DNA of 64,000 nucleotides, from NCBI GenBank assembly GCA_951406725.2, contig OX597814.1, positions 196,788,001-196,852,000 of the forward strand, given 5' to 3'. The notes under the pieces were generated by a model. The model was not told the DNA's origin, ran no database searches, and saw only the letters and a list, made by a program, of their open reading frames with translations. Within the stretch, counting starts at the first letter, position 1, and every line of letters starts with the position of its first letter. Position numbers and translations under genes: made by a program. The stretch comes from Octopus vulgaris. Its lineage: Eukaryota. This document shows, one piece after another, positions 1 through 64,000 of the stretch.

Positions 1-160
1 AATTTAATTAGAGGGATATCGTGCAATAGTGCACAAATTAACAATCAATACTCAGTGAAGGTTCCAATATTATTGGGAAAATAACGATATCGGAATGGAT
101 ATTGGCTGCCACACGCATATCTTAATCTGCAGTTATGTTCTGTTTTACGGCTCCATATAT

Positions 161-589
161 ATACTCTTTTACTCTTTTACTCTTTACTCTTTTACTTGTT
201 TCAGTCATGTGACTGCGGCCATGCTGGAGCACCGCCTTTAATCGATCAACTCGACCCCGGGACGTATTCTTTGTAAGCCTAGTACTTATTCTATCGGTCT
301 CTTTTGCCGAACCGCTAGGTGACGGGGACATAAACACACCAGCATCGGTTGTCAAGCGATGTTGCGGGGACAAACAGCCATACAAACATACACGCACACA
401 CATATATATATATATACATATGTACGACGGGCTTCTTTCAGTTTCCGTCTACCAAATCCACTCACAAGGCTTTGGTCGGCCCGAGGCTATAGTAGAAGAC
501 ACTTGGCCAAGGTGCCACGCAGTGGGATTGAACCCGGAACCATGTGGTTGGTAAACAAGCTACTTACCACACAGCCACTGCTGCGCCTA
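161..589 (-). mobile_element. tRNA-derived SINE, family A (CORE-like segment, internal microsatellite, (GAGTAAAA)n tail)
   Basis: Minus strand reads GGCGCAGCAGTGGCTGTGTGG (A box) ... GGTTCAATCCC (B box) ... CACCTTGGCCAAGTGTCTT; many near-identical copies in the window. Confidence 0.9.
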
Positions 590-649
<60 letters not shown>

Positions 650-1187
650 GTGTGTGTTTATATGCGTAAATATCGAATGATGAAAATGAGTGCTCAACAC
701 AGCATTGGTGGGTTTATTTCTTTATTGTGATTCATTGGTTTCATGTTAAGAGAAGTAGCAAAATATCCTAGTATCTTAACTATTTTTCAAGCCGATCGAA
801 AGGAAAAGGTTTTCACATCTATTTTGGTAAATATTCGCGTTTAGTTCACGGGGTTTCCCGTAAATTCATGTTTATAAATCAATGAATCAATGAATCAAGA
901 AACGTTACTCCTAGGTAGCATCTTTTGAGCAAATCTTTGTGTGGTCAATTTGTTTGCAGCATTTTAGGTTTTAGGTTTGGGTATGGTGTTTTTATAGTTG
1001 GGTGCTGAGGTGGTTCGTCATTGGAGAATATTTCTTCTTTGTGTGGAGTTTGTGTGCTATGTGTATCCAAGTTCGGAAAGGGGCTCTCCTGCTGGGGTTA
1101 CCGTTGCAGATAGGGGCTCTTCTATGAAATATTTTAATGTAAAACGTTGCTTGCGTATACTCATATATATATATATACATACATATA

Positions 1188-1356
1188 TACGACGGGCTTC
1201 TTCTAGTTTTCCGTCTACCAAATCCACTCACAAGGCTTTGATCGGCCCGCGGCTATAGTAGAAGATAATTGCCCAAGGTACCACGAAGTGGGATTGAACC
1301 TAGAACCATGTGACTGGGAAGCAAGAGTCTTACCACACACCCACCCCTGCGCCTAT
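1188..1356 (-). mobile_element. SINE family A, 5' half
   Basis: Matches the 424-589 portion of the first copy. Confidence 0.85.
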
Positions 1357-2220
1357 AGATATATATACTAATTCCTAGAAAAGAACGTCTTCGAGGTTTC
1401 GGCTAAGCCAACATCGGCTGGTCAAAATTTCGAAGTCACAGTCAAGAATAATAAATTTGCCAAATATGGAATCAGTATGAACCAGAAATCACGTGGTTGC
1501 AAAGTGAGCTTCTTATTCACAAAGTCTTTCTGTTCATGTATATAAAGATTTTGAAGGAATTAAACTATTGTGTTCCTATCCCCCAGTTTAGCGAAGAGTA
1601 CACGTACAGTTAGGCCAGATTTGAAATCGCTCATACACATGAATGTACACCAGCGTCATGGAACACGGACAGAATTAGACGTTTCAGAAAATGGCGGATA
1701 CACAATGCTTAGTCGACAGTGAGAGGGGGACAGAGAGAGAGAGTGAGTAAGAGAAGAGGCCATGACTAACCGGCCAGATATTGATGTCAAGAACTGCATC
1801 GTAAATGAAGTATCAGTCCCAACAGATGATAACGTATAACAGAAAAGAGAGATTATTCAAATATAAAGATCTGGATAGAGAGATAATCGCAAAGTGGCGA
1901 CTGAAAACTGAAACAATCGCTATAATAATTGGTGCTTAGGGAATAATAAAATCTCATGCATCAAAATTCCAGATTTATAAATCTGAACAACATAGAGGGA
2001 AGTGAAATAGTAGCCCATTGTTAACATACAGAGTAATGTCAATGGAGTAGAAATTACTGGAAAATGTAAAGAAAACACAGCACATTTCCATGTCGGACAC
2101 AAAAATGTAACACTTTTGAATGATAATGAAGATGATAATATTTATATTATTAACAACAAACAGTATAAATCTTACGTTCAATGCAGCGTAAGTCAAAAGA
2201 AGCTACATATGTGAGTATGC

Positions 2221-2374
2221 TAATATATATATACAAATATATATACATATACATATATACATATATACATATACATATATACATATACATATACATATAT
2301 GTATACATATATACATATACATATATGCATATACATATATACATATATATATATACATATATATACATATACAT

Positions 2375-2409
<35 letters not shown>

Positions 2410-2583
2410 CATATATATATAGATATACATATACATATACATACATATACATATATATATATATAGATGTATATATATATATATATAAATACAAGTGGGT
2501 TGACTATTGAAAAGCATACGGTATTATACCACATACATATATACATATACATGCATATACATACATATACATATATATATATG

Positions 2584-2620
<37 letters not shown>
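2221..2620. repeat. Compound (TA)/(TATACA) microsatellite with a duplicated ~45-bp LINE segment
   Basis: AAATACAAGTG.GTTGACTATTGAAAAGCATACG occurs at ~2488 and ~2621 with microsatellite between. Confidence 0.85.
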
Positions 2621-2621
<1 letters not shown>

Positions 2622-4405
2622 AATACAAGTGAGTTGACTATTGAAAAGCATACGATATTATACCACACTCCTGGATAATAAGAATAATGGAAATGTATGG
2701 AATAGCAGAGAATATGGGAATATGAGAAGCCTTATATGGAATAGCATGAAATGCTGAAAAACGGAAATTACAGCTGAGAAGTAAGTAGTAGGAGAGGTGA
2801 AAAATGAAGAAGGGTGTCTTACAAAGGGACAATGTGTCCCCACTGATCTTTGTACTCGGAATTATCCACTTGAGTAAAATACTACAGAAAACACAATTGA
2901 GGTATGATCTGGGAATAGGTAAAAGAAAACTGAACCACTTGCTATTCATGGGCGATTTAAAGTTGTTCTCAAAAATTGAGGCAGACTGGACAGCATAGTC
3001 CACTCTGTGCGGATTTTCTCCAATGATATTAAGACGGACTTTGAGCTCTCAAAATGTGCTATCATAGTGATGATGCGTGGAAAGGTTGTCAGGGCAGAAG
3101 AAATAGGGTGAAATGATGGCAATTCAACCTCAACCTAGTTATAATTGCCTGGGAATACTTGAGGTAGATGGAATTAATCACACCTATATGAAAGAAAAGA
3201 CAAAAAAAGAGTACCTACGGTGTATGAGAAAAAATATTGGCTTCAAAGTTGAATGCCAGGAACTCGCATAATAAATTCGCGCGCAGTCGCAATAGTCTGG
3301 TACGGCGCTGGAAACCGAAAGTGGACAGGGGACGAGCTGAAGGAGATGGAGATGAAGTAAGGAACGCTTGTAACGATGCATGGGACCCATCATCTACGTA
3401 CAGACACTGATCGCCTATACATGTAGAGAGCAGGTGGAAGAAGCGGACTGATGAGTGTGGAAGACTGTTTACGTATCGAACTCGAGATCTTAATGAGATA
3501 CCTAGCCCAAAGTAAGGATACCTATTTCTTTACTACCCACTAGGGGCTGAACAAACAAGTACAGACAAACGGATTAAGTTGATTATATCGGCCCCAGTGC
3601 GTAACTGGTACTTATTTTATCGACCCCGAAAGCATGAAAGGCAAAGTCGACCACGGCGGAATTTGAACTCAGCACGTAGCGGCAGACAAAATACCGCTAA
3701 GCATTTCACCCGGTGTGCTAACGTTTCTGCCAGTTCGCCGCCTTCCTATCCCAAAGTAAGGATACCTTGGGTGAGTTAGAAACAAGTGAGTACTGAGAGC
3801 AGAAAAAAAAGGGAAAAGAAAGGGAGAAGTACAAAAATGACATGAAGAAGAATTAAACGAGAGGGGACTACACAATCAATTCCATGTAGTCACAATAGAA
3901 GTTGCTGGAAAAAACAGGTGGGACCGACTGAAGAAAGGGACGCTAAAAAATAGAGAACAAAACTGGCAGCACAAAGCAAAGCTTTGGCCACGAACTGGAG
4001 GGTCACCTTTTAGAATTGGCACGTATCTCTGCTGTGCCGCATTTGTAATAGAGAGGATGAAACCATTGCCCAAATCACAAACGAATGCTCTGCACTTGCC
4101 CAAAACTTGCGGCGACATGATCTGGTATGGATCATGTGCTACATTGGAAACTGTGCGAAAAGCGGGGTCTAAAGAGTGGCAAGACCTGGTATGAGCATAC
4201 AACCCTTTTAAGTATGGAATAGCCTGGCTATGGAAAATGAAGAAGTTGAAGGTAGTGCTAATTATTGTTGGGTCCTTGGGAACAGTATCAGAAGGCATCA
4301 AGAGGAATATCAAGGAAATTCGAATAGAGTGCTGTGTAGAACTGTTACAAAATGTTTGCGTCTTTGACACAGCCAGAATAATCAGGAAGGCATTAGATAG
4401 GTGAA
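2621..4405 (+). pseudogene. Decayed R4/Dong-clade non-LTR retrotransposon RT and C-terminal region
   Basis: Translated motifs [38 protein letters not shown], and C-terminal IIVGSLGTV...LQNVCVFDTARIIRKAL; stops and frameshifts; (TAA)n follows at 4651. Confidence 0.8.
3521..3746 (-). mobile_element. tRNA-derived SINE, family B (MetaSINE-like domain), inserted in the R4-like LINE
   Basis: GTCGACTTTGCCTTTCAT..TTTCGGGGTCGATAAAATAAGTACC on the minus strand; flanked by direct repeat CCCAAAGTAAGGATACC at 3506 and 3750 (partly overlapping the SINE tail). Confidence 0.88.
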
Positions 4406-4649
4406 AAGAATGGATAGCATTGCACCGTAGGCAGCAGGTAGCAAGCCCCCTATGCATGCAAGACCCCAGGTGTTCTAACAAAAACTAAGGTCATGTGCTG
4501 TTTATTTTGATATGAGATCATCATGTCGCGCATATATGGTTGTGATACATGTGCCTAGTGTACCCTTATCAGACGGGTAGTCATGATGGGTATACTGGGC
4601 TTCGTATATTTTACCCCACTGTCACTTTGATGGCATGCACTGTTCTCTC

Positions 4650-4694
<45 letters not shown>

Positions 4695-4699
4695 CCTTT

Positions 4700-4912
4700 A
4701 TCTTCCACTAAAGGCACAAGGCCTGACATTTTGTAGGAGGGGAGTAGTCTATTACATCAACCCCTAATGATTTACTGATATTTAGTTTATATACCCGATA
4801 GGATGAATCGCAAAATCGATCTCGACAGAATTTGAACTCAGAACATAACGACGGACGAAATGCGCTAGGCACTTCGCCCGGCGTGCTAACGACTCTCGCA
4901 GCTCAACACCTT
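4700..4912 (-). mobile_element. SINE family B, diverged
   Basis: GAATTTGAACTCAGAAC...GACGAAAT...CGGCGTGCTAACG, same order as other B copies. Confidence 0.75.
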
Positions 4913-4913
4913 C

Positions 4914-4914
<1 letters not shown>

Positions 4915-4998
<84 letters not shown>

Positions 4999-5032
4999 CA
5001 ACAACTACGACAACAACAAAAACAATAATAAA

Positions 5033-5099
<67 letters not shown>

Positions 5100-5160
5100 G
5101 TGATGATGATGATGATAATAATAACAATAATAATGATAATAAAAATAATAGTAATAATGA
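4915..5160. repeat. (AAT)n microsatellite
   Basis: Direct inspection. Confidence 0.98.
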
Positions 5161-5890
5161 AATGGTAATATAGTGGGAAATACGACCTTGAATGTGATTT
5201 ATCCCGTATAAATTGTTAATTGTTATTGACCGACTTTCGTTGCACTCAACATCTTTTGTATTCATTTCTCTTGACAGGAATGCAGAATCTAATTTTGCTC
5301 CGTTCTTCTATTAATAGCATAAATTTTCAACAGACAAACGAACGGCCTTTGAAACGTTAATCAATAATATTTCACAGTATCCCATGTCGAAAGTTTTTTT
5401 TTCTCTCCATGTCAATCGATGGTGGGTGAATGCAACGTCAGTAATTATGATTTCGCAAACTTGACTATGTAACTGTGTTATCGATGTAGTAACTATTACT
5501 AAAATGTGGAGCGATTCACAGCGGGGTAAATAAATATAATAAATAAGCACCATTGACAGAACAATGCACAGCCCAAAGCCTTCTAAATTGCAGCCGAGAA
5601 TCAATAGAAATTACAATGCTCCTGCGTTTATATATACATAAGAAAGTATATTAAAGCAAGCATAAATCTACCATACTGTAATTTGTTTATTTCACACGAT
5701 TGCTGGTTAATTACCAGGCTCACTCGCCTCGTATATGCATGTGTACGTTTATATATATGTGTGTTTGTGAGTGTGTGTATGTTTGTATGTATACACGAAA
5801 ATAAGGTGGAAAAAATAGTACTCGAATACTGAAGATAGAGAAATATGATTTTTTTGGAAAAAATTAAAGGTGAGAAACCATCTACAAAAA

Positions 5891-5992
5891 CTGCCACTCA
5901 GAGTTATCACGTTCCCGTTCGTCGGACATTTTTTATCTAGATTCTTCGTCACAACAGTCCGACGAACGGGAACGGGAAATTCTGAGTAGCAG
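5891..5992. repeat. Inverted repeat of two hammerhead-like motifs
   Basis: 5891-5927 is the reverse complement of 5957-5992; each arm approximates CCGACGA-ACGGGAACGT-GAA-ACTCTGAGT. Confidence 0.6.
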
Positions 5993-6014
5993 CTTTTTTT
6001 GTGTTTATACAGCT

Positions 6015-6071
<57 letters not shown>

Positions 6072-6169
6072 TTAATAATAATAATAATAATATATATATA
6101 TATATATATATATAAAGATATATAGTTAGATAGATAGACAGACAGACTGATACACACACACATACACAC

Positions 6170-6216
<47 letters not shown>

Positions 6217-6320
6217 TGATAAAAATGCTAAGACAACAAAGGAATTAAAGAGACCTCGATATTATGTAAATAGAGGAGTTTATCTGTAAATTTAATATGT
6301 GACAATTATTCGGTAGCCAT

Positions 6321-6381
6321 GATAAAACTCCGAGTTTCGGATGCTGAGGTGGAAATCCACGCCGCCATTTCTACAATTATC
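6321..6381 (-). ncRNA. Degenerate type I hammerhead-like fold
   Basis: GATAA-ttgtaga-[stem II with GTGGA/TCCAC]-GAA-ACTC G GAGT-T-TTATC; core deviates from CUGANGA. Confidence 0.45.
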
Positions 6382-6648
6382 TGGCCATCGGAAAAAATGC
6401 TATGAAAAATGACCGTTATACAAAGGGAAATTACTGTGTGCTTGACCGTTATTAAGACAAAAGAGCTATTTGAATGACTGCTAAGTGAGGGAAGGGAGTA
6501 AACGTAAGGGGGTAAAAAGGTCACAGTATTCGCGTAAGGGCGCATGTTCATACATACATGCGCGCCCGCACACCCACGCACATGCGCCTAAAAGTATACA
6601 CTCATCCACCCTTGGTTGAAATGTACACAACCTCACCCGCATCATTCT

Positions 6649-6685
<37 letters not shown>

Positions 6686-6792
6686 AACCCACATACACAC
6701 ACGCGCACCAAAGGTTCATACACACGTCTATATACCCACAAGTACAAGAAAGCACAGAGATGAATTTCTACAGCTGGTATGGCATATTAATA

Positions 6793-7315
6793 TTGGGTCG
6801 TTCGGAAAGTTCGTGCCGATTTTTAAATCAACCAAATATAAACCATTTTGTTGCACAATGCGTCTCCATCTTTCCTTTCACTTGAAAATACACTCTTCCC
6901 AGAATTGAGGTGGTTTCATTGCAAAGTATTCATCAAGGTATCTTTTTACATCATCCAAGGAATTGAAATTTTTACTATTAAGACTATTCTGCAGAAACCT
7001 GAATAAGTGGAAATCCAAAGGAGCAATATCTGGTGAATATGGAGGGTGGAGTAATACATCCCAGTCGAGCTGCAGCAATTTTTGTCTGGTTTCCAAAGCA
7101 TCAAGTGACGAAAATGAACTTTCTTATCTTCCATTGTAAAGGGTTACAAAATAACACATGTTATAGGAACAAAAATCTTCTTCCACGAAAAGATAGCTTA
7201 ACCTGTTCTCTAAATGGAAGTGTAGTCAAATCCTATTTTATGAACTCAAACATGTTCTAAAATAAGTCGAATGTTAAACTACTGTAAATCGGCACGAACA
7301 TTCCTGACAACCCAG
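6793..7315 (-). mobile_element. Internally deleted mariner transposon
   Basis: TIRs TTGGGTCGTTCGGAAAGTTCGTGCCGATTT / AAATCGGCACGAACATTCCTGACAACCCAG with TA on both sides; HPPYSPDIAPLDFHLF motif joined to N-terminal MEDKKVHFRH. Confidence 0.9.
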
Positions 7316-8140
7316 TAGTTACTTCGAGATTAATGTAGTGTGAACACAGGTATAACTTTGGTCCGGAAAATACCTTAGTTAAGCTTAGGTGAAATGAGTA
7401 GCATTATGTGAGCTTCATTCGTTTTTAATATCGCTTAATGATAGAACGTAATACTGGCCACTGTTCATCCAATTATTCGTGATTCAAAATAAATGGCATT
7501 TGCCTAATCCTTTCCTTTATTAATAAACCTTCGCTTCAACCAAATTAACCATATTTTCAAATTTTCGTATAGTCGATAATTACCATGATTGTTTCATGCT
7601 GTCATGGAGAATTACTTGAATTAAAAGCGTAATAGTTAGTTATTAATATTTTCCCATTTTAATTCAACCCCCTACCAGTTAAAGGGGATGGTCAGAATGT
7701 GAATATTTGAATGGAATAAAGCTGATAAGGTCTAGAATTACGACACTGGAAATACATTTTGTGCAAGAGCATCTACTGCAGATTGATATGTATACGAATT
7801 AAGTTTGATTATCAGGCAGTACCTACGAAAACAGGAGCTGCGATGTGTACAGGGTTTCGAAAAGTTGCCAGATAGAAAAGAGACACGGATGTATGGTTAC
7901 CAAACTCGCTTTGCTACCACAAATTTTCGACTTCCGTGACACTGCACAGTATCTTTGGCAAGTGTTTTCTACTATAGCCACAAGCCTACCAATATATCTT
8001 AAGTGAGTTCAGGTTGTCAGAAACCGTGTTAAAGCCTATGGTTTCATAAACCATGGGCTTTAAGACGGTTAAAATCACTGATGTATTTCAATTTATAATA
8101 ACTTCCTTAACTTTACCAATAAATGCATATATATATATAT

Positions 8141-8256
8141 GTCGGCCCGAGACTATAGTGGAAGACACTTGCCCAAGGTGCCACGCAGTGGAACTGAACC
8201 CGGAACCATGTGGCTGGTAAGCAAGCTACTTACCACATAGCCACTCCTGCGCCTAT
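8141..8256 (-). mobile_element. SINE family A, head fragment
   Basis: GAAGACACTTGCCCAAGGTGCCACGCAGTGG...CACTCCTGCGCCTA. Confidence 0.85.
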
Positions 8257-8409
8257 ATGTAATTTTGAGGGGAACGGGAGTCGTTTACTCGATTCTGAAA
8301 CGATGAGAGGCAAAGTCGACTTCGAAGCTAGAAGAGATGATGGTAAGCATTTGTTCCGCTGTCCTCACGATTCTGCCAGATCTCTGCCCTACTGATGTCA
8401 AAGTTTGAT

Positions 8410-8610
8410 ACAAGCCTAGTAATTTAGGAGAAGGGGATAGTCGGCTATATCGATCCCGGTGCTTAGTCAGTATTTATTTAATAGACCCCGAAATGACGAA
8501 AGGCAAGAACGGCTTCGGTGGAATTTAAACTCAGGATGTAAAGAGCCAGTAAAATTACCGCTAAGCATTTTGTTCGACGCATTCACAACTCTGGCAGCTC
8601 ACCACCTTAT
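8410..8610 (-). mobile_element. SINE family B, diverged (a second remnant at ~8260-8390)
   Basis: GACCCCGAAATGACGAAAGGCAAG...GCTAAGCATTT...CAGCTCACCACCTT. Confidence 0.7.
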
Positions 8611-9881
8611 ATATCGCATTAAAGTGAAATGAAATATATTAATTTTGAAATGACAACCGGAAATATTAGCTGCACTTGAGAAAAATATGCAAAAGCGGGA
8701 CTGCGAAATTTGTTTGTGGCAAAGGACATTAACTGAGGCCACACAAAGGATTTCTATTTGTTTCTGCGAGGCAGAATTGCCCTAGGAATATATAAGAAAT
8801 TCCTATCTTTCTCTTTACTTTACTGCTAGACGGTGTCTGATGACGGAAAATAATGAGATGCCATCGAAGGAATAAACTATCTTCTACCTTCAAATCTTAG
8901 TGTATTGCATTTTGCTTAATTAATTTTTGTTTCTCGTTATGCCGTGCCCACGATTCCAAAGAAAGATGAAATAGTAATATACTCGACTCCAGCTATAACA
9001 AACATTAAGAACATTATTCGATGTAAGAAAACAGAAATTAAAATCTTCAATTAGAAATTGAATATGCAAGTTCTTGAACTTCGTTTAATCTAGAATAGAT
9101 TCGTCTTCCTTTAACGGCAAATCATTACCAGAAGCAAACCACGTATTGGAAATAAATTATAATATAAAGATCAGGCATACCTCCTCGGGATGAATGACGG
9201 TGCAGCTTAATTATAAAATACATTAATATGGTGAAAGGTAGACGAGCATATGGAAGATAAGTAAGCTCTTTGAACCGTGAGGTTTTTAAAATGGTATGAA
9301 AGATAAACTTGTTTGTATAATTTCTATTACATTTAAATACAGCTATTTATCATTTCGTTATCAATATCGTAAACACTAGTCACGTACTGGGTTGATAAAT
9401 ATAACCTTATTCATGAGATAGGAAACTAGGGCGAACTGTATATAAATCTATAAATTAAAACTACGTTGGTACTTAAATGTGTTCAGTGTGACATGAAATT
9501 CCAAACAAAATCTTTCTATCTCATGTATGACGATTTGCATTTTGCCCTCTCGGTGTGAGGTTGCACACTTTATTATTTAAAACCATAATAATATATAAAT
9601 ATGTAATTGAAAATACCCATTTACATTCCTGTCATAAACAAATCGAAAAATTGTAAAATATAAATTTCTAATCAAGACGTAAAAATCTATATAAAAATAA
9701 AATAAAATATTTACATTTATTTCTCGGTGTTTGTTTTATTTTAATTTTTTTTTCATTTTATTTCATTTTAAGATGCAAATAGGCAAATAGTGACATCAAT
9801 GTCAAGTGTAACGAAATAGTTACAGAAACAATTATAAGAGCACACACTCGCACATAGAAACACACATACATGCATATGTAA

Positions 9882-9884
<3 letters not shown>

Positions 9885-9959
<75 letters not shown>

Positions 9960-9993
9960 GTATATATGTATATACATATGTGGACATATACAA

Positions 9994-10024
<31 letters not shown>

Positions 10025-10119
10025 GTATATGTATATATCTATATCTATATATGTATATATAGATATTTATATCTATATCTATATATGTATATATATATTT
10101 ATAGATATTTATAGATATT

Positions 10120-10151
<32 letters not shown>

Positions 10152-10251
10152 TATACACATGCGTGTGCATGCACATATATATATGCATGCATATATTTAT
10201 ATATATATATATATATGTGTGTGTATATACCTATATACATGTTAATGCATT

Positions 10252-10299
<48 letters not shown>

Positions 10300-10305
10300 C
10301 ATAAA
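9885..10305. repeat. (TA)n compound microsatellite
   Basis: Direct inspection. Confidence 0.95.
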
Positions 10306-11487
10306 TGTATATAAACAAATTGTACATCTGTTGTAAATAGATATACAAACTACAAGTTGTGTAATTATCTGTGAAATAGAATGTTGTAAATTAATTGGAA
10401 GGCAAGGCAATCTTAAGCTTAATAACAAAATCATTTCAGTTTGTTTTAAGCGAAATCCAATTCAAAATTATATTTAATAAGATTTTCTAAAGAGCACGTC
10501 GACATACAACTATGCGAAGCGCCATATAATTATCCACAAGCTAACATACCTACATACCTCCATGCCTACACAACCACCTTCGCGTTTATTCTTTGATATG
10601 GAAACATCAGCTATGGAATATAACAGGTTTGTCTTATAATTACTGTTAAGTGCACAGTTTTGGAATAAAACGTTCTATTTGAGACCAAAGTTCATATTGA
10701 ATAATGTTAAAAGAGAAAATATTTCCAATTGTTTAAAGGAAGAAACTGTCATAACAGCAGAATAGTTTAGTTCTCGTGTAATTTGTATGAAAGTTTGCTA
10801 TCAGCGTCTTGAGGTGGAGAATGGATTGGAGGGAAACGTAGATCAATAGATGCATAGACTGCAAAGATATTTGCAGACAATTGATATTTTGTGTGGAATG
10901 TGAAGCATTAGTCATAACAGAGACGACCTAATTTTAAATGAACATCCATTTAAAGTGTATGTGTAATGTGGGAAACATGTATTAGACGTTAGTGCGGCAG
11001 TCATGACAGCGTGGTTGAAAAAAAAAGGAAGAAAAGCGTGCGCCACAAAAATATGGTTGCAGGATCGATTTCATTGCGTGCCATCTTGGACAAATATCTT
11101 GTTTTGCCCTGACGTCAAGTTGACCATTAATTATGTTGAGAGCGGGATTCGCTAGATGTAAAATAAATGCTGCGTGTGTGTGTTTGTGTGTGTATTTGTG
11201 TGTGTGTCTGTGTTCGCGTCTGCGTTTGAGGTTATGTGTACTCGAATTTAACTCACAGCGATGTAAATTACCGAAATATGCGAACATTAAAGAGAAAATC
11301 AATAAATGGTGCCAACGTGATATAACCATTGGAGAGAAAGCCGATAAATTCTGCTCGGGGTATTTGTTCTGCCCGAGTTACACAGACAATCTCCTTTAAG
11401 TTAGGCCATCGTAAATTCAGTGAACCAGTCATTAGCCCACTGGAAACATTAACCAACGACTGCATTCTGAATAAATAGAAAACGTTA

Positions 11488-11880
11488 TCTCTCTATATAT
11501 AAAGCTGAAGTTGTCTGTGTATGGCAGGTTTGGTAGCCTTCAACTAACACTATCTCCTCGGAGATCCGGCGGCGCAAGTTGACCAAAATTGAGAGTATGA
11601 TAGAAGAAGGCTAGCTTTTCCTTCCGTATAAGATAAAATTCAAATCGGACCATGTTAACACCAAAAATTATTTACATCAAAAAGGTGCTTTTTTTCTATG
11701 AAAATCCCTATTTTTTTACGATTTTTTGACTGCTGTGTTGCCATTTTTCGGTGTGTTTCAACGAGAAAAATATTCACTTAAAGAGACTAACAAGCTACAT
11801 AATGCAAAATGTTTACATTTCAAAGATTCTAATTCTAAACAGGCGAAACAAACCCGCGCAACGCCGGGCGATACTGCTAG
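11488..11880 (+). mobile_element. Non-autonomous Helitron
   Basis: A|TCTCTCTATATATAAAGCTGAAG 5' end; subterminal hairpin CCCGCGCAACGCCGGG (11853-11868); CTAG|T 3' end. Confidence 0.82.
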
Positions 11881-12764
11881 TAATATATATACGATAAATA
11901 AAATAGTGAACGCTCATAAATGATGAGAAATGAACTTTTCTGAGTTCTGTATATTTATGGTGGGTGATAATTATCCTTGAAATATATCGAATACTTTCTA
12001 ACGTAAAATGTTGCCTATACATGGAGGACTGCAGTACAAAAACATGGTGGTCATGCCGATATAAAAGTAGTTACGTCGAGATATGGAATAGAAAAAATCT
12101 TCATTCCAAATTCATTGACCGACATCACAAAGACTCAACTTGCCTGAAATACACGTGGGTTCACAAAAGACAAGTTGGTGGTGGTTTAGGGTGGCCTGAA
12201 TTTTATTTGCAATCAGTACAACGGGTGGATAATATATGTTCTTTCTGTATTCTTTAGTTAGAAGAAAATGCAGTACGTTTGAAGGGCCTCAGAGACTAGT
12301 GGACGGAAGAGAGGAAGATAAACACATACCAGAAATTCGCTGCGAGTGCTCGCAGTGTACTGAGCTCTGCTAAGAACACTCAGAGGTTCTGTTAATAGTG
12401 GTAAACTGGGCGATCTATTAAATCATTTACCCAAGAAGACAGGAGAGGAATCAGAACAGGACTAATACTTCTAGGCATCAGGGTCGATCTTCTCTCAATT
12501 TCAACCATTTACTGAACTGGATTGATACGTTTTTATTGACCACTAAAGAATAAACTTCAATATTGACCGCAGCAAGATTTGAACTCATAACGCAGTGAGT
12601 CGGGAAAAAGCACTGCATTGCGTCATATCTAACACACTAGCAATAGTGATGAGTTAATTGAAACACAGTTTACAAATTTAGATACAGGACGCTATACTGA
12701 ATGGTACCGATTGGTACCAATAGCTGCTGGATTTCATTAGAATTATCTTTTGCAGTACAGTAAA

Positions 12765-12895
12765 GGTGCGTGGTCTAGGGTTTAATGTTTTGCGCTCACG
12801 ACCCTCAGATGGTGGGTTCTTTTCCCGAACCGGGCTAGGAGTTGTGTTCTTGTGCAAAACACTTCATTTCACTTTGGTCTAGTACTCATACAGCC
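12765..12895 (+). mobile_element. Old CORE-type tRNA-SINE (family C)
   Basis: GTTGTGTTCTTGTGCAAAACACTTCATTTCAC matches the copy at 56784. Confidence 0.6.
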
Positions 12896-12924
12896 GCAAG
12901 GGCTGGAGTATTGTCACCTGAATC

Positions 12925-13140
12925 TTTTCTACTCCAGGCACAAGGCCCGAAAGTTTGGGGAAGGGGCCTCGTCGAATAGAGCGACTCCTGTACGCAACTG
13001 GTACTTAATTTATCCACCCTGAAAGGATGAAAGGCAAAGTCAACCTCGGCGGAATTTGAACTCGGAACGTAAAGACAGACGAAATACCGCTAGACATTTC
13101 ACTCGGCGTGTTAACGATTCTGCCAGCTCGGTTGTCGCCT
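12925..13140 (-). mobile_element. SINE family B
   Basis: GAAAGGATGAAAGGCAAAGTCAACCTCGGCGGAATTTGAACTC. Confidence 0.88.
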
Positions 13141-13782
13141 GAATGGTGCACAAATGTTAACCTCCAGGGGTAGTGCATGCAGCGACGAGCTGTTACGCAG
13201 CAGGGCCCTACACTACTACTAGTAGTAGTAGTAGTAGTAGTAGTAGTTACGTGTGAAGGTAACGACGCTTGTGTGGCGCATGCAAATGTACCTGTATAAC
13301 AGTTACTTATTGCAGTAACATATTTATATAGAAATATCAAAGGAAAACTTTCTCATTGAATATTGAAAATTGCTTTTAAGTAGTTTCCAACCATTAGATA
13401 AGGGAAGTTCGATGCCTCAGTTATATTCAATGTTGGATTCTTAAACTAATTTCAAACTTGAATATAACGAACATTTTCAAAATAATAATGATACAAATCA
13501 AATTTGATGAATTTTATTCATGCCGACTTGACAAAAATATTTGTATACCAAACATGTTTTTACTACCACTATAATCATTATTATTATTACTACTACTACT
13601 ACTACTACTGCCACTACTACTTCTACTACTACTACTACTACTAAAATAACTTGGATCTTCCACAAGATCAAAAACTTGGTAAACAGATCAAATTCGGGAT
13701 GTACTTAAATTACAGTAATTTAAAGCATATTTGACAAAAATATTTGTATACCAAACATGGTTTTACTGCCACAACCAACATT

Positions 13783-13810
13783 ACTACTACTGTTGCTGCT
13801 ACTGCTGCAG

Positions 13811-13873
<63 letters not shown>

Positions 13874-13882
13874 GTCATAGTC

Positions 13883-13941
<59 letters not shown>

Positions 13942-13955
13942 TGTTGTTGTTGTTG
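13783..13955. repeat. (CTA)n immediately followed by (TAG)n
   Basis: Direct inspection; the two tracts are reverse complements. Confidence 0.95.
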
Positions 13956-14466
13956 TACAGTGCTGACAACGAAACGATCTTCTATGAAAACACATAAAGC
14001 TTTCCGCTGGAAGCCGGTTCTACAGTTTAGAAGTTCGGGGAAAATCTGATAGACGGAAGCGTTATATAGCAAAATGTAATTTTCACTCTTTCAAATATTT
14101 CAGGAATTGTTGATGAGCATGATATAGTAAAATAACATTGGAAAATGTTCAACAGAAATTCTCCAAGGACTTCAGGTGAATAATTAAGACTAAAAGCAAA
14201 ATGACATTCTTCGAAACACTATTTCGATTGTGAATATTAGAATCGGTTATCAATTCTAAATATACGTTTGACCTCCAGATGTCTGTATCGAACAGCTACC
14301 AGACACAACACAGACATTGAAATTTGTCTGGGATATTACGCTGAAGAGAAAACATGGGACAGTTCTGCCTAAAGCCATGCGAAGAGACAGCCTTTATTAT
14401 ATAATACATTTGAGTATGTGTATGTGTCTGTATGTGTGTGTGTGTGTGTGTGTTTGTGTGTCTGGT

Positions 14467-14507
<41 letters not shown>

Positions 14508-14704
14508 TAGTGAGATGTAGACGGAGATAGATGGAGGAGAGACAAACACATAGGGAAGGAGAGAGAATATTTCTATGAATTTGTATATATGCTTTTGAAA
14601 AATTATAATACATTCATTATTATCGCATCAAGCATACGTATATCCATAAAAACACTTACATATAATATATCAATATATATATATAAATATATATGTAAAT
14701 ATAA

Positions 14705-14898
14705 GAAGGCGGGCGAAATGCGAACTGTTTAATGGTATTTCGTCTGTCTCTACATTCTGAGTTCAAATTCCGCCGAGGTCGACTTTGCATTTCATCTTTT
14801 CGGGGTCGATAAATTAAGTACCAATTGCGTTCTAGGGTCGATCTAATCGACTGGCCCTCTCCCCCCAAATTTCTGATCTTGTGCCTGGTGTAGAAAAG
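14705..14898 (+). mobile_element. SINE family B
   Basis: GAGTTCAAATTCCGCCGAGGTCGACTTTGCATTTCATCTTTTCGGGGTCGATAAATTAAGTACC. Confidence 0.88.
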
Positions 14899-14953
14899 AA
14901 TATATATAGGTGTGCGTGTGTGTGTATGCCTGTATACACATATATACACATAA

Positions 14954-15010
<57 letters not shown>

Positions 15011-15013
15011 GTA

Positions 15014-15052
<39 letters not shown>

Positions 15053-15131
15053 GAGCAGATCTTCGAGCGATGAGAGGCCGAAAGAGTATGCTCTCACTTT
15101 CAGTGTTTTCAAATCCAAACCAAGGAGTTTC

Positions 15132-15183
15132 TGAGCTGATGATAGAAGTGTCGTGATGACTAATCTTGAAACGTACGTTCTCA
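15132..15183 (+). ncRNA. Type I hammerhead ribozyme candidate
   Basis: TGAG-CTGATGA-[TAGAAGTGTCGTGATGACTAATCTT]-GAA-ACGTACGT-T-CTCA; predicted GUU cleavage after 15179. Confidence 0.72.
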
Positions 15184-15690
15184 AATAACCTTTGCATTTG
15201 ATTTTTTGATGTCTTTACCCCCAAACTTTCGTGAGTTGAGTTGACCAAACACTATATGAGAGAGATTTTCTTTAAGTATTAGAAATGGTTTTTAAAAAGT
15301 TTTTTAGCTGCTATTTCTAATGAGTTCAGTATGCGGCAAAGTAATTTATTTTACTAAGCCCTTTTATATATTGTAATAATTTGAATTCGCCTTAAATGGT
15401 CCCTTTGCATACTGAACACTTGGTGAAATTAATTAATAATTAATTAATTTTACCCTCAATTGTTGAAATTATAATTAATCTCCTCTAATTAATGCTTCGG
15501 ATTTTACCGAAATAAGCAGAGTGTTTGTTGATTTTAACCCACGCTGGTGGAAAGGGGAGAGCAGAAATTCTTCGCTTGCATGTTTGAGTTTGTTGGCACT
15601 GTTAGTTACGAGCAGATCTTCGAAAGCGATGAGAGGCCGAAAGAGTATGCTCTCACTTTCAGTGTTTTCAAATCCAAACCAAGGAGTTTC

Positions 15691-15742
15691 TGAGCTGATG
15701 ATAGAAGTGTCGTGATGACTAATCTTGAAACGTACGTTCTCA
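15691..15742 (+). ncRNA. Type I hammerhead ribozyme candidate (identical second copy)
   Basis: Same sequence as 15132-15183, 559 nt downstream. Confidence 0.72.
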
Positions 15743-15924
15743 AATAACCTTTGCATTTGATTTTTTGATGTCTTTACCCCCAAACTTTTGTGAGTTGAGT
15801 TGACCAAACACTATATGAGAGAGATTTTCTTTAAGTATTAGAAATGGTTTTTAAAAAAGTTTTTTAGCTGCTATTTCTAATGAGTTCAGTATGCGGCAAA
15901 GTAATTTATTTTACTAAGCCCTTT

Positions 15925-15967
<43 letters not shown>

Positions 15968-16026
15968 ACCATTTTTGTGCATATGTACATTATGTATGCA
16001 TGTATATATACTTGTGTGTGCATGTG

Positions 16027-16068
<42 letters not shown>

Positions 16069-16304
16069 TGCGCGTGATATGTGTAAAAGATAAATATTTT
16101 GGCTGATCAAACTTGATGGAACAAACAATCCATCGATTTCACTGTAATAATGTTGCAGACTGGGTTCTATCAAAGGATACAATTCTTTCAAGGAAACAAA
16201 AAACAATGAACTCTCATGATTATGCTTTTAAGTACTTGTTAAAAGCTAGCACACATCTGTTCCAACCACATTTTCAGTTGCTGAATCACCCGTGGGAAGG
16301 GTAT

Positions 16305-16717
16305 TACTCTTTTACTCTTTTACTTGTTTCAGTCATTTGACTGCGGCCATGCTGGAGCACCGCCTTTAGTCGAGCAAATTGACCCCGGAACTTATTCTTT
16401 GTAAGCCCAGTACTTATTCTATCGGTCTCTTTTGCCGAACCGCTAAGTTACGGGGACGTAAACACACAAGCGTCGGTTGTCAAGCAATGCTAGGGGGACA
16501 AACACAGACACACAAACACACTCACACATACATATATATATATACATATATACGACAGGCTTCTTTCAGTTTCCGTCTACCAAATCCACTCACAAGGCAT
16601 TGGTCGGCCCCGGGCTATAGCAGAAGACACTTGCCCAAGATACCACGCAGTGGGACTGAACCCGGAACCATGTAGTTGTTTAGCAAGCTACTTACCACAC
16701 AGCCACTCCTGCGCCTA
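16305..16717 (-). mobile_element. SINE family A, full length
   Basis: Collinear with 161-589. Confidence 0.92.
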
Positions 16718-17819
16718 TTGGGTATATTTTAAAAAAATGTTATATCGAGAATAAAACATCGGTATACCTGCTTTATAGTATAACCGACTTGTTTAGGACA
16801 TTAAAGAGCATTTAATTCAGGTGTTTTGGGGAGCGTGGAGTTGGCCCTAACTCCTCCCAGGCCTGTTCTCCTCCGTATCAGGGTCCCATAGAATTTTGCA
16901 AGAGTATATTGAGGTGCTTAGCTGAAGTGAAAGCAATCAATCTAGAAGAAAGCAAACTCCAAAATTAATACATTCTTCCATCATGTCCTAAGCCAGTACG
17001 GAGGGGTATGTCTGATGAAATTAATATGAAGTACGTCCATTAGCATAGATTCAGATGATAGGGTGTCACTTCCGGATCCTCAACAGGCAACTAGAAGGGC
17101 ACAACAGAAACCTCAGACAGGCGTGACATATGCCACTAGGGGTTCATTCGAGCAGCCGCGGACTAGACCACGTCCTAAACGCTCTTCCAAACGATCCAGT
17201 ACTAAGGATGCGCCTATCTCATGCCAGTTAGCGGACATAGCAGGAATTGAATGATACATACTAATTCATGACATTCATATATTAATATTGCAGTTTTAAT
17301 ATTCAGGACCAGAAATCAAAATTGTACCATTTATATTTTGTTTTAACAGTTGCATTTCGTTAAATATATTTTTCATAAGAAACTGAACGCTTCTTACTTA
17401 GATGAAAGGCGAAACTAGTCGGTTCATACACATTCTACCAAGCTGAGACTGTTTTCAATGTCAAACTATAATATACACATGTATAAGTGTATGTGTTAAT
17501 ATGAATATTTGGATATGTGTGTACGTGTGTGTATAAATGATGACGATAGCTGCCGTGATCAAGGCAAAAATGTATGGTCTCTTGCGAAAAGTTTATAGAC
17601 CCTCTTCTCTGATGACACCTCTTCGAAGCAGGGATGGTAAAGAAATTCTTCGTAATTCAAAAGATTGAATGTGGCTCATCTTCGGTGTAATAGTATGAAG
17701 AGAACTTTATGAGAGGAAATGAATGTTGCAGAAAATTGGTGAGGATTGGCCGACACAAAAAAAGTCAGTTTATGATATAGGCAGGAATGTTCTGTGATTG
17801 ATGAAAATAAAGCATAACG

Positions 17820-18132
17820 ATTAGTTTAAAGAAAATGATGAAGATATAGATGATTTACTAGCTGATAAAAGACGTACTTTGTCACGTTACTTGTCAGCAA
17901 AGCCACAGGAGAAAGATCTGTTGCATAGGGTACTCAAGAATGTGAAATTACGTGTGAGGTGGAGGCTCCCTCAGATGAGGGATACCTGCTGGAGTAAGAA
18001 GGCTGATGAGATACAGGCGGCGTCGGATTCCAATAACACAAAGCTGTTATATGATCTCTTGCGAGAATTTCATGGACCGACTTCTCTGATGACAGCTCTT
18101 CGGTGGTAAGGGGATGGTAAAGAAACTATTCT
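17820..18132 (+). pseudogene. RTE LINE fragment (EN-RT linker)
   Basis: [34 protein letters not shown], typical of the RTE ORF linker; partial diverged duplicate at ~17565-17650. Confidence 0.7.
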
Positions 18133-18169
18133 TTTGTTGAAGCATGGTATTGGTAACACACAGACGCAG

Positions 18170-18725
18170 CCCTTCACACCCTGCAACAAAAGCTTGCCAT
18201 TACTATTACACTTTCCCATCCCATATTTTCCAATTACAGTCCATGTGTTAAAATCCCTACCCACTCTGACAGTAAAGTCACCCTGTACGATGAGGGATAT
18301 TTATTATAATGCCCTTCAAAGCATGGTAGAAAGAAACTTTTTCGTCATCAGTAGAGCACATAGTTGGAGCATACACACTCACCAAGGTCACATAATTTTT
18401 TTTTTAACCAAAGGAATTCTCATGGACATAAGACGCTCGTTAATCCCGACTAGAAATTCTTCCAACTTGTCCACAAGAGTAGTCTCAACAGCAAATGCCA
18501 CTCCAGCTTCTCATCTAAACTCTTCATCTCTCCCTTTCCCAAAGAATGTATATTTTCCATAAGATTCTGTGAGATGACCATTTCCAGCTTATCTCATCTC
18601 AGATAAAGCAACGATGTCAAGATCACAGCGTCGAAGCTCCTTCGCAACAAAAGCAGTCCTTCGTTCGGGACATTCTGAGGACTCACTGTCAAACAGTGTC
18701 TGTACATTTCAACAGCCATAAAATA
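18170..18725 (-). pseudogene. RTE LINE APE-endonuclease fragment
   Basis: Minus strand encodes [72 protein letters not shown]. Confidence 0.85.
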
Positions 18726-19106
18726 TTCAATATCTTATTTGGTTATATCACAATAGCACGATGACGGCCGGGTTCAGGCTGTGATGCTCAGGAGCCCCTG
18801 CCGGGCCAGACTCTTTGATCTGATGTGGTTCCAGAGTCCTTACTGCCATTTATTTTGATATTGTTTTGGTAATCATTGATTGTTTGCCTTTTAAGGCTAC
18901 AACCAGCCATTCAGTTGAGACTCATAGCACTATCAACAATTATCAATTAGTTAATTAATTAACTAATTAATTAATTAATCAATCAATGTTGTTATCGTGC
19001 AATGCCTGTGCAAGATGATTTCTTTTTTAAAGTGGGGAAAGGCTGTGCATCGAGTCAATCCCACTCACTAAGCAACAGCAGCCATAACCCAAAAAACGAA
19101 CAACTC

Positions 19107-19214
19107 AACATCATCGGTAACTACTGAGCCGCAAGTTTTATGTCGGAGATATCCCAGTTACTTGAGTTGCCTTCTGGAAGGATACCCTAACAAAGGCTAG
19201 GGGTCCTTAACTCC
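19107..19214 (-). ncRNA. Decayed HDV-like ribozyme candidate upstream of the RTE endonuclease
   Basis: Element order P1 GAGTTA/CAACTC, P2 GGTAT/ATGTT (wobbles), P3 CCT-TCCAGA-AGG, P4 GTAACT/AGTTAC, J4/2 CGATG; P1.1 GG is missing. Confidence 0.45.
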
Positions 19215-19729
19215 CAATAGTTTAACCGCGCGATCGGGTATTCAGTCAGATTATTTCTATGTCACCGCGCAAGATACAGCCATAGGCTAAATAAAATAGA
19301 TATAAAAAAGATATAAAATCATACAATCTTTAAAAAATATTCATATACAATATATACATAAAATATACGATATGGAATACATAAGATTGCCACACAATAT
19401 ATAGAATATGTACACACACATGCTGGAATACAATATATACAATACACACACCCACAGAGTTTAAAATGTAATATATACAAAACACACACACAAACACTCC
19501 ACAAAGAAAGTGGTTGAAGGGCCATAGACAACGTTTTTGTTCCTCCGCCCTTTTACGGGTTATACTTTTTGTCCCGCGGGGTGTTCAACAAGCACCCACC
19601 TCACAAAGCAAACCTGATGGGGCTGCCAGTTCAGTCGCTGACGATCCAACCATGGAACAGTTTGTACTGGACTACAGGGTATCACTAGCACTCAAGAGCG
19701 ACCTGACATAAATATAGATACATATATAA

Positions 19730-19843
<114 letters not shown>

Positions 19844-19908
19844 ATATATATATATAATGTAACTTTGCGTGGCGATTTTTTCCCTTCTTCCTTCTTTCCT
19901 GTTTTTCA

Positions 19909-19945
19909 TGTTTATGAAGAAGAGCTATGCACGAAACGTAAAACA
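19909..19945 (+). ncRNA. Minimal hammerhead, mutated, in a (TA)n-flanked element (~19860-20042)
   Basis: TGTTT-aTGAAGA-A-GAGC TAT GCaC-GAA-ACGT-A-AAACA. Confidence 0.6.
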
Positions 19946-20039
19946 CCTACACTCTTTCTTCTCCGAGCGTCGTACTAATATATTTACTTCTGTTACGTCC
20001 CCACGTTTATATTTTTCTTCCCTGTGTTTTTTGAATTGT

Positions 20040-20095
<56 letters not shown>

Positions 20096-20192
20096 TACAA
20101 TAATTTGAATTCGCCTTATCAAATGGTCCCTTTGCATACTGAACACTTGGTGAAATTAATTAATAATTAATTAATTTTACCCTCAATTGTTG

Positions 20193-20283
<91 letters not shown>

Positions 20284-20399
20284 ATCTACATATACACTTA
20301 CATACATGCACACACGCGCTCACACGTTCGAGAAAACGTGAAAATGAAGTTTGGGAATTGGCTCCCGAAGCAGATGCTGTAAATAAGAGCAAATTAATA

Positions 20400-20630
20400 T
20401 TTCTTTACTGCCCATAGAGGCTAAATATAGAGGGGACAAAGAAGGACAGACAAAAGGATTAACTCGATTACACTCGCCCCCAGTGCGTACAAGTACTAAT
20501 TTAATCGATTACAAAAGGTTGAAAGGCAAAGTCGATCTCCGCGGAATTTGAACTCAGAACGTAAAGGCAGACGAAATACAACTAAGCATTTCGCACGGCG
20601 AGCTAACGTTTCTGCCAGCTCACCGCCCTT
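20400..20630 (-). mobile_element. SINE family B, full length
   Basis: Collinear with 3521-3746. Confidence 0.88.
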
Positions 20631-21194
20631 GAGCAAATAAATATTGGACGGAAAACTCCTTCGAGGTATAAAAAATATCATATGTTCTCCGTGGGGCCCG
20701 CGTCCCACGTCCTCTGTGTTCTTATTGTCCTGTGGGCAAATAGTCATTTTAACCTTATCCTTATAAGTGTCTAATGTATTTCAGAACAATGTGATTAATC
20801 TAAGACTTTATAATGTTATGAATACAGGGACCTTACCGACAGTTATCAGGTTTTGCTGGTCACTGTTGAGACGTGAGGCGTTCTAAAATTTCCACCGCAT
20901 TTCCACGCTACCGATTTCCACCACACATTGGGACGACAGTGGCCCGTGGCAGAAATAAGCCCCACATGGTACAGCGGCTGCTGCAGAGAGTGTCACCGGC
21001 CATTCCCCATGGCAACACCATAGCAGTCATTACTGCGTCTCGCATCTGAGCACAAAAGTTTTTCTGAGGTATGTGGCCCAGGATGGCTACATGTCTTAAA
21101 GACAAAAAATTATGTAATATTCTAGAAAATATTTTTACCATGTGCCAATTGCATCACTAATGGTGTTGGGAAAGGATGAATTTCTCGATATTTT

Positions 21195-21820
21195 TTAATC
21201 CAATTTTTTAATTCTAGTTTGAATATTTAACCCTAATGTATTTCATGACGGCATAGCTAATTCCTGGTCAAATTGCTCCGAATTAAGCTTCATCATATCG
21301 TCGATCCATTGTTTAGTTCTAGCATAAAAATAAATACATGAATAACATGATGCCGTGAATTCTTGTTTAATCGTGGATCAAATATGAAAGAAAACCAGCT
21401 TCATAACGTCGTTAATCCATTGTTTATTTCTGTCTTAAACATACAGCCTAATGCATTTCCTGACGTTATCGATCCATTTTTAATCTTAGTACAAATTTGT
21501 AACTAAAAGAATTACATGTCGTTGATAAATTCTTGCTCAAACAGGTCACGCAGTAAAACTTCCTGATCGTCTCAATCCAATTGTTTAATTCTGGTATAAA
21601 TATATAAGTAAATCACTTCGTTACATCATTGGTCATACGTTTTAATTCAAGCTCAGATGTGTGACCCAATAACGTTCATTTTGTTGATATCATTGCTATA
21701 TTGTTGCTTAAATGAGCAACCCAATAAAATCTGCGGTTGTGTTGTTACAATTTTTTAACTCTGGATCAAATACCTAGTTCCAAAATGTCATGCTCTTCTT
21801 TACTCCGTTGTTTAATTCTA
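21195..21820. repeat. Old degenerate ~56-bp tandem repeat (about 11 units)
   Basis: Motif approximating TCCATTGTTTAATTCTGG recurs near 21199, 21306, 21361, 21416, 21473, 21577, 21636, 21747, 21804. Confidence 0.6.
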
Positions 21821-22380
21821 CAAAGACATGCAGGAAGTAAATAGACACCTTTAATTTTCAAAATTCCTGATCTATGTGTGTCTTAATATGTTTTTAGCGG
21901 TGTAGAATTTAAAATGTAATTATTCTTTTTCATTCCAGGTGCCATTGTATTAAACATTTACAAAGAGTAACCGTGCTACGCACAAAAAAATTCAGCAGAA
22001 CTGTCAGATTTTCAAAGAGGTCGTATTGTTGGGCAATATGAAGCTGATCTTAACTAACGAAAAATTGCCGAAAATCTTCAAATTCCTCTTGCTACTATTA
22101 ATTGAATTATAGTGCAATTTAAAAGCCAGGGAAAAGAATCAACAGATTCTCGTCCCGGCCGATCTGGACCCTCGGAAGGAAGCTTCGCTGTTTGAAGAGA
22201 ATTGTGGAAAACGAACCCCGTTCGAAGGCTTCTAAAATTGCAAGAACGTGTGTTACATATATGCATAAGCTTGCGTATTATAGACGAGCAGCTAGAAGAA
22301 AACCTCTCCTTCCACCAAATCAATATCAAATAAAAGATTTTGGAAATTAAAGGTGTCTATTTACTTCCTGCATGTCTGTG
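21821..22380 (+). mobile_element. Internally deleted Tc1-like transposon
   Basis: TIRs CAAAGACATGCAGGAAGTAAATAGACACCTTTAATTT / AAATTAAAGGTGTCTATTTACTTCCTGCATGTCTGTG, TA on both sides; HTH remnant ELSDFQRGRIVG...RKIAENLQIP...RPGR. Confidence 0.9.
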
Positions 22381-24710
22381 TAGATCGAATATGTAATCTT
22401 CGTTACAGAAATTACAAGTGCTGCCACTAAAGAAAATAAAGCATAGAAATGAACCTCTATGTGGTCTCTCGACGAAGCTAGAAATATCAATGAAAGCTCT
22501 ATCACATATTCTCCTGACATTTCATTTTTAAAAATTGATAAACAACGGTCGTATGGGATGACATGTTCTGAGAAATAGTAGCTGAGATAAAGACAGAAAG
22601 GTCATTGCTGGGGTTACTTTCATCACAAATCCCTAACTACACTACACTAACACTACATTAACGCCAGCACAATCGGAGGGAAAAGATCAATATTAATGAC
22701 AATATTTTAACTATTCATGTGTACTGCCAAAAGGAGCAATAAGTGGAGTATTTTCATTTACGAAGCATTAGCGATGTGATGATGTGTTGTAATATAGTTT
22801 TCCAGTAACACCAGTATAGATTGGTTACTAATTACTATGAGTATATTTTTAATAAAACTAATGCATTGCTGTCTGGTTTGCATATTGATCTATGAACCCA
22901 CCACTCCGTGCAAACAAATATTTACTTCTCTTCCTTCGACCAGCTTCAAGTAACGTATTATATTAAGTGTTCTCTCATCAATTAAGCTATGGTAACATTA
23001 GCTCTTCTAATTTCGTGACACTGGAAGTTATATGACTGTAAATTAGCGATATTGCTATTACATTGCAGGCAAAAACCGTATACAATATCAGGATGGTGTT
23101 TTCTATTTTAGTTCACTACAATGCTTGAGAAGCAATAGAATGGCTATGTATTGAGAATTCTACTCACACAATACGTGGAATACCATCTTAATCTTCTAAA
23201 TTCGAGTTTCCCTTCTGAAATTAATACTGAAAAAGAATGGAACATACACAGCGTATCTATTTCTATATAATGTCTCGTAATTTATGTATTTCTTTAGCTT
23301 TCAGTATTGAATAGAATTTTTTATTTTTTTCCAATGCGATCTGAGATTGAAACTGAAAGCAATTGCAATACTTACAATATCAATACCGCACGGCCTATTT
23401 CCGATTTAATTATAATCCATGCGTGTCAGAATCTGTGCAACAGACCGTCACAATTTCATCAGTCGGGTATCTGACTCCAACACAAAGGATGCAACAACTA
23501 CAAAGATTACAAGCGCGACATTGAAAACGACTCTCCATACACCAGATTATAAAACACAGTTTCAATTCCCAGTCAGAATCTTTTACTTACAAGATACAAA
23601 TGCGCTCGGAAAGGGACGAACATAATTTATGATTTCCCCGTTTCCCATTGCCTTTTAATGTCTTTTGTTTCATGTCAAATGTGTAATCCTTATTGCAAAA
23701 GTTACAAGTGTTACTACAAAGAACAACACCACCATCATTACAATCACAGAAAATATCAATACTCAGCGATCATCGTAATAACATGTTTACTATTTATGTC
23801 TGTCATGCTTAGTAAGGAGACTACTTTACGATGAAACGGTGATATGATGGTGTATTGTTATTAATGTTCCTACGCTGCAATTATTGTCCACAATATTGCT
23901 GGCTGATGGAAATCCCATATAATTGTAGCTTTGATGTTCGCAAAGTGTGGATCCTGTAGTGATAGTTATTAACATCTACGTAGTGCATAATCCTTTAACC
24001 ATATCTCTAGTCGTACATAGTGTCCAATAATAATTTACAGTCATTTTTATAAGTAGCTTTCATTATTTAATTCTCAATGTTATGCCATAAGCGAGATAGG
24101 TTTCTGCTAGCTTCAGAATACTTGCTTTCATTAATGTTGCTGAAACTTTATTTTCCTTATTTATAGATTACTGTATAACGACACAACTTTCACAAGTTTT
24201 AATAACAAAAGTATTTAATGCAAATTCGTGTGTTATATAGTGTTAATAATAATTTATGGCATCGGCCTAAAGAATAAGATTTATTGGTGAAAGAATTTAT
24301 AATGTCCATGCTTTCATTAAAGGATTGCTGTATACGGGAAAATGGTTTGACCTGGAAATCTGGTCAGAGACTGGATTTCCATAGAATATTTAACCAGACG
24401 ATATTGAACACATTGACTGTGGTGGATAAACGCTTTTTTTAACAGCTTTGAAATTTGGGTTGTTTTGAAAGGTTTAGTGGTAAATATTTACATTTGGGAT
24501 ACAGACCTTTCATTTCTGATTTATATGATGAGTTATCAACTTTATGGTAACCCAATACTTATATTTACACCGTACAAAACACAGCACATGCTTGCTGAAA
24601 TTGGTTTTAGCATGTTGGAATTTGCAACTGGTCACCGCTTCACCAGGTTCCAATCGCATTTCGGAGCAATGTAATTCAACACACAAACACACACACACAC
24701 ACACACACAA

Positions 24711-24783
<73 letters not shown>

Positions 24784-25487
24784 TATACACATTTGAGTAT
24801 CGAGCCACCCGTTTTAATATGTATCCCTTTCATAATGTTAACAATGAAATATGATAAAGCACAAACCACCAAGATGCTTGCACGCGCAAATACTGCAACT
24901 GTACGTGCAAAACTCAGCAACACATATAGGCTGTCCCCTAGAGCTATATGCTGAGGGAAATCAACCCTGATGCAGAACTTTGAGGAGCACATTTGAGTTG
25001 TTATTCTTATACAAATTGAACACGTCACCTCAAGCAAGATGATTTCCATATTGTTCTTAGGATTTATTACACACTATATTCGTCAATGTACACAATATAG
25101 GCAAAGTCCTATTACCATTCCGTGGACTGCATATGCGATGATTAGACATAACAACTCAAACCCAGATGGTAAATAGTTGTGATAATTACCCGGTATTTCC
25201 GCATCAGCAACAAACCACTATTTTCCAGAGACAATTCTTAACACAGCAATTCATGGGAACGCACAACTGTGACCTGCATCCAGAAAAAATGCACCCCTAT
25301 GTTATTAATCCGAGCTAAAGAAGAACATTCCGTACAGGGCCCTAACTTATGAGAAAAGCAAAGTAATCACACCCAATCACATACGCTAATGTGCCAAATA
25401 GGGAACGAAACAAGGATCAATGGAATTCTAGATATGTACACACATCCATGTAAAAATATAAGTATGTATATGATATTGATAAGTATA

Positions 25488-25646
25488 GGCGCAGGTGTGG
25501 CTGGGTGGTAAGTAGTTTCCTTACCAACCACATGGTTCCGGGTTCAGTCCCACTGCGTGGCACCTTGGGCAAGTCTTCTACTGTAGCTTCGGGCCGCTAA
25601 AGTCTTGTGAATGAATTTGGTAGACGGAAACTGAAAGAAACCCGTC

Positions 25647-25731
<85 letters not shown>

Positions 25732-25990
25732 TATATATATGTATATATATATACATACATGCATATGTGTGTATATCTTTATGTATCTTTGTTTGGCCGC
25801 CCACCATCGGTTAACAACCAATGCTGGTGTGTTTCCGTCCCCGTAACTTAGCGGTTCGACATAAAGAACCGACAGAATAAATACTAGGTTTACAAAGAAT
25901 AAGTCCTGGGGGTCGATTTGCTCGACTAAAGGTGCTCCAGCATGGTCGCAGCCAAGTGACTGAAACAAGTAAAAGAGATAAAAGAGAAAG
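25488..25990 (+). mobile_element. SINE family A, full length with expanded internal microsatellite
   Basis: GGCGCAGGTGTGGCTGGGTGG...GGTTCAGTCCC...GACTGAAACAAGTAAAAGAG. Confidence 0.92.
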
Positions 25991-26237
25991 ATTTTTTATA
26001 TTTCCTGCTTTATAGTTTGTTAGTAATGCATTATAACAGTATAGGAGATTACCAAGATTTGAATGTTGAACCCTAATCCGTATGCTAATGTGTAGTGCAT
26101 TATAGCACACCATAAATTACAAATGTATATACTTGAGTGAGGTTGTGTGTGTTTGTGTTTGAGCTTGTGTGTGCAGTAAATCTATATAAATAGATATGCA
26201 TGCATGTATATGTGTGTGTGTGTATGAATGCGCGGGT

Positions 26238-26775
<538 letters not shown>

Positions 26776-27127
26776 ACAACGCATGTGTGTACATCTCTAC
26801 TGATTTATGCCAATTTTATCTTCTCATATATATTTTTGGCAGATTGAGGCATGATATTGTTCATTACATACCGGATGACTGATAAATATGATTAGAAAGA
26901 TGAAAAGAAGGTATCGAATGCGAAATGTCTACATGACATTCAAATTATTCTACTCTATCATACATACGAGATGGAATTTTTGGCACCTCTAACTATATTA
27001 TTTTACACACACGTTTTGTCAGATGGTTAGAAATTGGATTAAATGTGTAAAAGTAATTTGTCTTTATTCCAGTGAAAGAAGATATCATTAGTTCACGAGC
27101 TAAGATATTCTTTAGCATAACCGGATA

Positions 27128-27179
<52 letters not shown>

Positions 27180-27198
27180 GTATATATATTATATTATG

Positions 27199-27231
<33 letters not shown>

Positions 27232-27265
27232 GAATGTATGTATATATATATATATATATGAAATG

Positions 27266-27314
<49 letters not shown>

Positions 27315-27325
27315 ATATGTACATG

Positions 27326-27377
<52 letters not shown>

Positions 27378-27562
27378 GTGTGTGTATGTGTGCGTGCGTA
27401 ATTATAGGCAAATGCACGTTGGAAAATTGTAGCAGTCTATAATAACAACACTGAATAATCACGGACAACGTCTACAGAAATTACGCGCGCGTGCATAACA
27501 CACTCATATGTATTTATACTTCTCTATATATATATGCATGTGTACGTATATGTATATATATA

Positions 27563-27831
27563 TGGACGCGCAATGGCCCAGTAGTTGAGGCAGCGGACTC
27601 GCGGTCGTAAGATCACGGTTTCGATTCCCAGACCAGGCGTTGTGAGTGTTTATTGAAAACACCTAAATCTCCACGAGACTCCGGCAGGGGGTGGTGGCGG
27701 TCCCTCCTGTACTCTTTCGCCACAACTTTCTGTCACTTTTTCTTCTGTTGGCCTGCTCATTTGAAGGCTAAAATAATGCGAAGCGCATTGTGACCAGCGA
27801 TGTTATAGTGTTGTCAGTCACGGTGATCACG

Positions 27832-27836
<5 letters not shown>
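27563..27836 (+). mobile_element. tRNA-derived SINE, family D
   Basis: TGGCCCAGTAG A box, GGTTTCGATTCCC B box, (TCACGGTGA)2 tail. Confidence 0.7.
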
Positions 27837-27897
<61 letters not shown>

Positions 27898-27907
27898 TAT
27901 ATATATG

Positions 27908-28705
27908 TATATATATATAAAACTGAGAATGTGTGTCTGTCTGTCTGTCTGTCTGTGTGTTTCCCTAAAACTTGAGAACTACACTACCAATTTCATTCAA
28001 ATTTTACACATGCCTTACTTAGGGTCCGGGGAGTGTAATCGGCAAAAACAATTTTTAACTTTTTGCCTAGGGCGAGCCCACAGCAATATCATATCTTCTC
28101 CACCACGATTCCCTAAAACTTGAGAACTATACAACCAATTTCATTCAAATTTTACACATGCCTTACTTAGTGTCCATGTAGTTTCATGGGCAAAAAAAGT
28201 TCAACTTCTTGCCTAGAGCGAGCCCATAGCAATATCATATCTTCTACACTATTTCAGTATTACGTGTTAAAAGTGAAACAAAAACATTTCTCTATTTTAT
28301 GTCAGATACTTTCACTTTAACAATAAAAATAATAATAACAATTGAATTATATGTAGTAAGTAATAATTAAAATCAAATTAAAGTATAATATAATCGTAAT
28401 ATAACAAAAGTAAAAATAGCAATTGGTATACAATTGCATCAATGACTTGAACTTGAATAAGTGGTTTCACATGAATGGGAATAAATTAAAAATAAAATTA
28501 GCGTGCAGAAATGGAATAATCCTACAATTCCAGTCTGTTATATATTTTCAATATTGTTATCACTAGCGATATCAAGATATAACTTTGTATTTTGTAATTT
28601 ATGTGTAGAAGTATATATAGATGTACATGTAATATGTACACATATACATACACATCTATACATGCACTAACACTATAACCCGGCAAAGACGGGTCATAAC
28701 GCTAG
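27908..28705 (+). mobile_element. Non-autonomous Helitron with 5' (TCTG)n and internal ~148-bp tandem duplication
   Basis: TATATAAAACTGAGAATGTGTGTCTGTCTG start; TTCCCTAAAACTTGAGAACTA at 27961 and ~28109; hairpin ACCCGGCAAAGACGGGT (28678-28694) then CTAG|T. Confidence 0.78.
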
Positions 28706-28761
<56 letters not shown>

Positions 28762-28764
<3 letters not shown>

Positions 28765-29530
28765 TCTGTTAATATCAGATCTTGGATCTGATATTAACAA
28801 AACACTCTAGTTTCATTCACAGCATTTCAGTTGAAGAGATTGTCCTCTCGGACCACGATATGATACTCTGCAACTTCAATTTCCAGCATATCAAAACCAA
28901 ACCAGTCAGTCCCTTATTTGACAACATAGACTTCCACAAAACGGACTGTGAAGCAATCAGAAATAATCTGCCCTTTATCGTCTGGTCCTTCACTCTAAGT
29001 TTCACTGACATTGAAACCACATGGCAGCGCTTTGAGAACATAGTTACCTATATATGCTCAAAACACGCTTCTACGAAATTCACTAGCACAAAGAGAAAGA
29101 GGTTCCCTAGAGTGAAATAAAAAGCACCGCATCAGGAGCATCAAAAATCTTTATTACAAAACCAACCAATTAAAATAGTTCCACATACAGCATGAACAGT
29201 TAACAACAATGGAAAACCTGAAGTTGGAAAAATTTCATCTCAGATCAACATAAAACCCTGCATTGAAAATCAAAGAGCTGCAGAGGAACAGTGGGTAATA
29301 AAAAAAATTAAACAGAACCCGAAAGTGTTCTATTCATATGCAAATAAGCATACGATTGTTGTCTGACCCGTTTGGTCCACTGATCGATGATAATGGTAGC
29401 TTCCAACATGATGCTAAAGAAATAGCAGAAGTATTGCAACATGATGCAGTACTTCAATGTGATGCTAAAGTTCTCCCATATGATGCTAAAGAAATGGCAA
29501 AAGTACTGCGGAAGCAATACTGCTCTATTA
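28762..29530 (+). pseudogene. CR1/jockey-group LINE fragment (EN C-terminus and linker)
   Basis: LDLILT...SDHDMILCNF; IKQNPKVFYSYANK; GPLIDDNG...DAKEMAKVLRKQY. Confidence 0.8.
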
Positions 29531-29569
29531 AGGTGGCGAACTGGCAGAAACGTTAGCAAGCCGGGCAAA

Positions 29570-29830
29570 ATGCATAGCGGTTATGAGGGCGTAAATACAC
29601 CAGCATCGGTGGCCAAGTGATGTTCGGGGGAACAAACACAGACACACAGACATACACACACACATACATATATATACAACGGGCTTCTTTCAGTTTCCCT
29701 CTACCAAATCCACTCACAAGGCTTTGATCGGCTCGAGGCTGTAGTAGAGCACACTTGCCCAAGTTGCCATGCAGTGGGACTGAACCCGGAATCATGTGGT
29801 TGGTAAGCAAGCTATTTACCACACAGGCAC
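29570..29830 (-). mobile_element. SINE family A, abutting a family B head at 29530-29580 (+)
   Basis: Homology to the other A and B copies. Confidence 0.8.
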
Positions 29831-29858
29831 TCTTACACCTGTTGTATTTTTTTTTTAA

Positions 29859-30246
29859 TTTTCAAAAACTTTTGGCAAATTTATGTTCTACACAAGGGAA
29901 ATTATATGACAATGCAAAAACCTTTCAAAAGATGTTTTGCGTAATTTAAGTGGTATTTATCTGTTATTTTTAGTATATCTGACGACCATGTCATACCGTC
30001 TGTTTTTCACTCTGACTTATTGATGGCTTTCAATATCTCCCCACCGACACCCCATAAATATATTTACTTGTCTATTGCTAGGATTTAAGTCAGACATTCG
30101 GAATGCTCGTATTTTAAACTAAGTTTTTTTTTAAATTTGAATAATCAAAACAAACAAAAAATTATTTCGGAAAATTGAATTTCTGTTTTTGATAGTCGTA
30201 TGAATTTCCGTTTGTAGAACACAAATTCACAAAAATCTTCTGAAAA
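29859..30246. mobile_element. MITE-like element with ~55-bp degenerate inverted termini
   Basis: AATTTATGTTCTACACAAGGGAAATTATATGAC vs GTCGTATGAATTTCCGTTTGTAGAACACAAATT. Confidence 0.55.
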
Positions 30247-30267
30247 TTCCGAAAATTAAAATTAAAA

Positions 30268-30417
30268 TGGAGTGGCTGTGGAGTAAGAAACTTGCTTCAC
30301 AACTACTTGGTTCCGGGTTGAGTCCCACTGCGTGGCATCATCAGCGTCTACCACTATATAATCGGGCAGACCAAAACCTTGTGGGTGGATTTGGTAGACG
30401 GAAACTGAAATAAGCCG

Positions 30418-30451
<34 letters not shown>

Positions 30452-30558
30452 ATATTTGTGTACGTGTGCGTGTGTGTGTGTGTGCGCGCGCGTGTATGTG
30501 TGTGTTAGTTTATATGTGTGTGTGTCTGACTGTGTTTGTATGTATGCTTGTATATAAG

Positions 30559-30613
<55 letters not shown>

Positions 30614-30825
30614 ATATACCTGTGTGTGTGTGTCTGTTGTGTTTGTTCCCCCACCATCGCTTGACAACAGATCTTGTGCTTACGTCCCCGTAATCTAGCG
30701 TTTCGACAAAGCGACCGATAGAATAAGTAGAAGACTTAGAAAGAATAAATCCTGGATTCGATTTGTTCGACTAAAGGCGCTGCTCCAGCATGACCACCGT
30801 CAAATGCCTGAAACAAGTAAAAGAA
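30268..30825 (+). mobile_element. SINE family A, diverged
   Basis: GGAGTGGCTGTGG...GGTTCCGGGTTGAGTCCCACTGCGTGGC...GAAACAAGTAAAAG. Confidence 0.85.
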
Positions 30826-32083
30826 AGGTGTTATATGCCGTGCGTAAAGCGGAATTGCGTTACGCACGGCATTTATACGCACTTAAACGTGAATATTCCA
30901 TTAGTATGACCTTTACTGCGGTAGTTACCATAAGAGAAACCCTGGTATTGGCTTTTTAGTGCAAAAATACACTCTTGTTTATATCACTAAAGGGGAGATA
31001 ATTCTCTAACTCCAGCCTCTCTGTCGCTAATATATATAGTTTAACATGCTAACTCGCTAATAGCGACAGCAGCGCCTATCCTGGCCACTGTCAATTTATA
31101 TATCGCTGACAGATATATGAATCACTGCTTTCTCTCGCGGTCATGTGTTCCATCATTTACACGAGTAAACAATGTCAAAATCACGTGCAATGCACCAAAA
31201 AACCAGTACGAGATTTGTTTCTCATGGTAAAGTTTGTTCTAATAGAAACCAATACGTTATGTTTCCAGTTTCGTCATACTGCACACGATTAATGAACGTA
31301 GAGCCGTTACACAGATTCCTTGCGTAACCATAACAATTGGTCCACCTTGTACAAAAGGCAAGCGAAGTACTTAGCGAGGATCTTAATACAGAATGACATA
31401 TGGAATGAAGTTAAGAAGCCATAGAAAATTGCTTCTTAGGGATATTTCATTAGTCAAGGAAGAGGTTATTATGGACATCACTGGGATCAGAGGTAAATCG
31501 GATAAACAGATAGCAAAATATATACTCTTTTACTCTTTTATTTGTTTCAGTCATATGACTGTGACCATGCTGGAGCAACGCCTTTAGTCGAGCAAATCTA
31601 CCCGAGGAGTTATTATTAGGATGCCTAGTACTTATTCTATCGCTCTCTTTTGCCGAACCGCTAAGTTACGGGGACGTAAACACACCACCGTCGGCTGTCA
31701 AGCGATGTTGGGGGGACAAACACAGTCACACAAACATATAACCACACATAAATATACATATACGTACAGTGGCGGCCAAAATGTTCAGAATGGCATTGTT
31801 TTCGTCAGAAAAGTAGATGTAATTTTTTATCAAAGTTGTTTTATATCCTATAATTTTCACAGGCATTAAATACGATATTATTTGTTATTGCCTGAGATAT
31901 TGGTGTAATTTGAGAGGATAATACAAAAGTTATGGATGATTTAGTGATTTACTGCAAAACCCATGGCGGCCAAAATGATCAGAACGGTTTTTGAATTTGT
32001 TTATATATGTTTTGAATTTGTTTATATAACGGTTCGTTTACTAAACATTAGTAAGAATATTTGCAGTGTACTTTGTTAATATA

Positions 32084-32907
32084 ATGCCACTTACTCCGTT
32101 ACCAATTCGTCAGGAGATTATTAAGCTTCGAAGGAAGGATAATTTAAGTATTGGATCTATTGCAAAGATTGTTAACAAGTCAAAAAGTGTTGTACACGGC
32201 ATTCTTAAGGTCTACGATGATTGTGGTTCGTGTGAAGCAAGATAGTTTACAGGTAGGCCAAGAAAAACGACCAAGAGAGAAGATCGTGCTATGGTAAAGT
32301 TGGTTAAAAAGGACAGATTTAAAACTGCTGCTGCTGTTTCTCGGAAAATGAGCATTGTATTGAAGAAAACTTTATCTCGAAAAACTGTGTCTCGTCCTTT
32401 AGTTGAACATGACCTACAAGCGAGAGCACCTGCAGTGAAGCCACTGATCAGCTCCAAGAATAAAAAGTGTCGTCTTACCTTTGCAACCAAACATGTGTTG
32501 TGGTCTCAAGAAAAATGGCAAACGGTGCATTTCAGTGATGAATCTAAGTTTATGCTATTTGGCTCAAATGGGAAAAGGTATGTTCGTAGGAAAGTAGTTG
32601 AAAAATTGTCGCTTAAATGCCTTAAGACTAGTGTTAAATTCGGTGGAGGAAGTGTCATGGTTTGGAGGATGATATCTGGAGATGGTGTGGGCCCTTTGGT
32701 GCGATTTTCAATCCTATTGAAAATGTATGGAATATTCTAGGAGAATGTTCGAAAGCCAGAAATCCTAAAACAACTGAGCAATTATGGAATGCCCTTCAGG
32801 AAGAATGGAATACGATCACCCAGCAAGAAATTGAAAATTTTATTTCCTCATGCAGTCAAAGATGTCAGAGTGTGATTGAAGCTAAAGGGCTTCACACTAA
32901 ATATTAA
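32084..32907 (+). pseudogene. Tc1 transposase, disrupted
   Basis: GRPRKT, VHFSDESKF, KFGGGSVMVW, FNPIENVW, AKGLHTKY*; premature stop near 32240 and deletion of the second-Asp region. Confidence 0.92.
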
Positions 32908-33136
32908 ATAATTCCAGTATTCTCTGTCATTTTTTATTATTTTGTTATTTTTTCAACCGTTCTAATCATTTTGGCCGCCATGGGTTTTGCAGTAAATCAC
33001 TAAATCATCGATAACTTTTGTATTATCCTCTCAAATTACACCAAAATCTGAGACAATAACAATAAATATTGTATTTATTGTCTGCGAAACTTATAGAATA
33101 TAAAACTACTTCGACAAAAAACTTATACTTACTTTT

Positions 33137-33199
<63 letters not shown>

Positions 33200-33227
33200 A
33201 TGTATGTATGTATGTATGTATATATAT

Positions 33228-33550
33228 ATAGTTAATACAAAAAAATACGAAGAAAACCACAAGAAAAAAGAAAAAATATACATATATAGGTGAGAGACCT
33301 GGTATGTGAAAGCACGTGGTTCGATGTATGAAACGCAAAAAAGAGTGAAACAACTGCAGAAGGCTTGTGTTATATGTTTAAAGAATATATTTAAATAGTT
33401 ATGTTAGAAAAATGTTATAAAATTTTGCGTATAGTAACATAGTTTTTGGAGAAATAACCAGTTTCGTATTTTCTTTTCAAATTTCTCAAATTTCTTTACC
33501 TATATCGTGTCATTCTTCATCATGTTAGCGAACATAGCGAAGACGTGACA
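33228..33550. mobile_element. (TA)n-flanked non-coding element inserted in the Tc1 right TIR
   Basis: Reverse-complement copy at 35060-35375; terminus shared with the hammerhead element starting at 35491. Confidence 0.75.
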
Positions 33551-34039
33551 TATATATACGACTGGCTTGCTGACGAAAATAATGCCGTTCTGAACATTTT
33601 GGCCGCAACTGTAAACATATATATATATATATATACGACGGGCTTCTTTTCAGTTTCCGTCTACCAAATCCACTCACAAGGCCTTGGTTGGCCCGAGGCT
33701 ATAGTAGAAGACACTTATCCAAGGTCCACACAGTGGGAGTGAACCAGGAACCATGTGGTTGGTAAGCAAGCTATTTACCACACAGCCACTCCTGCGCCTG
33801 GTACCTCGTGTAAAATATATATATGTGTGTGTGTGTGTGTGTGCGTGCGTGTGTGTGTGTGTACGTGTGTACGTGTGTGTGTGTGTGTGTGTGGTGTGTA
33901 TCCGAGCGGTGTACGAAAAGTTTTTCATGGTCTTTGAGCCTTGTAGTCTTGTACCTTCATCAGAAGTCTTGTTCCATGTTTTGCTTTTTTGAGGCTCAAG
34001 ACATTTCATACACCTTTCGTATTTATATTTTCAATCGAA

Positions 34040-34330
34040 CAATTTGACCCCAAACGTGCCGAAGCGCTAGGTTACGGGGACGTAAACATTCTAACAGCGG
34101 TCGTCAAGCGGTGATGGCGAAAAACACACACACAAACACACACACATACACACATGCACACACACACACACACACACATACACGCATCCACGTCTGCCAT
34201 ATCCACTCACATTGGTTGGTAGGCCTAAGATTATAGGAGATACTTGCCCAAAATACTACACAGTGGGACTGAACCTGGAACCATATGGTTGGGAAGCATG
34301 CTACTTACCACAGAACAACGCCAGCCTGTG
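34040..34330 (-). mobile_element. SINE family A, degenerate
   Basis: GTTACGGGGACGTAAAC...CAGTGGGACTGAACC. Confidence 0.7.
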
Positions 34331-34822
34331 TATATATGTATGTATGCATACATGTATTTATGTATGTGTGTATGAATATATGTATGTATGAATGTATGTA
34401 TGAATATATGTATGCATGTATGAATATATGTATTATGTTTTTATGTATGTATATATGTAGGTATATATGTATGTATGTGTGTTAATATATGTATGTGTAT
34501 GTGTATATTTATGTATATTTAAGCATGTATATATGTATGTATGTATGAATGAATGAATATATGTATGTGTGAATGTATGTGTGTATGAATATGTGTATGT
34601 AAGTATGAATATATGTATGTATATATGTATGTATGTGTGTGGATGTATGTGTATAGATGTATGTATATATGTATGTGTGTGAATGTATGCATGTATGTAT
34701 GTATATATGTATGTGTGTATGTATGTATGAATATATGTATATATGTATGTATGAATGTATGAATATATGTACATATGTATGAATGTATGTATATGTATAT
34801 AAGTATGAGTGTATGTATGAGA

Positions 34823-34853
<31 letters not shown>

Positions 34854-34870
34854 TGTATGCATGTGTGTAT
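34330..34870. repeat. (TATG)n-rich microsatellite
   Basis: Direct inspection. Confidence 0.95.
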
Positions 34871-34886
34871 TTTTCTATGTATGTAA

Positions 34887-35052
34887 TAGGCACAACTGTG
34901 GCTGTGTGGTAATTAGCTTGCTTACCAACCACAGGGTTCTGGAGTCAGTTCCACTGCATGGCAATTTTGGCAAGTGTCTTCTACTATATCCTCGGGCCGA
35001 CTAAACCTTGTTAATGGATATGGTAGACAAAATCTGAAGGAAGCCAGTCGTA
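34887..35052 (+). mobile_element. SINE family A, 5' half
   Basis: GTGGCTGTGTGGTAA...GGCAAGTGTCTTCTACTAT. Confidence 0.8.
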
Positions 35053-35059
35053 TATATAA

Positions 35060-35482
<423 letters not shown>

Positions 35483-35591
35483 TATATACATAGTTAATAC
35501 AAACAAATACGAAGAAAACCACAAGAAAAAACAATAACGCGATGTTGTACATGTAAAGTATTAAAAGACGCTCAGGGAAGGAAAGAAAGGG

Positions 35592-35628
35592 TGTTTTGCG
35601 TTTCGAGCAAAGCTCTTCTTCAGAAACA
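35592..35628 (-). ncRNA. Minimal hammerhead (U16.1 to C)
   Basis: TGTTT-CTGAAGA-A-GAGC TTT GCTC-GAA-ACGc-A-AAACA. Confidence 0.62.
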
Positions 35629-35745
35629 GGAGACAGAGGAAAGTCCAAGAGAGAAGGAAGACGGTGGCAAAAAAAAGTCGCTAACAATCAAATGCGGCGA
35701 TTTTTTTTCCTCTGTCTTCCCTTCTCTGGATCTTTCCTTCTCCTA

Positions 35746-35781
35746 TGTTTCCGACGAAGAGGTCCGCTCGAAACGTTAAAC
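35746..35781 (+). ncRNA. Minimal hammerhead (U4 to C)
   Basis: TGTTT-CcGACGA-A-GAG GTCCG CTC-GAA-ACGT-T-AAAC. Confidence 0.6.
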
Positions 35782-35877
35782 CCTCCTTCTTTCCTTCTTT
35801 CCTGAGCGTGCAATAATACTACATTTGTTCCACGTCCTTGCGATGTTGTGTTTTTTTGTGTTTTCTTGTTTGGATTA

Positions 35878-35932
<55 letters not shown>

Positions 35933-36263
35933 AAAGCAATTAAGATTCAAGTGAGTTCTATTGAATTCACATGAATGCGGTACTTAACTTAGATGCACCA
36001 GAAATCTATATGGTATTAACCATAAGATAATGCGGGGTGATTATAAACAAGAAAAAAGCAACAAAAATGGATCAATGTTTCGGTACAATTGTTTCGTACG
36101 AAGATCACCTTTATTAAGGCTGCAAATATTGCAGCAAATACAAGTGACCCGTACTCATCAGCCGAAAAAACATCTGAGTTCTCAAAACATATATATATAC
36201 ATTTTGGCAGTTATCTATATATATATATATATATAAATATATATATATAAATATATATATATA

Positions 36264-36932
36264 AACTTAGACTTAGATATGTTTCGACCAGAGATTGGTC
36301 CAGGCCATGTCTAACTTAATAGCACCACCTGATAGGATTATTCGAATCCTGTTTAAGTCAAGTTTTGTTCAAGTAGTGAGTTCTTGTTGGGTGAGTTGTA
36401 TCCAGTTTGTTCAAGTAGTGAGTTCTTGTTGGGTGAGTTGTATCCAATTATGGGTGGCTTATCTGGTATTCTTTGAAGGAATCTATCCAGACTCTGTTTA
36501 AAGTTGATGGGATCCTTTTCCTCTTTGATCTCCCTCGGGACAATATTAAATAGGGCAGGGCCTGTTGAGGAAAAGAAATTATGTTGCAGTGTACATGTAT
36601 GTTGTGATCTTGAATTTGGCAGGGGACGTATAGCCCGTGGTCCAAGTCTTGGATGGACTTTGAAGCTAATGTTTAGGTCGTTTGGGCAAAGTTGGCGGTA
36701 TATTTTCCACATCGTACAAATGATGTACCGCTCACGGCGACGCTGGAGGGAGTAAAGTTTCAAGGCTTTAAGGCGATCCCAATAATCGAGAGCAGCCATG
36801 CCTTCAATTTGTTTAGTGAGAGCCCTCTGGGGTGACTCAATTCTGGAGATGTTTTGTCTTGTGTGAGGAGACCACAGTGGGCAGCAGTATTCAAGGTGTG
36901 GCCGTACAAAGGAGGAAAAAAGTGGTATGATG
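36264..36932 (-). pseudogene. CR1-group LINE 3' end (RT C-terminus, 3' UTR, short (CTAAGT)n tail)
   Basis: RPHLEYCCPLWSP; LDYWDRLKALKLYSLQRRRERY...HPRLG...FKQSLDRFLQRIPDKP. Confidence 0.88.
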
Positions 36933-37784
36933 ACATATATTAATATTTAGCAGAAGTAACAGTGTGACTCAAAATCCGAGAGTTTCGTGCGTTGGGTACT
37001 TGATAAGCGCCATTGAAGGCAACTTTCACCCCCTCGACTCGCTCTGCTGCTTCTGCTAAATATTAATATAGATGTATATATATTCCCATCTCTTCAGTTC
37101 TATTGTTTCTTTTCTGTTTGCATCACCCAAATATATATGTGTGAGTGTGTGTGTTAAGCACCTAGTGTGTTGGTATTTTAGAAGAAAGTAATTTTCTAAC
37201 GTAAACGAGAAAGGAGAAACAGAAAGACAGAGAGAAAAGAGAGAGAGAATTGGGAGAGATTTTAATGCTTTAGGAAAGATCATTTATTTGTACACACGCA
37301 CTACATACTTATACACCTATATACCTATACATATATACACCTACAAATATATGCATGTCTGTACACATACACACATGCACATGCGTGTCTATGTTTAACA
37401 GCGCATAGAAAATCATGAAACGGTACTTGATAGCATCAGCATGCATGAGATACAAACATGTGGCTGCGCGCGCACGCTCGTACTCACATGCATAAATTAC
37501 GTCAGACGAGGATATTAATACGTTATGTGACATGGATACAAAGCGATTATTATTTCGCATAGATCAGAAAATAAAGATGCAGGCATGTCTCTCGTCTATA
37601 TTTTTGTATCGTTCATTATGTCCACGTTCGTATCTATATATATACATAAATAGATAGACGTCTATATTTCTGCGTATTTGACTCTTTCGTCTTGTTTTTT
37701 TTTTCCTTGTTTTTTTTCCTATTTATTTAGATCTATCGCTTTCTCTTGCCACTCACTGTTTTGATTGCCTGCATTCGTATTTTT

Positions 37785-37859
<75 letters not shown>

Positions 37860-37944
37860 AGAGAGAGAGAGAAAAGAGAGAGAAATAGATAGATAGAAAG
37901 ACAGATTGATAGAGATATACATACGTACACACATACATGTATAA

Positions 37945-37985
<41 letters not shown>

Positions 37986-38589
37986 TATTTATGTACCTAT
38001 ATGTGCTTATAAATATTCATATATTATATATTATCAATATATTAATGATTATACGTATATAAGTTGTATATATATATATATATATATATCATATATTCAT
38101 AATACATACAAACACACATATATATGTATGCATGCATGTAAATATTGTAACTTGCAACAAATGTGTTGAGTGCCCTTCTTTCTTTTGTCTTCTCACTCGC
38201 ATGTGTGTGTGTGTAATGTGTGTGTGTGTGTGTGTATTGTTGTATGTATATATAAGCATAAATCCGAAAGAAGTACAATCAAAGATATGGAGCAATCAAA
38301 CGAAGTTAACTTGATCGTCAAGGGATCCCATGTTAACTCGCACGAGATTTGATCGAAAATGCGAGAAAAGCAGAGTTAGAGAAGAAAGCATATTTGTGAT
38401 GAAATGACATAAGGGAGGGGGTAAATGACTACCTTTATAATTTTTACATTCTTTAATTTTCTTTTTCATATTTTAGTTTTATTCCTTTATCTTTTTATAC
38501 TTTATATTTTTCGTAATATTTTTGTCTCCCTACACCTTCTCTTTGTACATGTATATATACAAGTGCCCATGCGCGCAATCAGACATAGA

Positions 38590-38712
38590 TATTCCTTTCT
38601 ACTCTAGGCACAAGGTCCGAAATTTGTGGGGAGGGAGCCTGTCGATTAGATCGACCTCAGTATGCAACTAGTACTTAATTTATCTACCCCGAGACAATGA
38701 AAGGCAAAGTCT
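38590..38712 (-). mobile_element. SINE family B, 3' fragment
   Basis: CTAGGCACAAGGTCCGAAATTTG...GAAAGGCAAAGTC. Confidence 0.75.
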
Positions 38713-39715
38713 GTTCCCTAATTTTGAGTTGAGCTGCTAACCGTGAACTATGAAATAACCTTATTTTAGCTCTGATATGGGAAAAATTTATAATCTTCTA
38801 CGTCAATAAACGAGTATTGTTCCTGGAAGTTGTTTTTTATACCTTTTTACGGTGTGCTGAAGGCTCACTAGCTTCCTATGCCTTGGTCCTTGGATCAATC
38901 TGTAATTTGGCAGACATTTTTAGCTCGTGGTAGCAACAACTGGAGTGTCCCTCGTTGGTTCGCGTGAAAGGGATTCTTAAAGGTGAAATGTTGCATGAGT
39001 TGTTTGGCTAGGTTGCGAAACAAACAACGTTAATATCAATGCATTATTTATCGCAATCCGTTCCGTGTTATGAAAGGCAAAACCAAGAGAAGCGAGACAA
39101 ATATAATAAAACAAAAAAAAAATCAGAGAACATGTAACTGAAGGCTTGGTATTCAATACAATAGCATTCAACGATTGAACATAAATCAGTGCTGGATTGA
39201 ACGCCGATCTGTTACAGATAAATGTTGCAAAAGAATATGATATGCTTTCCTATAATACAAAGATATAATAAAAAATTTCATGTTTTGCCCAATGAAACAT
39301 CAGTGAGATGGGAGCAAATATGAAACCCACAATCAGTAGGCTTGTCGCCCGATGTCTTCTCCATTTAGTTATTCCTCCTATGTATAATATGGCGGCTGGC
39401 GTTCTGTTTATTCAGAGTTTCATTTCATATGCTGAATATGATGGTTTCTGTGCTAAAAGATATTCATAATGCTTCATTATATTTTGTAAAAAAAAATGCT
39501 ATATCTAGGAGACAAAATTGAAATGCAATAGCTATTAGTTCATAAATGATACTTTCGTTTAGTATTTACCTTCCTTACTTGGAATAGGCGACAAAATGCA
39601 ATAATATACAACAGTCGTTGAAGTGACTTCATCAGACCATTTACATAAATAGCGTGCTGTATGTCAACAAGGCTCCATTGTTGATACTTTTATATCGACA
39701 GAGAAGTTGGCGCTG

Positions 39716-39723
39716 TCTATCTT

Positions 39724-39814
<91 letters not shown>

Positions 39815-39846
39815 GTGTGCAGCCCTGTGTGGCTAACAAAGAAACA

Positions 39847-39890
<44 letters not shown>

Positions 39891-39892
39891 GT

Positions 39893-39926
<34 letters not shown>

Positions 39927-40080
39927 GATCTATCTATCTATCTACCTGTCTCTCTATCTATCTGTCTGTCTACCTGCCTGTCTGTCTATCAATCTATTTA
40001 TTGATGTATCTACCCACCTATCTATGTAACAACGTATCTAACAAACAATCTATATGCAGATATGTATATGTATGTATATA

Positions 40081-40170
<90 letters not shown>
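39716..40170. repeat. (CTAT)n and (TA)n microsatellites
   Basis: Direct inspection. Confidence 0.95.
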
Positions 40171-40171
<1 letters not shown>

Positions 40172-40462
40172 ACATAGGTGTATATCTGTATATGTGTGTG
40201 TATGTGAGTCAGTGTTTGAGTGCATCCGTGCATGAGTGGGAATGTGCATTAATACATATATGTATATATATGTATCTATTACAACATAAGGAACCATTAA
40301 TCCTGACACGATTTTGTCTCCGCATTTTCCTTTCTCCATTTATTCCTCATTCCTTTCTCGAAGAAACAGCATATGTTCCAAACGTCAAAGACATTTTGAT
40401 TTTCTTCCCAAGCGTTTTTGTTCTTTCATCTATATGGGTTTTTTTTGTACATTTGAACCATG

Positions 40463-40577
<115 letters not shown>

Positions 40578-40724
40578 GTATATATAATCGTCACTAAATG
40601 CGACTAAGGGCGCCGAGACGGCTACGTTACTAGAAATAGAAGTAAAATACTTCTTTTGTTATAGGAAGAGCGAAAATGCATACTCATGCGCCTAGTTCTT
40701 TAGCTTATGTGTCTGTTTTTGTGT

Positions 40725-40727
40725 GTG

Positions 40728-40813
<86 letters not shown>

Positions 40814-40841
40814 TATATCTATATATCTATATCTATATGTA

Positions 40842-40879
<38 letters not shown>

Positions 40880-40928
40880 TAGATAGATAGATAGATAGAT
40901 ATTGATATATATATATATATATATATAT

Positions 40929-41019
<91 letters not shown>

Positions 41020-41047
41020 TGTATATATAATTATATACATATATATA

Positions 41048-41095
<48 letters not shown>
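40725..41095. repeat. (TA)n/(GATA)n microsatellites
   Basis: Direct inspection. Confidence 0.95.
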
Positions 41096-41229
41096 TATAT
41101 ATAAATACACACAAGCACACACATACACTCACACACACATATATATATATACATATGTATATATGTATAATAAAAGTGGCTAGACGTATAAAAGCTAAAA
41201 GGAAACTGTCGCTTGTCAATAGCTCTGAA

Positions 41230-41557
41230 TCAAAGACCCTTAAGCCACCAACATAGCACAAGTATATGTACTTACAGGGAGTTAACCGTCCCATAGCGAG
41301 GGAGCTTACAATATTGGCAAATCAATTCCGCTTAAAATTAAGGCTCATCGCTGATAATTAAACCAAATCCTATTTATCAGTATATAAATTTTTCCATGAT
41401 TCAGCAAAATGATGAACTTTAATTTCAAGCGAAATTGACTTGCCAACATAGAATCCTCGCTCGCTTGCCAATATAGTACCCTCGCTTTTATTGGGGCGGT
41501 TAACTCCCCTGTCAGTACAGATACTTGCGCTATATTTGTGGCTATAAGGGTCTTTGA
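41230..41557. mobile_element. Foldback/MITE-like element with ~120-bp imperfect arms
   Basis: TCAAAGACCCTTA...GGGAGTTAACCG...AATTAAGGCTCATC vs GATGAACTTTAATT...CGGTTAACTCCC...TAAGGGTCTTTGA; a further degenerate arm at ~41770-41910. Confidence 0.7.
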
Positions 41558-41983
41558 CTCTTGTTTCTAGCATGACTCTTGTTTCCTGAAACCTCAGTCA
41601 CTGTGAGTGGGAAGTGAATTTTTCTGCTTGGATTTTATATTGCGTCTACCCACCTTTATCATTTTATGATTTCCACATTACCAATTTGCTGAATCAGCCA
41701 TTAATTCTTATGGTAAATTCTATATACTGACAGGAAGCATTTCGCTTAACCATCAGCGGTGGAGTAGTACTACGAATGACTTTTAATTCCTAGCGAAATT
41801 GGCCTCCAGTGTAGTACCCTCGCTCGCTGTGGAGCGATTAGCTACCTCTCAGTAAAGACTTTTGAGATATGCTTCAGGTTTTGAACGTCATTGACTGTTG
41901 TTTCTAGCAACATAGATGCTTTCCTGCACCCCCTGTCACTATCAGGGACAATTGCTTTTATATATATATATATGCCATACATA

Positions 41984-42065
<82 letters not shown>

Positions 42066-42086
42066 TTTAATTTATTATATAGAAGG

Positions 42087-42137
42087 AGCTTCTACAGGAC
42101 TAGTACTGTTTCATTCAAGAGAAATCTTCAGGAAGCT
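42087..42137 (-). ncRNA. Type I hammerhead ribozyme candidate with three stems
   Basis: AGCTTC-CTGAAGA-TTTC TCTT GAAT-GAA-ACAG TACTAGTC CTGT-A-GAAGCT; GUA cleavage between 42093 and 42092. Confidence 0.75.
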
Positions 42138-42460
42138 ATTTAACAAGAATTGTATTAGCATTTATACATTTAGGCAGGTTTAAAGGAGTGGTGGTGGGGG
42201 ACTTTTTGGGGGTAGGCATAGCGCAAAATATCATACTTGGGGGAGTGGTCAAGGAGTCAGTGGTAAGTTAGATGAAAGAATAGATAAATAAAAAAATAAA
42301 AAAATAAAAAATAAAAAAAGAAAATAAATAAAAAAATAAAAAAATAAAAAATATAAAAAATATATATAAAAATATATATATAAAATATATATATAAAAAA
42401 ATATATATATAAAAAAAGGGGGATAGAGTTATAGGTAAATAAGGAGATTCTCACTTATAC

Positions 42461-42522
42461 CTATACACACATGTATACGTATCTACACACACATACATAC
42501 ATACACATATATATACACACAC

Positions 42523-42561
<39 letters not shown>

Positions 42562-43453
42562 TATATACATATACATATACACACATACATACATATCTAC
42601 ATACACACATACATACACCCGCCCACATATACAAATTTATACACATGCACATGCCTATACCTGTCTACACATACACACACGTATATATGCATACACTCAC
42701 TCCCATGCATGCACGCATACACACATGTATATATATATATATATATATACCCACGACCACACATACATATATACACATAAAAATATATATTCATACGCAC
42801 ATACACTCATGCACACACAACACACCTAGTTCCCTATATACACATATTTACACCTATATATACACATACACCCACATACACCTATGTACACATATATATA
42901 TATAAACATATACACGCATACATATATATACATGTGTGCACATACATACATACACACATATATACATACACATACACATACACATGTGTTCCTATACATA
43001 CCTACACATACACACATACATACATACAAATATACATATACATATATATATATACAATCCAATACAGGCCCATTCCCTAATTTTAATTTTATTATCTTCA
43101 TTTATTACTTTTGTTATCTTTGATCGCTAGGGCTAAGAATCCTGGCAATGGCTGCATGTCCATTTGTCTGTCTACTAGAAGGCAAGTACTCATTCCCGCA
43201 CGCACACTCATTAGCACGTACATTCACCCATTCGTACACTCATACACATACACGTACGCACGCGTTATATTCATACATACAAACATCTACATACGTTCAC
43301 GTATATACACATACGTACTCGTACCTACAGATTCGTGTCTACACTTTAGGAGGCTAGTCTATACATATACACCAATAAATATACATATATATATATATAT
43401 ACCCGCATATACATACACACACACACATATATACTCCTACATACAGATACATA

Positions 43454-43511
<58 letters not shown>

Positions 43512-44001
43512 CATACACATACACACATACATATACACACACATACATACACATATATATACATACACAAACATATATACACACATATATATATACATAC
43601 ACACATACACACATACATACGTATACATACATACATACATCCATACATCCATACTTACATGCATTTATACGCATACACACACCCATCTATATATATGTAT
43701 ATATATATATATATATATATACACACTCACACATACATATACAAATCTACGCACACACATACATACATACACGTATACGCATACACGCACATACACATAT
43801 ACATGCGTACCCATACACGTGCACACACGCACGCGCATCCATATATATACACACACACACATATATATACACGTGTGCAAGCATACATACATACTCATAC
43901 GCGCACACATACTTACAAATACATATATGCACACACTTACACACATATATATACATACACATATACATGCATACATACATATATGCATACATACACACAC
44001 G

Positions 44002-44053
<52 letters not shown>

Positions 44054-44110
44054 TATACATATATAGATATATATACACATACATACACATACACATACAT
44101 ACACACATAT

Positions 44111-44153
<43 letters not shown>

Positions 44154-44360
44154 TACATATATACACATATACATACATATACATACACACACACATACAT
44201 ATATACATATACACTGATACACATACCCATACATACACATGCATATACTTATATCACTACATACTCACATATATAAACATATATACATATACACACATAC
44301 ATATATACATGTACATACACATACGTATGCATATATATATATATATACATATATATACAC

Positions 44361-44397
<37 letters not shown>

Positions 44398-44655
44398 TAC
44401 ATATACACATATACATGTATACATACGCAAAAATGATACACATATATACACATACACACACACAGACAGATGCATATACATACATATATATATATAAACT
44501 ACATATCTATATAAATACATACATAATACACATATACACACACATATATATACATTCATGCATATACATATACAAGTATACATACACATACATACACACA
44601 CACGCGCACACATACATATACACACACACATATACAAATACATACATACACACAT

Positions 44656-44690
<35 letters not shown>

Positions 44691-44725
44691 CATACATGTA
44701 CGCATATACATATGTATATATATAT
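42461..44725. repeat. ~2.3-kb compound (CA)/(TA)/(CATA) simple-repeat field
   Basis: Direct inspection; accounts for the long Y/I/H/T ORFs. Confidence 0.95.
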
Positions 44726-45058
44726 CAACAAGGGAGGGTAAAGTTAATTAGTTATTAATCAATTTCATCAAGTGTTCAGTATGTAAAGGGACCATTATTA
44801 TTTTGAGTAAACAATGTTAGAGGGAAAAAAATTCTCTAAGTAGTGGAAGAGGCTAAAAACTTTATTGGCTGCTATTTCTAGAAAGTTTAGTATGTGGCAA
44901 AGTAATTTATTTTATTTTCCTAAGCCCTAATTATATAATATTTTATACATACATACACATACATAAGCACATACATTTACACATACATATGCATATACAT
45001 ATATACACATATACATACAAACACATATACACATATACACACACACACACATACAAGC

Positions 45059-45103
<45 letters not shown>

Positions 45104-45249
45104 AATATATATACATATATATTTTTACATGCATACATACACACACACACACATAATACATGCGTATATTCCTACTGTACCCATGCATTTCTATACATAT
45201 ATACATACATACATACGATACACATATACAAGCGTGCACATATAATATG

Positions 45250-45568
45250 TGAAAGGTCTTAGGAGAAAAGGTAATCGGGGGTGCTAGGGGAACAGTGGGG
45301 TTGGGGGGGTTGTAGGGGGGTTGTAGGGGGGTTGTAGGGGGGGTTGTCATCAATCAGGTTGCCGGTTAGGTCTATAGTTCTTGTAGTTCGCATACTTCTT
45401 ATGCATGCAATTTGGGGAGTGTTCTGAAAATTTGTTAAGGAGAGGGCCTTTGGCGAACAAGATCTCTAGGCTCTCTGATATGCATAGGTCACAGCAGGTA
45501 TGTCCTCCTGTGTACGAGCGCGCCTTCTGTAGTAGTTTCCACTTGGTCTTGAAGGGGATTGAGTTCCT
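45250..45568 (-). pseudogene. Penelope-like element GIY-YIG endonuclease C-terminus plus C-rich 3' UTR
   Basis: KWKLLQKARSY....CDLCISESLEIL...LLNKFSE...CMHKK matches the PLE pattern W..I...Y..C.LC..E..I..LLN..SE..C.H; stop at 45350. Confidence 0.8.
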
Positions 45569-45573
45569 TATAT

Positions 45574-45610
<37 letters not shown>

Positions 45611-45640
45611 AATATGTAGGTCCCGGGTTGATATAATAAA

Positions 45641-45692
<52 letters not shown>

Positions 45693-45696
<4 letters not shown>

Positions 45697-45926
45697 ATTT
45701 AGGAATGGTCATGTTGCCAGTTTAGCCAATAAAAACACACGCATTATATATTTGGTGTTAATTTGCTTCACCTTTATTTATTTTTTACATTAATTTTAAT
45801 TTTAATGGCCGAAATATGATTAAGATAAATGTAAAAAATAAATAAAGGTGAAGCAAATTAACACCAAATATATAGTGCGCGTGTTTTTATTGGCTAAACT
45901 GGCAAAATGACCATTCTTAAATACAA
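45693..45926. repeat. ~100-bp-arm inverted repeat
   Basis: 45693-45791 is the reverse complement of 45828-45926 with few mismatches. Confidence 0.9.
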
Positions 45927-46341
45927 CATCTGTTTCAACACACGATTTCACATCAAGAATCTTGCAAAACAAATATGTAAACGTAGTAATTATATAATTA
46001 TAGATATTGTAATTGTTTCTTTTATTCTGTTATAAGCCTTAGTTGTGGCTATTCTCTACGTATTTTAACTTTCGAGATTAGACGCAGGAGTCGCTGTGTT
46101 GTAAGTAGATTGCTAACCTGTGATTTTTTGGCGGTGAGTCAAACGTTTTGTTGAACGCTGGATAATTTTTTCTGTTGGAATCGTTGACCGCTTATTGTTG
46201 AACATTTTCGAACTGTTGAACATTGTTGAACTTAGAAACTTTGAAAATTTTTGTGCTTTTTCCCGGTGACGGGAGAAAGTAATTGTTTGTGTAAAGCCAT
46301 TTTTGCAGTTGTGAATTGTTGAAATATTGAACTTATTAAAA

Positions 46342-46740
46342 CCGTTGTAGGCTTTATTGTCGTGCCCTCCCCCAGCGAGGGTGGGATTTAAACTGTTATC
46401 CTCATTAAGTGGAAAAAAATATTATAGGTTTCCCGTTTTTTGGGATAATTTATTAGTTTGTGAAAAATTAAATTTTAGCCGTTGTAGGGTCTATTGTGGC
46501 ACCCGCCCCTAGCGGGGGTGAGATTTGAACTGTTGTCCTCGTTGTGAGGGAAAAACATATTATAGGTTTCCCGTATTTTTAAGGATACGGTATTTTTATT
46601 ATTGTGTGAAAAAATTTAATTTCGAACGTTGTAGGCTTTGTTGCTACGTCTCACCCCCCAGCGGGGGTGGGATTTGAACGGTTGTCCTCGTTGAGAGGGA
46701 AAAAAGTAAAAAATTATAGGTTTCCCATTTTCTGGAATTA
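46342..46740 (+). repeat. Three ~140-bp monomers upstream of a LINE ORF1
   Basis: CGTTGTAGG...CCCC.AGCG.GGGTG.GATTT.AAC...ATTATAGGTTTCCC at 46343, 46480, 46627. Confidence 0.85.
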
Positions 46741-46769
46741 AATTGTGTATAAATTTATTTCGAACGAAT

Positions 46770-47280
46770 ATGTCGGTCGAAATAATTTCAGAGAAAACTT
46801 CACTGGAAGAGCGAGTTAAGAAATTTTCAGTAGTTACCGCGGTGGCTACTGAAAACGTCGAACTACCAAAGGAAAAGCTCTCAGAGCTCTTTGAAAAAAT
46901 GAAAGAAGAGGGGGTTGATATAAAAATATCATCATCACCTAGTGTTGAAAAATTGAAAAGAAGGACAGTTGTTTGCAAAACATATTGTCCTTCAACAAAG
47001 AAATTTAAGCTCTTTGAGCAGTGCAAAATTGAAAAATGTCTGGCTCCCATATGGGAATTCATAAAGTATATAACGAGGGGCTGTACTTATGGCACAATAG
47101 AGGCCAGATTTGAAACAGAAATAAAAGCCCAAGTGCTTCCGTGCGGCATTACCTGTGCGTGATAAACTGTCAAAGCACGGGAGTGCCGTCTCGCCGACAT
47201 GACCGAGGTGCGGGCCGGACAGTTGATGTAAGGGAGGTGATGGCCTTGCACGAATTTGTGGAATGTCCGGAATTAACGGA
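46770..47280 (+). pseudogene. Probable internally deleted L1/Tx1-like LINE (ORF1 N-terminus joined to ORF2 zinc-finger remnant)
   Basis: Non-repetitive ORF MSVEIISEK...EARFETE, then LPVRDKLSKHG...P.*PRC resembling the Tx1 C-terminal zinc finger. Confidence 0.55.
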
Positions 47281-47365
47281 CCGCTCAGTGACGGGGACGT
47301 AAGCACACCAGCATCGGTTGTCAAGCGATGTTGGGGGGACAAGCACAAGCACACAAACACACACT

Positions 47366-47471
<106 letters not shown>

Positions 47472-47564
47472 GCTATTTGGGAATATTGAGTATCGAAGCA
47501 CATCCAATGACCCTATAGATGATATGCAAATATTTACACCCTTATATCTACAGCTTTACGCACC

Positions 47565-47775
47565 CGACGAGGTGACAAAATCGTTAGCACCCTGGGAAAA
47601 TGCTTCGTGACTTTTTACCAGCTTTTACATTTTGAGTTCAAATTCCGCCGAGGTGAACTTTGCATTTCATCGCTTTCGGGGGTCAATTTAATTGAGTATC
47701 AGTTGAGAACTAGGGGGTCAATGTAATCGACTTACCCTTCCACATAAATTGTTGGTCTTGTACCAAATTTCGAAA
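47565..47775 (+). mobile_element. SINE family B, diverged
   Basis: GAGTTCAAATTCCGCCGAGGTGAACTTTGCATTTCATC. Confidence 0.8.
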
Positions 47776-47935
47776 GGAAGTTTTTAGCTTCGTACACCCT
47801 TCACCGAAAACGCAATATTTCGAAAGAAGAATTATTTCACGTTCTCTCAAAATTAATAAATTCTAATGAAATATTTTACAGATATATGAGTGTATACACA
47901 CATACACAAAGCTCTGTCTGGGCAAAATTATTATA

Positions 47936-48317
47936 CAGTAGAACCTCGTAGTACGAGTGCACCATTGTACGAGTAATTTCCTGTACGAGCTGAGACATGT
48001 GCGAATTTTTGTCTTGACGTACGAGCGGAAATCCGCAGTACGGGCACACAAATCTTCCCATTTTTAAGATAATTCAGTTACTAAAACCGGTTTTCATATT
48101 TCTTTTTCATTCTCTTTTCTATAATTGTCATTTTACTTGTAACTACACAATTTCTGTTTTAAAACCTACAAAACTATATTTTTGAATGGTTTTGCGCAGC
48201 TGGAACGGATTAATATTTTAGTTAATTTAAATGGTGAAAATTCATTTATAAAACGAGTAAATCGTAAGACGAGCTCGGCCGTGGAACGAATTAAGCTCAT
48301 AATACGACGTATCAGTG
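47936..48317. mobile_element. Tigger/pogo-like MITE
   Basis: TA|CAGTAGAACCTCGTAGTACGAG left end, repeated TACGAG motifs, GGAACGGATTAA subterminal motif, degenerate right TIR. Confidence 0.6.
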
Positions 48318-48744
48318 CACTTTATAACAAAAACCTGTGTCCAGTCGAATATCGGTTCAGGGTTTGTTGAGGTTCTCTTTCATTCCCACCATATTTGTCG
48401 CATTATTTTCTATCATACAATTCCCATGAACAAACTGGTGTTTGATACAAATATATTACCATCTCTTAATAGTGGTGTTGAGGCACTTTAAAAATAACAT
48501 TACCATAAAAATGCTTGCCCACATCCACCCATTTCTAACCCAATACACAAATTGTTTCTATATATAAACACAATTTTATATAACTTTTAGAGGAATCTTT
48601 ATCGGGGATGGTGAGTGGGGGGAGGTGGCAGATGCTTGCCTTCCAAATTATTTTGTTGTTGATTTGATTGTATTTTATAGGCCTTTGATCTATTGTGTCT
48701 TTGTCTGCATTCTCCATTCTCTACGTTCTCTGCGTTCATGCATA

Positions 48745-48784
<40 letters not shown>

Positions 48785-48980
48785 TACATATATATATAAT
48801 TATGTATGTATATGTCTATATATATGCATTATATATATGGGTGTGTCTGTATATATATATACATATATTATATTATATTTTATATGTATGTACATAGAAA
48901 TATACATACACCATGTATATTATATTTTATACATATATTCATTACAAACACGCACATACACATACATATACATACATGCG

Positions 48981-49017
<37 letters not shown>

Positions 49018-49929
49018 GTAGATAGATAGATAGATACATATATACATACAAACATATATATATATATATACATATATACATACGTACGTACGTACATATA
49101 TAAGCACATTGGAAGCTATATCCGTATACTGAAATGCTTGCATTAACACATGTTTGAAGAGATACCACTTAAAGTCACGTTGTTACCCCCATCACACTCA
49201 AAACACATTTCATTCTCTCGTGCAAAGCCTTTTGCTCACTTCCATATTCATTTATGACATCAAGAAAATAGCATAAAATAAACCAACCTTAAAAAAAAAG
49301 AAACATTAACGCCAAAATCTTGAACAAAAATCGCTCAAAATGGCATCAATATAAACTTAATAGTAGATGCAATATTATAAATAACAAAACACATCGACAA
49401 ACCTGAACTGAAGTACATCCACTGTATTTAAAATGTTGAACATAAAGCCTCATCTTGTTCTCTTTTTTTTTTTCGACTAAACATGTAAACACACAACACG
49501 CGACTCGATGTTTATAACAAACCGTTAGAGCTTCGTATAAAAGGGACACCCAATAAAATATGTGTGCAATGAATAATAGACGAATGGTGCTCAAGACAAA
49601 CGAATAAGTCAAGCAGCGTTTGTTCGGGGTATTTATTTATTGATATATTTTCTTTGAAATAAGAAGAAAAAAAATTAAAGCAAAGAAACATTTAGAGAAT
49701 GATGTATAAATATATTTACTCTTTCGGGCTTAAATGCTTCTTTTCTTACCATGAATTTATAAACAGAGGGAAAATCGTTCTTATCAACGTAGAGTAATTC
49801 TCAAAAAACACTGTTAGTATATATTTATGTATTTAGTTATTTGTACATTTATTTATTCAATTTTCTCCCCACAACCATTTTTCACTCTATTCAGTGTATC
49901 ACATGATCACAACAACGACGATGATGCTC

Positions 49930-50462
<533 letters not shown>

Positions 50463-50893
50463 AATTTGTGTTCTAAAAGCTTTCGCTAAATAACGGTAGA
50501 CGTTTAAAAGATTTATTCTTTTATAATGGAACCCCCACCCCACCCGAATACTAACGTTTTTTCCTTGGTGAAGGTCGACTTCAATTTGTCGTTCGGTTTT
50601 CATAGCAATAAATATAAAAACACACCCAGACACACACATATACATGTACATACACAGGGACATACATGTATATATACGCACATGTACATTTATAATATTC
50701 TTTCGTATATATATATATATATGTGTATGTGTGTTTATATATATATATGTGTGTGTGTGCGTGCACGTGTGTGTGTATTTAACAGTATACTTTTTATATG
50801 TTTGTGTGAGAATATGTGTGCATGTATAAATGCATATATGTGATATATATGTGTGTGTGTATGTATATATACGTATATATATATATATGCGCG

Positions 50894-50928
<35 letters not shown>

Positions 50929-51081
50929 TGAGAGAGAGATAGATTGATAGATACTTATATATATATATATATATATACACATACATATATACATATATAG
51001 TATATAACCGTACGTGTATATTTCATATATATATATACATATGCATATATACATATATATATAAACTTATTTGTATATTTC

Positions 51082-51113
<32 letters not shown>

Positions 51114-51734
51114 ATGTATATATGTATGTATATATATATACATACATATATACATACATGTTTGTATATATATATATTTATAGTTAGTTATGCATGCATA
51201 TATATGCATATATATATATATATAGTTTTTATGTGTGTGTGTATGTAGTTACATAGTTGTTTATTAAACATATACGTACGAATATTTGCACACACTGGCA
51301 CTCTCACACACATACAGACACACACAAACATATATACACACAGACTGAATAACTGAAAGATGGAGAGAGAGAGAAAGAGGTAGAGAAGGAGAGAGATATC
51401 CATATTATTAACGTTTAGAAGGAAAACCATAACCAAGCTCATATAACCGAGCATCATTATCAAATTATTACTTTTCTTTTTTCCCAATCCACAGTGGAAC
51501 ATTGTTAGAAGGGTCTACACAAATACTGTGCCATGACAAGCATCATTAAATCAATGTTTCATGGAGGAAGGGTTGTTTTTTATTTTTATTTTTTTTATTT
51601 TTATTTTTATTTTATTTTTTTGTAATTTCTTTTCTTCACAAATCAGAATGTGATTATCATCACTGTCGAAGAAGCGAATCCGTCTAGTCTCTTCACCTGC
51701 AAGAATTTGGCACCAAATCTTTTAAAACTTGAAC

Positions 51735-51995
51735 AATGATGATGATCATCATCATCGTGATCATCATCAGCATCAGCATCATCATCATCATTAACAGCAG
51801 CAGCCGTGATCGTAGCCATAGAAGTTGTCACTGCAGCGGCAGTACTTGTATGGTCATCGACTTTACCAACAATGCCGTGGCTATCACCGCTTTCATTGGC
51901 ATCATCATCGCCAGCACCACTACCACCACCACTGTTATCGCGTCATCACCACCATCGCTGCTACCACCAAAACCGTCGCCCCCGTTATCGCCGTT
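51735..51995. repeat. Degenerate (CAT)/(CAC)/(CAG) triplet low-complexity tract
   Basis: Direct inspection. Confidence 0.75.
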
Positions 51996-52109
51996 CTTGT
52001 AATATTGCTTGTTCTACCCAATACCATTTTTATCACTAATATATCACTAGTTATAATTATGTATAGTGTTTGTTCGTTTCGATGTTTCTGCATGTTATTT
52101 TTCCTACTG

Positions 52110-52162
<53 letters not shown>

Positions 52163-52184
52163 CCTTCTACTGTATTCATAGTAT

Positions 52185-52305
52185 TTCTTATTTCTTTATT
52201 GCCCACAAAGGGCTAAACGTAGAGGAGACAAACAAGAACAGACAGAGGGATTAAGTCGATTACATCGACCCCAGTGTGTAACTGGTACTTAATTTATCGA
52301 CTCCG
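52185..52305 (-). mobile_element. SINE family B, 3' fragment
   Basis: TATTTCTTTATTGCCCACAAAGGGCTAAAC...CTGGTACTTAATTTATCGAC. Confidence 0.8.
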
Positions 52306-52896
52306 ATCGGTAGTACTGTTTGCTCTAAGTACTGTTTAATACTGTTGGCTTCGGTAGAAATGGAGGCGAAGTCTACATAATTCACTTAGTTTCTAATTTA
52401 CTTTATTATTTCTACACTGCCACTAGTACTACATAATTTTTGTCATTGATTCCTATCCAAGTACTAGCTTCCTGTTTATGCAGTATCCCATCCTTGTGAT
52501 ACTAAGTATAGTGATAGCGTTGCTTCGTTATCTGTTCTTATCTTACAAGACATCGCCTATTGTAGTTTCACTGCTATTCACGGTTATCTGAACATATTTC
52601 TCTGTAATATTAACAAGCCAATAGTCTTCTTACAAAATATTTTCTCATGTCACTGTTATTTGATCTAGATATAATTAAAAACATTGTAGCGTTAACTATT
52701 CTGTTATTTTTCAGGCATAACATAACTAAGACTGAATTATCAAATGTGTTAGGAAAATGGAAGGATTAGTCTTACAAATCGAGCCCGGTAGTTATATTAA
52801 GACTGGTATTCATTTTATCAGTCACTTTTGTCGAACATCTAAGTTGCAGAAGATTAAAGAATACTAGAACTGGTTGTCAAGCAGTGCTATATATAT

Positions 52897-53076
<180 letters not shown>

Positions 53077-53153
53077 ATATTAGGGAATAAATCCAAATTT
53101 ACAGGGAAAAATCAGATTTAGGATTGAATCCAATTTTATAGTAAAATATAATA

Positions 53154-53372
53154 TAATATTAATTAGAGACGAAACCACTATTATGCAAATCAAACAAAGA
53201 ACGACTTAATCCAATACATAAAAAATTTTATATAAATTAAATTAAATTAATATATCCACTACGATCGTACTGGATATATTAATTTTATTTAATTTATATA
53301 AAATTTTTATGTATTGGATTAAGTCTTTCTTTGTTTGATTTGCATAATAGTGGTTTTGTCTCTAATTAATAT

Positions 53373-53374
<2 letters not shown>
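53154..53374. repeat. Spacer-less ~220-bp palindrome centred on ACGATCGT
   Basis: Arms of ~110 bp nearly perfectly complementary; centre at 53264/53265. Confidence 0.92.
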
Positions 53375-53417
<43 letters not shown>

Positions 53418-53418
53418 T

Positions 53419-53449
<31 letters not shown>

Positions 53450-54171
53450 GCATGTATATATATGGGGTCGACTAGTTCGACTAAATATTCCGCAAGATGG
53501 TGCCCTCAGGCATGGACACAGTGAAATGACAGAAACATGTAAAAGAATAAAAACCAAAAGAAAGTATATATGTCTGCCTCTGTGTGTGTGTGTATGTGTG
53601 TGTGCCTGTCTGTCCGTATGTATGAAAACAAGGGATTAGAAAATATTTTCGTATTACTTATTCACCGTTGCACCTTAGTCTACCAATTTTATAATAGCTT
53701 AATATAATGACTCTTTACTTACACATATTTTACATGGACATTATTTAACGCTGCTTTTTTCAATATTGGCAATTATTAAATGGGTTGCTTAAATAACATA
53801 AGGTTGCCATTGCAATTTCTTCTCACGGAATTTTATAGATTACCAGTACAGAAGTAAGTAATATTTATGTTAATAACAAATTTAGTTACATCTCTTTAGA
53901 AAACTTAAGAAAATGTTAGTAATATTGTATGCTACATCCAAGTAGTTGGGAGAAGAAAACGTGATCATATTACAATTGCACAATGTTCTATGATTTCTCG
54001 GGTTTTACAAGCAATAGCACTCTTTTTCAAAGCACTGTGATAATAGGTAGCTGCTTGATTAAATACTCTTTTTTTTTTTTTGAGGAAACATTTCAAATGC
54101 CACAGCTAATATTATTCTCTATAGTAACCAGCATGCCACTACAGAAAAGTCACTTGCTGGTCCCTTTTTAA

Positions 54172-54362
54172 TAAGATGGTGAGCTGGCAGAATCGATAGC
54201 ACGCCGAGCAAAATCCTTAGAGGAATCTTGTCTGGTTTTACGATCAGAGTTCAAATTCTGCCTATGTCGATTTTACCTTTCATCCTTTCAGGTCGATAAA
54301 ATAAGTACCATTTGAACACTAGCGTCGACGTAATTTGTGGCCTTTTACCAAAATTTGAAACC
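54172..54362 (+). mobile_element. SINE family B, diverged
   Basis: GGTGAGCTGGCAGAATCG...TTTCATCCTTTCAGGTCGATAAAATAAGTACC. Confidence 0.8.
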
Positions 54363-55204
54363 AATATTATTCCCTAAATACTTTACGAATACAGAATAAT
54401 GATAGAAGGACTCATTTGTTTCGTTTGACTCCCTGTAAAAGTTATGCTTACCTGTAGTTAATTGTAGAGTAATATTCTAAAATGTAACAATATTCATATC
54501 AGTAATAATTAATTCTCAAAGTAAACACTTTGAATGTGTCAAGAAGGTCTCTGTTATCCCTTCCTTCAGTTATTTGTTTCAGATGCAATGTGGTCGTAAG
54601 CATATGACGGTACCCTATCGACACGCCTAACCTTTGATTCAACAGAGAAAGCAGAAGAGAGAAAATTTTGCTCGAGTACTAAGCATGTTCTAATTTTTAG
54701 TTCAGGATACTAGACTAATATGAAATGAAGTGCCTTTCCCAGGGATACAACACGCTGCTTGATCAAAAATCTGAACCCTGGTCTTATATTTGTGAGGCAA
54801 AGACCCTAAACACCAGACAACGCACAATCTCTTTATGTAATTGGTAGATAAATCTTACTCAAATTATGAAAACTTGATATAGAAAGGAGAGAAACATTGG
54901 TGGTTGTATTATTCTTGGACAGATCGAGCTTAAAAAATATAGTGAGCAAGCCATGCGATTAATGTTTTAGGTCGTAGGCATATATGACTGATCAGAGATA
55001 ATATGGAGCTCAGCAGCCATTCATTTTAGTATTAAGTTACGAGTCCGGTCGAGCGGGTTGAAATAGAATCAAATCTACATATCGCATATATCCTTAAAAC
55101 TACTCCCATTTAGGATTGAATAACACTGAAAACAACGAGAAATGATTGTCACAAGCAGAGGGAATTTGTTCATTAGTCCACTCAGTTAAGGCTGATGTGA
55201 AAAT

Positions 55205-55247
<43 letters not shown>

Positions 55248-56102
55248 GTAACAACGCCAGCAACTACTTTAAACTAACAACCATTTCTAATCAAGTCCGT
55301 TGCAATGTTATCTAACCCCTATATGCAATATTCATGAAAAGTGTTATGTGCCGTGAAGAGAGGTGAGTCCTGACGATCAAGGATGGCCCTTCCTCGATAG
55401 CCTTGAAGAAGAAAAAAAAATCTACATGAAAATTGCAAACTGTAATTTCAACGTCCTCTTTAGAGGCCCGTTTTATTTCCATGCAAGAGACCAACATACA
55501 TACAGAACGACGAAAAGATGGCATAAATTTCTCTCATTCCCGTTCATCAGTGTAAAATGATATAATTCAGACAAGATGGCGTAAAACAACTCATTATGTG
55601 TCTCATCAGATATTTCTCGAAAGCAAATCATTATAAAACGTGCAGTGATTTCGTTTAAAACCGTTCTAATTGAATTACGAAGCAACTCTACTCAAGTTTA
55701 GTACAATATTGAAAGAAAGCATATATTGCACATGGCATAAATGTGAAGAGATACAGTTAGCTGGAAATGTCAGCCGTCGCTTTTTCATCGCTGTTTTGGA
55801 ATTGCGCACAGCAGAAGCGAACGTTAGGTTTAATTAGTAGGAAAATCAATATGAATCAGTAAAGTTTCAATAATCCTTCAAGAATTGCTGCTTTAAACTT
55901 TTTGCTGTTTTTACTTTATTTCTCAGGTGACAGTCATTTGCAGACTCACATTCATTCAAGGACACTACAAGCATACGAGAACAATGATACGTATACATAC
56001 ATACAAACATACATGCATACATACATACATACATACATACATACATACATACATACATACATACATACATACATACATACATACGTTCGTACGTACGTAC
56101 AT

Positions 56103-56133
<31 letters not shown>

Positions 56134-56225
56134 TATATATATATTTACATATATTATTTAGATACGCATAAACATAGGTTGATAATCACATGCTCACATG
56201 CACTCACTCACACAGACACACACAA

Positions 56226-56331
<106 letters not shown>

Positions 56332-56415
56332 ACACATAGATTTCGGGAACATCTTTTCATTTTGTAACAGTGCAATTTTTGCGTCTTTATATACATACAT
56401 ACATACATACATACA

Positions 56416-56475
<60 letters not shown>

Positions 56476-56772
56476 CTGGCACGCTGTCTCTTACGATGAG
56501 GAGAGTTCCAGTTGATACGATCAACCAAACAGCTTGCTCGTGAGATTAACGTGCATGTGGCTGAGTACTCCACACACGCGCATATCCCTTCACATGCTTC
56601 TCAGAGAGATTCAGCGTGACACAGTGTGTGACAAGGCCTGCCCTTTGAAATACAGGTATTACTCATTTTTGCCAGCAACGTGAAATAAAGTGTCTTGCTC
56701 AATGACACAACGCACCACCGGGAATCGAACGCGAGGCCCTACGGTCATGAGCTGAATACCCTAACCACTAAT
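56476..56772 (-). mobile_element. CORE-type tRNA-SINE (family C variant)
   Basis: Minus strand TAGTGGTTAGGG...GTTCGATTCCCGG...GTTGTGTCATTGAGCAAGACACTTTATTTCACG. Confidence 0.8.
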
Positions 56773-56783
56773 CTATATATATA

Positions 56784-57115
56784 GGCGCATGGCTCAGTGG
56801 TTAGAGCGTCGAGCTTACGATCGTGAGGTTGTGAGCTCGAATCCCAGACCGGGCTGCGTGTTGTGTTCTTGAGCAAGACACTTTATTTCACGTTGCTCTA
56901 GTTCACTCAGCTGTAGAAATGAGTTGCGACGTTACAGGTGCCAAGCTGTATCGACATTTGTCTTTCCCTTGGATAACACTGGTAGCGTGGAGAGGGGAGG
57001 CTGGTATGCATGGGCGACTGCTGGTCTTCCATAAACAACCTCGCCCGGACTTGTGTCTAGGAGGGTAACTTTCTAGGTGCAATCCCATGGTCTGTGTCGT
57101 GACCAAAGGGGGTCT
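56784..57115 (+). mobile_element. CORE-type tRNA-SINE (family C), head-to-head with the previous one
   Basis: GGCGCATGGCTCAGTGGTTAGAGCG...TCGAATCCC...TGTGTTCTTGAGCAAGACACTTT. Confidence 0.85.
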
Positions 57116-57117
57116 CC

Positions 57118-57148
<31 letters not shown>

Positions 57149-57234
57149 CTGATATATACTGTTGAGATGGGGAGAGTCATTTTTTTGTGCCTTATAATTT
57201 AACACACTCACCAGTAAACTTTCTACTTATTTTC

Positions 57235-57271
57235 CTAAAATTTTCGTTGCGTCTTGCAACCTTTTCAATAG
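57235..57271 (-). ncRNA. Minimal hammerhead-like motif with U3:A8 core
   Basis: CTA-TTGAAAA-G-GTTGC AAGAC GCAAC-GAA-AATT-T-TAG. Confidence 0.4.
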
Positions 57272-57274
57272 TCT

Positions 57275-57311
<37 letters not shown>

Positions 57312-57315
<4 letters not shown>

Positions 57316-57482
57316 GTTTTTTTCATTCTTGCTCTGTTTATTTTCTCTTATTCCTTTCTCTTGAGGAGCTTAGGCTCAAATTGTAAAAAGAATTTTTCAT
57401 TTATCTGAGCGTCTACCTAAAACACCTACTTGTTGTTCATACACCTATCATCGTCTTTTGTTTTTTTTATAAATTTCAACTA
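57312..57482 (+). mobile_element. Decayed member of the 19.9/35.7-kb hammerhead-element family
   Basis: CTTT-ctcttga-GGAGC TTAG GCTC-aaattGTA-AAAAG, then CTGAGCGTC and a T-rich end, (TA)n flanks. Confidence 0.5.
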
Positions 57483-58044
57483 TATATAAGTCCTGCCACC
57501 ACAGCAACTGCTGCCACCTCAACAGTTTGGCAATGTAAACATTGAATGTTATACGTAATGATAGTCTGACCAGGATCTATTAACATAAACTTGTAGTAAA
57601 TTTGTTGAAGATCTAAATAACAAGTTACGGAACGTGAAAGTTCAACAACCGATTAAACTTGATTGTACATACTCCGGATTATGTCATTCAGAGATATGTC
57701 ATACATGATTAAACAGGATATGTCATTTATTATTGAATGAAGTTGTTACCTTTGAGGAACGTTTGTTTGCTATTCATCAATATATGAAACAAATACTGCT
57801 AGAATGACAAAGAAAATGCTGACAAGTTTAACCGTCACACAGCAACGTTGAAAATAGCTGACGAGACAATAATATCATTGGTTGTAAAATTTTGGTCAAA
57901 GATCACGGCAACACAAACATCAACTCGAAAAATACTGATTTCAAATGCTAGCAATATCTCTTTTGATCAGAATTTAAAGAAGACTCACACACGCACGCAT
58001 CTGTTCAGATTCGACGGGAAATAGTTCTTTAGTATTTGATATTT

Positions 58045-58457
58045 CAACGTAAGGGGTATTAGCCATCTGAATGTGGTTAGCCACTGGGGGGGGGGGTTAC
58101 TGATGCTTTTAGCCCCAGGCGATCAACGTCACCAGAAGGACTTTAGACACTATCTCAGTGTCGTTGTGTTGTTTGCAAAGGGAGGTCATCCTCCCTCGAA
58201 GACCCGAGTACTACATACGGACTATAGTTTCGAGGTAATTGCCTCTTGTCAACGCATGGTAAGCACCGGTCTTCGATGAAGGAGTCCCCTTACAAACAAT
58301 ATATAATGTTTTTCACAGTAACCACTGTCACTGATGTAGAAAAACTGTCTGAAAACAATAATAAATCTCTGAACGAGATATAAACAGTGACCGCTCGACA
58401 ACGTAAGGGGTATTAGCCATCTGAATGTTGCTAGCCACTGGGGGGGGGTTACTGACG
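58045..58457 (-). mobile_element. Retrozyme-like element: 354-nt unit plus ~59-nt terminal redundancy
   Basis: CAACGTAAGGGGTATTAGCCATCTGAATGT..TAGCCACTG(n)TTACTGA at 58045 and 58399; central hammerhead; no ORF. Confidence 0.8.
58214..58258 (-). ncRNA. Type I hammerhead ribozyme candidate, U3:A8 variant
   Basis: CATGCG-TTGACAA-GAGG CAATTA CCTC-GAA-ACTATAGT-C-CGTATG; GUC cleavage between 58220 and 58219. Confidence 0.78.
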
Positions 58458-58788
58458 ATAAATTCTAAACAGTATTCAAACACACGCCACAAAAATAACC
58501 GAGCTGTTGACATATAATTAAATGTAATTTCGGCGCTATAAGCTAGGGAAAAGGAGCTTGAAGGATAAACTACACGTTTGTTTTGTCTGCTGCCATCTAC
58601 TGGCAAAGCAAGAGATCTCAAACCAGGAGAGAGATAATATTTTATCAATCCTTATATGAGTTTACAAGCCCAATAGACAAGAGGGCAAATTGCATATCTA
58701 TATACATATGCCAGTGGGTGAATGCCGACACACATACTCTCTATTTTTATTTCAGTCTCTCTCTACCTGATTATGTGCGTCTCTCTCA

Positions 58789-58857
<69 letters not shown>

Positions 58858-58944
58858 ACTCTGTTTGTCTGTCTGTCTGTCTCTTTTTCTACCACCTTGT
58901 GACTTAGAGAAAGAAAAATGAGCTGAAAGATGTTACAGTAAACA

Positions 58945-59310
58945 AGGCACTGCAGTAGCTGTATGGTAAGAAGCTTGATTCACAACCACATAGTTCTGGT
59001 GTGGAACCTTGGGCAAGTGTCATCTACTATAGCCTCGGGCCGACCAAAGCCTTGTGAGTGGATTTGGTAAACGGAAACTGAAAGAAGCTCATCGTATATA
59101 TATGTGTATAAGTGTGTCTGTGTTTGTCCACCCACTATCGCTTAACATCCCCGTAACATAGCGTTGCGGCAAAAGAGATCGATAGAATAAGTACTAGCTT
59201 TACAAAGAATAAGCACAGGGGTCGATTTGTTCGACTAAAGTCGGTGCTCCACCATGGGCGCAGTCAAAATGACTGAAAGAAGTAAATGAATAAACAAGTA
59301 AAAGAGTAAT
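58945..59310 (+). mobile_element. SINE family A, diverged
   Basis: CCTTGGGCAAGTGT..CTACTATAGCCTCGGGCCGACC...GACTGAAAGAAGTAAA. Confidence 0.85.
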
Positions 59311-59504
59311 TAAAAAAATCCGTAAATTTCAACAACTTACAATTCAGTTACTTCTAGTTTCAGGCGTAACCAATCATCTGCACTCAGTAAATATTTCAGT
59401 CGGTAATCTATTTAAAATGTCTATGTGGAAAGAAAGGAACAAATGTTAGAAGTGTTCACTTTTGAAGTGACACCGGTAGGAACACGGAAATGGAAACTAT
59501 CAAT

Positions 59505-60066
59505 ATTCTTTTCTATCCTAAGCACAAGGCCAGAAATTTTAGGGGAGGGGCCCAGTACGCAACTGGTACTTAATTTACCGAACCCGAAAAAATGAAAGGC
59601 GAAGTCTATCTCGGCGGAATTTGAACTCAGAATGTAAAGACAGATGAAATACCTATTTCTTTATTGCCCACATGGGGCTAAACACAGAGGGGACAAACAA
59701 GGACAGACATAGGTATTAAGTCGATAACATCGACCCCAGTGCTTGACTGGTAATAAATTTATCGACCCCGAAAAGATGAAAGGCAAAGTCGACCTCGGCG
59801 GAATTTGAACTCACAACGTAACGGCAGACGAAATACCTATTTCTTTACTACCTACAAGGGTCTAAACACAGATGGGACAAAGAAGGGCAGACAAACGGAT
59901 TAAATCAATTACATCGTCGCCAGTGCGTAACTGGTACTTATTTAATCGACCCCTAAAGGATGAAAGGCAAAGTCGACCTCGTCGGAATTTGAACTCAGAA
60001 CATAAAGACAGACGAAATGCCGCTAATTTTTTCGCCCGGCGTGCTAACGTTCCTGCCAGCTCGCCG
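59505..60066 (-). mobile_element. Tandem trimer of SINE family B
   Basis: Three GAAAGGC.AAGTC..CTCG.CGGAATTTGAACTC cores; junctions at AAATACC 59647 and 59831 (period 184). Confidence 0.88.
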
Positions 60067-60962
60067 ACTCAGAAAAAAAGACTATTATTATACAAGTATG
60101 GAATAAAATGCGTTTATGGAACACTGACGAGGTAGATGCTGCATTAGTGACCTTATAAATCACTTTCAAATTATCATGGATGATATAATTTTTGGAATGA
60201 AATTTCATAATCTATATCACGTGACAAAGTATTCTAGAAGCGGAGAGAATAATACGGCAGCGCGGTAATAAGAACAATTGTGCCACTTTTGAAGATGCTC
60301 GGTAACACAGTTCTCAAGGTGAAGATTTCTAAGGTTTTATAGAATATGATTAAATATATCTCCATGATACAGTGTTTTCTTTTAGCATTTATTGATCTTC
60401 GCTTCTTGTTTATGTACCCACTTATGTATTTTAGTTCCCTATAAAATACATTATTTTTTTCTCTGTCATGTAATGTGTAGTAACACTAATAAAATATCAC
60501 CCTGCACTTTTGCATATTCTTATATCCATAAGGATTCATTCACATTTCCTCTACGTTTCTAGCTGCTTTCTACCAATTTTTTCACCGACATATTTGCATT
60601 GTCTGTATATACGAGTATTCATCGATACAAATGTACAATATTTCTTTACAGTTGGAGAAAATTTAATTTACTTCACTTTCACGGTCACTATGATGTTATT
60701 GTACATGATTTTGTAACTGACTTCATTACATATTCCATTTATATACACGAATCATTTTTCCCCACTTAAAACCAATATAAAATTGCTTTTACTAAAAGTA
60801 TGATAAAGCAGAAAAAAAAGACACCTTATTTCATTCCATTTCCTAATTCTCCATCTAAGATTTGTGTAAACTAACCTAAAGGCGCACACTACAAACCAAG
60901 AAATATGGTATGTAATTTGATATGTGTGTGTGTATTTATATATATTTAAATATATTTAAAGT

Positions 60963-61471
60963 ATTAATAAATCTCCGAACGAGATGTAAACAGTAACCGC
61001 TCGACAACGTAAAGTGTACTAGCCATCCGAATGTGGCTAGCCACTGGGGGTGGGTGTTACTGACGCTTTTAGCCCCAGGAGATCGACGTCTCCAGCTGGG
61101 AGACACAATTTCAGTGCCCATCGAGCGGTTACTGTTTACATCTCGTTTGGAGATTTATTAATGTTTTCAGACAGTTTTTCTAAATCAGTGACTGTGGTTG
61201 CTGGGAAAAACATTAAATAGTATTTGCAAAGGTCTCCTTCATCGAAAACCGGTGTTTACCATGCCTTGACGAGAGGCAATTACCTCGAAACTATAGTCCG
61301 TATGTATCACTTAGGTTTTCGAGGGAGGATGACCTCCCTTTGCAAATATCATAAGGGCACTGAAATTGTGTCTAAGGCCAGCTGGAGACGTCGATCTCCT
61401 GGGGCTAAAAGCGTCAGTAACACCCACCCCCAGTGGCTAGCCACATTCAGATGGCTAGTACACTTTACGTT
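60963..61471 (+). mobile_element. Second retrozyme-like copy: one full unit (61121-61471) preceded by an inverted partial copy (60963-61120)
   Basis: 61121-61471 is homologous to the reverse complement of 58045-58398; 60963-61004 pairs with 61121-61162 and 61006-61119 with 61355-61471. Confidence 0.82.
61260..61304 (+). ncRNA. Type I hammerhead candidate (U3.G8)
   Basis: CATGCc-TTGACGA-GAGG CAATTA CCTC-GAA-ACTATAGT-C-CGTATG; cleavage after 61298. Confidence 0.7.
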
Positions 61472-61524
61472 ATATTTAAAGTGTTTCACATCTAAAGCAG
61501 CGGTCATGCTGGGGCACCACCGTT

Positions 61525-61569
<45 letters not shown>

Positions 61570-61608
61570 TATATATATATCATATATAATATATATATAT
61601 ATATATAT

Positions 61609-61772
61609 GCGCAGGAGTGGCTGTGTGGTAAGTAGCTTGCTAACCAACCACATGGTTCCGGGTTCAGGCCCACTGCGTGGCATCTTGGGCAAATGTCTTC
61701 TGCTATAGCCCCGGGCCGACCAATGCCTTGTGAGTGGATTTGGTAGACGGAAACCGAAAGAAGCTTGTCGTA

Positions 61773-61821
<49 letters not shown>

Positions 61822-62040
61822 TTGTGTGTCTGTGTTTGTCCCCCTAGCATTGCTTGACCACCGATGCTGGTGTGTTTATGTCCCCGTAACTTAGCGGTTC
61901 GGCAAAAGAGACCGATAGAATATGTACTGGGTTTACAAAGAATAAGTCCCGGGGTCGAGTTGCTCGATTAAAGGCGGCGCTCCAGCATGGCCGCAGTCAA
62001 ATGACTGAAACAAGTTAAAGAGTAAAAGAATAAAAGAGTA
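61609..62040 (+). mobile_element. SINE family A, full length
   Basis: GCGCAGGAGTGGCTGTGTGG to the GAGTAAAA tail. Confidence 0.92.
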
Positions 62041-62319
62041 TATGCATATACACATACCTACATATATATGCATATATATACGTGCACATATTGGTACAGG
62101 ACATCAAAAAACGTTGAACACAATGAGAAACGAAAACATAAAAACAAAAGCATAGAAAAAACGAAAAAAATCAAACAGAGAAACGAGACAGCAACATAAA
62201 GAGAAATTCCCCTTCATCAGTTGCGCCTATTTCATCCACTCCGAGTCTCGAAGGCGCCATATATATAGGTACGTTGATGCAAACATAGAAAAATAGAACT
62301 CAAAATGTGAGTATTCTTT

Positions 62320-62726
62320 CTTTCCTTTCTTTTACTGGTTTCAGTCATTTGACTGCGGCCATACTGGAGCACCGCCTTTAGTCGAGCAAATCGACCCCGG
62401 GACTTATTCTTTGTAAGCCCAGTACTTATTCTATCGATCTCTTTTGCCGAACCGCTAAGTGACGGGGACGTAAACACACCAGCATCGGTTGTCAAGCAAT
62501 GCTAGGGGGACAAACACAGACACACAAACACACACACGCATATACATATATACATATATACGACGGGCTTCTTTCAGTTTCCGTCTACCAAATCCACTCA
62601 TAAGGCTTTGGTCGGCCCGAGGCTATAGCAGAAGACACTTGCCCAAGATGCCACGCAGTGGGACTGAACCCGGAACCATGTGGTTGGTAAACAAGCTACT
62701 TACCACACAGCCACTCCTGCGCCTAT
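62320..62726 (-). mobile_element. SINE family A, full length
   Basis: Collinear with 16305-16717. Confidence 0.92.
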
Positions 62727-64000
62727 ATGTATATTTTTATTAATATATAGCAGTAGTAACTGAGTGATTCAAGGAAAGCTATTTTACTTTCAACATTCTT
62801 TTCTTTAGCAGAATCGATATTCATTGAACTCGATGAAAGTTACTGTAAAAATTCCACAGAATTCAGAAAACACTGAAAGTTATTTTAAACAGTTTACGTA
62901 AATTATTAATGTATACATTTTTCCTTTGTATATATACGACACATATATATTGTTATGACTATATGCAGGTCTCTATGCCTGTGTATTTATAATATATATC
63001 TACTCGCACGCACACACACACACACACGCACACTCACGCACAAACACACACACACACATATATATACATGTATTCACTTACACTCACATACACATAAAAC
63101 ATACATATATATACAATCACCCGCACATACATTTATATGCAATCACCCGCACATACATGTATATATGTCTTTGTTTGTGTGTGTGTATGTGTGGTGTGTG
63201 TGTGTGTGCATGTCCGTGTGTGTGTGCATATAAATGATGAATCGTTATCTCTCTTAAGCTTCATGTATCGAAGATGCTAAGATATGCAGATCGAATTATA
63301 TATGTATGTGTGTATGTATGTTTGTTTGTATGTTTGTATGCTGTTCTTTTCCTTTTGTTTCTCTATTTTAAAACTACAAGCCTGAAATTTTGCTTTCGGC
63401 GCATGTCTTTTCATAAGAAGGGTCGTGAGTTGTGTGACGCTTTAAACAAATAATTGAAGTCCAGACAGAAAAAAGAAAAGAAAAAACAACTTCCATCATT
63501 GTATCCCCGCAAGCAATGCATTGCACATTAGAAATAGTTGCTGATTGGTAAAATAATTTATTTTCGATAATTTTTTTTCAATGAATACAGTCGTTTTCGT
63601 AAAACTTTTCTGAGAGAAATGAAAAATTATAACAGCAAATCTAAAATTTATGCTGTATATTACTGGATATTTCTGCCCATTTTTATGCAGCTCATCATAT
63701 AACACTTATGTATTTATCTATGTATAAGTACGTATACATCTATTGTATTGGTTATGTATATATTATGAGTGGGGTGTTGTAATGTTCTTGGCTTTAAGGT
63801 ATTGTGAAAGGCCTGGTTGGAAGCCCAAACTCCCGAGTTCTTTTACAAGGCTTAGAAAAACTGAAGGATTGCTGCAATAGGTGTGTGAATCTAAAGGGGA
63901 AATATGTTGAATAAAATCAAAATTAACTGGTCCTATTTTCTTTTACCTTTAGTCAGGAACTTTTCAGCACTTCGGCGTATATCATACTATGTGGACTGAC

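What the first reader, a model, noticed from the sequence alone, without database searches (positions are those of the whole stretch)
61221..61348. Compensatory base change in the rod extending the hammerhead
Seen: flanks fold back as TATTTGCAAAGG (61221-61232)/CCTTTGCAAATA (61337-61348) and TCGAAAACC (61242-61250)/GGTTTTCGA (61314-61322). In the 58-kb copy the inner helix is TCGAAGACC/GGTCTTCGA (58196-58204, 58268-58276), an A-U to G-C double change. Inference: selection on RNA structure in the source elements, as expected for a rod-like circRNA. It rests on one pair in two copies.
Basis: partly seen in the sequence, partly recalled or inferred. Interest (0 to 1): 0.72.

Follow-up and report, generated by a model that had tools for sequence, protein, structure and literature searches.

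The report
Co-evolving RNA clamp on octopus retrozyme
A 353-base jumping repeat carries a hammerhead ribozyme motif at the tip of a predicted 40-base-pair RNA stem whose two strands have changed together across many subfamilies, so the stem is likely under selection as RNA, probably because it would clamp the ends of the self-cut RNA for joining into a circle.

Summary
Observation confirmed: both helices are exact, and A-U to G-C is real. The copies lie on opposite strands and differ by four double changes, not one. They belong to a ~353-nt non-coding hammerhead repeat (2,141 core matches, 0 in control), a metazoan-type retrozyme with Penelope-like insertion ends. Genome-wide the pair is A-U 157, G-C 107, other 15 of 279, with G-U intermediates. 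It is one subfamily event and not significant alone. The rod as a whole covaries: 10 of 22 pairs change on both sides, G-U outnumbers A-C 420 to 57, and shared changes restore pairs while private ones do not. A strict independent-pairs test was weak (5 better, 2 worse, 3 ties). The unit is a 130-nt rod plus a branched domain, not a full rod. Cleavage, expression and circles are untested. The outer helix lies upstream of the inferred start site, so it would form only in read-through or unit-length RNA. The scan noted similar octopus retrozymes, the LINEs that target this helix, and the promoter idea before, on other DNA.

The parts
61121..61471 (+). One full repeat unit (right arm of a two-armed insertion)
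   Evidence: 58 of 58 other loci cover it and none cover its unique flanks
60963..61119 (-). Inverted, 5'-truncated left arm ending about 42 nt past the unit end (Penelope-type tail)
61471..61482 (.). Right copy of a 12-bp target-site duplication; its twin abuts the left arm
61220..61349 (+). Predicted rod of about 40 bp that extends hammerhead helix I
   Evidence: covariation
61221..61228 (+). Outer helix 5' strand (pairs with 61341-61348); 5 of 8 pairs change on both sides; upstream of the inferred start site
61341..61348 (+). Outer helix 3' strand
61242..61250 (+).
61314..61322 (+). Inner helix 3' strand, with T61317
61260..61304 (+). Type I hammerhead: helix I 61260-65/61299-304, core U3 61266 and G8 61271, helix II 61273-76/61283-86, 2-bp helix III with palindromic loop 61292-95, predicted cut after C61298. 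This copy has a private C.C mismatch at 61265/61299
   Evidence: read from the sequence; pair counts; Rfam has no match
61184..61190 (+). Short motif shared with the upstream region of U2 genes at the same spacing; inferred snRNA-type promoter element, inferred start at A61241
   Evidence: idea taken from earlier notes e1-8672266 and e1-8667023
61238..61257 (+). Target site (duplicated on insertion) of two LINE families in other copies; empty here
58046..58457 (-). Second copy: 1.17 tandem units, single arm, different subfamily
58169..58299 (-). Rod and hammerhead of the second copy (G58271-C58201 pair, U3-A8 core, predicted cut between 58220 and 58219)

Best explanation
The double change is one fixed difference between subfamilies of a 353-nt hammerhead-bearing repeat, and it is part of a rod whose strands covary along its length, likely because the rod is selected as RNA and would hold together the two ends of the self-cut unit so that a ligase can close it into a circle that Penelope-type enzymes probably copy back into DNA. 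Steps. Shown: repeat family, tandem and two-armed layout, two fixed 3' ends, covariation of rod and hammerhead, G.U bias on the hammerhead strand. Predicted: the fold. Inferred: transcription from an snRNA-type promoter starting at A61241; read-through of tandem units; cleavage after C61298 by two hammerheads sharing a palindromic helix III; release of a unit whose 5' end (61299-61349) pairs with its 3' end (61220-61298); ligation (RtcB in other animals, PMC7229834); copying by a Penelope-like RT. Only units that fold and are processed found new subfamilies, so shared changes keep the rod while changes after insertion do not.
For: Pair states genome-wide: A-U 157, G-C 107, other 15 of 279; among the first 100 listed, 7 are G.U and 1 is A.C, and the G.U copies have intermediate haplotypes. 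On a sequence-only alignment of 44 copies, 10 of 22 rod pairs change on both sides, 91% of cells pair, and slid controls pair 30-46%. Parsimony on 175 copies: internal branches restore pairs 10 times against 1.4 expected (0 of 1,000 nulls) and break them 13-14 times against 20.6; terminal branches match the null (46 against 48.7). Own 5' and 3' arms pair better than swapped arms in 201 of 210 subfamily comparisons (2 worse, 7 ties); a non-partner segment shows nothing (p 0.80). G.U 420 against A.C 57 cells, and 11 against 4 states shared by 5 or more loci. The hammerhead strand folds better in 34 of 34 monomers. A divergent clade of 22 copies has two more double changes in the outer helix. Hammerhead: 7 of 15 pairs change on both sides, the 3-8 core pair is C-G, U-A or U.G in 44 of 44, and loop III is palindromic in 225 of 247 with seven different palindromes. 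Insertions: 182 of 205 3' ends fall at two places about 43 nt apart, and 53 of 72 two-armed insertions use one of each. 176 of 217 arms run through the cut site and 84 exceed one unit, with no pile-up of 5' ends at the cut or start site.
Against: No rod pair is individually significant in the tree-aware test. Strictly independent subfamily pairs: 5 better, 2 worse, 3 ties, p 0.45; two of these pairs held LINE-disrupted arms. Double changes on a single branch are not in excess (2 against 0.8). The structure was taken from the window copies, which favours 'restoring' counts. The 210 comparisons are not independent. The rod also forms in any multimer, so covariation does not prove a circle. The window copy and 109 of 247 cores have U3.G8, and one subfamily has U4C with a C.A base to helix II, which may slow or stop cleavage. 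One double change passes through a C.A state (61225/61344). No autonomous partner sharing sequence was found in 30 GIY-YIG loci. The loci were partly chosen by similarity to the hammerhead, which inflates arm lengths.
Confidence: 0.65

Rival explanations
1. The rod is selected as RNA but only to fold and stabilise the hammerhead (an 'extended hammerhead') or the linear multimer; circles are incidental.
For: Extended stem I with compensatory changes is described for cricket and amphibian satellite hammerheads (PMC2837043 passages). The inner helix would form in the first 82 nt of a primary transcript. Long arms are equally explained by linear multimer templates.
Against: Canonical metazoan helix I is 6 bp (PMC4209133 passage), whereas covariation here reaches pairs 40 nt upstream and 50 nt downstream of the core. 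There is no pile-up of 5' ends at the inferred start (12 of 217 in 17 nt).
Confidence: 0.22
2. The double changes come from DNA-level palindrome repair or template switching during reverse transcription, with no selection on RNA.
For: These insertions fold back often (72 of 133 are two-armed). Double changes in adjacent lineages appear with few intermediates.
Against: The G.U over A.C excess is specific to the hammerhead strand. G.U intermediates exist at this very pair. Bulges persist in all subfamilies. The 3-8 tertiary pair and loop III covary outside any long inverted repeat.
Confidence: 0.06
3. This particular pair is a chance coincidence of two lineage markers on one branch.
For: It is one event, E=0.47, and 61247 covaries equally with unpaired position 61367.
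Against: About a dozen separate compensations lie in the same rod. The intermediate state is mostly G.U (7 against 1).
Confidence: 0.05
4. The unit is the pseudo-LTR of an autonomous Penelope element rather than a free retrozyme.
For: Insertion ends are Penelope-like (PMC8557442 passages). An intact 781-codon Penelope-type frame exists in the genome.
Against: No shared flank or ORF among 58 loci. Pure tandem arrays reach 10 units. No similarity to 30 GIY-YIG loci.
Confidence: 0.02

Closest known systems
Metazoan non-LTR retrozymes (coral, mussel, axolotl; Cervera and de la Pena 2020, PMC7229834; parts 2-4 of 6 read; vertebrate survey 10.64898/2026.07.22.740005, part 1 of 5 and passages)
   Same: Tandem 337-376-nt units, 41-47% G+C, one type I hammerhead per unit with a 2-bp helix III and palindromic loop, predicted high self-pairing, long target duplications, no ORF
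   Different: Not reported for octopus in either text (0 hits); neither uses 'covariation'. Here subfamily-level covariation of a 40-bp rod is measured, the core 3-8 pair has three states, and circles and cleavage are untested
Satellite-DNA hammerheads of cave crickets and newts ('extended hammerhead'; PMC2837043 passages)
   Same: Compensatory changes in hammerhead stems of a tandem repeat; extended stem I; double-hammerhead model
   Different: There the changes are in stems I and II within 68 nt; here they run over 130 nt, and the repeat is dispersed by retrotransposition. That newt satellite 2 uses an snRNA-type promoter is recalled; the paper was not held
Penelope-like element pLTR hammerheads (PMC4209133 passages; PMC8557442 passages)
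   Same: U3-A8 core variant, palindromic helix III, inverted 5'-truncated arms, 30-40-nt tail, microsatellite bias
   Different: No RT/endonuclease ORF attached; full helix I and long rod rather than a minimal hammerhead
Viroid- or HDV-like rod circular RNAs (recalled)
   Same: Size, hammerhead, long imperfect stem
   Different: Rod covers about 37% of the unit; element is genome-encoded; hammerhead seen in one polarity only

Membership tests
Type I hammerhead ribozyme (metazoan canonical form) | Helix I 6 bp, helix II 4 bp, short helix III with palindromic loop, open helix I | tested here: met
   95% of cells pair over 15 pairs, 7 change on both sides; loop palindromic in 225 of 247
Type I hammerhead ribozyme (metazoan canonical form) | Conserved core with a 3-8 base pair and an NUH cut site | tested here: inconclusive
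   C-G 56, U-A 82, U.G 109 of 247; C17 in 238 of 247. The window copy is U3.G8; the youngest subfamily sampled is canonical. Rfam has no match
Type I hammerhead ribozyme (metazoan canonical form) | Self-cleavage | not testable with these tools
   Needs an in vitro assay or raw RNA reads
Metazoan non-LTR retrozyme | Tandem units of 150-450 bp, each with a type I hammerhead | tested here: met
   34 cut-to-cut monomers of 337-376 nt; array of 10 units
Metazoan non-LTR retrozyme | G+C below 50%, non-coding, no LTR-type body | tested here: met
   G+C 0.41-0.47; no shared flank. PBS and PPT were not searched for specifically
Metazoan non-LTR retrozyme | Target-site duplications longer than 4 bp when present | tested here: met
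   12 bp at the window copy; 10-16 bp at many others; often obscured by TA repeats
Metazoan non-LTR retrozyme | Highly self-paired predicted circle | tested here: met
   59-68% paired, z -2.2 to -11.3 in 34 monomers, 12 shuffles each
Metazoan non-LTR retrozyme | Expressed as linear and circular unit-length RNA | not testable with these tools
   Only contigs of runs guessed to be RNA were available
Penelope-like element pLTR | Flanks an RT + GIY-YIG ORF | tested here: not met
Viroid/HDV-like rod circular RNA | Unbranched rod over the whole circle | tested here: not met
   10 of 10 monomers fold as a 130-nt rod plus a multibranched domain
Viroid/HDV-like rod circular RNA | Ribozymes in both polarities | tested here: inconclusive
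   The family pattern hits one strand of tandem arrays; other ribozyme types were checked only through Rfam on the window

The most novel reading that the evidence does not exclude
The subfamily record shows selection on a dedicated end-clamp. The outer helix pairs sequence that lies between the promoter and the start site with sequence downstream of the cut, so it can exist only in read-through or cut-to-cut RNA. Its covariation would be evolutionary evidence that animal retrozymes are selected as closed monomers or circles, while successful subfamilies drift between fast (C3-G8, U3-A8) and weakened (U3.G8, U4C) cores because slower recutting preserves the circle for reverse transcription.
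Probability: 0.35. Interest if true: 0.65.

Novelty: new member of a known kind. Interest (0 to 1): 0.45.

Why it matters
Retrozyme circles are described from folding predictions and three animals; which parts of the fold matter is open. This family offers about 20 natural subfamilies with paired changes, G.U intermediates and three states of a catalytic core pair. That gives ready-made disrupt-and-restore constructs to ask whether the rod serves cleavage, ligation or reverse transcription, and how a circle avoids recutting itself, a question PMC7229834 leaves open.

Tried and rejected
Rfam: no family at gathering score in the window, and no ribozyme match up to E 10 in 57500-62000; the hammerhead was read by hand. 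Direct-repeat and tandem scans were swamped by microsatellites. A Penelope ORF beside the 58-kb copy was rejected (stops in all frames, no other locus shares the flank). The first full-unit clustering was too loose and was discarded. The per-pair covariation test had no significant rod pair; the top scores were lineage markers. The independent-pairs swap test was not significant. Expression: no RNA holder listed. Contigs of four runs guessed to be RNA cover a young unit with 0-1 differences, but no silent-stretch control was obtained, so this is no evidence either way. Partner search: 148 GIY-YIG matches, of which 30 loci were compared with 5 monomers; only AT-rich chance hits. One pattern had the wrong gap and found nothing. 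Literature: no held paper with 'C3U' and 'G8A', so the effect of U3.G8 on rate is not sourced. Searches for hammerhead+Penelope+octopus, retrozyme+covariation and Tx1+target+octopus listed nothing on this family. Supplements were not read; those of PMC7229834 (figures of invertebrate retrozymes) and of the bioRxiv survey (species tables, closed) could include a cephalopod.

Full report
Observation. The 58-kb copy is the same element on the opposite strand, 87% identical over 353 nt. On the hammerhead strand the pair is A61247-U61317 in one copy and G58271-C58201 in the other. Both copies fold into a long stem with a hammerhead at the tip (z -6.7 and -7.0, 0 of 200 shuffles). Aligning the two rods shows four double changes and two shifts to G.U.

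What the element is. Searches of the window's genome (G000, 2.8 Gb; octopus is inferred from its repeats and from labels in earlier notes, no call names it) return many dispersed copies. A relaxed core pattern matches 2,141 times, the reversed control 0 times. Homology stops at the unit's edges in 58 of 58 other loci. Cut-to-cut monomers are 337-376 nt and 41-47% G+C (34 monomers); arrays reach 10 units. Of 133 insertions scored (loci L151-L189 left out as too divergent), 72 are two-armed; 182 of 205 3' ends fall at the unit end or about 43 nt beyond it, and 53 of 72 two-armed insertions use one of each. This matches the inverted arms and 30-40-nt tail described for Penelope-like elements (PMC8557442 passages). 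The window copy has a 12-bp target duplication. An intact Penelope-type frame of 781 codons exists in the genome, but 30 GIY-YIG loci share no sequence with the unit. The features fit metazoan non-LTR retrozymes (PMC7229834, parts 2-4 read).

The flagged pair. Genome-wide, with the rest of the helix fixed, it is A-U in 157, G-C in 107 and something else in 15 of 279. Among the first 100 listed, 50 are A-U, 42 G-C, 7 G.U and 1 A.C, and the G.U copies carry haplotypes between the two subfamilies; several of them are related by duplication, so 7:1 is suggestive only. On the tree it is a single event. In an R-scape-like test of my own (G-test with background correction, 25 tree-based null alignments, 175 copies) it scores E=0.47 over the annotated pairs, and no rod pair passes; the best-scoring column pairs are lineage markers.

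The rod as a whole. Rows used: 248 hammerhead hits, 201 after removing truncated and identical copies, 198 after three more, then 175 in the main set, 22 in a divergent clade analysed apart, and 1 with a deletion dropped. On a MAFFT alignment of 44 of 52 chosen representatives (7 of the divergent clade and 1 truncated copy removed), 10 of 22 rod pairs change on both sides, 5 of 8 in the outer helix; 91% of cells pair against 30-46% for slid partners; 30 of 500 shuffles reach 10 pairs. Changes on branches shared by 3 or more loci restore pairs 10 times (null 1.4, 0 of 1,000) and break them 13-14 times (null 20.6); changes on terminal branches follow the null (46 against 48.7); double changes on one branch are not in excess. 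The structure came from the window copies, which favours restorations toward them, but most events lie in other lineages. Without any alignment, own arms pair better than swapped arms in 201 of 210 comparisons among 21 representatives, and a non-partner segment shows no effect; these comparisons share ancestry. Ten independent pairs gave 5 better, 2 worse, 3 ties (p 0.45), with two pairs spoiled by LINE insertions. G.U outnumbers A.C 420 to 57 in cells and 11 to 4 in shared states, and the hammerhead strand folds better in 34 of 34 monomers, which points to RNA of that strand rather than DNA hairpin repair. The divergent clade adds two double changes in the outer helix and appears to carry one extra base pair there.

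The hammerhead. Seven of 15 pairs change on both sides. The core 3-8 pair is C-G 56, U-A 82, U.G 109 of 247; loop III is palindromic in 225 of 247, as TATA, TGCA, TCGA, CTAG, CGCG, CATG or TA. The inner two bases of a four-base loop cannot pair within one molecule, so their covariation supports the double-hammerhead form described for metazoan motifs (PMC4209133 passages, which also reports U3-A8). The window copy has U3.G8 and a private mismatch at the base of helix I, so it is probably a poor cutter (inference; no rate data found).

Whole unit. Folded as circles, 10 of 10 monomers give the 130-nt rod plus a multibranched domain. 'Rod-like circRNA' overstates it.

Where the RNA may start. Two LINE families insert at one spot, duplicating the equivalent of 61238-61257. 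For family 1, 19 of 30 3' ends run into the repeat, 2 into the target piece alone, 5 into the start of U2 (Rfam), 3 elsewhere, 1 is truncated. For family 2, 28 of 30 5' ends follow the repeat and 2 follow another LINE. I found this before looking it up; earlier notes had it and suggested a promoter. Testing that: a 7-base motif lies 57-61 nt before the ATCG at 61241 in the 10 representatives of the main group where the script placed that site, and a like motif lies 59 nt before U2 genes; LINE copies in U2 genes on two contigs carry a 14-nt leader that resembles one retrozyme subfamily from that ATCG onward. If A61241 is the start, the inner helix forms in the first 82 nt of the transcript, while the 5' strands of the outer helices (61220-61240) are transcribed only by read-through from the unit before. 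Their covariation then reports selection on multimer or cut-to-cut RNA.

Mechanism. Most likely: snRNA-type transcription of tandem units, cleavage by paired hammerheads, a released unit whose two ends are held by the rod, ligation to a circle, and copying by a Penelope-type enzyme from two fixed points. Of 217 arms with a canonical end, 176 cross the cut site and 84 exceed one unit, with no pile-up of 5' ends at the start or cut site (loci were partly selected for holding the hammerhead). That needs a circular or uncut multimeric template and does not choose between them. Cleavage, expression, start site, ligation and the partner enzyme are all untested; the read data gave no usable evidence.

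Verdict. Observation confirmed and extended; interpretation partly supported; a new member of a known kind, with an unusually good natural covariation series. Interest 0.45.

Noticed in passing
L209:695-6215, L211-L240, L241-L270, L272-L279 (target equals window 61238-61257): Two L1/Tx1-type LINE families (endonuclease, RT, zinc knuckle) insert site-specifically into the 5' strand of the inner helix, always in the repeat's orientation; one also inserts at the first bases of U2 genes. Noted earlier by the scan.
   Followed up: partly
L272:2065, L273:2659, L274, L275:2090: LINE copies in U2 genes carry a 14-nt 5' leader resembling a retrozyme subfamily from its ATCG onward, suggesting the LINE moved from the repeat to U2 with the host's transcript start.
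   Followed up: partly
L124-L128, L131, L133, L146: A subfamily of at least 15 copies has U4 changed to C and a C.A mismatch at the base of helix II, yet spread widely; cleavage may be dispensable or supplied in trans.
   Followed up: no
L218, L220, L222, L225, L279: A distant subfamily with a 2-nt loop III and a U at the cut position, still keeping the unit's length and LINE target.
   Followed up: no
L151-L167: The youngest subfamily sampled (near-identical copies, canonical core) has the weakest predicted rod (-29 kcal/mol against -38 to -51 for the others).
   Followed up: no
L289:1-1794, L294: Young Penelope-type element with an intact 781-codon frame, a CxxC linker and a 3' region of tandem repeats with no hammerhead found by my pattern.
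   Followed up: partly
L051/L164 monomers, outside the rod (about window 61130 and 61420): A long-range helix closing the branched domain also shows a double change between subfamilies in the folds.
   Followed up: no
window 58950-59300, 61600-62050, 62320-62720 and 59500-60070: Several copies of abundant SINE-like repeats, in both orientations, and a tandem of about 170-180-nt repeats.
   Followed up: no
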